Source of the DNA: Escherichia phage Ptacy1532
Reading direction: 5' to 3' (one strand)
Sequence record: PQ863255.1
DNA: 64,000 nt
Shown here: piece after piece, positions 1 to 64,000 of the stretch
Layout: the number at the start of each line of letters is the position of its first letter
How positions within the stretch are numbered: position 1 is the stretch's first letter
Position numbers and translations under genes: made by a program
Notes under the pieces: model-generated
Seen by the model: only the letters and a program-made list of their open reading frames with translations
What the model was told of the DNA's origin: nothing
Database searches by the model: none

Positions 1-572
1 AGAACGCTGCTCCGGGAACTGGAGATAAAGATGTTGTTACTAAAGGCCAGATGGAGGCTTTTATGAACAACTGGATGGAAAATAAAGTATTCCGTATTGG
101 GTCTTACTATATCACTGAAGAAGATGTTAATCCGGGTGATTCTATCTCTCTTGGGTTTGGCTCTTGGGCTAAAGTTACTGGCGTTATCATGGGTACTGGT
201 GTTGTCAACCCTGATGGTACAGTTCCTAATGCCTCTAGGGTTGAGTTTACTTCTGGGGCTACTGGTGGTAGGATTTTCAACACAGTTCAAACAGAGAACT
301 TACCGTTGATGACTATTAATGGTTCGAGCTTTTCTGTTTCCAGTAACACTCACGCACACAACATTAACTTTGGTCGTGGGGATGCTAGCGGTCACAATAG
401 TTCCCCTAACTGGTATAGTCCCGGTTCTGGATTTACCCACAGAACAGAGTCTGATACTCACACCCACACAATATCTGGTTCTGTTAGTTTTGGACGTGAC
501 GACATATCTCGTCAACCTATTAACACTTTGCCACCATTCAGAGCGGCTCACATCTGGAGACGTATTAGCTAA
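1..572 (+). CDS. tail fibre / tail-collar domain protein, C-terminal part (5' end lies before the window)
   Basis: Reading frame is open from the window edge into the track ORF 51..572; His-rich HxH-type C-terminus resembles phage tail-collar proteins; RBS of next gene follows immediately. Confidence 0.5.
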   Translation, partial: NAAPGTGDKDVVTKGQMEAFMNNWMENKVFRIGSYYITEEDVNPGDSISLGFGSWAKVTGVIMGTGVVNPDGTVPNASRVEFTSGATGGRIFNTVQTENLPLMTINGSSFSVSSNTHAHNINFGRGDASGHNSSPNWYSPGSGFTHRTESDTHTHTISGSVSFGRDDISRQPINTLPPFRAAHIWRRIS

Positions 573-581
573 GGAGGAATT

Positions 582-3500
582 ATGGCGTTGTATCCAATAA
601 AATCACTCGGTGCTGTCGGTGTTATTGCTGACCAAGCACCTACTGATTTAGCTCCTAATGCTTTCACTAACGCTATAAACGCTCGGTTTGTTGAGCAGAG
701 AGTTTTTAAGACGGGGGGCAACGCCCCTCTTTCTTACGTAGATGAAGATAAAGATTTAACTCCTCTGTCTTTCATATCTATGCCTTTCGATTACTATAGT
801 GCAGGTAATAGCTTTCTTATTGTAGGCACTGACAAGAAGCTATATAAACTGACAGATGAAAGCTTGACTGATATCAGCAGAAAAGTCGCTACGGTGACTA
901 AAAAAGCCTCTGCTACTATCAAAATATATCCTGTGGTCTCTAGGATTACCCCTAAAGAGTCTACTATTTCCATGAACTTCAATCAAACTAAATCTTTAGA
1001 AGTTACAATATCTCCAGAAGATGCTAATAATCCTGAACTTGTTTGGAGTGTTAGTAACCCTTCTTACGGTCAGATTACTGTAGACCCTACTGACTCTAAG
1101 AAAGCCTCTTTGACCTCTTTGAATAAAGAAGGCAATCTCGTAGTGACGGTCCAGACTAAAGATGAATCTGTATCAGCTCAGATTGCTGTCAATATTATTG
1201 ACGGAGACTCAGGTATCTTCTTGAGTCAAGATACTGTAACAGTTCGTAAAGGTGGTAATACCACAATAACTGCGGTGACTGGTAAAACTCCTGTAAGTTG
1301 GTCCACTACTAACGGTTCTATCGTTTCTGTGACTCCTAATGCTAACACACTCACGGCAGTGCTTGTTGCTAATGGAGAAGGAACAGCAACTATCACAGCG
1401 GATAACGGAACTAAAACTGCATCATGCGTTGTTAATGTAATACCACAGATTGACAGTATCACTCTGAGTCAAACAGATGTTACCATTAACAGAGGGACTC
1501 AATATATTCTTACAGCTACAGTATCTCCAACGAATGCTCCTAATAAAAACATAACATGGACTTCCTCTAACCCGAATATTGCTACAGTATCTGGTACAGG
1601 TACAGAGGCAACCATTACTGCGATTACAGCTGGCTTCACTGAGATTACCGCTACTACTCAAGAAGGCAGCAGAACCGCTGTCTGTACAGTTCGTGTAGAT
1701 TTGTCTGGAAGGATGATGAGAACCTCTCTTATGGCTATGTCTTCTACTGAACCAGATGCTCCAGAAGTGGTTGAGGATGTAGTAGTTCCTGAGTCAGAAG
1801 AGGTTTTGTATTTTGCATCACCTTCCTCTGGGATAGATACTACTGGAATGTCTGAAGGGAATAGCTTCTATGATTATTCAAACGTGGATGACATGGAGGG
1901 TTTTGCAAGAGCTTCTCTTTTTGCCACCCCTTTAGATTCTGTAACGTTAGATGTAGTTAGTGCTTCTCTGGATGTAGGAGAGGAGATTGTTATTACAGCT
2001 ACAGCTTCTCCAGAGGGTGATTATTCTTACTTGTGGTCTGTTGATAAGACTGGGTATGTATCGACTACTTCTGTAACTGGTAAGTCTATAAAACTTACAG
2101 CTCTTCGTAAAGGTGAGATTAACATAACATGTTCTGTCAGTCAAATGACACAGAGGGATTATGATGCGTTTGATGACTACCCTTGGTATCATGCTGTTAT
2201 ATCGAACTGTGTTGTTGCTACTACTCACTATGAAACCCCTCAAGTAAAAGAGTTCGAGTCTGAATACTTTACCGACCTTCCGGGATGGGGAGAACAAACA
2301 GTAGTAGATAACGATGGGAACCCCTCGGTTAAGAAGTTCAACTGGAAGTGTGAAAGGGTTCGCTCTTTTAATAACAGACTCTTTGCTCTGAACATGAGGG
2401 AGTCAAACGCTTCTGGCGTTACAACTAACTACCCGCTTCGTCTTCGTTGGTCTAATTTTGCTAATGAGAACAAAGCTCCTACATTGTGGGATGACTTTGC
2501 CTACGATCGTTTAGTAACGTCTGACTTAGCTTCGAATATAGTCGGGCAGACTGAAGCTCTGGAAAATGGTTATGCTGGTTACATTGATTTAGCAGACTCC
2601 AATGGCAGCTTGATTGATATCCTACCTCTTAAAGATTACTTGTTCGTTTACACGGAGTTTGAAACGTATATTGGTTCTCCAACTAATAACACATACCAAC
2701 CTCTAATGTTCAAGAAACTCTTTAACGATTCAGGTATCCTTGCCCCTGAGTGTGTAGTAGAAGTTGAAGGCAGCCATTTCGTTGTTACTCAGAATGATGT
2801 GATCTTGCATAATGGTGCAACTAAGAAGTCAATTGCTTCCAACCGTGTCAAGAATATGCTGATTAACGAGATATGTCTGGTCAACCCATTAGCTACCAGA
2901 GTTCACTTACATCAAGATAAAAAGGAGGTTTGGATTCTTTATGTAGGTCCGGGAGAGCCTAAGGAAAGTTATGCTTGTACTAAAGCTGCTGTATGGAATT
3001 ATGAGTTTGATACTTGGTCTTTCCGTACTATTCCTTATGCTCAATGTATCGGTTTGGTTGATCCTCCTGTTCTTGAAAGAGGTCCGATCTGGGCTGACTT
3101 CCAAGAGATTTCTTGGGATGACCCATCAATCAAAGAGCTTGTCTGGAGAAAAGATGCAACAAACTTCCGTCAGAGGATAACCATAGTAGGTTCTTTCTTA
3201 CGTGGATTCTATCAAGTGGATATAGGTTCTTTAGACTATTTCTATGACAGGCTTAATGATGTTGTTATAGAAAAACCTCTTGAGATGAGATTAGAGAGAA
3301 CAGGTATTGACTTTGATAACATCACAAATGAGTGGAATCAGAAGCATGTTAACAGGTTTAGACCTCAAACCACAGGCTCTGGGACTTACACATTCGAAGC
3401 AGGAGGTAGTCAATTCTCAAACGAATATGGTCATCCACACACATCTAAAACATACACAATCGGTGTTGATAGGCATGTCTCTGTGAGACTGAACCATCCA

Positions 3501-3593
3501 TACCTTTTCTATAATGTTATAGATAATGATGTTAACAGTAATGCTGCTATCAATGGTTTAACGATAGAGTTTGCTGTTGGCGGGCGGAGATAA
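582..3593 (+). CDS. tail fibre/structural protein with four Ig-like (Big_2-type) repeats
   Basis: 1003-aa ORF with AAGGAGG RBS; four ~75-aa repeats of the form T..A.VSP..A.N..V.W.S.N..IATV.. typical of bacterial Ig-like domains. Confidence 0.6.
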   Translation: MALYPIKSLGAVGVIADQAPTDLAPNAFTNAINARFVEQRVFKTGGNAPLSYVDEDKDLTPLSFISMPFDYYSAGNSFLIVGTDKKLYKLTDESLTDISRKVATVTKKASATIKIYPVVSRITPKESTISMNFNQTKSLEVTISPEDANNPELVWSVSNPSYGQITVDPTDSKKASLTSLNKEGNLVVTVQTKDESVSAQIAVNIIDGDSGIFLSQDTVTVRKGGNTTITAVTGKTPVSWSTTNGSIVSVTPNANTLTAVLVANGEGTATITADNGTKTASCVVNVIPQIDSITLSQTDVTINRGTQYILTATVSPTNAPNKNITWTSSNPNIATVSGTGTEATITAITAGFTEITATTQEGSRTAVCTVRVDLSGRMMRTSLMAMSSTEPDAPEVVEDVVVPESEEVLYFASPSSGIDTTGMSEGNSFYDYSNVDDMEGFARASLFATPLDSVTLDVVSASLDVGEEIVITATASPEGDYSYLWSVDKTGYVSTTSVTGKSIKLTALRKGEINITCSVSQMTQRDYDAFDDYPWYHAVISNCVVATTHYETPQVKEFESEYFTDLPGWGEQTVVDNDGNPSVKKFNWKCERVRSFNNRLFALNMRESNASGVTTNYPLRLRWSNFANENKAPTLWDDFAYDRLVTSDLASNIVGQTEALENGYAGYIDLADSNGSLIDILPLKDYLFVYTEFETYIGSPTNNTYQPLMFKKLFNDSGILAPECVVEVEGSHFVVTQNDVILHNGATKKSIASNRVKNMLINEICLVNPLATRVHLHQDKKEVWILYVGPGEPKESYACTKAAVWNYEFDTWSFRTIPYAQCIGLVDPPVLERGPIWADFQEISWDDPSIKELVWRKDATNFRQRITIVGSFLRGFYQVDIGSLDYFYDRLNDVVIEKPLEMRLERTGIDFDNITNEWNQKHVNRFRPQTTGSGTYTFEAGGSQFSNEYGHPHTSKTYTIGVDRHVSVRLNHPYLFYNVIDNDVNSNAAINGLTIEFAVGGRR

Positions 3594-3599
3594 CAACAA

Positions 3600-3626
3600 G
3601 GGGCTTCGTGCCCCTTTTATTGTTTT
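3600..3626 (+). terminator. Rho-independent terminator after the Ig-repeat fibre gene
   Basis: GGGGC-TTCGT-GCCCC hairpin followed by TTTTATTGTTTT immediately after the stop codon at 3591-3593. Confidence 0.55.
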
Positions 3627-3636
3627 GGAGGAACTT

Positions 3637-4647
3637 ATGGGTGCAGGTGGTTTTCGTAAGAACACAGGTCGCAACAACACCACACTCCCGTACAACGTTG
3701 GGTTTCTCAATAATGTACAGGATACAGAAAATTATAACGTGGCTGTGTATGATGAACTACAGAAAGTAAGCACAGCTACTAATCAGATGTTCCAAGCTAT
3801 AGATGAGATTCATGATGAAATTGATGTTCGTATCAAAGCTCTAAATGCGATGAATCTACAGTTTGATGAACTTGAGAATAGAATCACTACAGAGATTGAA
3901 ACTGCTATTGCAGATATTCAAACACAGATGGGTAATCTATCCACTGATGACATTTGGGATAACTCAGTACAACCACCTGTCAAACTTGAAAGTTCTATTT
4001 CAGGGATTAAGACGAGCATTGAAGGGAATGACTTAAAGATTCAAACTGTTCAAGGCATCGTCAATGATCAAGGGGAGGAGATAGCTCTAGTCCAAACAGA
4101 ACTGACTTCACAGGGGCAACAGATTACAGATGTTGATGGAAGAGTTACTACAGTACAAAACTCTCTTTCTCAATATATGAAGTTATCCGAATATGAAGCC
4201 ACTTGGGGTGTCAACTCTTCTGTAAACGGAAAATATGCTGGGGTTAAATTGACTAACAATGGAGTTAACAGCAAGTTCCAAGTAACAGCAGATAAGTTTG
4301 TTGTTGGTAATGGAACAACAGGGAACACTCCTTTTGTTTTTGAAAATGGTAGAGCAAAGATGGAGTTTGCTGATATAAAAAATGTCAACATAACTACTGC
4401 TCAGATCGCTAATGCTAGAATACAGTGGGCCCAAATTGATAATGTCAACATCACAAACGCACAAATTCAGAGTTTGTCCGCTGATAAAATTACAGCTGGT
4501 TCTATGAGTGGGTCTAATTGGAGACTAACTGTTGGTGGTGATTTTGTCTTGGGTGGTACGGGTGGTTCTCAATTATGGATGAATGGAAGCAGAATGGATT
4601 TTTATGATGGAAGTGGTGTTCTCAGAATAAGAATAGGGAGTTGGTAA
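3637..4647 (+). CDS. tail fibre-like protein (coiled-coil N-region, beta-rich C-terminus)
   Basis: Track ORF 3571..4647 trimmed to the ATG preceded by GGAGG (5 nt spacing) after the terminator; repeated NVNIT.AQI motifs typical of fibre proteins. Confidence 0.5.
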   Translation: MGAGGFRKNTGRNNTTLPYNVGFLNNVQDTENYNVAVYDELQKVSTATNQMFQAIDEIHDEIDVRIKALNAMNLQFDELENRITTEIETAIADIQTQMGNLSTDDIWDNSVQPPVKLESSISGIKTSIEGNDLKIQTVQGIVNDQGEEIALVQTELTSQGQQITDVDGRVTTVQNSLSQYMKLSEYEATWGVNSSVNGKYAGVKLTNNGVNSKFQVTADKFVVGNGTTGNTPFVFENGRAKMEFADIKNVNITTAQIANARIQWAQIDNVNITNAQIQSLSADKITAGSMSGSNWRLTVGGDFVLGGTGGSQLWMNGSRMDFYDGSGVLRIRIGSW

Positions 4648-4648
4648 C

Positions 4649-5683
4649 ATGGCTTATGGAATATGGACAAGACCTGTCGGTCCCGGACCTGCGGCAGCTT
4701 CTGATATTTACATTGACAGTAATTCTACTTTCCCTCAATTTAAGAACAGGGTTAGTGGTAATTATAACTTTAATGGGGGCAGTAGAGATTTCCCTATTTC
4801 TGGATGGGATGGCTCAGGCCAAATCGTTGTAGTCCCTACCGGCTCTTTGTGTTGGCAATGGGAAGTCCCTCCTAACCTCGTCCCTGATGTGTATGTTGTA
4901 AACAATATCAGTATTGTAAATAACTCAACTTTCAGGGTTAGCATAAACATGAATCCCGGAAGTAACCCGCTGTTTGACGTGGCTTTCAATGTATATCAAA
5001 TATGGCCTAGAGCCAATAGAAACTATGGTATAACCTTTTCAAACACAGCTGATTACTTCTCTATATCAGATGCTGGAGTTGTTGGTCAATGCATTTGGGC
5101 TTGGGAAGGAAATATTAATGGCTCTATGCAAGTTCCTGCCATTAGTGGTTTTGATATGTCAAGAGCTTCGGTATTTGCTAACTGGTCTGGAGGGCAAGGT
5201 TTACTATACGATGCAGGTAGTCGTAATATCAGAGTTTATCAAAATAGAACATACGACAATGGAAACAACAACCAAACAGGTACAATTAACAATGTTAGGG
5301 TTGCAGTATTCTGTGATGGGGCTGGAGTCCCTACGCACAACGGTGGATTGAATATCTACTCACCTAATGGTTCTCAATGCGTATTTTCTACCTACAGGAC
5401 GCCTTTTATAGTTGATCGTTTTATGGCTATGAGTGGAGGGGATACTGGATTATCATACCCTATGATTCCTCTGACAAATGGGGCTGGTTCGATTAGAGGT
5501 CAAGCTGGTAGTTGGTATTTCCAACACGCAAGATCCCATATAATGAACGGGTCTTCTTTTGGCACAGGGTATGGTCGATATATGTTCCAGTGGGATAGAA
5601 GTTACGATATGGGTGGTGGTGGAGCTATCTCCCTTCAGGTTCCAGTGCTAGATGCTAGGAAGATTTTTAGAAGCATACAATAA
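4649..5683 (+). CDS. hypothetical virion/tail protein (Gly/Asn-rich)
   Basis: 344-aa ORF tightly packed in the structural operon with RBS; no recognisable motif. Confidence 0.5.
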   Translation: MAYGIWTRPVGPGPAAASDIYIDSNSTFPQFKNRVSGNYNFNGGSRDFPISGWDGSGQIVVVPTGSLCWQWEVPPNLVPDVYVVNNISIVNNSTFRVSINMNPGSNPLFDVAFNVYQIWPRANRNYGITFSNTADYFSISDAGVVGQCIWAWEGNINGSMQVPAISGFDMSRASVFANWSGGQGLLYDAGSRNIRVYQNRTYDNGNNNQTGTINNVRVAVFCDGAGVPTHNGGLNIYSPNGSQCVFSTYRTPFIVDRFMAMSGGDTGLSYPMIPLTNGAGSIRGQAGSWYFQHARSHIMNGSSFGTGYGRYMFQWDRSYDMGGGGAISLQVPVLDARKIFRSIQ

Positions 5684-5692
5684 GGAGAACTT

Positions 5693-6475
5693 ATGGCAAT
5701 TAGAATGGGTATAGAAGAACTAGACCCGATGGTTCAACAGGCTTCAAAGAAGTATGGTATACCAGCTGCTTTGATTCATGCTGTAATTCAAAGGGAGTCT
5801 AGTGGTCATCCTAAGGTGGCTTCCGGAACTGGTCCTGTTGGTTTGATGCAGATCAGTAAAGGATTAGCCAAAGATTATGGTTACAAGCTAGAAGATAGGC
5901 TTGACCCAGCCAAGAATATCGATATGGGTGCTCGTTACATCAGAGATAACCTGAAAGCTTTTAATGGTGATGTTAGGAAGGCAATGGTTGGCTACTCAGA
6001 GGGAACTGGTGGTGCTAAGCAGATGTTCGCTGGTAAGAAAGGATTTACCCCTCAGGCTCTTGACTCAATGAACAACAAACACTTTCTTCCTTTCTATGGT
6101 GATGCAGCTTCTCAGATTGCTAACCCTATTGGGGCTTTACAAGCTGTTCAACCAGTTAATCAGTTTAATCCTGACTTGTTAGACAGAGAGAAGGCTGCAC
6201 AAGCTCCAACTCAGGCAGAGATTGCTGCTTCTAAGACAGGTGCTTTAGGAGGTAATCCTGTAGAGTTCTACTCTGATGAAGTGCAGGAAGGAGAAGATCA
6301 GAAGCCTCAACAGAACTTTGGTAATGCAGTATTAGAGGTAGCTGCTATGCTTGCTGGTAAACCTCCTACTTCTCAAACAGTTCAGAGGGCAAGTGCACCA
6401 CATGCAGCAGGTTCTCAGTACAGTCCACAAACACAAGCAGTGCTCAGACGTTTGGCTAGCATTGGTGTAAAGTAA
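5693..6475 (+). CDS. lytic transglycosylase (SLT domain), probably virion-associated
   Basis: AAGGAG RBS; motif QRESSGHPKVASGTGPVGLMQI matches the SLT catalytic E-S...GLMQ signature. Confidence 0.75.
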   Translation: MAIRMGIEELDPMVQQASKKYGIPAALIHAVIQRESSGHPKVASGTGPVGLMQISKGLAKDYGYKLEDRLDPAKNIDMGARYIRDNLKAFNGDVRKAMVGYSEGTGGAKQMFAGKKGFTPQALDSMNNKHFLPFYGDAASQIANPIGALQAVQPVNQFNPDLLDREKAAQAPTQAEIAASKTGALGGNPVEFYSDEVQEGEDQKPQQNFGNAVLEVAAMLAGKPPTSQTVQRASAPHAAGSQYSPQTQAVLRRLASIGVK

Positions 6476-6494
6476 TAATCTTTAAGGAGGACTT

Positions 6495-7547
6495 ATGTCT
6501 TTATTTGGAAAATCAGCTTCTAGCAAAACCACAGTGGCTCCTTCCTCTCAGGTTGATGCCCTGCTGAAGCAGATTGTTGCTAATGCTCAGAATATGCAGA
6601 ACAACGATCCGGGATTCATTTCCCAACAGCTGGCTGGGTTTAATGGCAACCAACAGGGTGCTCTGAATAATTTGGCAGCTTCTACAACTCAGAAGCAACT
6701 AGCTGATATGTACACGCCTCGTACTCAGCAAGGGTTGGACCAACTAAACTCTCTTGCCCAACAGTATCAGGATATCATAAACGGTGGCGGTATAACTGCT
6801 GATGGTGTTAATAACTTTAATAAAGGGTTGAATAATTCAGCTCTTGCTCAAGCCACTAGTAAAGCAGCTTCCAACGTATCTCTCGGGAATGGCTCTGATT
6901 CAGGTTCTCTTCGTAGAGCTGCTGCTCAGGGTGCTGCTTTGAATGGTGCTAATACAAACCTAGCTCGAACTATCAATGGAAAGAATATGGGAATTAATGC
7001 CCTTCAACAAGACCAAAACTTCCAGAGAGGATTACTTGGTGCTCAGTCGGGGTTAGCTGGACAGAATCTTAATCTTGGTGCACAAGGTGTTCAGGCAACC
7101 CAACAAGCTATCCAGAATCAACTCTTGGCTGGTAATTTACAACAGCGACAAGATCAAGCTCAAGCTGACATTAATTGGCAGAATGCTATTGGCTCTAGGC
7201 AGTATGGATGGAATCAGCTTAACAACCAGCTTAATGTATTAAACAGTGTAAGCCCAATGGCTGGATATACAATTAAGAATGCCGCTCCGGGTGTTAACAC
7301 AGGGCAGCAGATTCTTGGTGCTGGTATTACTGGATTAGGTATTGCAGGTCGTATGGGCGCTTTCTCTCCTAACCAACAGACTCAAAATGCTTGGAGTTCC
7401 TATAACAACTCAGGTGGGCAATCTGGAATGGCTGGTCCTATGATTGGAGGTTCTAATCTCTCTCAACAGAGAAGTCAGTCTAACTGGTTATCCACAGCAG
7501 GTAGTAATATCTTAGGTGGCGTCTTAGGGGCATTCGGAGCAAACTAA
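6495..7547 (+). CDS. Gln/Asn/Gly-rich virion protein (paralog of 7560..8528)
   Basis: AAGGAGG RBS; N-terminus MSLFG..S.KTT and GFN.NQ..ALNNLA shared with the next gene; Gly-rich C-terminus. Confidence 0.5.
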   Translation: MSLFGKSASSKTTVAPSSQVDALLKQIVANAQNMQNNDPGFISQQLAGFNGNQQGALNNLAASTTQKQLADMYTPRTQQGLDQLNSLAQQYQDIINGGGITADGVNNFNKGLNNSALAQATSKAASNVSLGNGSDSGSLRRAAAQGAALNGANTNLARTINGKNMGINALQQDQNFQRGLLGAQSGLAGQNLNLGAQGVQATQQAIQNQLLAGNLQQRQDQAQADINWQNAIGSRQYGWNQLNNQLNVLNSVSPMAGYTIKNAAPGVNTGQQILGAGITGLGIAGRMGAFSPNQQTQNAWSSYNNSGGQSGMAGPMIGGSNLSQQRSQSNWLSTAGSNILGGVLGAFGAN

Positions 7548-7559
7548 AGGAGATTTAAT

Positions 7560-8528
7560 ATGGCTTTATTTGGAGGAGGGAATAGTAAAACTACTTCCCA
7601 AATGATTCGCCCTGAATACATTCAACAGTATATTGACCAGCTTAATAAGCAGATTGGTAATACCAGTTCAGGGGATTATGTTTATCGAGACAATGTAGGG
7701 TTTAATAACAACCAGACGGAGGCACTTAATAACTTAGCACAATCTGGTGCTCTAGGAACTCTCTCACAGCAATATATGGATGCAGCAGGTCAAGGGTTAG
7801 GGTATCTGGATAATGCCTATAAAGGTTATCAGAGCCTCTCTGGACAAGGTGGGATTACTGGAGAGCAGATCGGTGCTCTCGCTGGTCAACTGTATGATGA
7901 CGATGCTGTGCAAGCAGCTATTACAGCTAATAACGAGCAGGTTCAACAGAACTTGGCACGTAACGCTCTTCCTCAGTTAGCTCAACAGTTTGCTGGTCAA
8001 CAAGGCTCAGGTGCTCGTATGGCTAAGTCTTTTGCCCAAGGTGATGCTCTAAATCAGATGCAAGGCCAAGCAACAGATATTACCAACAGTGCCTATAACT
8101 CGGCTATTAGCCAAGCTGAAAGTATTCTCTCTGGTAATAGACAGAATCAGGCAGCTGCTCTCTCAGGTCTTTCTAATATCGGTTCTAATCTTTCTAACCT
8201 AGGCCAGCAGGGTGCTAATTTGTCTCAACAGCAAATAATGAATCAATGGAATGCAGGATTGCAGCAACAACAGCAACAACAGAATGAATATGATAATGCC
8301 TACCAGAATGCTCAGAACGCAGCTAATTGGGGGTGGCAGGATATCAACAATCAACTCGGTGCAGCAGGTGTACTTAACGGCGCTCTTGGACAAACTACAA
8401 CTACTAAAACATCTGGTGGCAAAGGTGGTTTCCTTGGTGGAGCTATGAGTGGTGCAGCAGCTGGCTCTTCCTTTGGGCCTTGGGGCGCATTAGCGGGGGG
8501 TGTAATCGGTGGGTTGGCTAGTACTTAA
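7560..8528 (+). CDS. Gln/Asn/Gly-rich virion protein (paralog of 6495..7547), contains a poly-Q tract
   Basis: AAGGAG RBS; shares N- and C-terminal motifs with the preceding gene; internal QQQQQQQ run. Confidence 0.5.
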   Translation: MALFGGGNSKTTSQMIRPEYIQQYIDQLNKQIGNTSSGDYVYRDNVGFNNNQTEALNNLAQSGALGTLSQQYMDAAGQGLGYLDNAYKGYQSLSGQGGITGEQIGALAGQLYDDDAVQAAITANNEQVQQNLARNALPQLAQQFAGQQGSGARMAKSFAQGDALNQMQGQATDITNSAYNSAISQAESILSGNRQNQAAALSGLSNIGSNLSNLGQQGANLSQQQIMNQWNAGLQQQQQQQNEYDNAYQNAQNAANWGWQDINNQLGAAGVLNGALGQTTTTKTSGGKGGFLGGAMSGAAAGSSFGPWGALAGGVIGGLAST

Positions 8529-8541
8529 TTAGGAGATAAAT

Positions 8542-10197
8542 ATGCAACAGACAACTTACGCTCAGGTTAGAAGTCGTGACCCGAGAAATACTTTCTATGG
8601 TGTTAATCCGGGAGCGGCTTCGGCCTCTCCTTATATGGCTAGACCGACTCAGACAGCAGATATTTCTATGTACCAACGTCCTGCTGTACCTTCATCTCTT
8701 GCGGGTCTTGTCTCTCAAGCAGAAGAAGATCAGAATGCTATGATTAATCCGGGGTTCCAGCAGCGTCTTATGGAACAGCAGAATCAAGGAACCCCTACCA
8801 GTCTTCAGGGTATTGATATTGGAGCACCAGCCCCTGTAGCGGCTAATCCTAACCTATCCACTGATCAAGGTTTACAAGATGCAGGGCTTATGCCTAGTGA
8901 CCCTCTTCCGGTAACACCTCCTCCTAAACCATTAGAAGATGGTCCTATGGAGTTTACTCCTTCTCAGGTGGAACAGGCACAAGGTGTGATTAACACTCTT
9001 GCTCAAGGACAAGATACTGGTGATGGGATGGCTGCTGCTACTCGTGCTAAAGATCAGGAACGTGTTAACAACGATATCTTGCAAGTTGCGAAAGCTAAAG
9101 ACCCTTCGGAAGCTTGGAACAAACTACAGAAAGAACCATTCTACCAAAACTCCAGTTTCTATACAGGTTTGATGGGTGTAGGTCTTTCCATCATGTCAGG
9201 TAAATCTCCTATCGAAGCTTTCCAGATTGGTCAGGGAATGGCTAATCAAGATGAGACTAAGAAGCAACTGGAAGCTAACCGTGATGCTCTAATTGAACAA
9301 GGTTTCTCTCAAGATTCGATCGCAGCTGCTATTGCTAACGGAGATCCTTCTCTGCTGAAGATGAAAGCTGTGGACCCTGCTCAGAAAGAAGCGTTGTATG
9401 CTGCTCGTGAAGAACGACAGAATGCTGAATGGGACAGACGTCAACAGATTCAAGAGCAGACTATGCGTGAGCGTGCTGAGGAAACTCGTCGATCCGCTGA
9501 AGAAAGAGCTAATATGAACTTTGAACGTCAGAAAGAGTTGATTGGCTATCGTGATAAAGTTAAGGCTGAACGTGCTGAACAGGCTGCTCAGAGTTTTAAC
9601 TTCAACCCGAAAGAAGTCCGTCTTGCTCAGAATACAGCTGAAGGTACGGTTGCTAAGCAGTGGGCAGAGAAAGGTGGCTTGTTTAACCAGTCCAATAAAG
9701 ACTTGGACTTGGCTGATAAAGCTGTTAAGGACAAAGATTATCAGACGGCCCGTTCTGCTTACATGCAGGCTATCATGAACTCCGCAAGGGCTGAAATCGG
9801 TGCTACTCGTTCTCTTACCGAAGAAGACTTGGGACACTTTGCAGAAGACCCATCAATCTTCGTTCGTGTTGGTAACAAGTTTTCACTTAAATCTGGATGG
9901 CGTCCTACTGATTCTGCTCTTGCTTATGCTCGTAAGCAGGCTAACGTTGGTCACACCTCTGCAATGAAAGGTGTTGCTGATGCTAAGAGAGCTACGATTG
10001 AAGCTTATATCGGTTCTGGTATGGATAAGAAGAGAGCTACTGCATTGGTCAACCGTGCAATCCCTTCTGGTGGTTTCTATGACCCTCTAGGTGTTTTCTC
10101 TGAACAAGCGGAGGAAGCAGTTGGTGGTGCAGCAACCAATCCTAAGCTTAATGGTGCTTTATCGGCTGTAGAAGATACTAGCTGGTTCACGCAATAA
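8542..10197 (+). CDS. internal virion / structural protein
   Basis: 551-aa ORF with AGGAG RBS in the structural operon; charged coiled-coil-like C-terminal half. Confidence 0.5.
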   Translation: MQQTTYAQVRSRDPRNTFYGVNPGAASASPYMARPTQTADISMYQRPAVPSSLAGLVSQAEEDQNAMINPGFQQRLMEQQNQGTPTSLQGIDIGAPAPVAANPNLSTDQGLQDAGLMPSDPLPVTPPPKPLEDGPMEFTPSQVEQAQGVINTLAQGQDTGDGMAAATRAKDQERVNNDILQVAKAKDPSEAWNKLQKEPFYQNSSFYTGLMGVGLSIMSGKSPIEAFQIGQGMANQDETKKQLEANRDALIEQGFSQDSIAAAIANGDPSLLKMKAVDPAQKEALYAAREERQNAEWDRRQQIQEQTMRERAEETRRSAEERANMNFERQKELIGYRDKVKAERAEQAAQSFNFNPKEVRLAQNTAEGTVAKQWAEKGGLFNQSNKDLDLADKAVKDKDYQTARSAYMQAIMNSARAEIGATRSLTEEDLGHFAEDPSIFVRVGNKFSLKSGWRPTDSALAYARKQANVGHTSAMKGVADAKRATIEAYIGSGMDKKRATALVNRAIPSGGFYDPLGVFSEQAEEAVGGAATNPKLNGALSAVEDTSWFTQ

Positions 10198-10216
10198 GAC
10201 CTAAGTCCTGCCTTCT

Positions 10217-10225
10217 ATAATGTAT
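10217..10225 (+). promoter_or_regulatory. TAATGTATA motif about 40 nt upstream of the 1473-aa virion gene (candidate phage promoter element)
   Basis: CTATAATGTATATAGGGGG; same 9-mer recurs upstream of two minus-strand genes (20013-20023, 26428-26438). Confidence 0.35.
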
Positions 10226-10264
10226 ATAGGGGGTAGGACATTTTTATTTATAAAAGGAGACGTT

Positions 10265-13200
10265 ATGGCTAACATTAAACCGTGGGAAGAAGCTTCCAAA
10301 GCTCCTGCGTATCTGAATGCCTCTCCGGAGCAACAAGCTCAAATGAGAGAACAATATAAGGCAGCAGGTGGCTCTATTCCTGAGGAACAACCAGTAGCAC
10401 AACCACAACAAGAAGAACGTGGTGCTATAGGTGAGTTTGCTCAAGGTGTGTCAAATGCTCTTCAATCTGGTGGTGCAAATATTGCAGCTAGTGCTGCTAA
10501 AGGTATTGGTGGTTTAGTTGAGATTGGTGAGAATCTAGCTGGAACACAAACTAGTTATGGTAAGCGTATCCAAGAGAACTCTCAGAACCTTCTGAAAGAA
10601 CGTATGGATAAGATTGAGGATGGGGTTGGTAAAACTGTTGGTCAGTATGCTGGCGTTGCTGGTGATATTGGTATGACTGTTGCTAATCCATTGGCTGCTG
10701 CTGCTATCATCGCAGGTCGTGAGACAGGTCGTGCGTATGCAGACCAAACACCTGAAGAGGGAGAAGATAAATCTATTCTAGATGCGGCCTTAGTTGGTGG
10801 TGCTAACTATGCGGCTCAGAGAATCCTTCCGGGTGCTGTTGGTACAGCTGAGTCCACACTTGGACGTATCGGTCAGAACGTTGCTAGTAACGCAGTGGCT
10901 GGTGCTAAAGGTGGCGCTCTTGTAGGTGCTGCTGAAGCTCAGAACAAGCATGGAGATGATACAACCTTTGCTAATGTATTAGAGGGTGCTATCGAAGAAG
11001 GTGCTATGGGTGCTGCATTTGGTGGTGCAGTTGGTGGGGTTCATGGTTTGATTAGCCGTCCAGACTCTGCTGTCTTCAAGAATACTCCAGAGTATGCGAA
11101 GACTGATATTGCTGCTGATGACGAACTAATTCGCAGTGCTAAGAATATTGATGAATTGAAAGAAGCCTACTCTAAAGCTGAAACTGCTAACGCTGCTTCT
11201 GCTCTGAATCTTCTGGATGAGAATGGATTCCGTATTACAGATGCTGTTGCTGTAGATTCTCCTGCTGCTCAGCGTATTCTCAATACTGACCAAGCTCGCG
11301 CTGAGAAAGCTGCTTCCATTCAGAAAGAACATTCCAACATTCCGGGCCTTAACCCTTTAGCTTCTCCTGCTAAGACTCGTGGTAAAGCATTCGCTGATAA
11401 CGAGCACAACCAGAAGCAGGCTGTTGCTATGAAGGATGCAATGGCTGATTACACCAAAGACAACACGAAAGCTCTTACAGATGTTCTAGATAATCTAGAC
11501 CGTGAATTAACATCTCTCCGAGCTTCTGGTGATTTTACTGGTAGTCCGATTGATATTAAGAATCGTACACAAGCCGACCGTGACTTCATTGATGCTTACA
11601 AGACTTTCTACAACGAAGCAAATCGATTCAAAGCTCGTGATGGTGAAGACTTTAATAACTTTGTAGAGAAAGCTGCTGAACTACAGAAGATGGCTGATAA
11701 TGTTTCTCCAGAGATGAAGAAAGCTATTGGTGGGTTGAAGAAACTGAAAGGTATGCCTGAAGGTTTTAATCCTATCCAAGATGCTTACACTCTGAACAAT
11801 ACAGCTAAGTTCATGAGCAATCAAGATCGTGGTTGGACTTCCCTGACTGATGATGGATTCCGTGAGGCTTCTTCACCTAGTCTGGTAATGAATACTCTCG
11901 GTGCTGCTAAGTATGCTCTGAATCGCTTCTCTTCTCAGCGTGCTCGCTCTCAACGCGTTAAACAACAAGAGTCTAACAGTGAAGCTATCCGCTCTCTGGC
12001 TCGTGGTGATTTGGAAGTTGCTCGTGCTAAGTCTACTGCTGACGAAGCTCGTGCTAAGATGGAAGAAGAACCAGTTGTTGATGACATTAAATTTAAGACG
12101 CAAAATGACGTAGAAACCGAACCGGTTCGGGAGCCTTCTTCTAGTACTGTGACGGAAGAAAATCTTCCTTCTTCTACTCCTCAAGAAACCCCTCTTACAG
12201 CTCGTGATTTAGTTGCGCAAAGACGCGCTATCCGTCAGGCTGAACAGCGTCGCGCTGAAGAAGAGGCATTGGCTGCTCAAGAAGCTCCGGTCGAACAAGC
12301 TCCACAGGCTGAACCTCTCCCTGCTCGTAACCCTTTAGAGGAACGTCGTGCAATGGAACAGCAACGTGCTCAAGAAGAGGCCGCACAGGCTCCAGAACCC
12401 ACCGTAGAGGAACCAATAGTCAAAGCTGAGCCATTACCTGCCCGTGCTCCTAAAGCTCCTAAGGAGGCTGTACAGGACGTTAAACCGGCAAGTGGTGTAG
12501 AACGTTTAGCTGCTATGTCTAGTGCTGCTCGTCAGGCTACCAAAGATCGTGCAGAACGTTTTGCTCGTTCTCTGTACTCCAAGGCTGCTAAGGCTAAAGC
12601 TACTGCTGAAAACTTCTTGGCTTATAAAGGTGATCCTAAGGAATTGATGCGTCGTATTCGTCAGGAAGATAATGCTATCAACACTGAACGTCATGAAGAA
12701 ATGGCTCGTAACCAGCTGGCTTCTCAGCAAGGTATTGCTACTGCTAAGAACAACACTGTACGAACTAATTTTGCTGAATGGGTTAAAGAGCGTGGTCTGC
12801 CAGAAGACATTGCTACTAAGGCATTACGTGCTGAAGAGAAAGGTTTAGGTGGGAACGTAACTAACTTGGATAGTCTGAAACGTCGTGCTGAAAGGTTGTA
12901 TCAGAAGCAGCGTGAGGATGAGTTTGATAGACTGTACCAACAAGCTCTAGAAGAGAATAAAGCTTTCGATAACAAGAATGCTCCTAAGCTGGCTGACCAG
13001 AAGAAAGAGCTTCAGTCTGAGATTGATGCTTTGATTGATTCAGAACCTTTACGTCCTGCTCAGAAAGATGCTATGCGTAAGCTGATGAATGATTTTGTAG
13101 ATGGGAAGTTTAAATCTTCAGAGAAGGCTGGTAGGGAAGAGGCTTTGGAAGTTGGTCAGATGAAGGATATTTGGGATGGGTTTATTAATACCTATAACAG

Positions 13201-14686
13201 AGAGGTGAATGCCTTCAACAAAGCTAACAAGAACTCTCAGTACGAAGCTGCTGCTAAGCATTTACAGGCTCGTGAAGAACGTCTTGCTACACTCAGGAAA
13301 AAGGCTCAGGCTCGTTCGGATGCTAAAGCTGCTGTTGAGAATGAACGTAAAACTCTAGAGGCTATTGCAGCTCAGAAGAGTGAGATTGAGAAGATGATGG
13401 AGGGTTTACCTAAACCTGTTCGTGAGGCTCAGGAATCTCGTACACTGAAACAGTTGGCTGCTCACCACGATAAGAACTCTCCAGTTCCTCCAGAGAAGTT
13501 CCGTAGTTATATTGAACGTATTCACAACGCCGAGTCAGATTACCTTGATCGTCAGCGTCGTTTAACTGATGCAGAGGAAGATGCTCGTCAGGCTAAGTGG
13601 AATAAGATGTATGAGCAAGCGGAAGAGATGAACCGTAAGTTTGATGTGGACAAGAGAGTTAAGCGCAGTGAAGAGCTTAAAGCGGCCCAAGAACGTGAGA
13701 ATGACCTTATGGCAGTACAACGTCAACGTGATGACATTCATCGCCGCCTGATGCGTACTATGGAAGATAAGGGCATATCTAGAGAGGATGCTGAAGCGTT
13801 TGCTGGTTCCTACATGGATAACCGTTATGCACTTCTCGAGAAGCCTATGACTCCAACTGAACATCAGAATGCTCGCTCTCGTATTGAAGCTGATGTTGAG
13901 AAGTTCGCTAAGAAGTACGAATCAATGACTCCTATCGAGAAAGAGATTGTTAAGGTTACTGGAGATACTGAAGGTAAGCTTGATAACTTGGATGCGGATA
14001 CTAGGAAGGCTATTGAGGAGGCTCAGAAGGTTGACTCTGATATTAAGAAACTGCAAGAGGAAGAGTTGGAGATGGAGAAGATTCGTTCTGCTCTGCCTGA
14101 CGATGAAAGATCTCAAGCAAATTCTGATATCTTGGAAAGCATTAAACAACAGGAAGAGGTCTTTGCTGATAAAGTAGAGAAAGCTTTCTTGAGTGGGAAA
14201 AGCTTGGATGAGTTGGTTAGTGTGGCTGAAGTTTTAGACAGGGTTCATGGTGCAGATAAGGCTGGTAACAACCGTCGCTTTGTACGTGCATTGCAGACTG
14301 CTGCTGAAAACAAGAAGAAGTATGGTGATAATCCGGTAGCTTGGTTTAGTGCTGATGATTACTCTGCCATTGCTAAACTTGGTGCTTCTTCCGCAGGTGG
14401 TAACAAATCTAGAGCACTGGAGAAGATCTTTGGTTCTACAGCTGAACAGGCTAAGAGTAAGTTGCTTGGTAGGGATGATGTAGCGAAGATGAGACGTGTG
14501 ATTGAAGAAAACCCTGATATCAAGATTCCTTCTTACAAGACAACGAATCGTACTGAGTACTTGCAGTTCTTGGAGAAGTTTAATGACGAAGGGAAGCCGA
14601 AGATTAAACGTGGCTCATTGTCAGAGAAGCTTGAACGCAGTAAGCGTCAATCGAGACTCCGTGTAAGAGTTCGACCTAAGGAGTGA
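10265..14686 (+). CDS. large internal virion protein (1473 aa; Ala/Glu/Gln-rich, coiled-coil, tape-measure/ejection-protein-like)
   Basis: Track ORF 10220..14686 trimmed to the ATG with AAAAGGAGA RBS; very long low-complexity helical protein with internal AEPLPAR repeats. Confidence 0.6.
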   Translation: MANIKPWEEASKAPAYLNASPEQQAQMREQYKAAGGSIPEEQPVAQPQQEERGAIGEFAQGVSNALQSGGANIAASAAKGIGGLVEIGENLAGTQTSYGKRIQENSQNLLKERMDKIEDGVGKTVGQYAGVAGDIGMTVANPLAAAAIIAGRETGRAYADQTPEEGEDKSILDAALVGGANYAAQRILPGAVGTAESTLGRIGQNVASNAVAGAKGGALVGAAEAQNKHGDDTTFANVLEGAIEEGAMGAAFGGAVGGVHGLISRPDSAVFKNTPEYAKTDIAADDELIRSAKNIDELKEAYSKAETANAASALNLLDENGFRITDAVAVDSPAAQRILNTDQARAEKAASIQKEHSNIPGLNPLASPAKTRGKAFADNEHNQKQAVAMKDAMADYTKDNTKALTDVLDNLDRELTSLRASGDFTGSPIDIKNRTQADRDFIDAYKTFYNEANRFKARDGEDFNNFVEKAAELQKMADNVSPEMKKAIGGLKKLKGMPEGFNPIQDAYTLNNTAKFMSNQDRGWTSLTDDGFREASSPSLVMNTLGAAKYALNRFSSQRARSQRVKQQESNSEAIRSLARGDLEVARAKSTADEARAKMEEEPVVDDIKFKTQNDVETEPVREPSSSTVTEENLPSSTPQETPLTARDLVAQRRAIRQAEQRRAEEEALAAQEAPVEQAPQAEPLPARNPLEERRAMEQQRAQEEAAQAPEPTVEEPIVKAEPLPARAPKAPKEAVQDVKPASGVERLAAMSSAARQATKDRAERFARSLYSKAAKAKATAENFLAYKGDPKELMRRIRQEDNAINTERHEEMARNQLASQQGIATAKNNTVRTNFAEWVKERGLPEDIATKALRAEEKGLGGNVTNLDSLKRRAERLYQKQREDEFDRLYQQALEENKAFDNKNAPKLADQKKELQSEIDALIDSEPLRPAQKDAMRKLMNDFVDGKFKSSEKAGREEALEVGQMKDIWDGFINTYNREVNAFNKANKNSQYEAAAKHLQAREERLATLRKKAQARSDAKAAVENERKTLEAIAAQKSEIEKMMEGLPKPVREAQESRTLKQLAAHHDKNSPVPPEKFRSYIERIHNAESDYLDRQRRLTDAEEDARQAKWNKMYEQAEEMNRKFDVDKRVKRSEELKAAQERENDLMAVQRQRDDIHRRLMRTMEDKGISREDAEAFAGSYMDNRYALLEKPMTPTEHQNARSRIEADVEKFAKKYESMTPIEKEIVKVTGDTEGKLDNLDADTRKAIEEAQKVDSDIKKLQEEELEMEKIRSALPDDERSQANSDILESIKQQEEVFADKVEKAFLSGKSLDELVSVAEVLDRVHGADKAGNNRRFVRALQTAAENKKKYGDNPVAWFSADDYSAIAKLGASSAGGNKSRALEKIFGSTAEQAKSKLLGRDDVAKMRRVIEENPDIKIPSYKTTNRTEYLQFLEKFNDEGKPKIKRGSLSEKLERSKRQSRLRVRVRPKE

Positions 14687-14694
14687 TAAAAGAA

Positions 14695-14735
14695 AAGCCC
14701 TCAAGGAGAAATCCAAGAGGGCTTTATTTGTTTCT
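14695..14735. terminator. bidirectional Rho-independent terminator at the convergence point of the plus and minus gene blocks
   Basis: AAGCCCTC...GAGGGCTT stem with inner GGA-GAAA-TCC tetraloop, flanked by T-runs on both strands. Confidence 0.55.
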
Positions 14736-14880
14736 AAGTTTTAAAAACCATCAAATTCGTCATACATCCCAATTCTCTTCAGAGGTCTGGATGTTCATCT
14801 TCAAAGCACCCTGAGATGCCTCCATAGAACCAATCTGATTTACTACCAAGAATAACAACTTCTTCATTCATATAACCCCC

Positions 14881-15042
14881 CTAGATTGTGTTTATAAAAT
14901 TAATAAGCTTCTCTTCGCTTTCATCAAAAGCTTTTCCAGCTGCTTCCATCTCCCAAGTATCGGCATTGTCAATAAAGCTCTGAGCTTCTAATAGATCGTG
15001 GATTAAGTCGAAGAGTTTATTTTTATCTGCTTGTGTGATCAT
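14881..15042 (-). CDS. small hypothetical protein (53 aa, acidic)
   Basis: ATG preceded by AGGAA; below the 60-aa track threshold; tightly packed at the end of the minus-strand block. Confidence 0.3.
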   Translation of the reverse strand: MITQADKNKLFDLIHDLLEAQSFIDNADTWEMEAAGKAFDESEEKLINFINTI

Positions 15043-15050
15043 GTCAGTTC

Positions 15051-15278
15051 CTAGATTAAATCGTAATACTGAATAATGTCAGAGAGTTTGAACTCTCGAA
15101 TCTCATCTTTCTCTACATCTATCGCTGTCATAATCCAACAAGGTTTGCCACCATTATGAAAACGGGAGCTAGCAACGGAGGTTCGGAGTGGAATAACGGA
15201 CCGGTCAGCAACCTCGCCTCTCCAATTGCGATAGCGAAAGCGAAGCACTTGTTGCGTAGATTTTTGATCATCACTCAT
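15051..15278 (-). CDS. hypothetical protein (about 75 aa)
   Basis: Track ORF 15051..15419 trimmed to an internal ATG with AAGGAA that just overlaps the stop of the upstream HNH gene. Confidence 0.35.
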   Translation of the reverse strand: MSDDQKSTQQVLRFRYRNWRGEVADRSVIPLRTSVASSRFHNGGKPCWIMTAIDVEKDEIREFKLSDIIQYYDLI

Positions 15279-15672
15279 TTCCTTTTTTGAATTGTTTTCT
15301 TGCATCATTTTCCATCTTAGTTTTAATCTTGTGACAAGGGTCTTTACACAGAACCTGAAAACCTTCTTTCTCACATAGAGCACGAGAGATGATTTCATCC
15401 CAAGTTGCTTCATGGTCAAGAGGAACTATAGGCTCTATGTGGTCAATAGCCATATCCTTTACAGGGTGGTCAGAACCACATATGGCACACTTAAAGTGCA
15501 TTGCCAGTCTACCTGTCTTTGGATTAATCTTTTGCTCTGTCTTGGCGTCTGCTAGTGCATCGAACATGGGCTTCCACTTTCTAGTCAGAGAACGAATCCC
15601 TGACTTGATGAAAGAATTATAACGAGCTTCAGTCCACATTCCACTACAGCGAGTCTTCTCAGACTTCGCCAT
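15271..15672 (-). CDS. HNH endonuclease
   Basis: CxxC...IDHIEPI...LC..CHKIK arrangement (zinc-binding HNH motif). Confidence 0.6.
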   Translation of the reverse strand: MAKSEKTRCSGMWTEARYNSFIKSGIRSLTRKWKPMFDALADAKTEQKINPKTGRLAMHFKCAICGSDHPVKDMAIDHIEPIVPLDHEATWDEIISRALCEKEGFQVLCKDPCHKIKTKMENDARKQFKKGNE

Positions 15673-15838
15673 AATCAGCTTCTTCCCAAACTCGTTTGTT
15701 TACACGATGGCTCACTTTACCCTCACGAGGAATACGACCAGTTCTCTGATCAAACAGTTGATGCTTGATCTTTTGATCTTTACGAGATTCACGATTGGAG
15801 GAGTTTTCATCATATGAACGATAATCAAATTTACCCAT
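15659..15838 (-). CDS. small basic hypothetical protein (59 aa)
   Basis: ATG with AAGGAT RBS 13 nt after the exonuclease stop; ends overlapping the HNH start. Confidence 0.3.
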   Translation of the reverse strand: MGKFDYRSYDENSSNRESRKDQKIKHQLFDQRTGRIPREGKVSHRVNKRVWEEADYGEV

Positions 15839-15851
15839 TATAATATCCTTA

Positions 15852-16670
15852 TTACCAAGATTTATCTAACCATGTCCAGTCGAACAGGTCTTCCGGAGTC
15901 TGACCAACAAAGAGCAGACGAGCATTCTCAAGCATCTTCTCTTCATCTTCAGTATCGAACTTCTTATAATATTCCATTCGTACTATATGATACATGGTCC
16001 ACTTATCTGTAACACCAGCTAGTAATTTAGCTGCTGCCTTCTTCCCTATGCCTTGACGTCGAAGCTGAAGCTTACCGCCCCACATAACCTCTTTACGTTC
16101 CCCACATCCGGGGATATTATCCGTACCGTCTCCAATCAACATTTGATAGAAGAAATTTTGCCATGAAACTAAATCGGATACGTAGTGAGGGGGAACCTCT
16201 TTTTGCCTTTCTCCACAAGCCCAACGATAATGCCATCCGGGAGTTATCAACAAATCTTTGTCTCTAGTACAGATGATAGTGTTCTTATCCCTACGTTGCC
16301 TTTCAGCTAGTGCATCATCAGCCTCTCTCCCAAATACATCTATGTATTCATATTTACCTTTAATATAATCACCAACGTTTTGCCAGTGAAAAGGTCTTTC
16401 TCCGGGAGGTCTATTTGCTTTGTAGTCTTGCTGCTTAGCAACATCGAAACGGAAGTTACCACCTTCGCTGAAGTAGAACACGATCTTGCTACAACCCGAT
16501 CGAGCTATGATTGTATCAATCTTATACTGAAGTCGTTCAATCATGAAATTGTAATCAACTGGAACACGTCCTGTGTCAAGGAAGGGATGCTCCTGAGTAA
16601 GAGCACCCACTTCATATCGAAGAACGTCAGCATCCACTATAGCTACTTCAGGGAGCTTAACGTCTTCCAT
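15852..16670 (-). CDS. 5'-3' exonuclease / flap endonuclease (T7 gp6-like)
   Basis: Motifs YKANR, ICTRDKDLLITP and IGDGTDNIPG align with T7 gene 6 exonuclease / FEN-family signatures. Confidence 0.75.
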   Translation of the reverse strand: MEDVKLPEVAIVDADVLRYEVGALTQEHPFLDTGRVPVDYNFMIERLQYKIDTIIARSGCSKIVFYFSEGGNFRFDVAKQQDYKANRPPGERPFHWQNVGDYIKGKYEYIDVFGREADDALAERQRRDKNTIICTRDKDLLITPGWHYRWACGERQKEVPPHYVSDLVSWQNFFYQMLIGDGTDNIPGCGERKEVMWGGKLQLRRQGIGKKAAAKLLAGVTDKWTMYHIVRMEYYKKFDTEDEEKMLENARLLFVGQTPEDLFDWTWLDKSW

Positions 16671-16671
16671 A

Positions 16672-17198
16672 TTATTCTCCTAACAGCTTACGTATTCCAT
16701 TGCGGAAATTATCGTACTCTTCAGGGTATTCAAACCCACACTCAAGAAGAGCATAGTGAACAACCTTCAACAAATCCTGAACCTTATTCTTATCTTTGTG
16801 TCGATAAGCATATTTGATCATATTGGTTTGTTGGAAGTTCAACTGTGGGTTTGCATGATAAAACTCAACAGGTTGAATGATTTTAGATTCCGGGTTATAG
16901 TGTGCACCGCCAACCATAGTGTCTAAAGCTGGACTTCTTTTGCTGGTTTGTTTAGTTGTGGACTTAAAACTGACCACAGGAACAGAAGAGTAAACTATAT
17001 ACTCTTCCCCTACTGGTGGTTTTATTCTTAGTCCGCGCATGGCATATTCAATCTTCGTGTCAGTGGAACCTGAAGCAATCTCTTCAACAGACTTGCGATA
17101 GCTGTCAATAACTGCCCGTAGCATAGAGATTGTTTTGGTCATATCTTTTACTTTCTCATTAAGTACAACAACCTCTGATTCTTTGAAATCAAACAAAT

Positions 17199-17208
<10 letters not shown>
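16672..17208 (-). CDS. DUF3310-like phage protein
   Basis: VGGAHYN...IQPVEFYHAN...KYAYRHKDKNKVQDLLKVVHYA resembles the DUF3310 signature common in phages. Confidence 0.45.
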
Positions 17209-18492
<1,284 letters not shown>

Positions 18493-18737
18493 AATGCATC
18501 TCTTTATAAACAGTTTCCGTGTTCTTCTTCCAGTTAGATAAACCGGTAAGAACTCTCTGAGCAACTTCATCAGCTGCCCTACTTCTTTCAATCTCTAACT
18601 CTTGTTGATGCTTTTCTTTATCCAGATTGTTACTGTCTGTTCTGTACTCATTAAACTTCATGCCACCAAAGAATACAAGAGCTGAAAAGATAACAAATCC
18701 TAGATTATCACTTAAAGTGCTTTGCATATTGACTCCA

Positions 18738-18763
18738 ACGAAAAAAGCCACCCGGAGGTGGCT
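18738..18763 (-). terminator. Rho-independent terminator between the HNH gene and the spanin pair
   Basis: On the minus strand GCCACC-TCCG-GGTGGC followed by TTTTTT. Confidence 0.5.
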
Positions 18764-18785
18764 AAGCTATAACAAGGAGAGTTAT

Positions 18786-19199
18786 TTATATGAATTTCTG
18801 CATACCTTTGATACGAGGGTTATCATCACCAACTCTCGATTTACAGTAAGCGATAAAAGATTCAGTATTGAGGTTATCCTTTTGAGAACCCCACTGGAGA
18901 TTGTCTGCTCTATTGTTGCTCGGATTATCATCCAGATGCATAACAACAGCGTTAGGAAAAGGTTTCTCACCATGAAAAGTCTCACACACTAAGATATGAA
19001 TCCTTTTCTTAAACTTTCTTTTCCTGTTTACAAACACCATTCTTCCATCTTTCTCTCTATATCCGCTATATGGTTTTCCTACGAAAAGCCTAACTCCACC
19101 ATTATTCGTTATGGCTGTGAAAGGCTTAATCTTAACTCTACCAAAAGATGATACGGAAAGGAAATCATAATAGGGGTGATCTTTCCAGACTTCTTCCAC
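18786..19199 (-). CDS. HNH homing endonuclease
   Basis: HLDDNPSNNRADNLQW HNH motif; free-standing between a terminator and the next gene. Confidence 0.65.
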   Translation of the reverse strand: MEEVWKDHPYYDFLSVSSFGRVKIKPFTAITNNGGVRLFVGKPYSGYREKDGRMVFVNRKRKFKKRIHILVCETFHGEKPFPNAVVMHLDDNPSNNRADNLQWGSQKDNLNTESFIAYCKSRVGDDNPRIKGMQKFI

Positions 19200-19208
19200 T
19201 ATCTATCC

Positions 19209-19955
19209 TCAAAATGGGCTATCGTTGTCGTCTTCGTAAGTAGAAGCAGGCTCTTTATCAATCGTAGGGATTGAAGGAGTAGCTTCTTTCTGTTCTGTTT
19301 CAGAAGCACGAGTAATTTCACGACCAGCCAGAGGCATGTTCTTAGCGTCATTAGCTTGAGTAAGCAGGTTGCGCTGGAACGGGAACATCAGTTGATAGGA
19401 TGCTACGTTCTCATCGGTTTCAGCATACGGTTCGAAGAATACCAGAGGACTACGAGCTTCACCAACTGCTGCACGATATTTGGTTGGGATTGGAGAAATG
19501 GTCTTGATGGAGTTTTTAACTTCACCAGCTTTGTTAGTGTAAGAGTTAACCAGAATGTTAACAGGCTGGCCTAACAGAACATCCTTGAACCAAGACAGAT
19601 CACCTTTCAGTGCTTGAATACTTGGGTCAATCATCTTGCAAAGATCAAGAATACCAGAGTTCTTAGCTCGTGGGTTTACATCATAGCTCTTGAACTGGCA
19701 AGCCGGACGTGGTTCTAATGCCTTACCATCGGAATCTTTACCAGTAGCATCAACACCAATCAGCTCGAAAGCTAAATCCATACGGAAAGCTGGATTCTTA
19801 GGAGTTACTGCTTTGGTCTTCGGGTCAATCCAAGGGTCACGATTGTGAACACCCAAACCTACTACACGAACGATACGTGCTTCGTACTCACCATCAGGGA
19901 TTACATCGTAGTTGGATTTACGGGAAGCAGTTGCGATAGTTGGAATCATAGACAT
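19209..19955 (-). CDS. hypothetical protein with acidic C-terminal tail ending in Phe (T7 gp2.5-like ssDNA-binding protein candidate)
   Basis: C-terminus ...TYEDDNDSPF resembles the acidic, Phe-terminated tail of T7-type SSBs; body not recognisably similar. Confidence 0.35.
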   Translation of the reverse strand: MSMIPTIATASRKSNYDVIPDGEYEARIVRVVGLGVHNRDPWIDPKTKAVTPKNPAFRMDLAFELIGVDATGKDSDGKALEPRPACQFKSYDVNPRAKNSGILDLCKMIDPSIQALKGDLSWFKDVLLGQPVNILVNSYTNKAGEVKNSIKTISPIPTKYRAAVGEARSPLVFFEPYAETDENVASYQLMFPFQRNLLTQANDAKNMPLAGREITRASETEQKEATPSIPTIDKEPASTYEDDNDSPF

Positions 19956-20012
19956 ATTTTAATTTCCTTATTTAATTTGAAAGATTGTTGCTCTCTTTGA
20001 GCGGTTATGTAT

Positions 20013-20023
20013 AGTATACATTA
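20013..20023 (-). promoter_or_regulatory. TAATGTATACT motif about 58 nt upstream of gene 19209..19955 (candidate phage promoter element)
   Basis: Minus strand reads GCGTAATGTATACTATACAT; same core as 26428-26438 and 10217-10225. Confidence 0.35.
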
Positions 20024-20086
20024 CGCTTATACCGATAAGAGTACTATATAATATAAGTATCTTTGGTAGTAGATATAACACACTAG

Positions 20087-20095
20087 TAATGTATA
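20087..20095 (+). promoter_or_regulatory. TAATGTATA motif in plus orientation inside the 415-nt intergenic region (no plus-strand gene nearby)
   Basis: CTAGTAATGTATATATTG; orientation opposite to the flanking genes. Confidence 0.25.
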
Positions 20096-20371
20096 TATTG
20101 TATAGCTGATAAAGTTATTGCAGGCTTGTATATTGGGCAATTCACAGAATCCCTTGCAAGTACCGAAGGGCAGGAGCCACCTGCGAGATAAAAATAGAGA
20201 ATTAAGGAATCCTTGATTTAGGTTGTAGGGACTCCTAGGGACTTTGATTCTCTATTTAAAAGAATATTAATTACTTATTACCTAAATAATTAACTAACTT
20301 ACTTAAACCAAATTCAAGAATAATAGATAAAAAGATTATTCCTAAGAAAGCTAAAAAGTAAAGGATATAAG

Positions 20372-20536
20372 TTACCATTCAAGTAAACCTTTAAAGTTAG
20401 TTTGTTCTACTATCCTCTGATAACGAAGATTAGAATCAGCTTGTTTCTTTAACATCTCATTATATTGATCTCTGATAGAGTCTTTATATACTACAGGTTC
20501 TTTAAATAATGAGATCTTGTTCTTTTCTTCTTTCAT
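20372..20536 (-). CDS. small hypothetical protein
   Basis: Track ORF 20372..20620 trimmed to an internal ATG; start uncertain, overlaps the 3' end of the phosphoesterase gene. Confidence 0.25.
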   Translation of the reverse strand: MKEEKNKISLFKEPVVYKDSIRDQYNEMLKKQADSNLRYQRIVEQTNFKGLLEW

Positions 20537-21005
20537 CAAAGACCTTCCTAATCTCTTGCAGAGAAACAGCTTTATAGTTAATTTGCTCCATTGATGTACA
20601 GAAATATCTCCAATCATCAATTACATGGTTATGAGTATGAGCATAAATATTAAACTTCCCTCTCATCTCGTCAGTGTGAATAGGAATATGAGTTACCCAA
20701 AACTCTTTATATTTATAATCACCAGAGATTCTACGGAATACTTTCATCATATCGGGGAGAAGTTCTAACCTGTCATGGTTCCCCAAGACCAGATGCTTCT
20801 CTCCTTTTACTTCAGCGATGATATCAAGGGCATACTTTTCAAACACCCAATCACCGGTAAAGAAGATTTTATCACGCTTAGTTACATGATCAAATGCAGC
20901 TAGGATTGCTTTGTCATGCTCTTCAATGTTTTTAAATTGCTTACGAAAACTACAGATGTTGCGATGACCTAAGTGACCATCTCCTGCAAAATAAACTTCA
21001 GCCAT
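20502..21005 (-). CDS. calcineurin-like metallophosphoesterase
   Basis: Motifs GDGHLGH, FFTGDWV, LGNHD (D.H / GD / GNHD signature). Confidence 0.65.
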   Translation of the reverse strand: MAEVYFAGDGHLGHRNICSFRKQFKNIEEHDKAILAAFDHVTKRDKIFFTGDWVFEKYALDIIAEVKGEKHLVLGNHDRLELLPDMMKVFRRISGDYKYKEFWVTHIPIHTDEMRGKFNIYAHTHNHVIDDWRYFCTSMEQINYKAVSLQEIRKVFDERRKEQDLII

Positions 21006-21014
21006 AAAGACCTC

Positions 21015-21230
21015 TTAGATAGTGCACCCGTCACAAGTTAAATCGCCTAGAAGGGATAGAGAAAGTAATCTGGATTGCTCATCACTGTATAGTTGATCAA
21101 TCTCTTCTTTAAGTTTTGCCAACTCCATGAAATTGATAAGTTGACCATGTTCAAGACAGTCTGTTTTTAGTATAAACAAAACTTCAGCGTCTGTTGAATC
21201 TTCACTTGAATATTTATCAATGTATTCCAT
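21015..21230 (-). CDS. hypothetical protein
   Basis: 71-aa ORF with AGGAG RBS. Confidence 0.45.
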   Translation of the reverse strand: MEYIDKYSSEDSTDAEVLFILKTDCLEHGQLINFMELAKLKEEIDQLYSDEQSRLLSLSLLGDLTCDGCTI

Positions 21231-21245
21231 TTTTACTCCTATTAA

Positions 21246-21389
21246 TTATGACCAAGATTTAGCTTTCACTTCGACGTATGTTTTAACTTCACCTTTCAAA
21301 ACTTCCTGAGAAGCATTTGCACTTTCCTCAGAGTGATGTACAACGGTGATCTCTTTCTTTCCAATCTTATAAGTGTGAATCCAAATCAT
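21246..21389 (-). CDS. small hypothetical protein (47 aa)
   Basis: ATG overlaps the stop of the upstream gene (ATGA coupling); below track threshold. Confidence 0.25.
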   Translation of the reverse strand: MIWIHTYKIGKKEITVVHHSEESANASQEVLKGEVKTYVEVKAKSWS

Positions 21390-21553
21390 ACTTCTTCCTT
21401 ATATTCCCAATTTCTTTCATAATATCCAGAGTTATAGTTTAGGGCGCACTTCTCGGCCTCTTCTATGTCGTCAGTGTTTAGGATATTTACCCATCCTCCA
21501 ACTTCATCAAAACCTTCCTCTACTTCGTTAAACCATACACTATATTTCTTCAT
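21386..21553 (-). CDS. hypothetical protein
   Basis: Track ORF 21386..21586 trimmed to the internal ATG with GGGGAAG RBS. Confidence 0.4.
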   Translation of the reverse strand: MKKYSVWFNEVEEGFDEVGGWVNILNTDDIEEAEKCALNYNSGYYERNWEYKEEV

Positions 21554-21726
21554 CGAGAAGTTCTTCCCCAATCTTTTACATAGCATCGACCGTTAACCCA
21601 CTTCGTCTCTGACTTAAATTCTTGAGACAATCTCACTTCACAGTCTTCTCTACTGGCATCCCCTCCGATATCAATCAGATATAGGAACAGAGCTATACCT
21701 AAAGCCCAAAGAGTTATCTTCTTCAT
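21550..21726 (-). CDS. small secreted/membrane protein (58 aa, N-terminal hydrophobic segment)
   Basis: ATGA-coupled to both neighbours; N-terminus MKKITLWALGIALFLYLIDIG. Confidence 0.3.
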   Translation of the reverse strand: MKKITLWALGIALFLYLIDIGGDASREDCEVRLSQEFKSETKWVNGRCYVKDWGRTSR

Positions 21727-22133
21727 CGAATCACCAAAGGCTCCTCAGAGTACACAGGAGCGGCTATTTCTACAGGAGGTGCTGCCCTAAGGTCGTTAAG
21801 TCTTACACCCTTCAGCATCCCATCTAGGTGGTCCTTTTGGGGGATTCCAACAGGGAAGTCGTCAATCCAGATATCTACAAAGAAACCTAGCTGCCGACAT
21901 ACCTCATCCTTCTGTACACCATTGCAAAAGATGATAGGAATCTGCAAACACTCTGCATCAATCTTAATGTCGTGATTGTCATACCCATTAGGCTCTGCAA
22001 AGCGATAAGTTACAAAACGTACATCATAACCTTTAGCTTGCATTAATGCCACCACAGAGCGCCACAGCTTTTTATCTGAGGTGTAAGTGTCATCATAATC
22101 TAAACCAATATTCATGTCAAATCCTTTAGACAA
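21723..22133 (-). CDS. HAD-superfamily phosphatase-like protein (possible nucleotidase)
   Basis: N-terminal IGLDYDDTYT matches HAD motif I (DxDxT). Confidence 0.45.
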   Translation of the reverse strand: MSKGFDMNIGLDYDDTYTSDKKLWRSVVALMQAKGYDVRFVTYRFAEPNGYDNHDIKIDAECLQIPIIFCNGVQKDEVCRQLGFFVDIWIDDFPVGIPQKDHLDGMLKGVRLNDLRAAPPVEIAAPVYSEEPLVIR

Positions 22134-22155
22134 GAAAAGCCGCCCGAAGGCAGCT
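22131..22155 (-). terminator. Rho-independent terminator
   Basis: AGCTGCC-TTCG-GGCGGCT hairpin (one mismatch) followed by TTTTCTTG on the minus strand. Confidence 0.4.
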
Positions 22156-22161
22156 TCTTAT

Positions 22162-22338
22162 TTAACTGTTCACTTTAGCTTCAAGTGTTTCGTTTTCAAT
22201 ACTCAAGTCAATCACTACACCAGTAAGCTCAACGACTGCTTGGCGAAGGGCATCTTTACCCATAGAGTGTACTTGAGATAAGAAGAAAGCTTTACCTTCT
22301 TCAGTGGATAGGGTTTCTTTCAGTTCAGTTGCAGTCAT
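22162..22338 (-). CDS. small hypothetical protein (about 58 aa)
   Basis: ATG with GAGAGAGGAAAAGA RBS; followed by the terminator at 22131-22155. Confidence 0.3.
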   Translation of the reverse strand: MTATELKETLSTEEGKAFFLSQVHSMGKDALRQAVVELTGVVIDLSIENETLEAKVNS

Positions 22339-22517
22339 TCTTTTCCTCTCTCTCTTTCCATAGTTCAGCCAGTTCTAAATAATATTGTGCTTCATCAGCA
22401 CGTCCTTGTTCACTACAGATGGCGCTTTGACGATAACACCAATCCGATGGCATCTCTTCCACTTCAATCTCCTTGTTACGAACCAATCAATAAGAATAGT
22501 TCATTCGTCTTATTTGT

Positions 22518-22709
22518 TCACTCTGCCAATGCAGGTATCTCTAATCTCTTAATTGTGAATGCTTTGTCTGGAAACTTTCGAACTAGCTCCGCTGCTTTGC
22601 TAATTGCTAAGTTCTCTGTTTCAAAGATACAGAATTGACCATTCAGCGCGGTAATAGTGGAGCCACCACTGAAGATGGCCCAAGATTTATAATAACCACG
22701 AACGCTCAT
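22518..22709 (-). CDS. hypothetical protein (63 aa)
   Basis: Track ORF 22518..22754 trimmed to the ATG with AAGGTGG RBS just after the polymerase stop. Confidence 0.35.
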   Translation of the reverse strand: MSVRGYYKSWAIFSGGSTITALNGQFCIFETENLAISKAAELVRKFPDKAFTIKRLEIPALAE

Positions 22710-22717
22710 AACCCACC

Positions 22718-24562
22718 TTAGTGCGTATGCATCCAGTTTAGTCCAATCTGACAATCAGAAGCCAGAGGACATTCCATGTTCAAATATTCACCCGCTTTCT
22801 TAACACAAAGCTCAGTGTGTTCTTTGAGTTTCTGTACATCATTACGATTCACTGAGAATTGGCCCTCATCGTGCATATCAATTACCTTAGCACAACGAAC
22901 CCTATCCCTCTCAATCCACTTGTTTAGGAACATCATAGCATATTTCATAACAACAGCACCAGCACATTGCAGGAGAGTGTTAAGTGCTTTATGAACCATA
23001 ACCTTACCAGTGGCATCTCGTCTCATTGTAATCTTACGACCATCAACACCAATCAAGTATCCTTGAGCAGCTTTCTCTGTCATACGATCAATGAGGATTG
23101 CAATACATGGGTTCTCTGCCAAGAAACGTGCTCGCATCACTGAACCTTCGTCAGCCCCACCACCTACAATTGAACCAAGCTTAGCGTCTCCAGCACCGTA
23201 GTTGAATGCATAGATAAACGTTTTAGCATTGTCACGAGTAGGAAGACCAGCAAGTTTCTGGTTGTGGGAGTGGATATCGCCTTCAAGGAGGATATCACGA
23301 TACATAATAGCAGAAGCTAAACCACGTTCTGCCAGAGCTTTCTTAGCTGGATTGTTTTCTTCTATTGCTTCAGCAAGCATATCCCTACACTCTTTAATGA
23401 GGTAGTGAGCGAGCATACGAAGCTCAAGTCCAGAACCATCATACCCTAAGAATACTTCTTTACCAGCGGGTATGTAATATTTGTAAGCACCTACAGGTTT
23501 GTCTTTCTTCCCCGGCTTACCTTTCTCGTAAATTACGTTAGTACCTTTTCGTATATAACAACCATCAGGAACAACGTTAGTAATAACGAAAGGACGAGAA
23601 TGATCACTGTCTGAGTTATAGTCAGACTCAAACAGACTGCGACACTCGTGACCAAACAGACCACGGGAGGGAATATTAACCACGATACGATGTTTGAATC
23701 GAAAAGTCGGAGTAGCGCAGCTGTTAGCTTCTGCCGAAAGTTTACCATCTTCGCGTTCCTTTGCTATGAGTCCACTGATAAGACCTAGCCTGTGAGCCGC
23801 TACAACGCGTCTCTTAAGCAAACTTCCGACACTCCCTAGCTCACCCCCTAGCCCCTCTTCAAGAGTCTCCTCGAGGTTTGTAGGAGCTGTAGGCCACTTG
23901 TTTGATGTGGCTAGTGCTTTCTTAATCTCATCAAACGTTACAGGATTACGACGATTAGGGTTCAATCCCAAACCAAATACGTAAGCCTTCATATAGTTCT
24001 TAGTCTTAAACCTGAAATGCTTTTCTAAGAACTTCTTAATATCAGCGTCAACCATCTCGGCTGTCTGCTTCTGTTTAGTATTGCCTCGCATCCAAGCAGT
24101 GTACCATGCTTGATACGTTCCATACTTTCTCATATCTTTCTTAATTTCGAAAGTATTCCAAGGCTTCTTAGATACATTAAACTCTGGAGGAAGAAAGCCC
24201 TCATCCATAAGAGCTTCTTTAACTCGAGCATCTTTCGATGGGTCAAAGTCTACGTATTCAACACAGGTGAAAGCTCCACCAATATCTTCTCTTTTCAGCC
24301 CAACCCTATCACAATAGGCTTGAGGCCACTTCTGTAAAGCTCCAGACTTCTTAAACGGCTTCATATAAGTAGAGCCGTCTAATCTCATCTTAGGTAAGAG
24401 AGGAATCAACTCTCTGTCAATATTAACAATAATCTCTTTAAGGAGGTGAACATACCACCGAGCATTTCTTCGGTTGAAACTCACTCCGTGCTTTGCTTGC
24501 TTAGAGATTATATCAGCGACAGTCATCTCTGTCAAAAATGGAAGAGCGTCCGGGTTGCTCAC
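22718..24562 (-). CDS. DNA polymerase (family A, T7 gp5-like) polymerase domain
   Basis: SGLELRMLAHYL and GDIHSHNQKLAGLPTRDNAKTFIYAFNYGAGDAKLGSIVGG match T7 DNA polymerase motifs A/B; no 3'-5' exonuclease domain in this ORF. Confidence 0.9.
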   Translation of the reverse strand: MSNPDALPFLTEMTVADIISKQAKHGVSFNRRNARWYVHLLKEIIVNIDRELIPLLPKMRLDGSTYMKPFKKSGALQKWPQAYCDRVGLKREDIGGAFTCVEYVDFDPSKDARVKEALMDEGFLPPEFNVSKKPWNTFEIKKDMRKYGTYQAWYTAWMRGNTKQKQTAEMVDADIKKFLEKHFRFKTKNYMKAYVFGLGLNPNRRNPVTFDEIKKALATSNKWPTAPTNLEETLEEGLGGELGSVGSLLKRRVVAAHRLGLISGLIAKEREDGKLSAEANSCATPTFRFKHRIVVNIPSRGLFGHECRSLFESDYNSDSDHSRPFVITNVVPDGCYIRKGTNVIYEKGKPGKKDKPVGAYKYYIPAGKEVFLGYDGSGLELRMLAHYLIKECRDMLAEAIEENNPAKKALAERGLASAIMYRDILLEGDIHSHNQKLAGLPTRDNAKTFIYAFNYGAGDAKLGSIVGGGADEGSVMRARFLAENPCIAILIDRMTEKAAQGYLIGVDGRKITMRRDATGKVMVHKALNTLLQCAGAVVMKYAMMFLNKWIERDRVRCAKVIDMHDEGQFSVNRNDVQKLKEHTELCVKKAGEYLNMECPLASDCQIGLNWMHTH

Positions 24563-24578
24563 TTTATACTCCTTTAAA

Positions 24579-25001
24579 TTATTGGTAAAGTAAATCTGTA
24601 AATGCTTGGTTATCTTCTACCACACCTAACATGGTAGCTTCATCACTATAAGCTCTAACCGACCCATTGACAACTGTCCAAGGAGGGGGCGGAGGAGGTG
24701 TATGTGTAGCTCTGGCTTCACGAGGTTGTTCTCGTACCAGATGAGCCACAACTCTCTGATTAGCAACCTCTTCCCTTTCTCGAATAGCTCTTTGAATGTA
24801 AGCCAGCTTCATACCCCAAGCTTCTTCAAATTCTTGAGGGTGCTTATCGCTGATAACCACATACTGACGTTCAGGAATACCAGAGCGAATCTCTGATAAT
24901 AATTCATGGAACAGGTCCAGTTCGTGCTCAGTGAGATTCATTTCAATATCATCCCACTTGAGAACTAGGAAACGGTTTTGGTGTCTAGCTGGTAATGGCA
25001 T
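24579..25001 (-). CDS. hypothetical protein (contains PPPPPP tract)
   Basis: 140-aa ORF immediately upstream of the polymerase gene. Confidence 0.45.
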   Translation of the reverse strand: MPLPARHQNRFLVLKWDDIEMNLTEHELDLFHELLSEIRSGIPERQYVVISDKHPQEFEEAWGMKLAYIQRAIREREEVANQRVVAHLVREQPREARATHTPPPPPPWTVVNGSVRAYSDEATMLGVVEDNQAFTDLLYQ

Positions 25002-25002
25002 C

Positions 25003-25161
25003 CTACTCCACCTCTACTTCAATGTAAGTTCTCTCTCCAACATCGTCTTTTAAGACCCATGACTTGGCATCTTCTTCCGACTTAAAAGCTTTCACAACGC
25101 TGTATCCGCCTTCCCATTCATCACCGAACCAGCGCTGTCCTACGTAAATGTATTCTTTCAT
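25003..25161 (-). CDS. small hypothetical protein (about 52 aa)
   Basis: ATG 3 nt after the stop of 25165..25449; stop 1 nt before the next ATG. Confidence 0.3.
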   Translation of the reverse strand: MKEYIYVGQRWFGDEWEGGYSVVKAFKSEEDAKSWVLKDDVGERTYIEVEVE

Positions 25162-25164
25162 CAC

Positions 25165-25449
25165 TCAACCTTTCGGGAATGGCATTAAAAATTCTACAGC
25201 AGATTTGATTTCGTTATTGATTCGTGAATCACGGTAAGAGATAAACTTACCTTTGCTGTCACGTAACATCACATGGGTTCTGGCTGTTTTGTGAGGAAGC
25301 AAAGTGATACTGGTTGGTATAGTATCAATTCCTACAGAGCATGAATTGATAGTCTTACTCTCTACTAGCAGATAAGACCAAGTACGCGGTTTCTGCTCCG
25401 GACGGTTGGGGTATGTGTCTCGAATCTGTACCATAGCTAATTTATTCAT
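25165..25449 (-). CDS. hypothetical protein, tandem paralog of 25451..25705
   Basis: Shares TARTHVMLRDSKGKFISY...FLMPFPKG with the neighbour's TARTNVLLRGADGKFISY...NLIPFPKG. Confidence 0.5.
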   Translation of the reverse strand: MNKLAMVQIRDTYPNRPEQKPRTWSYLLVESKTINSCSVGIDTIPTSITLLPHKTARTHVMLRDSKGKFISYRDSRINNEIKSAVEFLMPFPKG

Positions 25450-25450
25450 A

Positions 25451-25705
25451 TTAAACCCCTTTAGGGAATGGGATGAGATTTTCTACTGCAACACGGAAAG
25501 ATTTTTCTACGTTCTTATTCTTATAAGAGATAAATTTTCCATCAGCCCCGCGAAGGAGCACGTTAGTGCGAGCTGTATTTGGGTTTTGTTGAATCATAGA
25601 ACGAATGATGTTCTCTGAACCTCTATGCTTATTGGTGAATTTCCAACTGATAGTTTTACCGGTACGAGTTACATCAATGATATTTACGATTTTTACAATA
25701 GACAT
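25451..25705 (-). CDS. hypothetical protein, tandem paralog of 25165..25449
   Basis: See paralog; genes are separated by 1 nt. Confidence 0.5.
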   Translation of the reverse strand: MSIVKIVNIIDVTRTGKTISWKFTNKHRGSENIIRSMIQQNPNTARTNVLLRGADGKFISYKNKNVEKSFRVAVENLIPFPKGV

Positions 25706-25734
25706 AGTTATTACCTAAGAAGTTTAGTTTGGTT

Positions 25735-25771
25735 TATATAAAAGAAAAGGCCACCTGATTAGGCAGCCTTT
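25735..25771 (-). terminator. candidate Rho-independent terminator
   Basis: AAAGGC...GCCTTT stem with inner CC/GG pairs followed by TTCTTTTATAT on the minus strand, directly after the stop of 25775..26068. Confidence 0.35.
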
Positions 25772-25774
25772 GTT

Positions 25775-26068
25775 CTAGAGACGAAGCCAAGTTTGATAGT
25801 CAGCTTCAGTGTAATGGTTGTTCCGAGAGTTGTTTTTCATCTCCTTGAGGGTAGCTCTTAGGTCGATGTTATGCTCTCTCCTTGTTCTATTCGGGTCTGT
25901 ATCTTCTAATAGATGGGAGTGATCACTACAAGAGTAGTGCTTATAGTGGTCCCTGTACCCCCTATTTGGAGAATACTTGGTCATTAAAGTTGCAACTCTT
26001 TTTACACCCTCTGCTTTACAGAATTTACAGTAAGTGTGAATTGTACATCTTTTTGTTTCTGCTGACAC
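25775..26068 (-). CDS. Cys/His-rich small protein (possible zinc-binding)
   Basis: CTIHTYCKFCK ... HYKHYSCSDHSH. Confidence 0.45.
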   Translation of the reverse strand: MSAETKRCTIHTYCKFCKAEGVKRVATLMTKYSPNRGYRDHYKHYSCSDHSHLLEDTDPNRTRREHNIDLRATLKEMKNNSRNNHYTEADYQTWLRL

Positions 26069-26078
26069 TATAACCTCT

Positions 26079-26393
26079 TTATGAGCTTAAAGCTCCTTTG
26101 CGTGCTCCAGCTGCTTTTCCAGCTCGATCACCACTTTTGCCGCCGTTTGAACGGTTTGAGCTGACTGATTCAACACGTAAATTGCTTGACGCATTAGAAC
26201 CTCCAGACTTGACAGCTCGTTTGTGTCCAACATCTTTACCTCTGACAGCAGCTTTTCCATCGCGCTTTTCAACGATGCGACGTGCACGGTGGCGCTGAGC
26301 ATCTCCGCTCTTGCTCCCAACGCCTGTCTCACCACGGGCAATTGCGGTACGTCTTTCTTGTGCATAATCTCTCTTTCCTACATGGTCTGCCAT
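26079..26393 (-). CDS. highly basic Gly/Lys/Arg-rich protein
   Basis: Strong AAGGAG RBS 7 nt from ATG; chosen over the overlapping frame 26087..26365. Confidence 0.5.
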   Translation of the reverse strand: MADHVGKRDYAQERRTAIARGETGVGSKSGDAQRHRARRIVEKRDGKAAVRGKDVGHKRAVKSGGSNASSNLRVESVSSNRSNGGKSGDRAGKAAGARKGALSS

Positions 26394-26427
26394 TTAGAAC
26401 TCCTTAATATATCAGTGTACACTAAGG

Positions 26428-26438
26428 AGTATACATTA
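26428..26438 (-). promoter_or_regulatory. TAATGTATACT motif about 35 nt upstream of gene 26079..26393 (candidate phage promoter element)
   Basis: Minus strand reads CTATAATGTATACTCCTTAG. Confidence 0.35.
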
Positions 26439-26447
26439 TAGATGATG

Positions 26448-26615
26448 TTAAAACTCTGCTAAGTACTTAATATCAGAGGCATATACCTCATCAAAGGAAA
26501 TAACTTCCCCGTTGTAAAGAAGCTCTATTTTCAGTATACCAGAGCATTTGGTGTCTTTAGAGTCAACTCTGATAGAGAGTTTATCAACTATATGAGCTTT
26601 AATCTCTTCTATCAT
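26448..26615 (-). CDS. hypothetical protein
   Basis: Track ORF 26448..26696 trimmed to an internal start; exact start uncertain. Confidence 0.35.
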   Translation of the reverse strand: MIEEIKAHIVDKLSIRVDSKDTKCSGILKIELLYNGEVISFDEVYASDIKYLAEF

Positions 26616-26628
26616 TAACTCTTGAGTA

Positions 26629-26814
26629 TTACTCACTCCACCCTCCCGGTGGTACAAAATCATCAGGAACGTCAATGATAGTAGGTTCTCCATCATTCAT
26701 GCAGGTGTCTTCATTGAACTCTTCACACTCAAAACATGCTCGTTCGATATTTTTGTAGAAGTCGATGGTTGCTGAACCATCACCACAATCTCGGATAACT
26801 AAAGCGACTTTCAT
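26629..26814 (-). CDS. Cys-containing acidic hypothetical protein
   Basis: ATG overlaps the phoH stop (ATGA). Confidence 0.4.
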   Translation of the reverse strand: MKVALVIRDCGDGSATIDFYKNIERACFECEEFNEDTCMNDGEPTIIDVPDDFVPPGGWSE

Positions 26815-27554
26815 TTATCTTGTTCCTTTTCCATAGCTTTAACAATGGCTTTACAGAAACCAGAACGAACAATGTCATCTGACTCACCGTCTACAATCTC
26901 AGCAAACTCATACAGATCATGTTCATCAATAAAGTTAGTAGCCCAAGTCAGGCCACTCTCACGACCACGCATATCATGCTGGTTTGTATCACCCATGCAA
27001 AACAGCTGAGAGGTTTCTCCCAATCGAGTCATGATGGAGAAGGCTTCATCCTTAGTTGTGTTCTGGAACTCATCTACGATAACAATAGCATCATTGAAAG
27101 AACGACCACGGAGGTATTCCAGAGGTACGAACTCGATGTTGCTATTACCAAGTTGGCATTCATAGAACCCCTTACCATATCGCTGAGTAATAACATCAAT
27201 GATAGGCATCAGGTAAGGTTCAAACTTCTCACGCATTCCTCCCGGAAGTAACCCAAGAGAATTGCCCATGCCAACCGAAGGACGACTCAGAATGATCTTC
27301 TGAATCTTACCACTCTTCAGTGCATCGATAACCGTGGAAGTGATTACAAAGGTCTTACCACAGCCCGCAGGAGCGTCTGTGAACACAACTTGTTTAGTCT
27401 TAATAGCATTGAGTAGCTCAGACTGAAACTGGTTCTGAGGGACTACAGGCTTTGCTAAAACCACCTCTTCATACTCTCGCTTACCTTTACGAGTAACAAG
27501 TGCTTCCCGACGAAGGTCTTTCCGTGATTCTTTCCGTGATTGACGACGACTCAT
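26811..27554 (-). CDS. phoH: PhoH-like ATPase
   Basis: Walker A DAPAGCGKT plus conserved PhoH core (IVDEFQN, LGETSQLFCMGD). Confidence 0.85.
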   Translation of the reverse strand: MSRRQSRKESRKDLRREALVTRKGKREYEEVVLAKPVVPQNQFQSELLNAIKTKQVVFTDAPAGCGKTFVITSTVIDALKSGKIQKIILSRPSVGMGNSLGLLPGGMREKFEPYLMPIIDVITQRYGKGFYECQLGNSNIEFVPLEYLRGRSFNDAIVIVDEFQNTTKDEAFSIMTRLGETSQLFCMGDTNQHDMRGRESGLTWATNFIDEHDLYEFAEIVDGESDDIVRSGFCKAIVKAMEKEQDK

Positions 27555-27748
27555 TTACGCTCTCCAATTTCTTCGTAATGACACTCAGTAGTTAAGCAGT
27601 CTTTACAGATTGCTGTATAAACCCTGACGTTAGTAAATCGTTTGTTCTTCCCTTTGGTTGGAGAGCCTTTGGCAAGCTCTCTGATAACCTTGTTACTTAA
27701 ATGAAGGTTTGTTCCTTCACATCTAGAGCACTTCACCACAATGTCCAT
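27551..27748 (-). CDS. small zinc-ribbon protein
   Basis: CSRCEG ... CKDCLTTECH; ATGA coupling to phoH. Confidence 0.45.
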   Translation of the reverse strand: MDIVVKCSRCEGTNLHLSNKVIRELAKGSPTKGKNKRFTNVRVYTAICKDCLTTECHYEEIGERK

Positions 27749-27933
27749 TCAGTAAGAGACCACAGGGAGTCACCTATGTGGGCATTGTCATTCCTGATGA
27801 GGTCTTTGATTTTATCAACATCAGTTAAGTGAGTCACATTCAAAATATCCTCAACATCCGGGGTATATTTAAATATGGCAATAATACTGTTGTGATCTTC
27901 AGCATATCTTTCTAGAACATAAACTACACTCAT
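27733..27933 (-). CDS. hypothetical protein
   Basis: 66-aa ORF in the co-directional array. Confidence 0.4.
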   Translation of the reverse strand: MSVVYVLERYAEDHNSIIAIFKYTPDVEDILNVTHLTDVDKIKDLIRNDNAHIGDSLWSLTEWTLW

Positions 27934-28136
27934 AAGGCATCAACCTCTCTCAGATACCACCATTTAAACTCAACACCTTTACGACCACCACCATTCATAA
28001 CCCAACGCATCATCTCATCAGGTATTCCAAAAGGTTTAAGTTTCGCATAGTTAGGTTTTTCTAAGAACACAGCTTCAAAATACTCACCATCTTGATCATA
28101 CTGGTTGATTGCTCTTGTTAGTACCCATACTTTCAT
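27930..28136 (-). CDS. hypothetical protein
   Basis: Track ORF 27930..28247 trimmed to an internal ATG to limit overlap with 28096..28452. Confidence 0.35.
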   Translation of the reverse strand: MKVWVLTRAINQYDQDGEYFEAVFLEKPNYAKLKPFGIPDEMMRWVMNGGGRKGVEFKWWYLREVDAL

Positions 28137-28452
28137 TACTCTTCTCTTTATGAAGTCTATAAACAGCTGTCGCCATGCAAGCAACAGCTTCATTATGCGG
28201 AAGGTGCATCCCTGTAGAACCATCCCAATCTTTGAACTCATTGTCAAAGACTCCGGTAGGTTCTGGATACAGAGCTTGCAGCTCCACTAGATCATTAGCA
28301 ACTTGTTGCCATTTATCATCAGACCAGATAGGGTCATCCAACCAGTAATACAAATAGGAATGGATGATCAATTGCCTTCTATGCCGATTGATTACTTCAG
28401 CGGGACTTATTTCACTTCCATTTGAAGTTCTAAATGTATTACCGTCGATCAT
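28096..28452 (-). CDS. hypothetical protein
   Basis: 118-aa ORF, protein-like composition. Confidence 0.45.
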   Translation of the reverse strand: MIDGNTFRTSNGSEISPAEVINRHRRQLIIHSYLYYWLDDPIWSDDKWQQVANDLVELQALYPEPTGVFDNEFKDWDGSTGMHLPHNEAVACMATAVYRLHKEKSNESMGTNKSNQPV

Positions 28453-28655
28453 TATGAAAATTTCCGTTCTGTTAAAAAGTATATAACTTCATTATCTGGA
28501 GACCGAACTTTCTCTCCATTTACTAATTTCTTAGCATCTTCATATGAAGCACAATCCAAAGCAGGGTTATCAGGTGTTGGCTTCCCTAGGAAATATTTCC
28601 AAGTCCAACGCTCTCTGTCATCATCTTGACAGTCAAGAGTCCACAATGTTTTCAT
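28452..28655 (-). CDS. hypothetical protein
   Basis: 67-aa ORF. Confidence 0.4.
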   Translation of the reverse strand: MKTLWTLDCQDDDRERWTWKYFLGKPTPDNPALDCASYEDAKKLVNGEKVRSPDNEVIYFLTERKFS

Positions 28656-28837
28656 TTAACAACCTTAAATTTGAATGTTGTTGGGTGATAATAGTGCAAC
28701 CTGTTGATAGTATGCTTTGTTTCAAGGTATGTCCTACAGGAGTGGCACATAACATGAGACAAACCAGTCACAGGATTGGGCTTAAAATTGATGATAAGCT
28801 TCTCTTTCTTACAGAAGCTACAGACTTTCTTTTCCAT
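28652..28837 (-). CDS. small zinc-ribbon protein
   Basis: Track ORF 28652..28906 trimmed; CSFCKK ... CHSC. Confidence 0.4.
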   Translation of the reverse strand: MEKKVCSFCKKEKLIINFKPNPVTGLSHVMCHSCRTYLETKHTINRLHYYHPTTFKFKVVK

Positions 28838-29051
28838 CTTTTCTCCAGTGGTCAACGAATTGCTGAAACACTTTATGGTCGAAGGTGAAACCACGAGCAA
28901 TCCCACACTCTACGAAAGTAGAAGGCATATAGTCTACATCACCTTTAGATGTATGACCATAAACTTGAATAAGCTTTTTAATCTTACCCTTCTCTCTTCG
29001 AGGAAGCATCCTAAATGCCTCCTGAATATCTGTAATATGTTTGACTTTCAT
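28818..29051 (-). CDS. hypothetical protein
   Basis: 77-aa ORF. Confidence 0.4.
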   Translation of the reverse strand: MKVKHITDIQEAFRMLPRREKGKIKKLIQVYGHTSKGDVDYMPSTFVECGIARGFTFDHKVFQQFVDHWRKDGKESL

Positions 29052-29197
29052 CAGAAATTCCTGCTAATCCTCTGGATTATGAGAACAGCAATACTCACAT
29101 ACTCCGCAATATGGACAAATTTCTACACTTGGGTCATATGCATCATCCACTGTCATTCCGCACTTGGTACAGAACACGTCGTCATCTTCTTCCAATA

Positions 29198-29854
29198 TTA
29201 AATCTCCAATGTTTTCTTCAGAGCTGCCCACGAGATTGGGTAGATCTTAGTCATCTCTTCGTCTACAGATTTAGCAAACACTCGAACTTCATATTGAGCG
29301 TGAGAGGAGAGTCGCTGACGACACAACTCAAACCATCCATACAAAGAACCAGTCCACACCCACTCAGTGATCATCCCCTGAGGAAGAACAAATCGAGCTT
29401 GCTCTGGTGCAATAAATTCAATCAACTTGTCATATGCTGCTAGAGAAGCTTCATATGCATCATTAATCAGCATTAATGCTTCAGCTCGTTCTCCGTCGAT
29501 GAGTTGAATCCCTGAACCTGCATGGAGGTCCGAAGGTCTCGCAAAAATCTCTTTAGGGATGAAGACTTCAACTGCTCCATCTTTATACCGCCGGGACATT
29601 TCGTTCCACGAGAATCCAACCTGATGCTTCTGTAGTTGACGAGCGATTGCAATTGGAGCCTTACAACGAAAGGACACTTGTGGGTGACGGAACGGAGTGC
29701 AGTGTTTCTCTCTAGCCAAGAAATTAATCAACCGAGTGTCACGATCGTTCAAATCACCCTCTCGTACAACACCAAAAGAAACTCTTGCAGCATTAACAAC
29801 AGTTTTATCACTGCCCATAGCCTCAATCAATGTTGCTTGCAATTGTTCATTCAT
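29198..29854 (-). CDS. thyX: flavin-dependent thymidylate synthase (ThyX-like)
   Basis: FRHPQVSFRCK ... NEMSRRY matches the ThyX RHR / S.R / SxRY signature. Confidence 0.7.
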   Translation of the reverse strand: MNEQLQATLIEAMGSDKTVVNAARVSFGVVREGDLNDRDTRLINFLAREKHCTPFRHPQVSFRCKAPIAIARQLQKHQVGFSWNEMSRRYKDGAVEVFIPKEIFARPSDLHAGSGIQLIDGERAEALMLINDAYEASLAAYDKLIEFIAPEQARFVLPQGMITEWVWTGSLYGWFELCRQRLSSHAQYEVRVFAKSVDEEMTKIYPISWAALKKTLEI

Positions 29855-30326
29855 ACTTCAACTTCTCCTTGTTATAAGCAATCTCTGCTTCCTCTGGAGT
29901 ATGGAAAGTTCCTAGATGCTTAGTCTTTCCATTAACTCCGATGATAGCTCTGAATTTTGTACCACTAGCCGTCTCTCTGATGTAAACACCCATTGGAAGT
30001 TTTCCAGCTTTTCCGGCTCTGTTGTATTGTTTTCTGTTATGACAGTTTGTAGATGGGTCAACATCTCTTAGATTTTTAAGAGAGTCATCCAGTTTAATCT
30101 GGTTGATATGATCAATCTCAAACTCAGGCATCTTTCCATAAGAGAAAAACCAAGCTAATCGACATGCTCTGTAAGATTTCCCTTCATAATAGATATACCT
30201 GTAACCTAATGTTGAGATACACCCAGCAATGTTCCCTGATATTCTCCGACCTTTAGTATTCTTCCACCTAAAGACCCCAGTATCAGGGTCATATGCTAGG
30301 TCATCTTTTATTTTATCAGTTAACAC
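29847..30326 (-). CDS. HNH homing endonuclease with C-terminal AP2-type DNA-binding domain
   Basis: EIDHINQIKLDDSLKNL ... CHNRKQ HNH motif; GVYIRETASGTKFRAIIGVNGKTKHLGTFHTPEEAEIAY AP2-like. Confidence 0.65.
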   Translation of the reverse strand: MLTDKIKDDLAYDPDTGVFRWKNTKGRRISGNIAGCISTLGYRYIYYEGKSYRACRLAWFFSYGKMPEFEIDHINQIKLDDSLKNLRDVDPSTNCHNRKQYNRAGKAGKLPMGVYIRETASGTKFRAIIGVNGKTKHLGTFHTPEEAEIAYNKEKLKYE

Positions 30327-30591
30327 CTAAAGCTGTGTCCAAAAATGCTTTCAGGTTTGCTTCAGTCTGCATACCAGAGAGGCTGTAATGTGCACCGCTG
30401 TTACGGTCAGGTACAACGAAAGCAGGGATGCTTCGTACACCATACTTAACAGCTTGCTCACGACCATCACCTTCAAGGATGTTAATCTCTTCCACTTCTA
30501 CATCAAACTCCTTAACAACCTTCTCAAAGGTAGGAGCCATTGCTTTACATGGAGCACATTGATCACTATAAAACTTAATTACTTTAGACAT
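30316..30591 (-). CDS. thioredoxin
   Basis: Track ORF trimmed to the ATG; active-site-like CAPC in FYSDQCAPCKAMAP. Confidence 0.65.
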   Translation of the reverse strand: MSKVIKFYSDQCAPCKAMAPTFEKVVKEFDVEVEEINILEGDGREQAVKYGVRSIPAFVVPDRNSGAHYSLSGMQTEANLKAFLDTALGVN

Positions 30592-39771: not shown

Positions 39772-41802
39772 TTAACCTCTATTCAATGAACATTTAGGAG
39801 AATTACAATAAACTTGATTCATAGAACCAAGCGTACAACTTTCAGCATCGCGCCACGGAATCTGCTTAAAACACTCTGAACAGTAACCGAGGGTTGACCA
39901 CATTGCTTTGGTGAAGTCAGTGCTTCGGTTTCCGTCGAAGCTGACAACAGTTTTGCGGAGAGCTGTTCGTGATTCAGGAAACACACCTGCTTTCTCAGCA
40001 GGTTCCTCCTTTTTTGGCTTAGTTGAGATTGCAAAAATACTGTTGCTACGTTTCTCAACATAAGCATCAACAACATCCTCCAGAGTGATGCCTGTCTGTT
40101 TCGCTGAGGAAGGTAATACAGTCATACGACCAATCATGTCTTCAGTTACACGTAAAGCAAATTCAGGACGACGGGCGTTTGTTGTATCTGTTGCTTTAAT
40201 CCAGACATAACCATCTTTGATCGTAGCATTAGACACTTTCTTCTTTACTTCTACAGCGCAGACTTTACAGATATCTTCACCACGAAGACGACTAAGTTCA
40301 TCATCGAACTCGTTCTCTGTTTTAACTTCACCGCAGATTTCACAAACACCAATAGGAGTTTCCTCCTCTTCTTCGTCTTTAGATTTAGTCAAACCTTCCA
40401 GACATTCAGGATGCCAGTAGCACTGATATGCGAAGACTGCTTTAGGTGCGTCCTTCCAATCAATGTGTTTGTCACAACCGCCACAGTCACCATGAGAGTG
40501 TGCTTCCCAGAATTTACGAGTGATAGTAACGCCATTCTTGTTGACGAAACTATCATTCATGTCAAAAGGGATATCATCATCAAAGTCAGCAGTAGTAGAC
40601 TCAGGCTCCTTTTTCTCCAGAGATGGGTCAACAAAACGACCTGCTGTGATCACTAAACGGACCATAGCATTGACTTCGGAGATGCAGGATACTGTCCCAC
40701 GGTAAACAATTTTAGGGTCTTTCAGGGCATCCTGATAAGCCTTAATGTCTACGTTATGAACATCACCTTCGATATACTCTTGAGACTTCTCATCGTAGAT
40801 ATAACCAATCATCTTACCACGAGAAGGAACAGCACCAGCAGTTGCATAAGGAATAAATTCATGTGGTGTAATCTCCACAGTCATGTCGCGGCGAATGTCA
40901 ATATTTCGATCGCTTGCGATTTTGTTTTGACTTACCACTGCGTTTCTTCGACGAACGTCTGCCGCTGTCACGCCCGGCTTCGTGTCGTAAGGATTGCTTG
41001 TATTGCTTTTTGAGGAACTTTGATAGTTGCTTTGGCTGTAGTTGTTCGAGTAATAACTGCCCCAACGATTGGCTACCGTAAAAACCGGAAGCTCGTGGGC
41101 GACCTCTTCAACCAGAGTCATGCCGTTGTTTGACATATCAAAGATATACTCTGTACCAACTTTACATTCAAAATGCTCGTCAATACGGTTCTTATGAGAC
41201 TTAGAACGCTTCAGAATCCACATCAACATATCTTCTTCAGAAGCACCAAACCAATCTCTGTTACAACGTGCGAGGTGGAATGGACGCTCTTCGTTACGGA
41301 TGATATGAAGGCGGTTATCAGAAGCATCATGCCAGATTAAAGTGAAAGCACCATCCAGCTTTTGAATAGTCTCTGCTGCACCAATGGTGTTAATAGAGTG
41401 GCAGATGTTCTCACTGTCTACCTCGAAGTTTTTGCTGTCAGGTAACAGATCTTGGTCCATCAAGGTTCCATTATGAACCAGAGTGATGTTACCATGTTGG
41501 AAAGGATGGGCGTTCTTGGCGTTAACTGCACCTTTCGTTGCATGACGACTGTGACCAACAATCCATGAAGGTGCTACAGTGTAAGCTGTTTCACCAGTGG
41601 TGTGCTTCTTGTACTCATCTTGTAAGATGAATGCGAAAGAAGGAAGAGCTTCTTTATAAGTGAAGACTTCCTTAGTGCTTTTACGCTGACCAAAGATACC
41701 AGAGGAATGTTGTCCTCGGAATACTCCAGCATAAAAGAGTTGGTTGAATACGTCTAAATCGGTGCTTGACAGATTACCGCCAGCTAATACGATGCCACAA
41801 AT
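39772..41802 (-). CDS. class-II glutamine-amidotransferase-like N-terminal-nucleophile (Cys1) protein with Cys-rich zinc-ribbon C-terminal region; apparent AUU start codon
   Basis: Track ORF begins at TTG 41463, but the frame stays open 113 codons upstream to a TAG; the upstream part reads (M)CGIVLAGG ... RHATKG ... NAHPF ... LVHNGT, a classic Ntn GATase-II N-terminus; only ATT precedes Cys, 8 nt after an AGGTGG RBS. Confidence 0.65.
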   Translation of the reverse strand: MCGIVLAGGNLSSTDLDVFNQLFYAGVFRGQHSSGIFGQRKSTKEVFTYKEALPSFAFILQDEYKKHTTGETAYTVAPSWIVGHSRHATKGAVNAKNAHPFQHGNITLVHNGTLMDQDLLPDSKNFEVDSENICHSINTIGAAETIQKLDGAFTLIWHDASDNRLHIIRNEERPFHLARCNRDWFGASEEDMLMWILKRSKSHKNRIDEHFECKVGTEYIFDMSNNGMTLVEEVAHELPVFTVANRWGSYYSNNYSQSNYQSSSKSNTSNPYDTKPGVTAADVRRRNAVVSQNKIASDRNIDIRRDMTVEITPHEFIPYATAGAVPSRGKMIGYIYDEKSQEYIEGDVHNVDIKAYQDALKDPKIVYRGTVSCISEVNAMVRLVITAGRFVDPSLEKKEPESTTADFDDDIPFDMNDSFVNKNGVTITRKFWEAHSHGDCGGCDKHIDWKDAPKAVFAYQCYWHPECLEGLTKSKDEEEEETPIGVCEICGEVKTENEFDDELSRLRGEDICKVCAVEVKKKVSNATIKDGYVWIKATDTTNARRPEFALRVTEDMIGRMTVLPSSAKQTGITLEDVVDAYVEKRSNSIFAISTKPKKEEPAEKAGVFPESRTALRKTVVSFDGNRSTDFTKAMWSTLGYCSECFKQIPWRDAESCTLGSMNQVYCNSPKCSLNRG

Positions 41803-41881
41803 TTTCTAATCCACCTGAAGGGTAAACCCTTTCATCTAATTAACCTTTAAATTGTGCCCCTTTATCAGAGGCACCCATTGA

Positions 41882-42985
41882 TTACAGCGCTTGCTCTAAC
41901 TGATTTTCCAGATGGTCTGGAATGTACCCTGTGATATTGTTATCACTATGACCTGACTCACGCAGTAAGTCAAAAATAGCACGGATACGTTGTTCTGGAG
42001 CGTGTCTTACTTGAGACAGGTCAGTTGTACGAAGCATAACCAGAATCTCTTGGTACAAGTTGTTAGCGTTCCCTCGGACATACCCAAGGAATCCGTAGAA
42101 GTCTGACATAAGACGCAAGTCAACAAGAACATCTCCGTTGGAGTTGGTTCGACGTAAACGAATACGACCAGACTGTTCTACTTCATGAGAACGACAATAC
42201 AAAACATCACGGGCCATACAATAGCCTGAATGCAAATCCGATTCATCCAGATTGTAATCCAGAGGAAGGTAAGGAAGCATTGGGGCAAATCGTACAGTAT
42301 TTAAGTGCTCAATAAACTGATCATTGCTCATATCTGCGTTATCTAGAGCCAGCTTCTTCAACATCAAGAAGCGGTTAACCAGATTGAGAAGTTGACCACG
42401 TTTCCACTTAGGCTCACTGATACGGAACTCAATTGAACCGTATTGGGCAAGTGGCAGAAGGTTCAGAGATGTATATTTATCCCATGAACGAACCAGACGG
42501 TTGAAGAATTCTTCACCATCGTAGTTAAATGCGTCAGAGGCATTCATTACCTGTGCTTGTACCACTGCAAACGCAGGGCAGAAATTGCTACGGTAACGAT
42601 GGTAGCCTGAACACTTGAACAACATCTTTTCGTAGAAGGTCCAAGCAAGGATGGTCTTCTTGAGGATATTACTATCAGCATCCCTCATATCCATATGAAC
42701 GTGAGTAGAGCAACGCCAAGTCCCCTCGGCGTGCGATTCAGCTACTGCTTCACTCAGGTTGTTGATAGCGTCTAACAACTCCTGTCCGTTGTAAGGTCGT
42801 GAACATACCATTTCACAACCATTACGCAGGGAACCATCCTCTGTGCAATCCCACATATCTGCTTCGATATGTTCAGAACCTTCGAGTTCAAGTTCAATAC
42901 CGACACCGCACTGAAGTGCAATTGAACTATGCGCCTCAGTTAAACGACCTTCTCGATATCCAAAAGTTTGCGCTACAGTTGTCAT
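41882..42985 (-). CDS. glutamine-synthetase/GCS2-like COOH-NH2 ligase (amidoligase) candidate
   Basis: N-terminal GVGIELELEG resembles the G.E.E metal-binding strand of GS-like amidoligases; weaker than the other cluster assignments. Confidence 0.5.
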   Translation of the reverse strand: MTTVAQTFGYREGRLTEAHSSIALQCGVGIELELEGSEHIEADMWDCTEDGSLRNGCEMVCSRPYNGQELLDAINNLSEAVAESHAEGTWRCSTHVHMDMRDADSNILKKTILAWTFYEKMLFKCSGYHRYRSNFCPAFAVVQAQVMNASDAFNYDGEEFFNRLVRSWDKYTSLNLLPLAQYGSIEFRISEPKWKRGQLLNLVNRFLMLKKLALDNADMSNDQFIEHLNTVRFAPMLPYLPLDYNLDESDLHSGYCMARDVLYCRSHEVEQSGRIRLRRTNSNGDVLVDLRLMSDFYGFLGYVRGNANNLYQEILVMLRTTDLSQVRHAPEQRIRAIFDLLRESGHSDNNITGYIPDHLENQLEQAL

Positions 42986-43599
42986 AACGAATCCACCAAC
43001 GTAATATTATAATTGCTAAGGTTTTCAGAGATGTGATGAAAATACTCCAGAAGTCGCATCGGTTGTTGACCGTAAGAGTCACGAGGCGCTTCCAGATCTA
43101 CCTGACCTACCAGTGCACCTTTATAATGCACTTTACCATCTGTAGGATTGATGTAAATATAACGAGTAACCAATCCATCAAATTCAGGATTGAACAGACT
43201 GTAAACCATTTCACCAGAGATAGAACGACCAATCCCCGGAGCGTTTCGAATCTTATTACCCATCAAACCCTTCGCTCTCTGACGAACAGGGTTGATATGA
43301 GTCCAGCTTACGGTATTACCGTTATGGAACAGATAACCAACATCAGGTGATTCAAGAATCAAGGTTGGGTCGAACACTGGAATATTCATCGTAGTGTTTC
43401 GGAGATTCCCATGCTCATTCTTGTACCACTGCTCTACAACAAAGTATAGAGCCTGTTCTGCTTCGTGTGAGAAGTCATCGCTGCGGAAGTTACCGCTCTG
43501 CTCAACACCAATCACAAAACACGGAAGGTTGATATTGCCTGCTCGTTTAGCAATCCATGTACCATTATAGTAATGAGAAAAATCAGCTACTAAGCTCAC
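42982..43599 (-). CDS. hypothetical protein (candidate component of the amidoligase cluster)
   Basis: 205-aa ORF ATGA-coupled to neighbours. Confidence 0.45.
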   Translation of the reverse strand: MSLVADFSHYYNGTWIAKRAGNINLPCFVIGVEQSGNFRSDDFSHEAEQALYFVVEQWYKNEHGNLRNTTMNIPVFDPTLILESPDVGYLFHNGNTVSWTHINPVRQRAKGLMGNKIRNAPGIGRSISGEMVYSLFNPEFDGLVTRYIYINPTDGKVHYKGALVGQVDLEAPRDSYGQQPMRLLEYFHHISENLSNYNITLVDSL

Positions 43600-43608
43600 G
43601 ATAACCTC

Positions 43609-44415
43609 TTATGCTACCTGAAGGAGTTTGATCTGCTGGTCCGCTTCTTTAACGTTGTTCCCGTTAATGATTTCATGAAGCTTCTCAATCGGAAGGCGAG
43701 AATGCAATGCCATCAGAGTGGACATATCACACTGTTGAACAACCTTGTCAACCTGATCGTAAACAAACTTACGGTTTTCACGATCACTAATCCAGAAGTT
43801 GGACAGCGAACGATATTCGATACCGTAGTCCTTATAACGGATTGCAGACGCTTTACCGTAGAGTTCTTTACGGCGAGTATCTTTGTCCATAATTACTGCT
43901 GGAAGTGACAGGAAGTAATCACACAGCACACCAAGCATCATCTGAGTTTGCAGAGTGATATCCAAAGCACCAACTACGCCAAGATGTACGTGACCACCGG
44001 CAGTACGAAGCCCCTTGTTCTGAGAAGTTGGGGATGGGTTTTTCTGACCAGTGAAAGCGTTGAAGTCAGGAGTGCATCCAAAGATGAACGCTGATTCATT
44101 AAAGGTCTTCATCTCTTCTTCGGTGAAGATGTGAGAGCTGACACCCGGAGCTGTTTCCATATCCAGCTTGTTCAGGACATTATTGGTGAGATCAATACCA
44201 CGTTGCATGTTATCGTTAAACGCTTCAAAACCGCTCTGTGGGTCGATATCAAACTCAGCCAATACGTTGTCCTCTTGAAGACGAACATCCTTAGCCAGAG
44301 CGATCTTATCGTCCTTAGAACAGCCTAATAGACCGGCTACAGAGGTGATGATACCGTTGCTGGTACGAACAAACATTTCCGGGTCCGACCCGATAAGGAA
44401 TTTGCGCTTAGTCAT
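43609..44415 (-). CDS. hypothetical protein (candidate component of the amidoligase cluster)
   Basis: 268-aa ORF; N-terminal IGSDPEMFV. Confidence 0.45.
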   Translation of the reverse strand: MTKRKFLIGSDPEMFVRTSNGIITSVAGLLGCSKDDKIALAKDVRLQEDNVLAEFDIDPQSGFEAFNDNMQRGIDLTNNVLNKLDMETAPGVSSHIFTEEEMKTFNESAFIFGCTPDFNAFTGQKNPSPTSQNKGLRTAGGHVHLGVVGALDITLQTQMMLGVLCDYFLSLPAVIMDKDTRRKELYGKASAIRYKDYGIEYRSLSNFWISDRENRKFVYDQVDKVVQQCDMSTLMALHSRLPIEKLHEIINGNNVKEADQQIKLLQVA

Positions 44416-45379
44416 TGTAATACTCCACTAGTTCAGAAAAGAGAGATGAGATTGTGTTACCAACTTCTTCAAGAGTAAGACCGGAATCTGCTCCAGTTCT
44501 CTGAATCAGTCGGGCTGTAAAGTTTTGTACTGTAATGTTTCCCAACTTGTCGTCTATTGCTTCACGTTTGTGACCATAACAGTTGGACCAGAGTCTTAAC
44601 CACTCTGACATTGTTTCATACTCGTCTGGGTCTTGATCTTTAGCACGAGCAAATCTTCGTAAGGCATCTTGGTTGTGGTTACGAACATAACCATTCTCAT
44701 TGTCGCCAACACCGAAGGGGTTTTGAACCCATACTTGCTTCGTATATTCATCAGAGTCTACAACCAAAGGAAGGAAAGCTGCTGCTGACATATTGTTGTT
44801 AATAACAATAGAGGTGCTCTCGCTACTCCCATTGGCTCTCCCTCGTTGAGACCACCCACCAAAGAAGTCACGACCCAACCCAGCTAACACTAGAGCGATG
44901 CCGATGCGTTTACGCTTCAGCCACTCTTCCCTGTCTTCAATTCCTTCTGCTAGGAAATCCATTCCACGATACTGTCCTTCCAGAATGCTACGGAAGAGCA
45001 TAAGTCCTGTGAAGATCTGATCTGCTGGATGCTCACGAAGGTTGACAGCAACACTATTCGCTGAAGTGATCGTAAATACGTCACGATAGCAAGACATGGA
45101 GTTCATAATGTCTGCTGTTTCAACCAAGTTCTTTTCAATATCAGATGCAACATGACCATGAAAAGAGTGAGTCCAGTAATTCAACATCTCCAGTTGCAAG
45201 TTGATATCGCGGTTGAAGCGACGATAGCGCCCTTCTTCCGTGATAACTTCACCATTAATGTCATTTACACACTGGCCTTGCATGTAGTTGTGGATACCGA
45301 AGCACCCACGACCTAAGAACTTCTGTTCCCCTAAATCTTGTTGAAGATTAAAAGGTACGATCGTTGTGGAGATTGACAT
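44408..45379 (-). CDS. hypothetical protein (candidate component of the amidoligase cluster)
   Basis: 323-aa ORF. Confidence 0.45.
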   Translation of the reverse strand: MSISTTIVPFNLQQDLGEQKFLGRGCFGIHNYMQGQCVNDINGEVITEEGRYRRFNRDINLQLEMLNYWTHSFHGHVASDIEKNLVETADIMNSMSCYRDVFTITSANSVAVNLREHPADQIFTGLMLFRSILEGQYRGMDFLAEGIEDREEWLKRKRIGIALVLAGLGRDFFGGWSQRGRANGSSESTSIVINNNMSAAAFLPLVVDSDEYTKQVWVQNPFGVGDNENGYVRNHNQDALRRFARAKDQDPDEYETMSEWLRLWSNCYGHKREAIDDKLGNITVQNFTARLIQRTGADSGLTLEEVGNTISSLFSELVEYYND

Positions 45380-45389
45380 AACTAACCTT

Positions 45390-46583
45390 TTATTTTCCTA
45401 AAAATAATCCGCTCATAACACCATCCCACTCAGAGGACGGAATCACTGAATACTCCGAACTTTGGTCCAGAGTTCCACTACTAAATCGCTGAACAATGTT
45501 GTAGATGTTGAACAGGTCTTTAGCCTCGGCACGAATGCCGTAGATTAACCTGTTAGCTGTTCTCTCATTTTTAGACACGCGACGGGTAAAGTTAACCAAA
45601 AGATTATCACCTTTAAGTATCTCTGACCCATCTTTTACTAGATCGGGGTGCATCACTGGCAAGAACATTGAGTTGTTAACTCGCAATTCTGCTGTTTCGT
45701 CGTTCTCATAATGAATCCACTTAAAGTCTTCATCACGAAAGTGACCGCATCCATCTCTGTATGACTGTTGACGCCAAGGCACTTGAAATGCTTCAGCGTA
45801 TTTATCAGCCATGCCAACCGTAAATAGTGACGCTGGGAAAATACAAGCATCCCAATCGTTACCAACCAGAGTTGCTTTCGTTTCTCCCAAGAGGTTGGTG
45901 TAAGTGCTAACCATTCGTGAGTAAACGTAAGCCTGAAGAATTGTCCAGCCTTCAACCAACCATTTATGAAGGAAGGTTTCAACTTGACTCTCTTCATCTT
46001 CACAATAGAAGGTTCGATCTAACATCAAATAGAACAGACAACGATCAGCAGGAACATTCTCAGTTGCTACCCCCATAAAACCTTTCTCGTGCCAGCGTAA
46101 ACAGGAGGGACGATCTTTGTCCACAAATGCTTCCATAGCTTCCAGTACAGCACGAGGTGTGGTTCGATGTTCAGGGTTTTTGTCGTTCCAACGTTCGATG
46201 TTATTTTTAAGCTCGCCTTCGTAATCAATAGCACCCCAACCTAAAGCTTCGGATACATGCTCTGCGTCACGCCAACGTCTAAAACCTAACATCTTCATGT
46301 GAGTTCCGGAGTTCCAGATATGCTTGATTTTACACATATCCATCTCTCGGCTTAACAGGAACTCTTCCCCATCAGCACTACGAACGTTAGCTTCTTCATG
46401 CCACACTCGAACGTGCATATTCCACCCATGAGTTGCCTCATACATGTTAGGGTCGAAGTATTCATCTTCGTCATCATCTTCATCAACGCCACCGTTATAG
46501 TTGCGAAGCTGAAGGAACCCATAACAAGGAGGGTTGACCGTTAAAACATTACCTTCAGTATCTTCTAATGTTACTGGAAACAT
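45390..46583 (-). CDS. hypothetical protein (candidate component of the amidoligase cluster)
   Basis: 397-aa ORF with acidic N-terminal stretch. Confidence 0.45.
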   Translation of the reverse strand: MFPVTLEDTEGNVLTVNPPCYGFLQLRNYNGGVDEDDDEDEYFDPNMYEATHGWNMHVRVWHEEANVRSADGEEFLLSREMDMCKIKHIWNSGTHMKMLGFRRWRDAEHVSEALGWGAIDYEGELKNNIERWNDKNPEHRTTPRAVLEAMEAFVDKDRPSCLRWHEKGFMGVATENVPADRCLFYLMLDRTFYCEDEESQVETFLHKWLVEGWTILQAYVYSRMVSTYTNLLGETKATLVGNDWDACIFPASLFTVGMADKYAEAFQVPWRQQSYRDGCGHFRDEDFKWIHYENDETAELRVNNSMFLPVMHPDLVKDGSEILKGDNLLVNFTRRVSKNERTANRLIYGIRAEAKDLFNIYNIVQRFSSGTLDQSSEYSVIPSSEWDGVMSGLFLGK

Positions 46584-46594
46584 TATACCAACCT

Positions 46595-46957
46595 CTATTG
46601 GTTTTTAATCAACTCAATCGACTTACGGATATAAAGGATATCTCGGAAATTTCGATAGTTGTTCATAAATTGATGCTTCTGGAAAGTAGCTTCTTCCAGA
46701 GCTTTCTTTGCTTCTGCGTAGTTTTTACGGGCAAGATGTACAACCCGCTCGGGTAACACATTTGCATGACGGATGACATACTTGTGAGCTTTCATGTTGC
46801 TTTGCTCACGAGCAATCTTACCTTTAGCAACTTTGATACCATTTGCAATCCAAGCAAGTTCTTGCTCAAGCTCATCGTTGGACATTCCACCGAGATTTGA
46901 TGCAACCTTGTTCAGAGTTTCAATATTAACGTTGCCCTTAATGGGACGTGTATTCAT
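46595..46957 (-). CDS. hypothetical protein
   Basis: 120-aa ORF. Confidence 0.45.
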   Translation of the reverse strand: MNTRPIKGNVNIETLNKVASNLGGMSNDELEQELAWIANGIKVAKGKIAREQSNMKAHKYVIRHANVLPERVVHLARKNYAEAKKALEEATFQKHQFMNNYRNFRDILYIRKSIELIKNQ

Positions 46958-46959
46958 AC

Positions 46960-47112
46960 TTACTCCTGTTGTTTACACTCGTCAATAACCCACTGATAAG
47001 TGGATTGCCCAGAAAAGAAACACTGAATAAATCCAGATGTTCTCTGCGTTACCAGTGCTAGTGCACAAATCACTACCGCTGCTGCTAGCAGTTTTAAATC
47101 TAATTTAGACAT
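46960..47112 (-). CDS. small membrane/secreted protein (about 50 aa)
   Basis: Track ORF trimmed to the ATG with GAGAGGAAA RBS; hydrophobic LLAAAVVICALALV. Confidence 0.3.
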   Translation of the reverse strand: MSKLDLKLLAAAVVICALALVTQRTSGFIQCFFSGQSTYQWVIDECKQQE

Positions 47113-47224
47113 ATTTCCTCTCATTGAATTTAAAAAAGGACTCTCCGAAAAGAGCCAAGCTTTAAATCCAAAAAAGATATTACCCAATATCTGTGGATAA
47201 CCTGCTCTTAAAATATCTATCCGA

Positions 47225-47345
47225 CGGATGTTCGAGGATTGTTCCTCTCCCTAGCATCGGCCCCATACGGGAAATATATTAAGATTAGGTTAGTTGAGTC
47301 AGAATAACTCACATAGCCCTCCGAAGAAGGCTATAGGCGTTACTA
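47225..47345 (-). promoter_or_regulatory. conserved intergenic element, copy A (hairpin TATAGCC..GGGCTATGTGAG, then GCTAGGGAGAG and CTCGAACATCCG boxes)
   Basis: About 120 nt sharing ordered blocks with 54055-54178; starts right at the stop of the upstream gene. Confidence 0.35.
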
Positions 47346-47348
47346 CAA

Positions 47349-47564
47349 CTAAAAATCACTTGATTTTACAAAATCATCACTAAGGATTTCGTCAATCTCT
47401 TTGCTAGTCAAATCTTTCCTGAACCAGCAACAAGGAACATCCACCCATTGACCAGAGTTGTTTTCTACAGAGCATCTATTGCCTGTCTTACTCTTGCACT
47501 TATAGGTTTTCCCTTTGTCTAGACGATAGTGTATTCTGTAAACGATCGACACAAGTGCTATCAT
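47349..47564 (-). CDS. hypothetical protein
   Basis: 71-aa ORF. Confidence 0.4.
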   Translation of the reverse strand: MIALVSIVYRIHYRLDKGKTYKCKSKTGNRCSVENNSGQWVDVPCCWFRKDLTSKEIDEILSDDFVKSSDF

Positions 47565-48028
47565 TACTCTATCCTAACTGAAGGGCAGTATTTCTCTTTC
47601 TTGCTGCGATACATCACAACAATCCAGTTTGAATCACGACGCTCTTTCTTACGTCGTTTCTTTTCAGCACGAGTTTCATATGTGCTAGTTCGGTGGTCAC
47701 GGTATATTCCACGAAGTTCATGAAATGCCCAACTACCACCAAACACTACACCAGCCAAAGCAGCCAAAGGTAAGGCACCAAGAGCAGGGGCAGTGAACCA
47801 TGTCCACCAATTGAATGACAAAAAATTCTCATGTCCAAGGAGAGAGCCACCAATCATGGATAGTGCAGCGTATACAATCCCTAACAGCAGCGTCAGTGCA
47901 ATGAAGTGCATCACTGTACGCCAGAAGTATTCGCAAAAGTTAGTCATATTATCCCAATGAGGGTTGGGTAAACCTGACATGGTTTTGTTTAACTTATGCA
48001 ACCATCCGTTCTTGTTAATCTTGATCAT
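47564..48028 (-). CDS. integral membrane protein (2-3 TM helices, basic C-terminal tail)
   Basis: Hydrophobic segments HFIALTLLLGIVYAALSMIGG and FTAPALGALPLAALAGVVFGG. Confidence 0.45.
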   Translation of the reverse strand: MIKINKNGWLHKLNKTMSGLPNPHWDNMTNFCEYFWRTVMHFIALTLLLGIVYAALSMIGGSLLGHENFLSFNWWTWFTAPALGALPLAALAGVVFGGSWAFHELRGIYRDHRTSTYETRAEKKRRKKERRDSNWIVVMYRSKKEKYCPSVRIE

Positions 48029-48261
48029 TACTCACCTTTCTTGGCACGATCTTTGGCAGTTTTACCAGTGCGGATGCGATGGGAAACGTTAACCAGAGTA
48101 CCACCATCAACTACGGTAACGCTCTTGTTTTTAGCCAGATCAAACACAGTCTTCTCTGTGCCACCCAAGCGAATTTGCTTAGGCTCACTGAAGGTTTGGG
48201 TTGATTTAGATTGGAACTGGAACGGTTGACGGATTGCATCGATTGCGCTTACTTTAGACAT
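48028..48261 (-). CDS. hypothetical protein
   Basis: 77-aa ORF directly downstream of conserved element C. Confidence 0.4.
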   Translation of the reverse strand: MSKVSAIDAIRQPFQFQSKSTQTFSEPKQIRLGGTEKTVFDLAKNKSVTVVDGGTLVNVSHRIRTGKTAKDRAKKGE

Positions 48262-48495
48262 AGGGGAAATTCCTTAAAAAGTTATGGCTGCGTAGAGGGA
48301 ATTCCCTACGCAAATTGGGACGCCCACAGAGAGGCGTCATAGTACTAAAAGGAGGAGAGAAGAGGGATTATTTAGCTACCTTTTTCTGTCCATTTACGAA
48401 CCAGATAATTGAACCGTCAGGCTGTCGTTGACCGAAGCCTTTTTGGTTAATCATATCGTCATAAGAATATGCTTTACGTCTCATTTGTTTTCCTA

Positions 48496-48708
48496 TTAAC
48501 AGGCGTAGTTACGTAGGTATACATGCCGATCTCTCAGCACCTCACCAAGAAAAGATTTGTAATCTTCTGTTATGCCAGAATAAAACTTCTCTTTAGCTTC
48601 TTCTTCGGACACTTTCCACAACTTAGAAAGTTGGTTGAACAAGATTTCCTCTGAGGAAAACAGTAGATAGGCATTCTGTATGAGTATGTCTTTCTCTTCT
48701 TGAGTCAT
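48496..48708 (-). CDS. hypothetical protein
   Basis: 70-aa ORF. Confidence 0.4.
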   Translation of the reverse strand: MTQEEKDILIQNAYLLFSSEEILFNQLSKLWKVSEEEAKEKFYSGITEDYKSFLGEVLRDRHVYLRNYAC

Positions 48709-48717
48709 AGACCACCC

Positions 48718-48963
48718 TTACATTAGAGTTAAGATGATCTCTGCTTTGGCAAACTTCTCACCAACTTCAAGAGTGTCAGAAACAGGACGAGGTTCGCCTG
48801 TGCCTAAATTAACTGCTCTGCGATATCCACCAGATAGAGGCATCATCAAATAAATGACCTGACTGTCATCATCTTTTAAAGTAAAGATGTCAGCGATCGC
48901 TAGATCTTTAACAAAGAGTTTCTTTTCTTCTTCATGATGAACTTTGATATGTATTGTGCTCAT
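48718..48963 (-). CDS. small protein of the tandem ~80-aa paralog family
   Basis: Shares the family pattern (N-terminal MK/basic, L..L..G..F, central Y, C-terminal NL.TG) with nine neighbours. Confidence 0.5.
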   Translation of the reverse strand: MSTIHIKVHHEEEKKLFVKDLAIADIFTLKDDDSQVIYLMMPLSGGYRRAVNLGTGEPRPVSDTLEVGEKFAKAEIILTLM

Positions 48964-48965
48964 GC

Positions 48966-49217
48966 CTACTCCTGAACCACTGACATACGAATCATTTCTA
49001 CCTGATCATCAAGACCTTTAACAGATAATACACCTGTGGAAAGGTTTATCACAGGAACCCAGCCACTGGCTATGCGAATGTTACCAGAAGCATTTTCAAC
49101 CCTCATGTAATACTGAGGAGAAGCACTTCCGTTCTGAACTACGAAGGGGTTTCCGGGAATGATTGTTTCCAATCGTACCGTATTATCCTTTTTCTTAGGG
49201 ATGATTTTCATTAGCAA
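48966..49217 (-). CDS. small protein of the tandem ~80-aa paralog family
   Basis: Family pattern; INLSTGVLS motif. Confidence 0.5.
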   Translation of the reverse strand: MLMKIIPKKKDNTVRLETIIPGNPFVVQNGSASPQYYMRVENASGNIRIASGWVPVINLSTGVLSVKGLDDQVEMIRMSVVQE

Positions 49218-49459
49218 TCACTCACTAAAAGTTCTGCCGACACAGGAATAACTTGGCACCAGCTAGACGGTGCTGTTACGTTACCATCAGATAGACGGAG
49301 AGAGAGTACTCGATCAGAGTTAACGGTTACATTAGGACTTTCAGATACAGTCCCTTTGACATAGAGAGTAGCACTCTCGGGGAATTTAAACACTGCTCCG
49401 CTGGGAAGGGTGTTGAGATCAACCTTGGTCACTTCTTCTTTCTTGTGAGTAATCTTCAT
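49211..49459 (-). CDS. small protein of the tandem ~80-aa paralog family
   Basis: Family pattern; LNTLPSGAVF. Confidence 0.5.
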   Translation of the reverse strand: MKITHKKEEVTKVDLNTLPSGAVFKFPESATLYVKGTVSESPNVTVNSDRVLSLRLSDGNVTAPSSWCQVIPVSAELLVSDC

Positions 49460-49710
49460 TTAGAATCCTTAATAACGTTAGCTTCAACCTTAACAGGAAT
49501 AACAGAGATGCCCTCAACGGGGCCACTTAAGTGTCCATCTTCCAGTCTGACACACACGACTCGATCTCGTGCAACTTCTACCCAATTAGTAGATGCCGCA
49601 GTACAGACCATATGAATTGGACCGTTCTCTTCCAGCCGGAAGGTATCGCCCTTCTTCAGAGTGTGGAGTTTCACAGTCTTGATAGTTTTGTTCAATTCGT
49701 TAACTTTCAT
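49456..49710 (-). CDS. small protein of the tandem ~80-aa paralog family
   Basis: Family pattern; LHTLKKGDTF. Confidence 0.5.
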   Translation of the reverse strand: MKVNELNKTIKTVKLHTLKKGDTFRLEENGPIHMVCTAASTNWVEVARDRVVCVRLEDGHLSGPVEGISVIPVKVEANVIKDSK

Positions 49711-49718
49711 ATTGATTC

Positions 49719-50030
49719 CTATTTAAGTTTCAGGCTAATATTAAGGTGCATACATGCCCTGTTCTGTACAGCAGCATAGCTTCTACCGAGCATGTCAGCC
49801 ATTCTCTGAATAGGCATGAACCCAGCATTACGGATAAGGAACTGATCTTCTTCTTCAGACCACTTAACTCGGATTGAAGCTCTTGATATTCCGAACTTAG
49901 TGCAAGCTGTGTTAACAGCATTCTCCGTTACATTCATAATCTGAGCAACTTCTTTAACCGAGTACTCTTTGATTAATCTCCGAAGATTTTCAATCTGCAT
50001 CGGAGTCCATATAGTTCTTCGCGCTTTCAT
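49719..50030 (-). CDS. DNA-binding protein with two helix-turn-helix-like segments
   Basis: SVKEVAQIMNVTENAVNTAC and IQRMADMLGRSYAAVQNRA resemble tandem HTH units. Confidence 0.45.
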   Translation of the reverse strand: MKARRTIWTPMQIENLRRLIKEYSVKEVAQIMNVTENAVNTACTKFGISRASIRVKWSEEEDQFLIRNAGFMPIQRMADMLGRSYAAVQNRACMHLNISLKLK

Positions 50031-50510
50031 ATACCCTCCAATTAAAAAGAAGAAAACTATCAGGGGAGTACACTAGCTCTGGGCCACGCTGTAGACATCG
50101 GCCTACCTTCCACAGCTAATCAGCTAATGTACTCTCCTAATAGTTTATGAATAGGGGGAGGGGACGAATCCTCCCATATCCTATTAATTAATATTGCATG
50201 TAAGATCTAACAATCGGTTGCCTTTGTAGGAATAAGCGTTATGCTAATCCAGCACTAAACTCCCGCCCCCTTAGTGGGCTGGGTTATTAAAGGGTAACGC
50301 CCTTATGGGCTAGTTACGTGAATGTTAGTTTGATAGGAGATCTGAAGTCCTATCTCAAAGGACTCTCGTAAGAATCCTTCACGATATTACTTATTCAACT
50401 CTCGTCGGCTATCTCTCCAAGCCAACCAAGTGTAGATTTTCAACTCTTCAAAATCTTCTGGAGAGAATAGATATTCTTTGAAGGTGTCACCAAACCACTC
50501 TAAAAATTCT

Positions 50511-50711
50511 TCAGTCACAAATACCTCTTGCTTTATAGGTGGTACAGATTAATGTTGCATGTCTTTGGTTATACAGTTCGAAGTAATGAGGCTTGCTCCA
50601 GTCTCTGTCTCTGGTAAAGGATTGAAGAATGAAGTGCCTGTCACATCCAAGCCATTCAGAAACATCCATCGCTAGACGTATAGGAGAACCTCTGAATTCC
50701 CTCCGCTCCAT
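50511..50711 (-). CDS. hypothetical protein
   Basis: 66-aa ORF. Confidence 0.4.
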   Translation of the reverse strand: MERREFRGSPIRLAMDVSEWLGCDRHFILQSFTRDRDWSKPHYFELYNQRHATLICTTYKARGICD

Positions 50712-50722
50712 TTAAACCTCTC

Positions 50723-50896
50723 TTAGCAAGACTGGTCACAAGGTTGATCTCCGCATGTTTTACAGATCACTGGTGAGTAACTACAGGCAGGATACACTGA
50801 CACACCATCCCATGTCTCACACCCACAGTCAGGACATGTGCCGTTAGATTCCATGTCATCATCGTCGTCTATTTCACCGCCACCAAAACAACTCAT
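50723..50896 (-). CDS. small Cys-rich protein (57 aa; probable zinc-binding)
   Basis: ATG with strong AAGGAG RBS; multiple CxxC pairs (CPDCGC, CKTCGD, CDQSC). Confidence 0.4.
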   Translation of the reverse strand: MSCFGGGEIDDDDDMESNGTCPDCGCETWDGVSVYPACSYSPVICKTCGDQPCDQSC

Positions 50897-50905
50897 ACAG
50901 GCTCC

Positions 50906-51127
50906 TTAGTAAACTAAACCTATAGCCTTTGCATCGGGCTGAGGGACTACCTTTGCGCTAGGGCGATAGCCATCCACTGAACCATTCCAAAGGTTGACAC
51001 AGGTAATATACCCATCGTCTATGATGTCTGTTTTAATCCAGAAGTGTTTATCATGACCAAAGATACTTCCGTTTGGCAGCGTGGACAGTTCAGCGGTTTT
51101 AAGTGACTGCTTAGAGTCTAGTTTCAT
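50906..51127 (-). CDS. small protein of the tandem ~80-aa paralog family
   Basis: LSTLPNGSIFGHDKHFW ... NLWNGSVDGY; closest to 54173..54391. Confidence 0.5.
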   Translation of the reverse strand: MKLDSKQSLKTAELSTLPNGSIFGHDKHFWIKTDIIDDGYITCVNLWNGSVDGYRPSAKVVPQPDAKAIGLVY

Positions 51128-51134
51128 AATAACC

Positions 51135-51383
51135 TCAATTATCGTAGCATGTATTCCAATACATGTAGTTAACGCACGTTCTCGGTTTGATTCCGTACAT
51201 AATGAAGTGAGTCTTTTTAATCCTTTCCTTCAGCGTGTAATAAAGGCCATCACTGAAGTTACCAATCTTTACTTGGAAGCGTAAAGAGCGAGCATCCATT
51301 CGAAGCATAGAGATTAGCTGTACTCTGCTACCCCCAGCCATCTCTTCAAGAAGCTTCTTTGTATTCCAATAATGAGCTGTCAT
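51135..51383 (-). CDS. hypothetical protein
   Basis: 82-aa ORF. Confidence 0.45.
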   Translation of the reverse strand: MTAHYWNTKKLLEEMAGGSRVQLISMLRMDARSLRFQVKIGNFSDGLYYTLKERIKKTHFIMYGIKPRTCVNYMYWNTCYDN

Positions 51384-51384
51384 A

Positions 51385-51666
51385 TTACCACTCCTTACCG
51401 GTTGTTGTTACAGAACCGCCACACCATTGAGCATTGGATAAGGTTTTAGTCTCCTCATCTACTGCTGCACCGTTAAGACATGAGATACCACTGTAACGCA
51501 TATCAATTTCACCAGAAGGAACCTTCTCACCTTTATGCCAGCGAGAAACACAAACACCTTCCACTGCTACTGCACACCATCCATCAGGACGGCTCTGTAC
51601 ACAGCCTGTAAGGGTTATGCAGACAAGGAAGATACAGATTAAGGATATTACACCACCCCAACTCAT
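51385..51666 (-). CDS. lipoprotein (candidate superinfection-exclusion/host-envelope protein)
   Basis: Signal peptide with lipobox LTGC (ICIFLVCITLTGC). Confidence 0.5.
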   Translation of the reverse strand: MSWGGVISLICIFLVCITLTGCVQSRPDGWCAVAVEGVCVSRWHKGEKVPSGEIDMRYSGISCLNGAAVDEETKTLSNAQWCGGSVTTTGKEW

Positions 51667-51686
51667 AACTACCTCCTATTTGATGT

Positions 51687-51763
51687 GGTGCGCCCTACAG
51701 GACTCGAACCTGTAACCAATAGCTTAGAAGTAAAGTTTCTATCCTTGTAATGAAGTTTTCATT
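51687..51763 (-). pseudogene. tRNA-like 3' fragment (intact T-arm, acceptor 3' strand and CCA; no matching 5' acceptor strand)
   Basis: Minus strand ends ...ACAGGTTCGAGTCCTGTAGGGCGCACCA; contains CTTCTAAGCT like the tRNA-Arg anticodon region, but no GCGCCCT-type 5' strand found. Confidence 0.3.
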
Positions 51764-51764
51764 G

Positions 51765-51839
51765 TGGCGTTCCCTCGTGGAATCGAACCACGAATAAGAG
51801 CTTAGAAGGCTCCAGTTATATCCGTTTAACTAAGGGAAC
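51765..51839 (-). tRNA. tRNA-Arg (anticodon UCU)
   Basis: Cloverleaf folded by hand: acceptor GTTCCCT/AGGGAAC, D-stem GTTA/TAAC, anticodon stem GGAGC/GCTCT with loop CTTCTAA, T-arm CGTGG-TTCGATT-CCACG, encoded CCA. Confidence 0.8.
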
Positions 51840-51845
51840 ATTACA

Positions 51846-52196
51846 ATGAAAACTTGCACAACCTGTCACACCCAAAAGGAAGATTCAGATTTTTACAAGA
51901 AAGGAGATCGACTTCATTCTATGTGTAAACAATGCTTCAATGCCTACTGTATTGAACGTTGGAGACAAAGAAAGACTCAAGCGGTTAAAGATTTCGGAGG
52001 TAAATGTCATGACTGCAATCAAGAGTACCCAGATGCAGTCTTTGATTTCCACCACCTAGACCCTTCTGAAAAAGATTTTGATTGGAATAAACTAAGACTC
52101 CGATCTATTGACTCTATCAGAGAGGAGTTAAGCAAGTGCGTAATGCTCTGTGCTAACTGTCACCGTATTCGTCACATCGATTGCTCTATCCATTGA
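51846..52196 (+). CDS. HNH endonuclease (opposite-strand, free-standing; likely homing endonuclease)
   Basis: CxxC ... FHHLDP ... LCANCHRIRH; the only credible plus-strand gene inside the minus block, 7 nt from the tRNA-Arg 5' end. Confidence 0.6.
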   Translation: MKTCTTCHTQKEDSDFYKKGDRLHSMCKQCFNAYCIERWRQRKTQAVKDFGGKCHDCNQEYPDAVFDFHHLDPSEKDFDWNKLRLRSIDSIREELSKCVMLCANCHRIRHIDCSIH

Positions 52197-52209
52197 GCTA
52201 AGAGCGCGG

Positions 52210-52380
52210 AATTATTTAGATCATATCTCGCTTAGTGATATGACCACATGTTTTACATCGAAGTATGTAACGAGTTCCGGTACTTTCCAGTTTACCAAAC
52301 TCATTGTATGTATTTAAACTAACCGCTTTGATTGTCTCCCACTCATGGAGATGGAAGAGATATTTAAACCACTTGAACAT
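52210..52380 (-). CDS. small hypothetical protein (56 aa, CxxC-containing)
   Basis: ATG with GAGGTGG RBS 2 nt after the upstream stop. Confidence 0.3.
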
Positions 52381-52382
52381 AA

Positions 52383-52616
52383 TTATACCACCTCAACGAG
52401 AGATGTTTTCCACCCAAACAGAGGTCCATTATCATTAAGATAAACAGCCCCTCCAGTCTCGAATGGAGTTCCATAAGGGAGTGCCCAAGCATGCCCACGA
52501 ATTTCTGGCTTATGAGTAAACCCATACACTTCGCCGTTGCTATCAGTTGCTAAATATCTTATAGAGTTACCTATTTTAATAACTTCACCAAAATATTTAA
52601 CCTCTTTAGTCTTCAT
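52383..52616 (-). CDS. hypothetical protein, paralog of 52624..52875
   Basis: Track ORF trimmed to the ATG with GAGGT RBS; shares VI.I ... RY.A.D..G.V ... KP pattern with the neighbour. Confidence 0.45.
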   Translation of the reverse strand: MKTKEVKYFGEVIKIGNSIRYLATDSNGEVYGFTHKPEIRGHAWALPYGTPFETGGAVYLNDNGPLFGWKTSLVEVV

Positions 52617-52623
52617 CAGAACC

Positions 52624-52875
52624 TCAAGCACAAGCAGGGAGAGTAATGATTTTATACTGACCTTCAAACTCTCCAAATAAGCCCAAGAATGTAGGACTGT
52701 AAGTACCAGTGCAAACAAACTCATCAAACAATGCGTTATAGCTAGGCTTAATCTTCCAAGCCCATACATAACCCATCTTGTCAATTGCAATGTAACGAGT
52801 GTTCAGAGGAACAGTCATCATTACACCATCAACTTCGATTACTTTAGTTATTGGTGCAGCTTGAAAGTTTTTCAT
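52624..52875 (-). CDS. hypothetical protein, paralog of 52383..52616
   Basis: See paralog. Confidence 0.45.
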   Translation of the reverse strand: MKNFQAAPITKVIEVDGVMMTVPLNTRYIAIDKMGYVWAWKIKPSYNALFDEFVCTGTYSPTFLGLFGEFEGQYKIITLPACA

Positions 52876-53057
52876 ACTTTACCTTTAATGAAAATATCAT
52901 TACCACAGACACAGCATGAACGAACAACAGTAGCGCCACGCTGAACGATACGAACCTCTTCCTTAACCAGACTAATACGAGCACCGCAGCAAGGAGAATT
53001 GACATAAGAGTAACCAGCTTGCGTATGTTTGATTGTTTGCTTAGACATTTTATTCAA
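52872..53057 (-). CDS. small zinc-ribbon protein
   Basis: CCGARI ... CCVCGN. Confidence 0.4.
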   Translation of the reverse strand: MNKMSKQTIKHTQAGYSYVNSPCCGARISLVKEEVRIVQRGATVVRSCCVCGNDIFIKGKV

Positions 53058-53397
53058 GATCTCTTAGTTGTTCAGCCAATTGTTCACATTCGTTGACGCA
53101 GAACTCTTCTGTTCTTGGTACCCCGTTAGGGTTGAACCGTGTCTTGTCACACGCATGGGCACAATCAAATCCGACTGTATTTAAACCACCCATCTCTTCA
53201 AGAGAGTCCTGCCATGTAACACCACCATGAACATCAACATCACAAACACGTTCTTCCTTTCCGTTGTATCCTGTGAAGTTTTTATTGCTTAAACTATCTG
53301 GCAACTCCACATACCCACAAAAGTGGGAGTCGTTCATGTGCATAATCACAGCACGAAGACCTGATTTAGTTACCCAATCTTTAACCATGCGTCTCAT
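53050..53397 (-). CDS. hypothetical protein (Cys/His-containing)
   Basis: 115-aa ORF. Confidence 0.45.
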   Translation of the reverse strand: MRRMVKDWVTKSGLRAVIMHMNDSHFCGYVELPDSLSNKNFTGYNGKEERVCDVDVHGGVTWQDSLEEMGGLNTVGFDCAHACDKTRFNPNGVPRTEEFCVNECEQLAEQLRDLE

Positions 53398-53440
53398 ATA
53401 AGCACCTCTTGTTAGTTTAAGTAAGAGTTGTCCCTTAATT

Positions 53441-53470
53441 AAAACAACAAAGGCCGCCCGAAGGCAGCCT
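53441..53470 (-). terminator. Rho-independent terminator
   Basis: AGGCTGCC-TTCG-GGCGGCCT hairpin followed by TTGTTGTTTT on the minus strand, right after the stop of 53475..53726. Confidence 0.45.
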
Positions 53471-53474
53471 CTCT

Positions 53475-53726
53475 TTATTGACTAACACCACGAATCAGAT
53501 GATTCTGTAGCATTTCATCTTCTGCATTATATAGGAATGCAAACATCAACTCCTTAGCCACATCTCTTGAGCAATTAAGACACTTAGAGATTTGCGTTAG
53601 TTGCATGTTGCGTTCAGTGTGTTCCATCAAGGCAATGCGAATGATCTCTCGCATACCTATCACATGGGTTGTCTTAACCGGCATAGGTCCAATTGCCTTG
53701 CTTGTTACGAATGGCTGACATTGCAT
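53475..53726 (-). CDS. hypothetical protein (possible small DNA-binding protein; start uncertain)
   Basis: Track ORF; a 46-aa alternative ORF with better RBS overlaps its 5' end, so the true start may be the internal MREII. Confidence 0.4.
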   Translation of the reverse strand: MQCQPFVTSKAIGPMPVKTTHVIGMREIIRIALMEHTERNMQLTQISKCLNCSRDVAKELMFAFLYNAEDEMLQNHLIRGVSQ

Positions 53727-54054
53727 GAAGCCAGAAGCCTTCCAGTTTCAGAGCACCATTAGCTACTACATCCATACGTTCAGGGCGGTTCATACGTTTG
53801 GTTGATACTTTCATACATATCTCTCTTTGTTAGTGGAGGCATTATTGCCAGTTGATATAAGGGATAGCCCTAGTCAGGAGGCTAATTCTGACCGCGTACT
53901 CATTGCCGACCTTCTCTGCCTAAGAGTTCAGGTTCTAGAGCTATCTCTTATTCCAACTGGTGAAGACTCCCTACCCCTAGGAAGTCTCCTGAATCCCAAA
54001 CCAATACGTACCCCTACATATCGGAAAGTCTTTCGAAAATTAACAGGTTTTAGT

Positions 54055-54178
54055 CTAACACCGGATGTTCGAGCAAGCTCTCCCTAGCGGTGTGGCATAT
54101 GCCTGAATTAATAAGTTAATGAGGAACACCCTCACATAGCCCTCTGATAAACACAAGGGCTATAAGTCGATGTTACTT
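54055..54178 (-). promoter_or_regulatory. conserved intergenic element, copy B
   Basis: Same ordered blocks as copy A; stem TAGCCCT/AGGGCTA conserved while the loop differs. Confidence 0.35.
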
Positions 54179-54391
54179 TTGGGATAAACACAGATCAGGA
54201 CGTGGCATAACAGTGGTTGATAGACCGAAGACTTCAACAGAACCGCTGTTCAGATCGGCGGCCTTACACAAACCGTCAGGAGTTTTATCTTCTAACATCA
54301 GCCAGAAACGTCTATCGTAAGAGAAAACATCACCACCTTTAACATCTTCTGCATTTGAATATTTAGGATAATCAACTACTTTAATTTCCAT
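54173..54391 (-). CDS. small protein of the tandem ~80-aa paralog family
   Basis: VKGGDVFSYDRRFW ... DLNSGSVEVF. Confidence 0.5.
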   Translation of the reverse strand: MEIKVVDYPKYSNAEDVKGGDVFSYDRRFWLMLEDKTPDGLCKAADLNSGSVEVFGLSTTVMPRPDLCLSQK

Positions 54392-54401
54392 TTACTTACC
54401 T

Positions 54402-54620
54402 TTACTGATAGATGGAGAGGTGGATAAGTTTATTCACATAAGTGAAGTTAGGTAGGGTTTTCATCTCATTGTTGAAGACATTAAAACAACGAACCCCGCC
54501 CTCTACAGCATAAGCAGATTTCTGAAACAGACTACCTCCCCACACAAATACATCATGTGTTTCAAGAGATCGTAACTGAACAGCCTCGTCAACAACCTTC
54601 TTTTCAATGTTCATATTCAC
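54402..54620 (-). CDS. small protein of the tandem ~80-aa paralog family (divergent member)
   Basis: LRSLETHDVF ... weaker match to the family pattern. Confidence 0.45.
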   Translation of the reverse strand: MNMNIEKKVVDEAVQLRSLETHDVFVWGGSLFQKSAYAVEGGVRCFNVFNNEMKTLPNFTYVNKLIHLSIYQ

Positions 54621-54871
54621 TTCCGATTGGTAATTACTGCATCTGGGATAAGGATTACAGGAAGATTTGAATTAAGCTTCATAACCTGATTAGTTCTTAA
54701 ACCAAGCACAACTGTTCCAGAATCTTTCTTGTTCGACTCGGTTACATGTGGAGTGAATAAACTAACAACCAAATAATGATCGACGCGTGTAGATTTAACT
54801 TGGAATACATCTCCAAGCTTTAAATCACCCACTGTAAGATCTGGGTCTTTTAGTTCAAGATCAATCTTCAT
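54617..54871 (-). CDS. small protein of the tandem ~80-aa paralog family
   Basis: MKIDLELKDPDLTVGDLKLGDVFQV. Confidence 0.5.
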   Translation of the reverse strand: MKIDLELKDPDLTVGDLKLGDVFQVKSTRVDHYLVVSLFTPHVTESNKKDSGTVVLGLRTNQVMKLNSNLPVILIPDAVITNRK

Positions 54872-55107
54872 TCTTCCGCCTTGTTCGTGAGTCGGGCGTT
54901 GTGAACTTTCTTAACAACTTCATGGGTGAAACCATCAGAAATCACACCAGTAGAAAGGTTAATACATTTTCTCTGATCTCCTGATTTGTTATAAACACTT
55001 GAGGACATATAATAATCACTTGTGTTCAGAGGGAATTGAAAAACCTCCCCCGACTCTAAATCACCAAGACAGACAACCTTAGGGGTGTTGTTCATGTCAA
55101 TCTTCAT
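54868..55107 (-). CDS. small protein of the tandem ~80-aa paralog family
   Basis: MKIDMNNTPKVVCLGDLESGEVFQF ... CINLSTGVIS. Confidence 0.5.
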   Translation of the reverse strand: MKIDMNNTPKVVCLGDLESGEVFQFPLNTSDYYMSSSVYNKSGDQRKCINLSTGVISDGFTHEVVKKVHNARLTNKAEE

Positions 55108-55333
55108 CTTTAGCCTCTATGTTAGTTATGTGGAGATCACCTCGTACTTGGCAAACTTCATCCCGTTTAAAAGGCATAAGCTTTCCAGTTACCACATCAA
55201 CACAGTTGATATAATTATCTGCGTACAGGGTGTCGGTTCTAATGTAAAGAGAGTCTTTACGCTCAAATAGAACGCCCGGCTTCATGTTGTTTAAGCTAAG
55301 CATTGTACGATCGGATTTAATATTAACTTTCAC
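55097..55333 (-). CDS. small protein of the tandem ~80-aa paralog family (probable GTG start)
   Basis: Track ORF trimmed to GTG preceded by AGGAGA (7 nt); VKVNIKSD ... MKPGVLF ... CVDVVTGKL. Confidence 0.45.
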   Translation of the reverse strand: MKVNIKSDRTMLSLNNMKPGVLFERKDSLYIRTDTLYADNYINCVDVVTGKLMPFKRDEVCQVRGDLHITNIEAKDED

Positions 55334-55619
55334 TGTTAATCTCCTGCTGCTTAGCAATAGCCACTCGCAAATCTTCATTAGCACGAGTGAGGCGCAATAC
55401 TTCATGATTGAGGCTCTGAAGACGCTTGTTTCTGTCTTCAACTTGCATAATAAGATCGTTAAGTGTTACTTTAACTTTCTCATTATACATCTCATCCACT
55501 CGGACTAGAGATTTATACATTCTTTCCCAGCTTGCTGCTTTGTTTCTGAGAACAATAAATCCTATAACGCTGATAGTTAAACAGCTTACAAAAAGGAATT
55601 TATATACTTCTAAAGTCAT
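55323..55619 (-). CDS. membrane-anchored coiled-coil protein
   Basis: N-terminal TM helix FLFVSCLTISVIGFIVL followed by heptad-like charged helix. Confidence 0.45.
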   Translation of the reverse strand: MTLEVYKFLFVSCLTISVIGFIVLRNKAASWERMYKSLVRVDEMYNEKVKVTLNDLIMQVEDRNKRLQSLNHEVLRLTRANEDLRVAIAKQQEINSES

Positions 55620-55819
55620 ATCATTTTACCCTTTATCAGAGATTAAAAGTAATATTATTTAAGTAAGTTAAATTTAGTAAACTTATTTTCTAAGAAATTT
55701 TCAAAGGGTCTATATACAGAGCATTACCCATAGTCCCAGAATACTACCATCTTTTTCAATAAATTTACTAAGTGGTTGGTTTATAAAGGAATTTAGTTTG
55801 TCAAATCTGGCACTAGTGA

Positions 55820-56209
55820 TTATTCCCTAGAGCTATTATCGAACACTAAATCACCACAATACATAGGATTGGCATACCATTTTGGCACCCCTTCGCTCTT
55901 ACTCTGAAAGTAAGTCCCACTATACAGCGGAACATAATTCTTCTTAAGGGCACGTTTAGCCAGCCGCTCGCTTTCTCCAATGGCTTGCTTAGTCATCGGA
56001 TTTTTATCACGAATCAGCTTTACATAACGTTTATAAGGTTTCTCCTGTTTTAATAGTACCGGAATCCACTCAAACTGGTTCTTTTGTCTTATCACCTGTT
56101 CAGCGGTCAGTTTTCGTTGAGCCATTCTATTTATTACGGTATCCGCAACTAAAGCCTTACATGCGGTTGGCTGATTCCCTGCCTCATAATAAATAGTCAA
56201 TGTCAACAT
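55820..56209 (-). CDS. cell-wall hydrolase (SleB / Hydrolase_2-like); endolysin candidate
   Basis: YYEAGNQP..CKALVADTVINRM ... QKNQFEW ... YCGDLVF follows the SleB-type consensus. Confidence 0.55.
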   Translation of the reverse strand: MLTLTIYYEAGNQPTACKALVADTVINRMAQRKLTAEQVIRQKNQFEWIPVLLKQEKPYKRYVKLIRDKNPMTKQAIGESERLAKRALKKNYVPLYSGTYFQSKSEGVPKWYANPMYCGDLVFDNSSRE

Positions 56210-56256
56210 TAGCTGGGCCGTTGTTATCAGAACTTGCTACCTCCTGTTTTACGGGC

Positions 56257-56284
56257 ATAAAAAAGCCCCAGCCGTAGCCGGGGC
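56257..56284 (-). terminator. Rho-independent terminator (second of a tandem pair)
   Basis: GCCCCGGC-TACG-GCTGGGGC hairpin followed by TTTTTT on the minus strand. Confidence 0.4.
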
Positions 56285-56342
56285 AAACCTGAAAGCAACA
56301 CATGACCGTTGCTATAAATACACTCGCAAATGCACTTACAGC

Positions 56343-56369
56343 AACGCAAAAAGCCGCCCAAAGGCGGCT
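56343..56369 (-). terminator. Rho-independent terminator (first of a tandem pair)
   Basis: AGCCGCC-TTTG-GGCGGCT hairpin followed by TTTTTGCG on the minus strand. Confidence 0.45.
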
Positions 56370-56423
56370 ATGCGGAAGCTTCAAATGGGGAGAGTACGAC
56401 GCGACAGAAAGAGCGTCATAGTA

Positions 56424-56606
56424 CTAAAAGAGGGGGGTAGTATTCCATAGAGATCTTCTCTCTCTTTCCCTATTTTCAGCCTCTAATTCTTTCTTTAGTA
56501 ATTCGTTTTCTTCTTGCAAGGATGCTACCAGATGAACCAGAACATCAACTACTGCATCACCTTGCCGCATCTCTCTGACTTTATTTAGAATCTCTGAATA
56601 AATCAT
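56424..56606 (-). CDS. hypothetical protein (charged, helical)
   Basis: 60-aa ORF. Confidence 0.4.
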   Translation of the reverse strand: MIYSEILNKVREMRQGDAVVDVLVHLVASLQEENELLKKELEAENRERERRSLWNTTPLF

Positions 56607-57046
56607 TTTACCCTCGCCTCTTTGATGGGGTCAATGTATTTCTCAACGCCCCATTTATGTTTACTATCTGCGTAGAAAACATCAGGCGCACACTGACTTG
56701 TCTTAGGGAATGCTTGCGGGTCTTTCGTGCTACCTTTAAACTTCTGCTTACCACGGGTGCGACCATTACAGAAGATTTCTAACTTCTTCTCTTCTTCTGT
56801 TTTAGCGCCCCCGCTCTGTAACAAAGAACGTTTATGATCAGCTAACAACAACGCATCAGCACGATGGACACGATGGCCTACACGTTTTGCCACACTAGAA
56901 GGAACATGGGATTCAGCTTCAGCCTTTGCAGCACGACGTTTTAAACTACGCTTACTAACGTGATTGGTTGCCTTTGGCTTCTCTTTCTCCAATTCAGAAA
57001 TAGAAAAACAACGACCACCCTTCATGCTGATTTTAGATTTAGCCAC
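56603..57046 (-). CDS. basic hypothetical protein
   Basis: 147-aa Lys/Arg-rich ORF. Confidence 0.45.
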   Translation of the reverse strand: MAKSKISMKGGRCFSISELEKEKPKATNHVSKRSLKRRAAKAEAESHVPSSVAKRVGHRVHRADALLLADHKRSLLQSGGAKTEEEKKLEIFCNGRTRGKQKFKGSTKDPQAFPKTSQCAPDVFYADSKHKWGVEKYIDPIKEARVK

Positions 57047-57115
57047 AATCTTATTCCTTTCAGTGATAAATTATATCGGGCAAGCCCATCGTAGGGATAG
57101 GCTTGAACAAATAAT

Positions 57116-57325
57116 TCAATCGAGTAAACTAAACGATTTCCAGCTACGTAACAAAACTGTTCCGTCATCCATCGCTACGCTAAATTGTAGTAGCTTCTTA
57201 TTAATACTACTCACTGTTAAAATCCGTCCAGTTGCAGCTTTACCTTTATTGCTATAAAGATATATAACACGACGACCTAACAGACGAGAAGGCGCTTTCT
57301 TAAACTCTGAAATATTAGTGATCAT
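57116..57325 (-). CDS. hypothetical protein
   Basis: 69-aa ORF. Confidence 0.4.
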   Translation of the reverse strand: MITNISEFKKAPSRLLGRRVIYLYSNKGKAATGRILTVSSINKKLLQFSVAMDDGTVLLRSWKSFSLLD

Positions 57326-57546
57326 AATGCTTGATACCTTTGGATGTGTTCAATACGGGTAGATTGAGCAAAGGACGCTTTAACAGCCATTTTTCTAACT
57401 TCTTCTTTACGCTGGTTAGCGTGTACAGTATCCCAATGATTATCATCACGTTGGCGCTGTAATATCTTACTACATTTGCGATGGTTTCCCGTGCTGCGAT
57501 GTTTCTCACAAATAGGACACTTGCCAAAATTACTACTGAATATCAT
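57322..57546 (-). CDS. small Cys/His-containing protein
   Basis: CPICEKH ... HRKC; preferred over overlapping 57315..57527. Confidence 0.4.
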   Translation of the reverse strand: MIFSSNFGKCPICEKHRSTGNHRKCSKILQRQRDDNHWDTVHANQRKEEVRKMAVKASFAQSTRIEHIQRYQAL

Positions 57547-57770
57547 TTTCTTAATCCCAGCTTTCTTAAGATACGGCCTAACGTTGTTTCTTGCGTGATA
57601 ATATAGCTGATCGCTTCACGTTCCAACGTTTCAATCTTCATTGGCGACGGATACCATTCACCGGTAATAACACATTTACATTCAACGCCATACTTTTTAG
57701 ATAGGCGGTAATGTTGACCGTTGACAAGATTTCTATAGATCGTGGTATGTGTAATTAACATGATAGTCAC
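57543..57770 (-). CDS. hypothetical protein
   Basis: 75-aa ORF. Confidence 0.4.
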   Translation of the reverse strand: MTIMLITHTTIYRNLVNGQHYRLSKKYGVECKCVITGEWYPSPMKIETLEREAISYIITQETTLGRILRKLGLRK

Positions 57771-57811
57771 CTTTGATTAGATTCTTTGATTAATGCACTG
57801 AATCAATGCAC

Positions 57812-57850
57812 TGATAAAAGAAAAGGCGCTACCCGTTAAGGTAGCGCCTT
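57812..57850 (-). terminator. Rho-independent terminator
   Basis: 11-bp stem AAGGCGCTACC/GGTAGCGCCTT with 6-nt loop, followed by TTTTCTTTTAT on the minus strand. Confidence 0.55.
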
Positions 57851-57872
57851 ATGTTTATTCGAATTGTCTTAC

Positions 57873-58772
57873 TTATGCCGCCTGACGTGCCGCCATAATC
57901 TCAGCCGCTTTACGCAACACTTCTTCCTCTTCTTCTTTCGCAGCTTGTTCGGTACGGGTAGCAACCGTTGAAGAGATACGACCGCGCAGTCCTTCTAACT
58001 TCTCCTGCATAGCTGCGATGGTCTTTTCCATTTCATCAGCGTATGAATCGAGGGATTCTAATTCCTTGCTTGATGCGTTCATCAGATAATCGTCAGAGAT
58101 CGCTACCGTCGAGGCCGTTACTTTCTTGATGAGCGAGTCAAAGGATTTTTTAACCTTGCCGACTTCTTCACTTAAGGCGATAGTGTTATCGCTAGTAGCG
58201 CCGTTGCGCTCATCAGCCAGCAATTTGGCTTCGATACGGATTACATTCAAGCGTTCAACTAAAGCGTAAATATCCTGATTAAAATCTTCCTTGTTTTTCG
58301 CCGGTATTTGCAGGTGTGCCGCCACGTTGTCATTGCAACCTTTGTAGAAGTTAGGATTATCCACTTCAATTGCACGACCTAAAGCAAAGTTTTCGAAAGC
58401 GTTTGACCAACGGGCGCGGTTTTGTTCCATTTTGGCCTTAATTTGCGCTTCTTTCGCGTCTTCTTTAGCTTTCGCCTCACCTTCCAGATTAATCCACTTT
58501 TTACGACCGTTCGCCGCATCAGTGTTAAACTTGATAGGAGTTAAGAAAGTAATTGCAGTGGCAATAACATCCATATCACGGAAACGTTCAGTTAACAAGA
58601 AGTCAACCGCCGCCTGCAATACGTCCAGCTTCTTACCATTACTGCGGAAGTGCTGTAAGTGTCCTAACAGGAAGTTAGAAACATCTTGTTTGATCGCCGC
58701 GTTATTACTGCGAATGTTGTTAGCCAGAGCATTAAAACCGGATTCGTTAACCAGAGTAAAGATTTTAGCCAT
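57873..58772 (-). CDS. hypothetical protein (299 aa, helical; first gene downstream of the ORF-free region)
   Basis: Track ORF trimmed to the ATG with AAAGGTGA RBS. Confidence 0.5.
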   Translation of the reverse strand: MAKIFTLVNESGFNALANNIRSNNAAIKQDVSNFLLGHLQHFRSNGKKLDVLQAAVDFLLTERFRDMDVIATAITFLTPIKFNTDAANGRKKWINLEGEAKAKEDAKEAQIKAKMEQNRARWSNAFENFALGRAIEVDNPNFYKGCNDNVAAHLQIPAKNKEDFNQDIYALVERLNVIRIEAKLLADERNGATSDNTIALSEEVGKVKKSFDSLIKKVTASTVAISDDYLMNASSKELESLDSYADEMEKTIAAMQEKLEGLRGRISSTVATRTEQAAKEEEEEVLRKAAEIMAARQAA

Positions 58773-58781
58773 GATATTCAC

Positions 58782-60751
58782 CTTTCAATTGTAAGGGCGC
58801 TATTGCCCCGCTCTCTATGAGCTTGTTTAAGTCACTATTAACTTAACTATAACCACTCGTTGTTAAGTAGTTATAGGTAAGCGGGGCGGTCTTATCAGGA
58901 GTTAACCTTGCCGCCCCCTTATCCGTGATGTTTCATCTGGTATCTTTAATTAGTCGCTATAAACGAAGCCGACCTGATAGCGATGATCAATCATCACAAT
59001 AAGGCTATGCGTCCGACTCTATTTAATTACATTACTGTAACCGTCGGCAATATCGTCCACTTTGTTTTCGCTCCCGCTTATCCTTTTATATCAGCTCTCT
59101 ATCGCTAGTCATCGCCCACTACGGGATACTATTGCGAAAGAGTCACTAACCGCCTATTATTCCGGCGTTTTATATCTTTCAGCAGGTTTACTACATAACC
59201 CGACTATGTACTTTCATCTTATAATGAATCTCAAGCCGTTCACATCGTAAACGTTCGCATTAAACCTTATTGTTAAATAGCAATTTGCCACTTTTTAACC
59301 ACTCACCGCCGCTCTCAATTGAGCGTTATTTCTTCGGGCTTGCCTACCCTGATTAACTTCTTTCACCGTAGCACCTTGTTAGCGATGACCGCCGCTACCC
59401 TTAACCGTGGGCGATTAGCTTAAGTCTTTGCGTATACTCGATGAATCCGTTTATCAGTGGTGACGTTTCCATCAAGGGATTGTAAGGCTGTTTTCTCTGA
59501 TAGTTTAGAGAGTCTTACATCGTTTTGTCTGGTATGTTATCCGATGGTTATTATCATCTAACATATTCAACCGATATAGGAGAATGTTTAAATTATTAAA
59601 GAGCGGTAAATCTATCAGTGTGCTTTCTCACACTATGCAACTGTTAGCCGTTGTTACGCTTTCCTTAAGCGGTGATTTGCTTAAGTGATGCTCATTATGA
59701 ATCATGTTGTTTTCGCTGTCAACCGCTTTTTAATCTTTTTCGTCGTTCCCGCTATTGGGAGGATATATCAATCAGCTTTATTTGATTGAAGATTAAGCGG
59801 TGATGCTTAACTTATGATTCATATTGTTAAAGAGCGTTAGCCTTTTAGAGTGTCTGCTAATCACTGTCACATTTAAGGCTTACTTATTCATTAACGGGCC
59901 GCCTACACCCGAACTACTCGCTGCACTATGTGCCACCTTTCCCGCGATACGTTGATTTGGGAACTAGTTAGCGATGTTTTGCTAACTTGTGGTTAGTATG
60001 GACTACTTTAACCACGTTTGCAAGCTCTTTTTATCATCTTCTTTTAATTCCTCTCCCTTATCTCGCGTGAATCTATGCGAAAGGGCAAGATGATAAGTCT
60101 GATTTGTCTTTTAGGAATCTAGCGCGCTTTCAAGCATTAATCTTTTGAAAGTATCGAACAAATAAGGCTTATTGATATTGCTTATTGTCCGCCTGCGTCA
60201 CGTATGAATCAGGAATCAATTCTACCGATTAACTGAGCGCCTTATAGTAATGACGTCGCCGCCACCCGTAAGACAAATCATATTTTTAAAGAGCGGGATT
60301 TTTCAAGTCATCGCTGACTATGCTCACTATATATCAGGCTTTTTCGGTGTCAATACTCTTTTCAAGTATTTTCACTTTCTAGCCTGATTTTTAAAGAGCG
60401 TAGCACTTTCATGTGCGTCCTGCTTTCGGTATTCCTACCGCTCCCCGTTGAAGCCTTTTACCGTGATGCTAATCACCTATCGAGGAGTTTTTTACTACTT
60501 GTTACTTACTGCTTACTACGGGATTCATATTACTATACAGGAAAACCCTGTCAATACCCTTTTTTCAAATTATTTTATATCTTACTGTTTTATAAAGGAA
60601 TTTATTTTAGGGAGGATAGGAACTACAAAGAAATCAGGGGGGATAGAGGAACGGGCGCGCGTGATACATCATAAGAAACGGCTTGTAAAGCAATAATAAG
60701 CGGCCTAGAACGCACTACAGCAAGCGAAAAGGGAGTAAGGCATACAATCAC
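58782..60751. repeat. ORF-poor region (~2 kb) with dispersed short direct repeats
   Basis: No ORF of 60 aa or more on the minus strand; ATATTnTTAAAGAGCG at about 59596, 59827, 60286, 60391; TAAGCGGTGAT(T)TGCTTAA at about 59666 and 59794. Confidence 0.5.
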
Positions 60752-60784
60752 CCTATAAAATAGAAAAGCCTCACTAGGAGGCTT
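60752..60784 (-). terminator. Rho-independent terminator
   Basis: AAGCCTC-CTAGT-GAGGCTT hairpin followed by TTTCTATTTTAT on the minus strand, about 75 nt after the stop of 60860..61225. Confidence 0.5.
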
Positions 60785-60859
60785 ACAGGAAGGATTAGAG
60801 AATCAGATAGATTATGACCATAGGCATGACTACAGCACAATACAGGAGAAAGATTAAGC

Positions 60860-61225
60860 CTATGGATTTACACATTGACCGTTACCGGATTCTACTTCGT
60901 TCATGGACTCATCAAAGAGTGTCAACGATGAGCGCATCAAGTGATCCACCGTGATTTGTTTACCAGTGGATTCGTTTACCAGTTGAATAGTTTTATCATA
61001 TGATTGAACATGATCGAAATCATTTACATGTAAAATAATAACTTTAGGTGACTTTTTACCAGTTTCATAATTCTCTACGAGATAGGTACACTGTAAACCG
61101 TCAACCGTATCAGGGGAGAATGTTGCAGCCTTAACGCTACCCATAGCCGATAGCAGGACACCTAACAGAAGAACGACCAGAAAGAAGCCTACAACCATCT
61201 TAACGACGAATTTAATAAACCACAT
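60860..61225 (-). CDS. membrane-anchored/secreted protein
   Basis: N-terminal hydrophobic segment FIKFVVKMVVGFFLVVLLLGVLLSA. Confidence 0.45.
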   Translation of the reverse strand: MWFIKFVVKMVVGFFLVVLLLGVLLSAMGSVKAATFSPDTVDGLQCTYLVENYETGKKSPKVIILHVNDFDHVQSYDKTIQLVNESTGKQITVDHLMRSSLTLFDESMNEVESGNGQCVNP

Positions 61226-61317
61226 AACAATAAACCTTTAGTTAGAGAATATAAGAATAGAGCATATCAGCGATGAATAACGCCACTGTAACAACGAACA
61301 AGCAACGCCAAAAATAA

Positions 61318-61581
61318 TCATTCTTCTTCATTGCTATCCTCGCCAAAAAATGCTACGCTAATCTGTTCCACTTCTTCCAGCGACAACAAAATCCCACGTT
61401 GGGCTAAATACTTCCCAACGGTTATATAATCTTGCACCAAACAAACAACGGGAAAGCGGATAGTTTGAATCTCACCCTTAGAAAGAAAAGACAAATAACC
61501 AGCGTCGACTGATTCATCAAAGGATAACGTAACGCCACCGTAATTATGCGTATCAATTAACGCAATAGTTTCATTCCCCAT
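61318..61581 (-). CDS. small protein, member of a 3-gene tandem paralog set
   Basis: Track ORF trimmed to an internal ATG; shares the PVV..C core (TIRFPVVCLV) with the two neighbours. Confidence 0.45.
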   Translation of the reverse strand: MGNETIALIDTHNYGGVTLSFDESVDAGYLSFLSKGEIQTIRFPVVCLVQDYITVGKYLAQRGILLSLEEVEQISVAFFGEDSNEEE

Positions 61582-61801
61582 AACGTTTCCAATCCTTATT
61601 GTATTTGAGAATAGACACATACTCAGGGCCGGACAAAGTGCCGCCTAAGTAAGTAACCGTCATTCGTGCGCTAAACTCTGAAAGGTTGCACAATACGGCA
61701 AGTGGTACACGACTTTCACCGCGACTACTTGCAACTAACACAACATTATCAAAGATAGTTACGCTATCATTAACAAGGATGTTATTTCCCATTGGTATCA
61801 T
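61571..61801 (-). CDS. small protein, member of a 3-gene tandem paralog set
   Basis: RVPLAVLCNL core; start uncertain. Confidence 0.4.
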   Translation of the reverse strand: MIPMGNNILVNDSVTIFDNVVLVASSRGESRVPLAVLCNLSEFSARMTVTYLGGTLSGPEYVSILKYNKDWKRYGE

Positions 61802-62048
61802 CCTTAATTAATCCTTCACTTAACAGATTAGTCAGTGACAAATCACCGTCAATATAGATTGACTTGAAATCATCGCGGTTAATATCAATACGCACCAATT
61901 GAAGCCATTTTTTGGCCTCATTAAAGCTCATGGAACAAAAAGCAACAACGGGAACTATAATCTGACCATCGCGCATATTAAACTCGATAGATTGCCCACC
62001 AACAAAACAAGAAAAGCCGTTAGATAATTTAACTTCTTTGATAGCCAT
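61782..62048 (-). CDS. small protein, member of a 3-gene tandem paralog set
   Basis: QIIVPVVAFCSM core. Confidence 0.45.
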   Translation of the reverse strand: MAIKEVKLSNGFSCFVGGQSIEFNMRDGQIIVPVVAFCSMSFNEAKKWLQLVRIDINRDDFKSIYIDGDLSLTNLLSEGLIKDDTNGK

Positions 62049-62084
62049 TATTTACACTCCCAAAAGATTGGCAAATTAATTTAT

Positions 62085-62957
62085 TCACTTACTAGCCTTA
62101 ATGCAGTTGGCTAAATTAACGTGAACGGTATAAACAGCGTTATCCGCGTTATTATAAACAGTAGTAGCGATCATCGACTCATTGATCGGGCCATAGCTAA
62201 CAAGGTTAGTAACGGCTTTAACGTCTTCATAACGTTGTACAGTGCCAAATGTCACCATATCCGCATCGTTATCGGTACGCTTGAGAACTAGATCACTGTT
62301 AGGCTGATTATCTAACGTTTTAGATTGAAAGAGAACGCCATCATTAGTAACGTTGCTAAATTTCATCTTTAGCACGATATTATTGCCGTCACTATCTGCA
62401 CCGTTGCAAATCATCCAACCTTTATTGATGGAACTAGAGAAGACACTAGCGGCATCAGTTGCAGGAGTAGTACTAGCAACAGCCTTATCAGAAAGAGATG
62501 TGACCAGTGCACTAACACCGATAGCTGCAACCAGTGCATAACTAGCCAGATTGACAGACTTCATTATCTTACTCGCAACAGTAGGCTTGATTGGCTGTTT
62601 CTTGTTTTTCTTATTCCATGCTTCAACCATGACAGACAAGCGGGATAATTCAGCTTTCACATCGCGGCAAGATTCAGGCCAATCTTTCTGATTCCAGCTA
62701 TCTAAATTTGCCTGAATATAACAATTAATAGCGTCCTGCATATCGGTAAAACCGTTTTCTTTGAACGTGCTTTCATCTTCACACTGTAAAGCGTTCGCAG
62801 TAGAGTTAATGATCAAGCAAGCCAGCATTACAGAGTTTTTGAATCCTTTACGTGCGCTTTCGTTTTCCATCCACGCAATAGGACTACCAACAGTTAAGTC
62901 TAAAGAGGAAAGGCTTTCGTTTGCTTTGTTCAAGTGGTTAATCGCTACTTTTGACAT
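62085..62957 (-). CDS. hypothetical protein with central TM segment (first gene of the minus-strand block)
   Basis: 290-aa ORF; hydrophobic LASYALVAAIGVSALVTSL. Confidence 0.5.
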   Translation of the reverse strand: MSKVAINHLNKANESLSSLDLTVGSPIAWMENESARKGFKNSVMLACLIINSTANALQCEDESTFKENGFTDMQDAINCYIQANLDSWNQKDWPESCRDVKAELSRLSVMVEAWNKKNKKQPIKPTVASKIMKSVNLASYALVAAIGVSALVTSLSDKAVASTTPATDAASVFSSSINKGWMICNGADSDGNNIVLKMKFSNVTNDGVLFQSKTLDNQPNSDLVLKRTDNDADMVTFGTVQRYEDVKAVTNLVSYGPINESMIATTVYNNADNAVYTVHVNLANCIKASK

Positions 62958-63003
62958 TTTGTTAATCCTTTTGGTTGATGAAAACTACAAACTACACTCG
63001 CAA

Positions 63004-63031
63004 CTATATAATAAAGGAAAAAGCTGTCAAC
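63004..63031 (-). promoter_or_regulatory. sigma70-like early promoter for the minus-strand block
   Basis: Minus strand reads TTGACA-16 nt-TATAGT about 45 nt upstream of the 62957 start codon. Confidence 0.4.
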
Positions 63032-63766
63032 CATTTATTTTCTAACTTTATTGCATCTTACTGAAAACTAAAGGAATTTAATTTACTAAACTTCCCCTAC
63101 TCAGAGAATCAGCTTACTGACTATTGTTACTTTATAACACTAATCCTACGGGTAGCAGACCAACATACCAGGACAAACGGGGATACAACAACCGCAGAAC
63201 AGACCACGGGGAAACATAGCCAGATAGTGCGGTAGTAATATACCACTTAAATAATTAGTTAACTATTAATGTAAACTCAAACATCAAAGACGTTCGTACT
63301 TCGTACTCACAAAGGCACGCTGAAAAAGAAAAGAATAAAAGAAATAATAAACATCAAACATAATCTTTCCACTTAATTAATACATACATCATTATTGCAC
63401 TCATAATCATTGCTATTGAAACTATTTACACTCAAACTATGGGGGATGTGGGCTATTACTTATGGGTATTATTAGACCTGTTATTATCACGCCTTTACTA
63501 GTTTATACAGTGCTGGCCTTTCTCTCACTCTTTAAAGGGGAACTAAATAAACGGGTAGCTAATGAATAGGATGGTATACACGGGGAAATAATTACGGGGA
63601 GTAGGCACGGGGAAAGGTGGAACATGTAAAGGGAAGGTAAAGGCATTGCCAATAACCCTTTTTTAAATGAGGACTCCCCCTTTTTAGGAAACGCGCGGGA
63701 AGCGGCTAGCCCCACTCGGTCAAATCAGAATTTTAAACTCTTATATATAAGGTTGAAAGAGAACTT

Positions 63767-63931
63767 ATGTGGAAAATTAAGTTAATCATTAAGCAATTCA
63801 AATGTGATCATGAGTACTATCGGATACGCAAAGCTTACGGGGATGAAAGAGTTCACACCCTTTATAAGTCCACTTGGAGATGTAGTAAATGTGGCAAGCT
63901 TAAACACAGCACATGGATGGACAGGCCTTAA
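63767..63931 (+). CDS. small Cys/His-containing protein (54 aa), first plus-strand gene after the divergent control region
   Basis: ATG with AAAGAGAA RBS; CDH ... CSKCGKLKH. Confidence 0.3.
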   Translation: MWKIKLIIKQFKCDHEYYRIRKAYGDERVHTLYKSTWRCSKCGKLKHSTWMDRP

Positions 63932-64000
63932 TGGAATGGATATTCTGGTTAGTAATAGTTTTCTGTTTATTCATCTGCTTCTCTATAGCGAGATGTATCA

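What the first reader, a model, noticed from the sequence alone, without database searches (positions are those of the whole stretch)
51687..52196. tRNA-Arg(UCU) flanked by a truncated tRNA-like copy and an opposite-strand HNH endonuclease gene
A well-formed tRNA-Arg(UCU) (51765-51839) is followed on the same strand by a 3' tRNA fragment that retains a T-arm, acceptor 3' strand, CCA and an anticodon-loop-like CTTCTAAGCT, but has no complementary 5' acceptor strand. A plus-strand HNH endonuclease gene starts 7 nt beyond the tRNA 5' end. The arrangement suggests a past rearrangement or homing event in a tRNA region, or a non-canonical tRNA-derived RNA. The phage tRNA reads AGA codons, which are rare in enterobacterial hosts.
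Basis: seen in the sequence. Interest (0 to 1): 0.5.

Follow-up and report, generated by a model that had tools for sequence, protein, structure and literature searches.

The report
Nuclease cassette splits tRNA, brings replacement
A small mobile DNA cassette encoding an HNH nuclease has landed inside this phage's own arginine tRNA gene, cutting it in two, and it carries a different working arginine tRNA with it, so a selfish element destroys its target gene and supplies a substitute instead of splicing itself out.

Summary
The "truncated tRNA copy" (51686-51730, minus strand) is nt 32-76 of the phage's resident tRNA-Arg(UCU). Its missing 5' part (nt 1-26) lies at 52182-52207, on the far side of the HNH gene. 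HNH-less Kuravirus relatives such as WFI101126 carry the intact gene: both pieces match it exactly, with GTAGC (nt 27-31) between them.

So a 451-bp cassette (51731-52181) replaces nt 27-31. It holds a plus-strand HNH gene and, on the minus strand, a foreign complete tRNA-Arg(UCU).

- The same cassette with identical junctions occurs in three other coliphages. There it is better conserved (97.6-100%) than its flanks (78-96%).
- All 17 nucleotide differences in HNH codons 1-112 are synonymous.
- HNH relatives (50-70% identical) in eight unrelated metagenomic phage contigs sit in the same architecture, with 7/7 acceptor pairing between the orphan halves.
- A second, unrelated HNH plus its own tRNA-Arg occupies nearly the same site in other Kuraviruses.

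Best reading: a homing-endonuclease cassette specialised on tRNA-Arg(UCU) genes that carries a rescue tRNA. Cleavage and biased inheritance are inferred, not shown. I found no prior description. I rate it a new variant of a known kind, of moderate to high interest.

The parts
51686..51730 (-). 3' part (nt 32-76) of the resident, now disrupted tRNA-Arg(UCU): anticodon loop CTTCTAA, anticodon-stem 3' strand, variable loop, T-arm, acceptor 3' strand AGGGCGC, A73, CCA
   Evidence: 45/45 identical to nt 32-76 of the intact tRNA-Arg of WFI101126. Orphan T-arm found by my scan. Not called by ARAGORN.
51731..51764 (.). 34-bp spacer at the right end of the cassette, between the cargo tRNA and the resident 3' part. 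Possible weak promoter for the HNH gene on the plus strand.
   Evidence: Absent from HNH-less relatives. In L030, L062 and L064 the homologous spacer reads as a sigma-70-like promoter on the HNH strand, e.g. TTGAAA-17-TAAAAT (read by eye). In the window it is degenerate: no hit in the promoter scan and no match to the phage-sigma consensus tAATGTAtA within one mismatch.
51765..51839 (-). Cargo tRNA-Arg(UCU), complete and apparently functional. Its antisense strand forms the 5' leader of the HNH gene.
   Evidence: ARAGORN. Rfam RF00005 59.3 bits. Cloverleaf fold, z=-3.2. 100% identical in the four cassette-bearing phages. 91% identical to the KP12 tRNA-Arg and about 68-70% to the resident tRNA.
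51832..51837 (+). Shine-Dalgarno-like AAGGGA for the HNH ORF, 8 nt before the ATG, lying inside the antisense of the cargo tRNA acceptor strand
   Evidence: Read from the sequence. Equivalent AAGAGG/AAGGGA at the same place in L061, L062 and L064.
51846..52196 (+). HNH (His-Me finger) endonuclease gene, 116 codons plus stop. Codons 113-116 and the TGA stop are read from the antisense of the resident tRNA D-arm.
51731..52181 (.). The inserted cassette as a whole (451 bp), replacing nt 27-31 (GTAGC) of the resident tRNA gene
   Evidence: Alignment with WFI101126 and phiEco32 (empty site) and with Ptacy1479, Bas92 and TH38 (filled site, identical junctions).
52182..52207 (-). 5' part (nt 1-26) of the resident tRNA-Arg(UCU): acceptor 5' strand GCGCTCT, U8-A9, complete D-arm, A26
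   Evidence: 26/26 identical to WFI101126. Pairs 7/7 with the acceptor 3' strand at 51692-51698.

Best explanation
The locus is the phage's resident tRNA-Arg(UCU) gene, split at the junction of the D-arm and the anticodon stem by a 451-bp mobile cassette that replaces nt 27-31.

Cassette contents: (i) an HNH homing-type endonuclease gene, antisense to the surrounding early genes; (ii) a complete tRNA-Arg(UCU) of a different lineage, on the same strand as the surrounding genes. The antisense of that tRNA serves as the nuclease gene's leader and ribosome-binding site.

Proposed mechanism:
1. In a co-infection the nuclease cuts or nicks uninterrupted tRNA-Arg(UCU) genes of cassette-free phages near nt 26-32.
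2. Repair uses the cassette-bearing genome as template. The two retained tRNA halves act as homology arms that work in any phage with a similar tRNA-Arg gene, so the cassette is copied into the break.
3. The target gene is destroyed, which also removes the cleavage site. The cargo tRNA, transcribed and processed from the phage's own early transcript, restores AGA decoding.

Shown: the split gene, the empty and filled sites, the identical junctions, the foreign origin and intactness of the cargo tRNA, the HNH assignment, purifying selection, higher conservation of the cassette than of its flanks, and recurrence of the architecture in unrelated phages. Inferred: cleavage specificity, biased inheritance, expression of the nuclease in this phage, and the compensating role of the cargo tRNA.

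The confidence of 0.78 is for the whole statement. The anatomy alone (a split resident gene with an inserted HNH-tRNA cassette) I put at about 0.97.
For: - **Empty versus filled site.** WFI101126 has the intact gene; the window has nt 1-26 (26/26) and nt 32-76 (45/45) separated by 451 bp. About 24 phage records carry the intact allele at 100% identity. Only three records carry this HNH.
- **Mobility signature.** Cassette identity to the window is 100% (Ptacy1479), 97.6% (Bas92) and 98.2% (TH38), against 78-96% in the flanks. The window's right flank (52208-52707) and far-left flank (50686-51185) are closest (98.4%) to the cassette-free WFI101126; its near-left flank (51186-51685) is only 90% identical to it.
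- **Selection.** 9 and 8 nucleotide differences in HNH codons 1-112 are all synonymous. The cargo tRNA is identical in all four phages.
- **Recurrence.** L060, L061, L062/63, L065, L066, L084, L089 and L096 (HNH 50-70% identical, different gene neighbourhoods) show the order 5' half to nt 26, antisense HNH, (cargo tRNA-Arg), spacer, 3' half from the anticodon loop. Acceptor pairing between the halves is 7/7 in each; decoy combinations reach 5/7 at most. Every recovered 3' half keeps a TCTAA loop remnant.
- **Cargo travels with the HNH.** Cargo tRNAs are 68-91% identical to one another and to KP12 across the close cassettes; resident halves are 70-93% identical to one another; cargo against resident is mostly 56-75%.
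- **Need for the tRNA.** AGA is 20% of Arg codons in the window and 27% in the plus-strand structural genes (PMC9965538).
- **Precedent.** T4 SegB cuts tRNA genes and drives inheritance of itself and neighbouring tRNA genes (PMC2330249, PMC13096335).
Against: - No biochemical or genetic data exist for this protein: no cleavage site, no cross.
- No convincing promoter for the HNH gene in this phage. Pfam's HNH models do not reach threshold. Foldseek E-values are all above 0.1.
- Cargo and resident tRNAs share the 13-nt stretch AGCCTTCTAAGCT around the anticodon loop, so how the cargo escapes cutting is unexplained.
- L060 and L089 have the split tRNA and the HNH but no cargo tRNA, so the rescue is not obligatory, or it can be lost.
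- The cassette is present in only about 1 in 10 sequenced Kuraviruses, which is low for an efficient drive.
- Many relatives below about 50% identity show no tRNA context at all.
Confidence: 0.78

Rival explanations
1. The cassette is a passively acquired insertion. Illegitimate recombination once placed a foreign HNH-tRNA segment in the tRNA gene, and it has since spread only by ordinary homologous recombination. The HNH protein has another role (for example DNA packaging or anti-defence) or none.
For: No cleavage data exist. No clear promoter in the window. The cassette is rare among Kuraviruses. HNH proteins have non-homing roles in phages (cited in PMC9965538).
Against: The same insertion point (after nt 26, before the anticodon loop), the same orientation and the same target tRNA species recur in at least eight unrelated phage contexts, with different resident tRNA sequences. 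A one-off accident does not explain that. The cassette is more conserved than its flanks, and the ORF is under purifying selection.
Confidence: 0.12
2. Local tandem duplication of the phage tRNA-Arg gene followed by decay of one copy and unrelated arrival of an HNH gene. This is the 'rearrangement' reading.
For: Two tRNA-Arg(UCU)-like elements lie on one strand within 160 bp.
Against: The complete tRNA is only about 68-70% identical to the resident gene but 91% identical to a Klebsiella phage tRNA. The 'decayed' copy is not decayed: both pieces are 100% identical to the intact allele and are simply separated. The tRNA and the HNH are always present or absent together in Kuraviruses.
Confidence: 0.03
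3. The interrupted tRNA is still functional: the insertion is an intron (group I or other) that is spliced out, or the two halves assemble as a split tRNA.
For: Acceptor stem, D-arm and T-arm are all intact and could pair across the insertion. Group I introns do occur in bacterial tRNA genes (bioRxiv 10.1101/2025.07.03.662931).
Against: No intron family match in 51500-52400 even at E<=10. Nt 27-31 are missing, so no splice of the two flanks can rebuild the anticodon stem, and directly joined halves do not fold into a cloverleaf. The ORF is antisense to the tRNA, and the insertion contains another tRNA. The 5' halves carry changes in other carriers: an acceptor mismatch in TH38 and D-loop and acceptor changes in Ptacy1479.
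Confidence: 0.02
4. The 3' fragment is itself a functional tRNA-derived small RNA.
For: It keeps a T-arm, an acceptor 3' strand and CCA, and lies on the transcribed strand.
Against: It folds no better than shuffled sequence (z=-0.23). Its sequence is fully explained as the remnant of the resident gene. In YF01-type phages this remnant is absent without replacement.
Confidence: 0.04

Closest known systems
T4 SegB (GIY-YIG free-standing homing endonuclease in the T4 tRNA gene cluster; PMC2330249, PMC13096335)
   Same: A phage-encoded endonuclease gene embedded among tRNA genes. SegB recognises tRNA-gene sequence, cuts tRNA genes of a related phage lacking it, and is inherited with its neighbouring tRNA genes at nearly 100%. 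Association of the nuclease with tRNA genes is widespread.
   Different: SegB belongs to a different nuclease family (GIY-YIG), lies between tRNA genes on the same strand, cuts at the 3' end of tRNA genes (T-arm/CCA), and does not sit inside a split tRNA gene. Here the element occupies the body of its target gene, is antisense, and is tied to one tRNA species.
[quoted passage not shown]
   Same: HNH-family endonuclease genes located in phage tRNA gene regions. The FelixO1 ORF45-type protein is the nearest relative in named phages (52% identity).
   Different: I found no description of these as insertions that split a tRNA gene or as carrying a dedicated replacement tRNA. The T5 work (Akulenko et al. 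2004, cited in PMC2330249 and PMC3326045) was not available to read, so this comparison is incomplete.
Intron-encoded HNH homing endonucleases (e.g. I-HmuI) and group I introns in tRNA genes
   Same: The element sits at a precise position inside its target gene. The interrupted allele is immune because the site is destroyed. The flanking 'exon' sequence provides the homology for copying.
   Different: There is no ribozyme and no splicing. The cost of interrupting the gene is met by carrying a second complete gene, not by removing the insert from the RNA.
Genes-in-pieces caused by homing endonuclease insertion (Aeromonas phage Aeh1 nrdA split by mobE; Friedrich et al. 2007, cited in PMC3326045)
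   Same: A free-standing HNH endonuclease gene inserted within a functional gene without an intron or intein.
   Different: In Aeh1 the two gene pieces both make protein and reassemble into an active enzyme. Here the pieces are dead and function is supplied by imported cargo.
Synthetic 'home-and-rescue' and 'cleave-and-rescue' gene drives (own knowledge: Kandul et al. 2021; Oberhofer et al. 2019)
   Same: The logic matches: a nuclease that destroys a needed gene is linked to a cleavage-resistant rescue copy of that gene, and in home-and-rescue designs it is inserted at the target locus.
   Different: Those are engineered Cas9 systems in diploid animals. This is a natural protein-only nuclease cassette in phages, and neither the need for the tRNA nor the resistance of the cargo has been shown.

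Membership tests
HNH / His-Me finger nucleases | Significant match to a curated HNH family profile | tested here: inconclusive
   PHROGs phrog_2255 'HNH endonuclease' E=4.8e-31 and phrog_3106 E=6.8e-23. Pfam HNH models do not reach threshold: the only hit is zf-RING_14 at 20.8 bits against a 26.6 cutoff. NCBIfam gives nothing.
HNH / His-Me finger nucleases | Beta-beta-alpha-metal fold | tested here: met
HNH / His-Me finger nucleases | Conserved catalytic His, Asn and metal-binding His, plus CxxC zinc pairs | tested here: met
   Invariant in 48 homologues: C54, C57, H69, C102, N104, C105 and H110. H70 and H106 are conserved in at least 90%. Assigning roles to individual residues is inference.
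Free-standing homing endonuclease genes (intronless homing) | Presence/absence polymorphism among close relatives, with a precise empty site | tested here: met
   WFI101126 and about 24 other records have the intact gene. Four genomes have the cassette with identical junctions.
Free-standing homing endonuclease genes (intronless homing) | Element found in diverged backgrounds and more conserved than its flanks | tested here: met
   Cassette 97.6-100% identical against flanks at 78-96%. The window's right and far-left flanks are closest to a cassette-free phage.
Free-standing homing endonuclease genes (intronless homing) | The endonuclease cleaves the element-free allele at or near the insertion site | not testable with these tools
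   Needs purified protein and a cleavage assay.
Free-standing homing endonuclease genes (intronless homing) | Nuclease-dependent over-representation in the progeny of mixed infections | not testable with these tools
   Needs phage crosses.
Free-standing homing endonuclease genes (intronless homing) | Located between genes, leaving neighbouring genes intact | tested here: not met
   The cassette lies inside the tRNA gene and removes nt 27-31. This is the main departure from the known kind.
Group I intron in a tRNA gene | Ribozyme core detectable by covariance models | tested here: not met
   No intron family among Rfam matches at E<=10 in 51500-52400, on either strand.
Group I intron in a tRNA gene | Flanking exons together make a complete tRNA | tested here: not met
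   Nt 27-31 are absent. Joined halves have no anticodon arm.
tRNA (the cargo gene, 51765-51839) | Cloverleaf and covariance-model score above threshold | tested here: met
   ARAGORN tRNA-Arg(tct). RF00005 59.3 bits against 29. Cloverleaf minimum-energy fold, z=-3.2.
tRNA (the cargo gene, 51765-51839) | Arginine identity elements (A20, C35, U36 or G36; own knowledge of E. coli ArgRS recognition) | tested here: met
   The D-loop AACGGATA gives A20 and the anticodon is UCU (sequence). Aminoacylation itself was not tested.
Split or permuted tRNA genes (archaeal type) | Halves carry all tRNA positions and complementary leader/trailer sequences for joining | tested here: not met
   Positions 27-31 are missing and no complementary joining sequences are evident.

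The most novel reading that the evidence does not exclude
This is a natural 'home-and-rescue' selfish element family. HNH endonuclease cassettes home specifically into phage tRNA-Arg(UCU) genes at the D-arm/anticodon-stem junction. They use the conserved tRNA halves as portable homology arms to jump between unrelated phage families. They carry a cleavage-resistant replacement tRNA whose antisense strand doubles as the nuclease gene's leader and ribosome-binding site. Two unrelated HNH families have converged on this strategy at the same gene in Kuraviruses, so homing elements may be a main driver of turnover of phage tRNA alleles, which could also matter for escape from tRNA-targeting host defences.
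Probability: 0.55. Interest if true: 0.72.

Novelty: new variant of a known kind. Interest (0 to 1): 0.62.

Why it matters
Homing endonuclease genes are thought to avoid harming their host in two ways: they hide in self-splicing introns or inteins, or they sit between genes. This locus shows a third way. The element lands in the middle of a gene, kills it, and brings a replacement.

- **Gene-drive parallel.** If the nuclease is shown to cut the intact tRNA gene, this would be a natural counterpart of engineered home-and-rescue gene drives.
- **Cross-family spread.** It would explain how such cassettes cross between unrelated phages, because tRNA sequence gives ready-made homology arms.
- **Annotation.** In these genomes the "single conserved tRNA-Arg" is not orthologous between strains. 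The halves of the original gene go unannotated, and the end of the HNH ORF is read from tRNA sequence.
- **tRNA allele turnover.** It suggests that the diversity of phage tRNA alleles, currently discussed in terms of codon supply and evasion of tRNA-cleaving defences, is partly driven by selfish nucleases.
- **Ready test system.** The BASEL collection holds an empty-site phage (Bas90), a carrier of this cassette (Bas92) and carriers of the second cassette type (Bas91 and probably Bas93, whose related HNH locus I did not inspect), so the idea can be tested directly.

Tried and rejected
- **Group I/II intron.** Rfam scan at E<=10 over 51500-52400 found only the cargo tRNA and noise. Rejected.
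- **Promoter for the HNH gene.** The sigma-70 scan found none upstream. The phiEco32 phage-sigma consensus tAATGTAtA (PMC8948821) has no match within one mismatch near the gene. By eye there is only a weak candidate: TTAGAA, 16 nt, TGTAAT.
- **Exact-match search for the cargo tRNA in IMG/VR.** No hits.
- **Source of the cassette.** KP12 has a 91%-identical tRNA-Arg with an unannotated HNH ORF just upstream. That HNH is only 31% identical and on the same strand, so it is not the direct donor.
- **My D-arm detector** is noisy, with many false positives. I relied only on cases where an orphan D-arm abuts the HNH stop and pairs 7/7 with an orphan acceptor 3' strand.
- **Reading the spacer motif GGATAGA as a duplicated D-loop** (a target-site duplication). 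Rejected in favour of a conserved cassette end or promoter spacer, because it recurs in cassettes whose targets have different D-loops.
- **The phiEco32 transcription paper (PMC3275717)** is not held.
- **Literature.** Six searches for a prior description of a split tRNA with a replacement tRNA found none. The library lacks most subscription journals, so this absence is weak evidence.

Full report
**What is in the sequence**

The window is from a phiEco32-like (Kuravirus-type) coliphage: 77 phage records, almost all Escherichia Kuravirus-like, match the region. ARAGORN finds one tRNA in the whole 64 kb, tRNA-Arg(UCU) at 51765-51839 on the minus strand. Rfam scores it 59.3 bits against a gathering score of 29, and it folds as a cloverleaf. 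A 116-codon ORF at 51846-52196 on the plus strand begins 6 nt beyond the tRNA's 5' end. It is the only plus-strand ORF of 100 aa or more between about 43.4 and 58.4 kb; the other ORFs of that size there are on the minus strand. Downstream of the tRNA on the minus strand, 51730 to 51686 reads CTTCTAA-GCTAT-TGGTT-ACAGG-TTCGAGT-CCTGT-AGGGCGC-A-CCA. That is a tRNA from the anticodon loop to the CCA end.

**The missing half**

Just beyond the far end of the ORF, the minus strand from 52207 to 52182 reads GCGCTCT-TA-GCTC-AATGGATA-GAGC-A. This is an acceptor 5' strand, U8-A9, a complete D-arm and nt 26. GCGCTCT pairs at 7/7 positions (six Watson-Crick, one G-U) with the AGGGCGC of the 3' fragment.

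The HNH-less relative WFI101126 has at the same place, between the same neighbouring genes, one intact 76-nt tRNA-Arg(UCU): GCGCTCTTAGCTCAATGGATAGAGCA-GTAGC-CTTCTAAGCTATTGGTTACAGGTTCGAGTCCTGTAGGGCGCACCA. The window's two pieces match it 26/26 and 45/45. So the window carries the resident tRNA gene with nt 27-31 replaced by 451 bp (51731-52181). The last four sense codons of the ORF (C-S-I-H) and its TGA stop are read from the antisense of the resident D-arm. The intact allele is 100% identical in about 24 phage records. phiEco32 itself has a diverged intact allele.

**What the insertion carries**

The tRNA inside the insertion is not a copy of the resident one. It is about 68-70% identical to the resident gene and 91% identical to a tRNA-Arg in the tRNA cluster of Klebsiella phage KP12. 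An AAGGGA Shine-Dalgarno-like sequence for the ORF lies within the antisense of this tRNA's acceptor strand, 8 nt before the ATG.

**Evidence that the cassette moves and is maintained**

| Comparison with the window | Cassette | Flanks |
|---|---|---|
| Ptacy1479 | 100% (496/496 with the 3' half) | 90-97% |
| Bas92 | 97.6% | 80-91% |
| TH38 | 98.2% | 77-96% |
| WFI101126 (no cassette) | absent | 90-98.4% |

- Only these three database phages carry this HNH at more than 60% identity. Their junctions are identical to the window's.
- The window's right flank (52208-52707) and far-left flank (50686-51185) are closest (98.4%) to the cassette-free WFI101126; its near-left flank (51186-51685) is only 90% identical to that phage.
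- Within HNH codons 1-112, the 9 differences from Bas92 and the 8 from TH38 are all synonymous. The only amino-acid changes fall in codons 113-116, the part read from the tRNA remnant. The cargo tRNA is identical in all four. Several of those synonymous sites are shared by Bas92 and TH38, so there are about a dozen independent changes.

**The architecture recurs in unrelated phages**

The nearest HNH relatives in named phages (52% identity) are inside the FelixO1 tRNA cluster. Closer relatives (61-70%) from metagenome assemblies were located on their contigs. In each the HNH is a lone plus-strand gene among minus-strand genes.

On the minus strand, L061, L062/L063, L065 and L066 read in this order:
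1. An orphan 5' half ending at nt 26. In L061 about 200 extra nt separate it from the HNH.
2. The antisense HNH, whose stop codon falls in the D-arm antisense.
3. A complete tRNA-Arg(UCU), or in L066 a tRNA-Arg-like element that ARAGORN does not call.
4. A spacer of 30-40 nt.
5. An orphan 3' half beginning at the anticodon loop (..TCTAA).

L064 shows the same order as far as its contig runs. L060 has both halves and the HNH but no cargo tRNA. A further sample of 80 relatives (40-61% identity) added L084, L089 and L096 with both halves. It also showed ten loci with an opposite-strand tRNA-Arg(UCU) within 40 nt of the HNH start.

In all nine independent cases with both halves, the acceptor strands pair 7/7. 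Every decoy combination of other D-arm-like and T-arm-like matches in the same loci gave 5/7 or fewer. The chance of 7/7 including G-U is about 0.001 per pair. The resident halves differ in sequence from locus to locus, so these are separate target genes, not one inherited scar. Cargo tRNAs and resident tRNAs form two separate similarity groups. More distant relatives sit next to tRNAs of other specificities, or have no tRNA nearby.

**A second, unrelated cassette at the same gene**

In Kuravirus YF01 the resident allele is intact for nt 1-30. It then runs into GAGGTGA...ATG, the start of a same-strand ORF with a weak HNH_3 match (E=3.1e-5; 23.9 bits, just under Pfam's 24.8 cutoff). That ORF ends overlapping a different complete tRNA-Arg(UCU). 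Relatives of this protein occur in at least 11 Kuravirus-like phages, most of them annotated as overlapping a tRNA-Arg. Bas91 confirms the layout, with a shorter 5' remnant. So two different nuclease families, each with its own tRNA-Arg, have entered the same gene within a few nucleotides of each other.

**How it most likely works**

The best-supported model is homing. The nuclease cuts or nicks uninterrupted tRNA-Arg(UCU) genes near nt 26-32. The break is repaired from a cassette-bearing genome, with the tRNA halves as homology arms. The target is thereby destroyed and made immune. The cargo tRNA, lying on the strand of the phage's early genes, is made from that transcript and restores AGA decoding. 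AGA is 20% of Arg codons here and 27% in the plus-strand structural genes, in line with PMC9965538.

The anatomy, polymorphism, selection and recurrence are shown. Cleavage, biased inheritance, nuclease expression and compensation are inferred. The inference rests mainly on the repeated, position-specific and tRNA-species-specific insertions, and on the precedent of T4 SegB, which cuts tRNA genes and carries neighbouring tRNA genes with it (PMC2330249, PMC13096335).

Weak points:
- In relatives the spacer reads as a good sigma-70-type promoter aimed at the HNH gene. In the window it is degenerate, and no promoter of either known type is found (consensus from PMC8948821).
- Cargo and target share 13 nt around the anticodon loop, so the basis of any immunity of the cargo is unknown.
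- Two loci lack the cargo.

**Alternatives**

- An intron is excluded. There is no ribozyme match, nt 27-31 are missing, joined halves do not form a cloverleaf, and the ORF is antisense.
- A local duplication is excluded by the foreign affinity of the complete tRNA and the perfect identity of the two halves to the intact allele.
- A functional small RNA from the 3' fragment has no support (z=-0.23).
- A passive one-off insertion remains possible for this phage lineage alone, but it does not explain the recurrence elsewhere.

**Novelty**

Endonuclease genes among phage tRNA genes are known (SegB; T5 F-Tfl enzymes; FelixO1). Six full-text searches found no description of a homing-type cassette that splits a tRNA gene and carries a replacement tRNA. 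The Kuravirus comparative paper treats the tRNA as a single conserved gene and does not mention the split. The library lacks most subscription journals, including the T5 paper, so prior description cannot be excluded. I class it as a new variant of a known kind. It behaves like a free-standing homing endonuclease gene but fails one usual feature of that class (it lies inside a gene), and it resolves the resulting cost in a way not described for natural elements. From my own knowledge, the closest logical parallel is the engineered home-and-rescue gene drive.

Noticed in passing
L007 (YF01) 1420-2062 minus strand; L069 (Bas91) 468-1110: A second, unrelated cassette in the same resident tRNA-Arg gene. 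After nt 1-30 (YF01) or nt 1-19 (Bas91) of the tRNA comes a same-strand ORF with a weak HNH_3 match, then its own complete tRNA-Arg(UCU), about 105 nt, and an orphan T-arm/acceptor/CCA (TCTGGTTCGATTCCAGATAGTCCACCA) that does not pair with the 5' remnant. Relatives occur in at least 11 Kuravirus-like records.
   Followed up: partly
L008 (TH38) 2084-2100 minus strand: TH38 carries the window-type cassette and also the orphan T-arm typical of the YF01-type cassette, about 100 nt further downstream. This suggests successive invasions or recombination between the two cassette types.
   Followed up: no
L060 2388-2860; L089: These loci have both halves of a split tRNA-Arg(UCU) (7/7 acceptor pairing) and the HNH gene, but ARAGORN calls no cargo tRNA. 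Either the rescue tRNA is dispensable, or it was lost, or another copy lies elsewhere on the contig.
   Followed up: no
L066 2420-2490 minus strand: At the cargo position there is a tRNA-Arg-like element with a CTTCTAA loop and a good T-arm but an oversized variable region. ARAGORN does not call it. It may be a decaying cargo tRNA.
   Followed up: no
L006 (Klebsiella phage KP12) 2092-2514 plus strand: An unannotated 140-aa HNH ORF (31% identical to the window protein) overlaps the start of the tRNA-Arg(UCU) that is 91% identical to the window's cargo tRNA. The same pairing occurs here in a same-strand layout.
   Followed up: partly
L005 (FelixO1) 2958-2985 plus strand: An orphan T-arm, acceptor 3' strand and CCA (GCGGGTTCGAGTCCTGCCGCCTCGACCA) lie directly before HNH ORF45, and the annotated CDS overlaps them. 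This may be another tRNA remnant left by an HNH insertion.
   Followed up: no
L056 2374-2692 (+); L051 3530-3696 (-); L054 2396-2515 (+): tRNA-like genes missed by ARAGORN, with perfectly complementary acceptor strands but about 240, 85 and 45 extra nt between the D-arm and the T-arm. They are not adjacent to the HNH gene. They may be intron-containing phage tRNAs.
   Followed up: no
L002 (Ptacy1479) 2650-2662: In Ptacy1479 the HNH stop codon (TGA, from the tRNA D-loop) is changed to TTG, so the ORF runs two codons further. This fits with the ORF tail being unconstrained tRNA-remnant sequence. The 5' half there also has D-loop and acceptor changes.
   Followed up: partly
L067 2850-2940 minus strand: A relative of the HNH (62% identical) is preceded by a degenerate tRNA-Arg(UCU)-like element with no proper D-arm and a long variable region, and followed by a tRNA-Met. 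This is a variant arrangement that I did not resolve.
   Followed up: no
window 51186-51685: The lipoprotein-like gene next to the tRNA is only about 90% identical to WFI101126, while the segments on either side (50686-51185 and 52208-52707) are 98.4% identical. This is a local mosaic patch abutting the 3' half of the split tRNA, possibly a co-conversion tract.
   Followed up: no

What the first reader, a model, noticed from the sequence alone, without database searches (positions are those of the whole stretch)
58782..60859. About 2 kb without any sizeable ORF inside the early gene block, carrying dispersed direct repeats
Every other part of the minus block is packed with overlapping genes, but here no ORF of 60 aa or more exists on the coding strand for about 2 kb. 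The region is bounded by a terminator at about 60752-60784 and the RBS of gene 57873..58772. It contains four copies of ATATTnTTAAAGAGCG, two copies of TAAGCGGTGAT(T)TGCTTAA, GC-rich inverted repeats (for example GCGGGGCGG / CCGCCCCC near 58881-58918) and CG-dinucleotide-rich composition unlike flanking coding DNA. Candidates are a replication origin with iterons, a packaging or terminal-repeat region, or a large structured non-coding RNA.
Basis: seen in the sequence. Interest (0 to 1): 0.7.

Follow-up and report, generated by a model that had tools for sequence, protein, structure and literature searches.

The report
Phage early-operon leader: boxA cassettes, large RNA
The 2-kb "empty" stretch of this phiEco32-like coliphage holds several host-type promoters, each followed by the same anti-termination signal (boxA) that E. 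coli uses for ribosomal RNA, and they drive a previously undescribed, elaborately folded non-coding RNA of about 830 bases that runs into one conserved gene of unknown function.

Summary
Window 58773-60765 has no conserved ORF on either strand, and about 100 Kuravirus-like phages keep it as well as or better than the flanking genes.

That is a perfect E. coli boxA (consensus GYTCTTTAANA). Four copies occur, all on the transcribed (minus) strand. Each follows a near-consensus sigma-70 promoter, usually just after a small hairpin, as in rrn leaders (boxB then boxA).

Downstream of the last cassette lies an RNA of about 830 nt (58790-59592) with two multi-helix domains and a row of 3' hairpins:
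- MFE z-score about -7.5.
- 237 predicted pairs, 99.4% kept in 23 phages.
- 77 pairs with compensatory changes, against 34.5 in shuffles and 5-11 in slid controls.

Unclassified relatives whose downstream protein is only 50-70% identical keep the same unit: promoter-boxA cassettes, then 870-940 nt of leader, then the gp124 homologue, then an intrinsic terminator. A covariance model from the close phages finds each of them (E 1e-12 to 1e-42).

No Rfam family, tRNA or host sequence matches. The origin-with-iterons and terminal-repeat readings are not supported.

Best reading: Nus-factor (rrn-type) antitermination lets host polymerase make a long untranslated structured RNA. The RNA's own function is unknown.

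The parts
60766..60784 (-). Intrinsic terminator closing the upstream gp125-128 operon (AAGCCTCCTAGTGAGGCTT followed by a T-run).
   Evidence: Annotated as a terminator in phage SU10.
60527..60554 (-). Promoter P1, TTGACA-16-TAATAT, preceded by an A/T-rich stretch.
   Evidence: The equivalent promoter is present in phiEco32 and EP335.
60403..60416 (-). Small hairpin GCAC-AUGAAA-GUGC ending 2 nt before boxA1 (boxB-like position).
60388..60400 (-). boxA1, CGCTCTTTAAAAA. Perfect match to GYTCTTTAANA.
60326..60353 (-). Promoter P2, TTGACA-16-TATAGT (11 of 12).
   Evidence: The same sequence is listed as an early promoter in the SU10 S2 table.
60283..60295 (-). boxA2, CGCTCTTTAAAAA, about 25 nt after the P2 start. 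It lies inside the spacer of a doubtful third promoter-like site (60277-60306).
60030..60110 (-). Conserved island forming a long nested hairpin (CTTATCATCTT ... AAGATGATAA). It lies between cassettes 2 and 3.
   Evidence: Column conservation is 0.93 across 13 phages. One A:U to G:C compensatory change is seen in PAS59, SU7 and O18-011, and one mismatch in EK010.
59824..59836 (-). boxA3, CGCTCTTTAACAA. Identical to the E. coli rrn core GCTCTTTAACAA.
59793..59810 (-). Hairpin UUAAGC-AUCACC-GCUUAA, 13 nt after boxA3.
59694..59722 (-). Promoter P4, TTGACA-17-CATAAT. It is the last promoter and is conserved in all relatives, including the distant clades.
   Evidence: Listed in the SU10 S2 table.
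59665..59684 (-). Hairpin at the very 5' end of the P4 transcript (UUAAGC-AAAUCACC-GCUUAA).
59616..59635 (-). boxB-like hairpin H4 (GUGUG-AGAAAG-CACAC), 10 nt before boxA4.
   Evidence: Three of its 7 pairs show compensatory changes. A hairpin is kept at this position, with a different stem sequence, in all distant clades.
59593..59605 (-). boxA4, CGCTCTTTAATAA. In many relatives it reads CGCTCTTTAACAATTTA, which is 16 of 16 with the rrnB leader.
   Evidence: It is always 828-939 nt before the ATG.
59294..59592 (-). RNA domain I, closed by helix 59592-59580 x 59307-59294. It contains a long arm, 59464-59434 x 59374-59342.
   Evidence: The closing helices are 73-92% paired in distant clades.
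59275..59293 (-). Hairpin H20 between the two domains. It includes the invariant boxA-like TGCTATTTAACAA, which is base-paired here.
58996..59273 (-). RNA domain II, closed by the 10-bp helix 59273-59264 x 59005-58996.
   Evidence: The closing helix is 96% paired in the distant clades, with 5 pairs changed on both sides.
58790..58995 (-). Row of 3' hairpins (H32-H39).
   Evidence: Model R1, built on 58790-58977, finds one full-length match per distant locus, with E from 1e-12 to 1e-42. On that alignment 35 of 43 pairs covary.
58773..58786 (-). Shine-Dalgarno region (AAAGGUGAAUAUC) of the downstream gene.
57873..58772 (-). Gene for a 299-aa protein (phiEco32 gp124 family, phrog_13018; function unknown). 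It always follows the RNA.
57823..57850 (-). Strong intrinsic terminator about 20 nt after the gene (12-bp stem, then UUUUCUUUU).
   Evidence: An equivalent terminator with a different stem sequence follows the gene in seven of the eight distant loci examined; in the eighth (L049) the hairpin is not followed by a T-run.

Best explanation
The gap is the control region and untranslated leader of a conserved early transcription unit. The unit is read leftwards (minus strand) by host sigma-70 RNA polymerase.

Shown by the sequence:
1. Three or four near-consensus promoters lie in tandem.
2. Each is followed within about 25-125 nt by a small hairpin and a perfect E. coli boxA. This is the boxB-then-boxA layout of rRNA operon leaders.
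3. Directly after the last boxA comes about 830 nt of RNA (870-940 nt in distant relatives). It is folded into roughly 35 helices: two closed multi-helix domains and a row of 3' hairpins. Compensatory substitutions maintain the fold.
4. The RNA runs straight into the ribosome-binding site of one gene (the gp124 family). A strong intrinsic terminator follows that gene.

Inferred mechanism: as each boxA emerges in the nascent RNA it binds NusB-S10. Together with NusA, NusG and SuhB this converts the polymerase into the Rho-resistant, fast, RNA-chaperoning form used for rRNA. Without that conversion, Rho would be expected to terminate 0.9-1.8 kb of untranslated RNA. Having one cassette per promoter ensures that every transcript carries a boxA.

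The structured RNA is itself the product under selection. Its function is not known. My preferred guess (about 0.4) is that it acts as an RNA together with the co-transcribed gp124 protein early in infection. The next guess (about 0.3) is that it is a purely cis-acting leader that sets the stability or translation of gp124.
For: Promoters and boxA:
- Promoter-like sites on the minus strand score 10-11 of 12. Two of them were predicted independently for phage SU10.
- GYTCTTTAANA, the gamma-proteobacterial boxA consensus (PMC5725501), occurs 4 times in 64 kb. All four are minus strand and all lie in the gap. Chance gives 0.73.
- Each of 23 related loci has 3-5 copies in the gap on the transcribed strand.
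- The rrnB leader, read directly, is TGCTCTTTAACAATTTATCAG after a hairpin.
- Promoter and boxA alternate in every phage examined.
- In 92 distinct boxA contexts, 88% have a hairpin in the 44 nt upstream. It most often ends 0-2 nt before boxA.
- The promoter of the upstream operon (63003-63030), which has a short leader, has no boxA.

Non-coding status and conservation:
- No ORF is conserved on either strand.
- The leader is as conserved as the flanking genes, or more so. For SU7 it is 0.89-0.93 against 0.72-0.79.

RNA structure:
- MFE z-score is -7.5 to -8.2 for the transcribed strand, -3.9 for the other strand, and -1 to -3.2 for coding controls.
- Of 237 pairs, 99.4% of cells are paired. 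77 pairs show double changes, against 34.5 +/- 3.4 in shuffles (0 of 500 reach it) and 5-11 when partners are slid.
- 11% of cells are G:U. The same pairs read on the other strand would be only 88.5% paired.

Distant relatives:
- Relatives with a 50-70% identical gp124 keep the whole unit.
- The structure projected onto a sequence-only alignment is 68.5% paired, against 36-44% when slid.
- Model R1 finds all of them, and 35 of 43 pairs covary.

Precedent: boxA protecting long untranslated RNA from Rho is established for rRNA and for CRISPR arrays (PMC7665894; PMC12360218).
Against: - No transcript, 5' end or 3' end data were available. Promoter use, Nus-factor binding and Rho sensitivity are all inferred.
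- No boxC-like GU-rich element follows the boxA copies.
- BoxA can also promote Rho termination and repress translation, as at suhB. The sign of the effect is therefore not proven.
- From memory, rrn-type complexes are less effective at intrinsic terminators. Read-through of the terminator at 57823-57850 into the rest of the early genes is therefore uncertain.
- A partnership between the RNA and gp124 rests only on conserved adjacency. The gp124 structure model was too poor to use (pLDDT 63).
- Most of the close phages are 85-98% identical, so many covarying cells are inherited rather than independent events.
Confidence: 0.72

Rival explanations
1. The structured RNA is only a cis-acting 5' untranslated leader. 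It would work as a stabiliser, a translational gate or a sensor for the gp124 gene. The boxA cassettes would exist only to let polymerase reach that gene.
For: The RNA always abuts the ribosome-binding site of gp124, and the unit ends at a terminator right after that gene. In the Kuravirus group a 7-bp helix can pair the sequence just 5' of boxA4 with the Shine-Dalgarno region. A hairpin sits at the very 5' end of the P4 transcript.
Against: From general knowledge, 830-940 nt with about 35 conserved helices is far larger than any known bacterial regulatory leader. The helix that occludes the Shine-Dalgarno region never varies in the close group, and it is not conserved in the distant clades.
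Confidence: 0.3
2. The multiple boxA copies on an abundant early transcript act mainly as a decoy. They would titrate NusB-S10 and SuhB away from host rRNA operons and so contribute to host shut-off.
For: Each full-length transcript carries three to five perfect boxA copies behind strong promoters. The copy number is conserved even where the flanking sequence is not.
Against: One boxA per promoter is explained simply by the need for every transcript to carry one. The same promoter-boxA modules appear at the early ends of other virulent phages that lack any long RNA. No measurement bears on titration.
Confidence: 0.1
3. The region is a replication origin. The repeats would be iterons, or the structured transcript would be a pre-primer as in ColE1 RNA II or the T7 primary origin.
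For: The region has dispersed direct repeats, strong promoters and a G-rich transcript. The origin of these phages has not been mapped, to my knowledge.
Against: The repeat core equals boxA exactly, is strand-specific and is tied to promoters rather than arrayed. Cumulative GC skew does not turn here. G:U-tolerant covariation points to selection on RNA folding across the whole 830 nt, not on protein-binding DNA repeats.
Confidence: 0.06
4. The region is decayed gene remnants, or a neutral spacer that merely carries promoters.
For: Annotators in some records called small ORFs here.
Against: Those ORFs are not conserved. Conservation equals or exceeds that of the neighbouring genes. 77 pairs show compensatory changes. 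Structure and length are kept in clades whose flanking protein is only 50% identical.
Confidence: 0.02
5. The region is a packaging signal or terminal-repeat region.
For: It lies in the last 5 kb of the deposited linear genomes.
Against: It is internal to the records. The annotated direct terminal repeat of phage 4E8 lies beyond the upstream operon. The sequence is not duplicated elsewhere in the window: model R1 gives a single hit.
Confidence: 0.02

Closest known systems
E. coli rRNA operon leader (tandem P1/P2 promoters, boxB-boxA-boxC, Nus-factor/SuhB antitermination complex)
   Same: Both have tandem strong sigma-70 promoters. Both place a hairpin immediately 5' of boxA. The boxA is identical: GCTCTTTAACAA in the window, and GCTCTTTAACAATTTA (16 of 16) in relatives. 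In both cases the product is a long, highly structured, untranslated RNA.
   Different: This one is phage-borne and has 3-5 cassettes rather than one per leader. It has no boxC-like GU-rich element. The RNA has no similarity to rRNA or to any host sequence. It is followed by a protein gene and an intrinsic terminator.
boxA upstream of CRISPR arrays (Stringer et al. 2020, PMC7665894) and in the suhB leader (Baniulyte et al. 2017, PMC5725501)
   Same: These are non-rRNA uses of a consensus boxA. At CRISPR arrays the role is to protect a long untranslated transcript from Rho.
   Different: Those are chromosomal, single-copy elements. Here the element is in a virulent phage, is repeated behind each promoter, and precedes a folded RNA rather than a repeat array.
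Lambda nut sites with N protein; HK022 put RNA
   Same: Both are phage early-operon antitermination signals that act in the nascent RNA.
   Different: Lambda uses a shorter boxA variant (CGCTCTTA, from memory), the order boxA then boxB, and needs N. I did not search for an N-like protein. The put RNA works without Nus factors, through about 70 nt of structure. Here the layout and the sequence are of the rrn type.
Large ornate non-coding RNAs of unknown function, some of them phage-borne (GOLLD, ROOL, OLE)
   Same: Shared features are size (0.6-0.9 kb), many covarying helices and multi-helix junctions, occurrence in phage genomes, and unknown function. From memory, OLE has adjacent partner-protein genes.
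   Different: There is no match to any of the 4227 Rfam models, even at E up to 10. This RNA belongs to virulent enterobacterial podophages. It sits as the 5' part of an mRNA behind boxA cassettes.
Bacteriophage T7 early region (promoters A1-A3 ahead of gene 0.3)
   Same: Both have a cluster of strong host promoters at the head of early transcription. This comparison is from memory.
   Different: T7 has a short leader and no large structured RNA. In kuraviruses the promoters are interleaved with boxA.

Membership tests
boxA (NusB-S10 binding) antitermination element, rrn type | RNA-strand match to the gamma-proteobacterial consensus GYTCTTTAANA. | tested here: met
   Four perfect matches, all on the transcribed strand and all in the gap. 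Chance gives 0.73 per window. There are 3-5 per relative and 2-3 in distant clades. The rrnB leader served as a positive control.
boxA (NusB-S10 binding) antitermination element, rrn type | Lies in the transcript shortly after a promoter and ahead of RNA that is exposed to Rho (untranslated). | tested here: met
   Each boxA is 25-125 nt after a site scoring 10-12 of 12 against the sigma-70 consensus. Downstream of it, 0.83-1.8 kb has no conserved ORF.
boxA (NusB-S10 binding) antitermination element, rrn type | boxB hairpin 5' of boxA (rrn order). This feature is dispensable in rrn. | tested here: met
   88% of 92 boxA contexts have an upstream hairpin, most often ending 0-2 nt before boxA. The hairpin before boxA4 covaries.
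boxA (NusB-S10 binding) antitermination element, rrn type | boxC (GU-rich) 3' of boxA. | tested here: not met
   The sequences after the four copies are A/U-rich (AAUCAGG, UAUGAUU, UAUGAAU, UUUAAAC). They are not like the UGUGUGGG of rrnB.
boxA (NusB-S10 binding) antitermination element, rrn type | Binding of NusB-S10 and SuhB, and Rho-resistant elongation. | not testable with these tools
   This needs ChIP, in vitro transcription, or infection of nus mutant hosts.
Lambda-type nut site | boxA followed by a boxB hairpin that binds a phage N protein. | not tested
   Only boxA3 is followed by a hairpin. No search for an arginine-rich N-like protein was made.
Any curated RNA family (Rfam 15: GOLLD, ROOL, OLE, introns, RNase P, tmRNA, 6S, riboswitches and others) | Covariance-model score at or near the family's gathering threshold. 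| tested here: not met
   Only a tRNA-Arg elsewhere in the window passes. In the region the best hits have E of 2.8-5.4, far below threshold.
tRNA gene cluster | Cloverleaf genes found by ARAGORN. | tested here: not met
   There is one tRNA in the window, at 51765-51839. There is none in the gap.
Iteron-type replication origin | A tight array of direct repeats that bind an initiator, next to an A/T-rich unwinding element, with a skew change. | tested here: not met
   The repeats are spaced 105-460 bp apart, are strand-specific, and equal boxA. Cumulative GC skew does not turn. Origin activity itself cannot be tested here.
Terminal repeat or packaging region | Located at the physical genome ends, or duplicated at both ends. 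| tested here: not met
   The region is internal in phiEco32 (72787-74730 of 77554). The direct terminal repeat of phage 4E8 is annotated elsewhere.

The most novel reading that the evidence does not exclude
The 830-940 nt RNA is a new class of large structured phage RNA. It would be made by an rRNA-style (Nus-modified, chaperoning) transcription complex and would act in trans during host takeover. It could act as a ribonucleoprotein with gp124, or as a decoy or sponge for host RNA-binding machinery such as Nus factors, ribosomal proteins, RNases or an RNA-sensing defence. More broadly, promoter-boxA cassettes would be a general, unrecognised way for virulent phages that depend on host polymerase to make their early transcription Rho-proof.
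Probability: 0.35. Interest if true: 0.9.

Novelty: new variant of a known kind. Interest (0 to 1): 0.8.

Why it matters
phiEco32 is a model phage for transcription control, through its own sigma factor and gp79. Yet this 2-kb region is left blank in about 100 genome records, or filled with spurious small ORFs.

If the reading is right, it matters in three ways:
1. It shows a virulent phage copying the host's rRNA antitermination signal without a lambda-N-type system. That would explain how a long untranslated early transcript escapes Rho. It may also bear on the unexplained read-through that was postulated for phage 7-11, although no boxA was found on the early strand in the right-hand 30 kb of that phage (PMC8948821).
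2. It adds a large, richly covarying RNA to the very short list of ornate bacterial and phage RNAs. This one sits in a genetically tractable E. coli system with an obvious candidate partner gene, so its function can be tested directly.
3. It corrects the annotation of a phage group that is widely proposed for therapy.

Tried and rejected
- A tRNA cluster was my first guess. ARAGORN finds none in the gap.
- Rfam at gathering thresholds and at E up to 10 gives nothing meaningful.
- Similarity to the host or to bacteria is absent: no match in 5,426 E. coli genomes, and no exact match of a conserved 24-base motif from the RNA in the GTDB genome collection.
- Widening the family by DNA pattern gave little. 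IMG/VR returned only the 5 known kuravirus contigs. Metagenomes gave 7 more close relatives and 3 unrelated contigs.
- A closing helix pairing the sequence 5' of boxA4 with the Shine-Dalgarno region was predicted by RNAalifold. It never varies on both sides in the close group and is absent from the distant clades. I do not count it as part of the conserved structure.
- The third promoter-like site (60277-60306, spacer of 18) has boxA2 inside its spacer and is probably not a promoter.
- The boxA-like sequence at 12780-12792 lies antisense inside a 1488-aa gene and is a chance match.
- The degenerate 'fifth boxA', TGCTATTTAACAA at 59270-59282, is base-paired within the RNA (helices H20 and H21). 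It is not a free boxA.
- Salmonella phage 7-11 has no boxA on the early strand in its right-hand 30 kb and no comparable gap.
- For gp124, Pfam gives no hit and the PHROG family has unknown function. AlphaFold on 19 homologues gave pLDDT 63 and pTM 0.39, so no fold search was run.
- The two primary phiEco32 papers (PMC2587145, PMC3275717) are not held in the library. I cannot exclude that they remark on the gap.
- Searches of the held literature found no mention of boxA or of a structured RNA in these phages.
Full report
**What the window is.** The region is 98% identical to Escherichia phage vB_EcoP_WFI101126 and 91-95% identical to phiEco32, SU10, Paul and others. About 100 phage records match it, all from E. 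coli or Shigella phages of the Gordonclarkvirinae. In phiEco32 it is the unannotated stretch between genes 124 and 125. In SU10 it lies between CDS120 and CDS121. The SU10 paper calls it a 'spacer' holding three predicted sigma-70 promoters after a terminator (PMC4281155).

**Checking the observation.**
- The minus strand has no ORF above 42 aa between 58782 and 60859.
- Across 13 relatives no minus-strand ORF of 25 aa or more is shared in 58773-59850. The three plus-strand ORFs of 62-87 aa carry stops in most relatives.
- The TTAAGCGGTGAT..GCTTAA element occurs twice, against 0 expected.
- CpG observed/expected is 1.2-1.3 here against 0.67-0.84 in coding DNA, at ordinary G+C.
- The bounding terminator at 60766-60784 is present.

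**What the repeats are.** Read on the transcribed (minus) strand, the repeat is CGCTCTTTAAnAA. The published gamma-proteobacterial boxA consensus is GYTCTTTAANA (PMC5725501).
- It has exactly four matches in the 64-kb window. All are minus strand and all lie within 59594-60399. Chance gives 0.73.
- I read the E. coli rrnB leader directly. It is a hairpin, then TGCTCTTTAACAATTTATCAG.
- boxA3 of the window equals the rrn core. boxA4 of many relatives equals rrn over 16 bases.
- A consensus scan finds minus-strand promoters at 60554-60527, 60353-60326 and 59722-59694, scoring 10-11 of 12.
- In every phage examined, promoters and boxA copies alternate, with boxA 25-125 nt downstream of the promoter.
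- All 23 close relatives carry 3-5 consensus boxA copies in the gap, including in segments whose surrounding sequence is not conserved.
- In 92 distinct boxA contexts, 88% have a hairpin in the preceding 44 nt. It most often ends 0-2 nt before boxA, which is the rrn boxB-boxA order.
- The only other boxA-like site in the window is antisense inside a large gene.
- The promoter of the upstream operon, which has a short leader, has no boxA.

**The RNA.** Conservation is highest from 58773 to about 59850, downstream of the last promoter. It equals or exceeds that of the flanking genes. For SU7 it is 0.89-0.93 against 0.72-0.79. For Bas88 it is 0.83-0.91 against 0.70-0.77.
- Folding energy: the 921-nt minus-strand RNA folds at -272 kcal/mol against -220 for dinucleotide shuffles, giving z of -7.5 to -8.2. 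The other strand gives -3.9, and five coding controls give -1.0 to -3.2.
- Consensus structure: an alignment of 23 phages (A1) gives an RNAalifold structure of 237 pairs in 39 helices.
- Pair counts: 99.4% of cells are paired. 77 pairs have changes on both sides, against 34.5 +/- 3.4 in 500 shuffles (none reaches it) and 5-11 when partners are slid by 1-3 columns.
- Strand: 11% of cells are G:U and 67 pairs alternate between G:U and Watson-Crick. The same pairs on the plus strand would be only 88.5% paired. Selection therefore acts on the minus-strand transcript.
- Layout in window coordinates:
  - a boxB-like hairpin at 59635-59616;
  - boxA4 at 59605-59593;
  - domain I at 59592-59294;
  - a hairpin at 59293-59275;
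  - domain II at 59273-58996;
  - seven hairpins down to 58794;
  - the Shine-Dalgarno sequence and the ATG at 58772.

**Deeper relatives.** A protein search with gp124 found homologues at about 70% and about 50% identity on unclassified contigs. These contigs share only 9-23% of their DNA with known kuraviruses.
- All of them have a gene-free stretch of 1.4-3.4 kb upstream (where the contig extends far enough), and 2-3 consensus boxA copies behind promoters.
- The last boxA lies 873-939 nt before the ATG, although the leader sequence is largely different.
- Projecting the close-group structure onto a sequence-only alignment (A2) gives 68.5% pairing in the nine distant sequences, against 36-44% when slid. 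Domain II and the 3' hairpins are 78-96% paired, with most pairs changed on both sides.
- A covariance model built only from the close phages on 58790-58977 finds exactly one full-length match in each distant locus, just before the gp124 homologue. E-values run from 1e-12 to 1e-42. It finds nothing in phage 7-11 and no second copy in the window.
- On that alignment 35 of 43 pairs covary and 95% of cells are paired. The alignment was fitted to the model, so it leans towards the structure.
- The gene is followed within about 20-30 nt by a GC-rich hairpin in the window and in all eight distant loci examined. It carries the T-run of an intrinsic terminator in the window and in seven of those eight; the stems differ in sequence.
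- The conserved unit is therefore: cassettes, RNA, gp124, terminator.

**How it most likely works.**
- Shown: the promoters, the boxA copies, the hairpins, the non-coding status and the covarying structure.
- Inferred from established knowledge: NusB-S10 bind boxA and nucleate a Rho-resistant complex at rRNA operons and CRISPR arrays (PMC7665894, PMC12360218). Each nascent boxA would load Nus factors, so that host polymerase crosses 0.9-1.8 kb of untranslated RNA.
- What the RNA then does is unknown. Its size, its domain organisation and its fixed association with gp124 make me favour an RNA that functions as such, possibly together with gp124. A pure 5' leader is my second choice.

**Rivals.** Origin-with-iterons, terminal repeat and decayed genes are each contradicted by specific results. 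A Nus-factor decoy role cannot be excluded.

**What is known.** No Rfam family matches. The held literature does not mention boxA or a structured RNA in these phages. The two primary phiEco32 papers could not be read. I rate the finding as a new variant of known kinds: rrn-type boxA antitermination used by a virulent phage, combined with a new large structured RNA.

Noticed in passing
L061 741-1567 (Pseudomonas phage Achelous, left end); L058 6902-7044 (Proteus phage PM135, T5-like, pre-early region): A scan of IMG/VR for a sigma-70 promoter followed within 15-45 nt by boxA hit at least 120 contigs. My rough estimate of chance is of the same order, so single hits mean little. However, clustered double and triple hits lie at the early, host-transcribed ends of a T7-like Pseudomonas phage and of T5-like phages. 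Promoter-boxA cassettes may therefore be a wider phage strategy, one that does not come with the large RNA.
   Followed up: partly
L042, L044, L045, L047, L049, L051-L054 (Logan assemblies): These are unclassified relatives of kuraviruses, with gp124 at 50-70% identity and only 9-23% DNA coverage against known phages. In L044 and L045 the cassette-plus-RNA region directly abuts the divergently oriented late block that includes the large terminase, with about 3 kb gene-free between them.
   Followed up: partly
L032 2675-2697, L038 1310-1332, L040 1916-1938: Three A/T-rich metagenome contigs share only the 23-nt AATTGCTATTTAACAATAAGGTA with the phage RNA. In them it sits in an intergenic spot upstream of a terminator-like hairpin. 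It could be coincidence or a boxA-like element of another phylum.
   Followed up: no
window 60860-61225 and 61782-62048; NJ01 locus L006 3699-3866: Small early proteins are named 'terminase', 'polymerase' and 'cathepsin L-like proteinase' in several records and PHROG families (phrog_13168, phrog_14176). They are 55-121 aa. The two that lie in the window have no Pfam hit; the NJ01 'cathepsin' ORF was not scanned. The names look like propagated mis-annotations.
   Followed up: no
window 59880-59990: A segment of about 108 nt is present in the window, in MN05 and, at a slightly different place, in TH34, but is absent from most relatives. It contains its own hairpin (GTTAGC-AAAACATC-GCTAAC). It looks like an optional inserted module between cassettes 2 and 3.
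   Followed up: no
window 60600-60665 (minus strand): A pyrimidine-rich, G-poor tract (cccgttcctctatcccccctgatttctttgtagttcctatcctccc) lies between the upstream terminator and P1. It could serve as a Rho loading site that backs up the terminator.
   Followed up: no
SU7, PAS59, TH34, Bas88 loci (e.g. L005 3829-4029): In the Suseptimavirus-like phages the promoter-proximal part of the gap is replaced by a different segment. That segment carries a 66-79 aa ORF (SU7_114) and further boxA copies upstream of it.
   Followed up: no
window 51765-51839: A single tRNA-Arg (anticodon TCT) lies on the minus strand. It is the only RNA gene that the standard tools recognise in the window.
   Followed up: no

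What the first reader, a model, noticed from the sequence alone, without database searches (positions are those of the whole stretch)
62958..63766. Divergent 0.8-kb control region with G-rich ACGGGGA repeats and a sigma70-like promoter
Between the first minus-strand gene (start 62957) and the first plus-strand ORF (63767) lies an AT-rich region with no credible ORF. It contains a TTGACA-16-TATAGT promoter facing the early genes and at least five copies of (A/C)CGGGGA(A/G) near 63176, 63212, 63588, 63602 and 63616. This is where early transcription, and possibly a genome terminus or packaging signal, would be expected.
Basis: partly seen in the sequence, partly recalled or inferred. Interest (0 to 1): 0.45.

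Follow-up and report, generated by a model that had tools for sequence, protein, structure and literature searches.

The report
Joined genome ends of a phiEco32-like phage
This non-coding stretch is where the two ends of a phiEco32-like coliphage genome were joined by assembly: it holds a known type of early promoter, the 193-bp terminal repeat, and conserved arrays of a 7-base motif that probably guide cutting and packaging of the DNA, so it is mostly ordinary but has one under-described detail.

Summary
A TTGACA-16-TATAGT promoter lies on the minus strand (63030-63003). ACGGGGA occurs five times in 809 bp, against two copies in the other 63 kb.

The window is a circularly permuted Kuravirus (phiEco32-like) genome. 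Window 63515-63707 aligns base for base with the experimentally mapped 193-bp direct terminal repeat (DTR) of phiEco32, YF01 and SU10. So 62958-63707 is the right genome end and 63515-63766 the left end. It is not one continuous control region in the virion.

The promoter is the homologue of the predicted sigma70 early promoter upstream of gene 128 (CDS125 in SU10).

The motif, generalised to AYGGGKA, forms two same-strand arrays:
- three copies 300-370 bp left of the DTR;
- four copies inside it, at +37, +66, +80 and +93 from the left cut.

Positions are kept across three genera. The motif changes in both arrays together (CGGGG to TGGGTA). Both DTR boundaries lie in the same GCT|AGCC context.

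Most likely the arrays are protein-binding sites for terminus recognition and packaging, like the unexplained CCTAAAG heptamer arrays around the T7 terminal repeat. An origin of replication is the main rival. The DTR and promoter are already known; the arrays appear undescribed in the papers I could search. Interest is modest.

The parts
62085..62957 (-). First right-arm gene, homologue of phiEco32 gene 128 (290 aa, function unknown)
   Evidence: ORF list. Same 873-nt gene in phiEco32 and YF01. PHROG 36409, unknown function, E 1.5e-199. No Pfam hit.
62958..63002 (-). Predicted 5' leader of gene 128: AAGGA ribosome-binding site at 62970-62966, predicted start site near 62995-62997
   Evidence: Read from the sequence. 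The start site is inferred from the -10 position and was not measured.
63003..63030 (-). Sigma70-type early promoter TTGACA-16-TATAGT (P128 / SU10 CDS125 promoter homologue)
   Evidence: Scan gives 11/12. SU10 Table S2 lists the homologous sequence. Annotated as a promoter in the SU7 record. Conserved in EP335, Bas87 and NC-B.
63148..63212 (+). Heptamer array A: ACGGGTA 63148, ACGGGGA 63177, ACGGGGA 63206, spaced 29 and 29 nt; lies 303-367 nt left of the DTR
   Evidence: Present with 27-30 or 13-15 nt spacing in all relatives examined. The block 63141-63255 is 86% conserved.
63240..63514 (.). AT-rich spacer between array A and the DTR (27-36% GC). Contains a strongly conserved block at 63370-63444 and two variable stretches.
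   Evidence: Composition. Per-segment identity is 94% for 63370-63444, against 64-65% for the flanks. The core is kept in EP335, Bas87 and SU7. Function unassigned.
63512..63518 (.). Left terminus context GCT|GGCC; the left genome end is predicted to start at 63515
   Evidence: Alignment with the phiEco32 left end, which starts AGCCTTTCTCTCAC. The boundary context ACAGTGCT|(A/G)GCC is conserved across genera. The SU7 record starts at the same base.
63515..63707 (.). 193-bp direct terminal repeat equivalent; one collapsed copy in this assembly
   Evidence: Alignment to both ends of phiEco32 and to YF01's annotated 'direct terminal repeat'. 89% mean identity in 13 relatives. Only one copy in the window.
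63551..63613 (+). Heptamer array B inside the DTR: ACGGGTA 63551, ACGGGGA 63580, 63594, 63607; that is +37, +66, +80, +93 from the left end
   Evidence: 94% conserved. Strong purine skew on the + strand.
63655..63703 (.). Most conserved part of the DTR. Holds the internal repeat CCCTTTTTTA (63656) / CCCCTTTTTA (63677) and GAGGACTCCCCCTTTTTAGGAAACGCGC.
   Evidence: Repeat family D13. The same internal repeat is described in SU10. The YF01 paper reports a highly conserved region at DTR positions ~130-170. Invariant even in Bas87, NC-B and EP335.
63704..63711 (.). Right terminus context GGCT|AGCC, an 8-bp palindrome centred on the cut; the right genome end is predicted at 63707
   Evidence: The phiEco32 and YF01 records end at ...GCGGCT. 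Context conserved. GCTAGCC occurs at only one other place in the window, so it marks the site but cannot be sufficient on its own.
63708..63766 (+). Conserved 59-nt leader between the DTR and the first left-arm ORF; at most a weak sigma70 promoter
   Evidence: 93% identity. No promoter match in the scan. SU10 authors list it as 'potential sigma-70 promoter'.
63767..63931 (+). First left-arm ORF (54 aa, CxxH...CxxC; homologue of the phiEco32 gene 1 region). Carries one more ACGGGGA at 63837.
   Evidence: ORF list. PHROG 7696, unknown function. The ACGGGGA at +321/+323 is kept in most Kuravirus relatives.

Best explanation
The region is the joined genome ends (the concatemer junction) of a phiEco32-like podophage of the genus Kuravirus. 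Reading inward from the right end of the virion DNA there are four elements:
- the 193-bp direct terminal repeat (63707 back to 63515);
- an AT-rich spacer with one conserved block;
- heptamer array A;
- about 680 bp from the end, a strong host-sigma70 early promoter (63030-63003), which fires leftward into gene 128 and the early gene cluster as soon as this end is in the cell.

The other side (63515-63766) is the left end: the same repeat followed 59 nt later by the first left-arm gene.

The AYGGGKA heptamers are most likely binding sites for a phage protein, and the small terminase candidate gp6 is the best guess. They would mark the junction in replicated concatemers and position the nuclease. 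The nuclease would then cut bluntly within the two GCT|AGCC sites 193 bp apart, with the repeat duplicated as in T7.

Basis of each step:
- Shown by homology to mapped termini: the identity and boundaries of the repeat.
- Shown by sequence and conservation: the promoter, the arrays and their fixed positions.
- Inferred: that the arrays bind terminase, which end enters or is packaged first, and the cutting mechanism.

Sub-confidences:
- junction and DTR identity: 0.95;
- promoter is a functional early promoter: 0.85;
- heptamers are selected protein-binding sites: 0.8;
- their role is terminus recognition or packaging: about 0.4.
For: Identity of the region:
- 97 phage records match, all phiEco32-like. 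The match to phiEco32, SU10 and YF01 stops exactly at the end of their records.
- Window 63515-63707 aligns with both phiEco32 ends and with YF01's annotated DTR.
- Termini were mapped by restriction, primer walking and sub-cloning in phiEco32, by read drop-off (blunt ends) in SU10, and by full-length nanopore reads in YF01.

Promoter.

Arrays are non-random.

Arrays are under selection:
- In 20 relatives from three genera, array B sits at +37 and +66/67 from the left cut in every case. Further copies lie at +80/+93 (Kuravirus), +83/+95/+126 (EP335) or +94/+109 (Bas87, NC-B, SU7).
- Array A keeps spacings of 27-30 or 13-15 nt.
- The motif itself changes from CGGGG to TGGGTA in both arrays of the same phages. 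That pattern is expected if one protein reads both arrays.

Cut sites: both boundaries share GCT|AG(C/G)C, conserved across genera.

T7 precedent, read directly from NC_001604: CCTAAAG heptamers lie inside the 160-bp repeat (17, 41, 60), in a 13-bp-period array right of it (175-340) and left of the right repeat (39621-39700). Inward-facing host promoters A1-A3 lie at 498-750.

Terminase lead: gp6, the gene just upstream of the large terminase and called the small terminase by the YF01 authors, is invariant over residues 41-100. It differs at residues 33 and 36 (N/N versus E/T) in exact step with the heptamer type in 18 loci.
Against: - No binding, cleavage or packaging data exist for the heptamers in any phage I could find. 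The function of the T7 arrays is, to my knowledge, still unassigned, so the analogy transfers architecture and not mechanism.
- The most conserved part of the repeat is not the heptamer array but the block next to the right cut (63655-63703), which could be the true recognition site.
- The gp6 correlation probably reflects one evolutionary event and tight linkage (the gene lies 1.5 kb from the repeat).
- gp6 has no family or solved-structure match that would confirm it as a small terminase.
- Array A is 300 bp from the nearest cut, which is far for a cleavage-positioning site.
- The termini of this particular phage were not measured, and the window holds only one copy of the repeat.
- The two primary phiEco32 papers (Savalia 2008, Pavlova 2012) could not be read.
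Confidence: 0.55

Rival explanations
1. The two heptamer arrays are iterons of a replication origin. An initiator protein would bind both arrays and open the 27-29% GC spacer between them (63250-63450), including the conserved block 63370-63444.
For: - The layout of direct repeats flanking a very AT-rich stretch is the classical origin layout.
- The spacer contains a 75-nt block that is 94% conserved with no coding or promoter explanation.
- The motif co-varies in both arrays, so one binder is likely.
- T7 secondary origins lie next to its terminal repeats (my own knowledge).
Against: - Only a 7-9 nt core is conserved, not the 17-22 nt typical of iterons.
- Array B keeps fixed distances to the left cut site, which an origin would not require.
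- Half of the putative origin would be duplicated at the other genome end, and the element would exist intact only at the right end or in concatemers.
- No initiator gene was identified. No DnaA-box or IHF consensus was seen by eye.
Confidence: 0.2
2. The arrays serve DNA entry or early gene control at the leading genome end. A host or virion protein would bind them to hold, pause or protect the entering end until host RNA polymerase engages the early promoter, as in transcription-dependent entry of the T7 left end.
For: - The order repeat, heptamer arrays, inward-facing strong sigma70 promoter at about 0.7 kb from the end mirrors the T7 leading end.
- In the relative 7-11, two validated early promoters also sit at the very right end, next to that phage's own short-repeat arrays.
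Against: - It is not known which end of these phages enters first.
- Array B is also present at the left end, where there is no strong promoter.
- The lineage-specific change of motif argues for a phage-encoded rather than a host reader.
Confidence: 0.15
3. The repeats have no protein partner. They would be a compositional by-product, or would act through DNA structure (G-quadruplex or hairpin) at the terminal repeat.
For: The + strand of 63550-63650 is strongly purine-rich (GC skew +0.57) and contains several G runs.
Against: - The G runs are separated by 9-26 nt, long for stable quadruplexes. In one lineage the runs shrink to GGG within TGGGTA while positions are kept.
- The single-stranded repeat folds no better than shuffles: z = +1.3, with 181 of 200 shuffles folding at least as well.
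- Chance is excluded.
- Position and motif conservation across genera indicates selection on the sequence itself.
Confidence: 0.05

Closest known systems
Terminal region of phiEco32 and its close relatives SU10 and YF01 (Kuravirus): 193-bp direct terminal repeat plus the sigma70 early promoter upstream of gene 128 / CDS125
   Same: - Sequence homology over the whole region, 87-93%.
- Same 193-nt repeat with the same boundaries.
- Same internal CCCTTTTTTA repeat.
- Same promoter sequence.
- Same flanking genes.
   Different: - In this record the repeat is present once, inside a permuted assembly.
- The left boundary reads GCT|GGCC instead of GCT|AGCC.
- The papers I could read describe neither the heptamer arrays nor the shared cut-site context. 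The original phiEco32 paper was not available.
Phage T7 terminal repeat with its CCTAAAG heptamer arrays (called SRL and SRR by Dunn and Studier 1983, from my own knowledge) and inward-facing host promoters A1-A3
   Same: - A short direct terminal repeat (160 vs 193 bp).
- A 7-nt motif repeated on one strand, both inside the repeat and beside it, at 13-nt spacing (13-14 and 27-30 nt here).
- Strong host promoters 0.5-0.75 kb from the end, pointing inward.
All T7 features were read directly from NC_001604.
   Different: - No sequence similarity (CCTAAAG vs AYGGGKA) and an unrelated phage family.
- T7 has a long array immediately right of the left repeat, whereas this phage has none there (one isolated copy inside gene 1).
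- Array A lies 300 bp from the repeat rather than adjoining it.
- These phages use a phage sigma factor, not a phage RNA polymerase, so the T7 roles of phiOL, phiOR and the polymerase pause site have no counterpart.
- The function of the T7 arrays is itself not established.
Repeated terminase recognition elements at cos and pac sites: lambda cosB R sites bound by gpNu1, and the P1 pac site with seven TGATCA/G hexamers flanking the cut (my own knowledge)
   Same: Several copies of a short motif, in fixed register, next to the site where terminase cuts. The motif differs between related phages with different specificity.
   Different: Those systems make cohesive ends or headful series, not blunt ends with a duplicated repeat. 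Binding by terminase is demonstrated there and only inferred here.
Iteron-type origins, for example lambda ori with four O-protein sites beside an AT-rich stretch (my own knowledge)
   Same: Direct repeats in one orientation beside, and here on both sides of, a 27-29% GC stretch.
   Different: The conserved core is only 7-9 nt. No initiator gene was identified. Half of the element lies inside the terminal repeat.

Membership tests
Kuravirus (phiEco32-like) direct terminal repeat | Sequence homologous, end to end, to the experimentally mapped 193-bp repeat of phiEco32 | tested here: met
   Window 63515-63707 (193 nt) aligns without gaps to both phiEco32 ends and to YF01's annotated repeat. 89% mean identity to 13 relatives.
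Kuravirus (phiEco32-like) direct terminal repeat | Flanked by the gene 128 homologue on the right arm and the gene 1 homologue on the left arm | tested here: met
Kuravirus (phiEco32-like) direct terminal repeat | The repeat is physically present at both ends of this phage's virion DNA, with ends at the predicted bases | not testable with these tools
   There are no reads or virion DNA. The window holds one copy only, as expected for a collapsed repeat.
Sigma70-dependent early promoter (phiEco32 P128 / SU10 CDS125 type) | -35 and -10 hexamers close to consensus with a 16-18 nt spacer, upstream of the first right-arm gene | tested here: met
   TTGACA-16-TATAGT, 11/12, the only strong hit in 1.3 kb.
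Sigma70-dependent early promoter (phiEco32 P128 / SU10 CDS125 type) | Conserved at the same place in relatives | tested here: met
   SU10 Table S2, SU7 annotation, EP335, Bas89, Bas87 and NC-B sequences. Relatives carrying a different first gene have only a weaker match.
Sigma70-dependent early promoter (phiEco32 P128 / SU10 CDS125 type) | Early transcript 5' end mapped downstream of the -10 | not testable with these tools
   Needs RNA data. The phiEco32 primer-extension paper (Pavlova 2012) is not held.
T7-type terminal heptamer arrays | A 7-nt motif repeated many times on one strand, in and next to the terminal repeat | tested here: met
   Eight AYGGGKA copies on the + strand between 63148 and 63613, four of them inside the repeat. 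The T7 pattern was verified.
T7-type terminal heptamer arrays | Arrays directly adjoin the repeat on both sides, with a regular 13-nt period | tested here: not met
   There is no array right of the repeat, and array A lies 303 nt left of it. Spacings are 13-14 and 29 nt. The resemblance is therefore one of kind, not identical layout.
T7-type terminal heptamer arrays | Sequence or phylogenetic relatedness to T7 | tested here: not met
   Different motif. The phages belong to Gordonclarkvirinae, not Autographiviridae. This is an analogue, not a homologue.
Terminase recognition (pac/cos-type) site | Repeated motif in fixed register with the cleavage site | tested here: met
   Copies at +37 and +66/67 from the left boundary in every relative examined, across three genera.
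Terminase recognition (pac/cos-type) site | Bound by the small terminase, and required for cutting and packaging | not testable with these tools
   There is only a correlation: gp6 residues 33 and 36 change with the motif type in 18 loci. gp6 has no confirming family or structure match.
Iteron-type replication origin | Three or more direct repeats next to an AT-rich unwinding stretch | tested here: met
   Arrays A and B flank 27-29% GC DNA.
Iteron-type replication origin | Repeats of about 17-22 nt with extended conservation, and a cognate initiator gene | tested here: not met
   Only a 7-9 nt core is shared between copies. The flanking genes have no known function and no DNA-binding family match.

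The most novel reading that the evidence does not exclude
The AYGGGKA arrays would be the sequence code read by the small terminase (gp6) of phiEco32-like phages. The code would sit at fixed distances (+37, +66 and onward) from a blunt GCT|AGCC cut, with a second array 300 bp upstream marking the approach to the junction. A two-residue switch in gp6 (N33/N36 to E33/T36) would retune recognition from CGGGG to TGGGTA. If so, this would be the first defined recognition code for T7-style packaging with short direct terminal repeats, and it would suggest what the T7 CCTAAAG arrays are for.
Probability: 0.25. Interest if true: 0.55.

Novelty: new member of a known kind. Interest (0 to 1): 0.33.

Why it matters
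For annotation, it fixes the physical ends of this genome at 63515 and 63707. It shows that the 'intergenic region' is two termini joined by assembly, and that the hypothetical proteins some records annotate over the repeat are not genes.

For biology, how terminases recognise and duplicate short direct terminal repeats is poorly understood. To my knowledge it is unresolved even in T7, whose heptamer arrays have had no assigned function since the genome was sequenced. A second, unrelated phage group shows the same kind of arrays, with positions fixed relative to the cut and a lineage-specific motif change. That gives a tractable system of natural specificity variants for swapping motifs and gp6 residues.

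It also matters for engineering these phages, several of which are therapy candidates, because the ends and packaging signals must be preserved.

Tried and rejected
- RNA gene: no Rfam match above noise (one chance snoRNA hit, E 0.92, outside the region). No tRNA.
- Tandem repeat: Tandem Repeats Finder finds only two trivial 2-copy heptamers. The arrays are interspersed, not tandem.
- Hairpin or cruciform at the repeat for T7-style duplication: the single-stranded DNA fold is no better than shuffles (z +1.3). A GGGGAGT/ACTCCCC pairing seen has no covariation, because the 3' arm is invariant where the 5' arm changes.
- Hidden gene:
  - The 70-aa minus-strand ORF over the repeat is open in most relatives, but its third codon positions vary least and it crosses both termini. 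It is a by-product of the pyrimidine-rich minus strand.
  - The 35-aa + strand ORF at 63462-63569 lies in the least conserved stretch and also crosses the left terminus.
- Rightward promoter for the first left-arm gene: nothing passes the scan.
- Phage-sigma promoter: TAATGTAAA at 63267 resembles the gp36 promoter core, but it lies in a poorly conserved, gapped stretch, and similar strings in EP335 and Bas87 are not at the homologous place.
- Confirming gp6 as small terminase: Pfam gives only a sub-threshold DUF5681 hit, PHROGs gives 'unknown function', and there is no PDB sequence match.
- Enlarging the covariation set: the viral-contig scan gave 5 loci and the metagenome scan 13. The result is still two states and probably one event.
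- Primary literature: Savalia 2008 and Pavlova 2012 are not held. A full-text search for the motif together with phiEco32 found nothing, and a search for the T7 heptamer found nothing relevant.
Full report
**What is in the sequence**

Between the ATG of the minus-strand gene (62957) and the first plus-strand ORF (63767) lie 809 nt without a credible gene.

On the minus strand there is a near-consensus sigma70 promoter: TTGACA at 63030-63025, a 16-nt spacer, and TATAGT at 63008-63003. It scores 11 of 12 and is the only strong match in 62700-64000. An AAGGA ribosome-binding site lies 8 nt before the ATG.

The heptamer ACGGGGA starts at 63177, 63206, 63580, 63594 and 63607, always on the + strand.
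- The remaining 62,957 nt of the window hold two copies on both strands together, so about 0.013 copies per strand are expected here.
- Only 8 of 2000 dinucleotide shuffles of the region give any 7-mer five times.
- Relaxing the motif to AYGGGKA adds ACGGGTA at 63148 and 63551, and one ACGGGGA at 63837 inside the first ORF.

The region is AT-rich on average (36.5% GC against 41.9%). It alternates between 27-31% GC blocks and two 43-49% GC islands that carry the repeats.

**Where the window comes from**

The region matches 97 phage records, all phiEco32-like coliphages (Gordonclarkvirinae, mostly Kuravirus), at 80-93% identity.

In the records that are anchored on the physical genome ends (phiEco32, SU10, YF01), the match runs to the very last base of the record and then restarts at the first base. 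An alignment shows that window 63515-63707 corresponds, without gaps, to three things: the last 193 nt of phiEco32 and YF01, the first 193 nt of phiEco32, and the feature annotated 'direct terminal repeat' in YF01.

Those ends were determined experimentally:
- in SU10 by sharp read drop-off, indicating blunt ends;
- in YF01 by nanopore reads spanning the whole genome.

The window holds a single copy. The record is therefore a circularly permuted assembly in which the repeat has collapsed. Window 62958-63707 is the right end of the virion DNA and 63515-63766 the left end. The flanking genes are the homologues of phiEco32 gene 128 and gene 1, both of unknown function.

**The promoter**

The sequence is the homologue of the sigma70 promoter that the SU10 authors list upstream of CDS125. 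It is annotated as a promoter in SU7. It is unchanged (TTGACA-16-TATAGT) in members of two other genera.

The right-arm genes it serves belong to the early class in phiEco32. In the more distant phage 7-11, the two validated early promoters are likewise at the very right end.

I could not read the phiEco32 primer-extension paper, so the start site (predicted near 62995-62997) is inferred. No comparable rightward promoter precedes the first left-arm ORF; SU10's authors mention only a 'potential' one.

**Anatomy of the repeats**

The heptamers form two arrays on the same strand.
- Array A lies on the right arm: 63148, 63177, 63206, spaced 29 and 29 nt, 303-367 nt left of the terminal repeat.
- Array B lies inside the repeat: 63551, 63580, 63594, 63607, that is +37, +66, +80 and +93 from the left end, spaced 29, 14 and 13 nt.

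Between them lies a 27-36% GC spacer.

I fetched 20 relatives and located the repeat boundary in each.
- Array B has a copy at +37 and at +66/67 in every case.
- Further copies lie at +80/+93 in Kuravirus, at +83/+95/+126 in EP335 and Bas89, and at +94/+109 in Bas87, NC-B, SU7 and ECBP2.
- Array A always shows 3-7 copies with spacings of 27-30 or 13-15 nt.

The motif differs by lineage, and it does so in both arrays of the same phage: ACGGGG(A) in Kuravirus and in EP335/Bas89, ACGGGA in Bas93, and ATGGGTA(G) in the SU7/Bas87/NC-B group. In each phage a variant of this motif is the most repeated G+C-containing hexamer of the region.

Fixed positions combined with a coordinated change of sequence is what a bound protein would produce. 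Chance or base composition would not.

**The cut sites**

The left boundary reads ...ACAGTGCT|AGCCTTTC (GCT|GGCC in this window) and the right boundary ...GCGGCT|AGCCCCAC. So the two ends are generated within two copies of GCT|AG(C/G)C that lie 193 bp apart. At the right boundary the cut falls at the centre of the palindrome GGCTAGCC (63704-63711).

This context is conserved in all three genera, even where the repeat equivalent is 205 or about 250 nt long. The SU7 record, set by PhageTerm, starts at exactly this base.

GCTAGCC occurs at one other place in the window, so the short site cannot be sufficient by itself.

**Conservation of the non-coding DNA**

Mean identity to 13 close relatives, by segment:

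| Segment | Coordinates | Identity |
|---|---|---|
| Array A block | 63141-63255 | 86% |
| AT-rich variable stretch | 63256-63369 | 65% |
| AT-rich conserved block | 63370-63444 | 94% |
| Variable stretch before the repeat | 63445-63514 | 64% |
| Repeat, positions 1-101 (two segments, including array B) | 63515-63615 | 93-94% |
| Repeat, positions 102-140 | 63616-63654 | 74% |
| Repeat, positions 141-193 | 63655-63707 | 91% |
| Leader before gene 1 | 63708-63766 | 93% |

The last part of the repeat contains the internal CCCTTTTTTA / CCCCTTTTTA repeat that SU10's authors saw varying in T-run length between reads. It corresponds to the 'highly conserved region ~130-170' noted for 30 phages.

The conserved AT-rich block remains unexplained.

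**What it is not**

- No RNA family, tRNA or tandem array was found.
- The single-stranded repeat has no unusual folding (z +1.3).
- A 70-aa ORF on the minus strand covers the whole repeat and is open in most relatives. However, the variable columns number 33, 31 and 19 at codon positions 1, 2 and 3, the opposite of a coding pattern, and the ORF would be cut by both termini. It is a side effect of the purine-rich + strand.

**Comparison with T7**

I read the T7 ends directly.
- The heptamer CCTAAAG occurs three times inside the 160-bp repeat.
- It occurs about twelve times at 13-nt spacing just right of the left repeat (175-340).
- It occurs several times left of the right repeat (39621-39700).
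- The host promoters A1-A3 face inward at 498-750.

Read inward from its right end, the phiEco32-like genome shows the same kind of order: repeat with heptamers, more heptamers, then a strong inward host promoter at about 0.7 kb. The two are analogues, not relatives. The motif, the exact placement and the phage families all differ, and T7 uses its own RNA polymerase.

To my knowledge the function of the T7 arrays has never been settled. Phage 7-11 has its own short-repeat arrays in the equivalent non-coding region: GT(A/G)TGGATA four times and GATGTTATA..GTAACA four times.

**Mechanism**

The reading I favour is as follows. After replication the genome exists as concatemers with one repeat per junction, the T7 model that the SU10 and YF01 authors assume for this group. 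A phage protein reads the heptamer arrays and so identifies the junction. The nuclease then cuts bluntly at the two GCT|AGCC sites, and the repeat is duplicated in the process.

The fixed +37/+66 register ties array B to the left cut.

The obvious reader is gp6, the 157-aa product of the gene just upstream of the large terminase, which the YF01 authors call the small terminase.
- gp6 is 88-93% identical across genera and invariant over residues 41-100.
- Residues 33 and 36, just before a basic KGNKFGRPKGSRGK stretch, are N/N in all 11 loci with CGGGG or CGGGA arrays and E/T in all 7 loci with TGGGTA arrays.

This is a lead and not proof. It is probably a single evolutionary event, the gene is only 1.5 kb from the repeat, and gp6 has no family or structure match that confirms its role.

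The main rival is a replication origin, with iterons on both sides of an AT-rich stretch that contains an unexplained conserved block. A role in DNA entry at the leading end is a further possibility.

**Verdict**

One correction applies: this is two genome ends joined by assembly rather than one divergent control region.

The terminal repeat and the promoter are already known for this phage group. None of the papers I could search describes the heptamer arrays, their fixed register, their coordinated change between lineages or the shared cut-site context, though the original phiEco32 paper could not be checked.

I rate it a new member of a known kind, with modest interest.

Noticed in passing
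window 63370-63444: A 75-nt AT-rich block (29% GC) is 94% identical in 13 relatives. Its cores ATACATACATCA..CCACTCAT and TTACAYTCAAAC.TGGGG are kept in three genera, while the DNA on either side is only 64-65% conserved. No promoter, ORF or RNA explanation was found. It may be part of an origin or of the packaging signal.
   Followed up: partly
window 63267-63275 (+); also 10218 (+), 20015 (-), 20087 (+), 26430 (-), 55240 (+): TAATGTAAA at 63267 resembles the core of promoters read by the phage sigma factor (tAATGTATAtA). Four perfect TAATGTATA sites elsewhere in the window probably mark the known middle and late promoters. The 63267 copy lies in a poorly conserved stretch and points toward the genome end.
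   Followed up: partly
window 63503-63715 (-): A 70-aa ORF covers the entire terminal repeat and is open in most relatives, and some public records annotate hypothetical proteins here. Third codon positions vary least and the ORF crosses both termini, so it is not a gene.
   Followed up: yes
L026:1697-2167, L024:1617-2081, L046:1380-1850, L045:812-1282 and others (gene upstream of the large terminase; outside the window): The putative small terminase gp6 is nearly invariant. The exception is a short stretch at residues 30-40, where N33/N36 versus E33/T36 tracks the heptamer type of the terminal repeat in 18 loci.
   Followed up: partly
L023:844-1108 (Salmonella phage 7-11, NC_015938 1-1200): The distant relative 7-11 has its own arrays of short direct repeats, to the right of its right-end early promoters: GT(A/G)TGGATA four times at 907-990, and GATGTTATA..GTAACA four times. 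This suggests the architecture is general while the motif is not.
   Followed up: partly
window 63837-63843: A sixth ACGGGGA lies inside the first left-arm ORF, 323 nt from the left end. It is kept at +321 to +323 in most Kuravirus relatives. It may be coding coincidence or an outlying site.
   Followed up: partly
window 62958-63177, compared with L011, L012, L013, L015: In roughly a third of relatives, similarity begins only near window 63177 (inside array A), and the first right-arm gene is a different, 492-nt gene with a weaker promoter match. This points to a recombination boundary at the array.
   Followed up: no
L001:1173-1538 and 2098-2361; L003:945-1640 (phiEco32 RefSeq). Window ORFs of about the same length at 60860-61225 (-) and 61782-62048 (-).: Small early ORFs of 121, 87 and 231 aa are named 'terminase', 'polymerase' and 'ABC transporter' in the public record. 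The names look implausible for proteins of this size and position, and have spread into PHROGs.
   Followed up: no
window 63656-63665 and 63677-63686: The internal repeat reads CCCTTTTTTA then CCCCTTTTTA, so the T run is 6 in the first copy and 5 in the second. SU10's authors reported read-level loss of one T in these runs, differing between the left and right copies of the repeat. A collapsed assembly would hide such heterogeneity.
   Followed up: no
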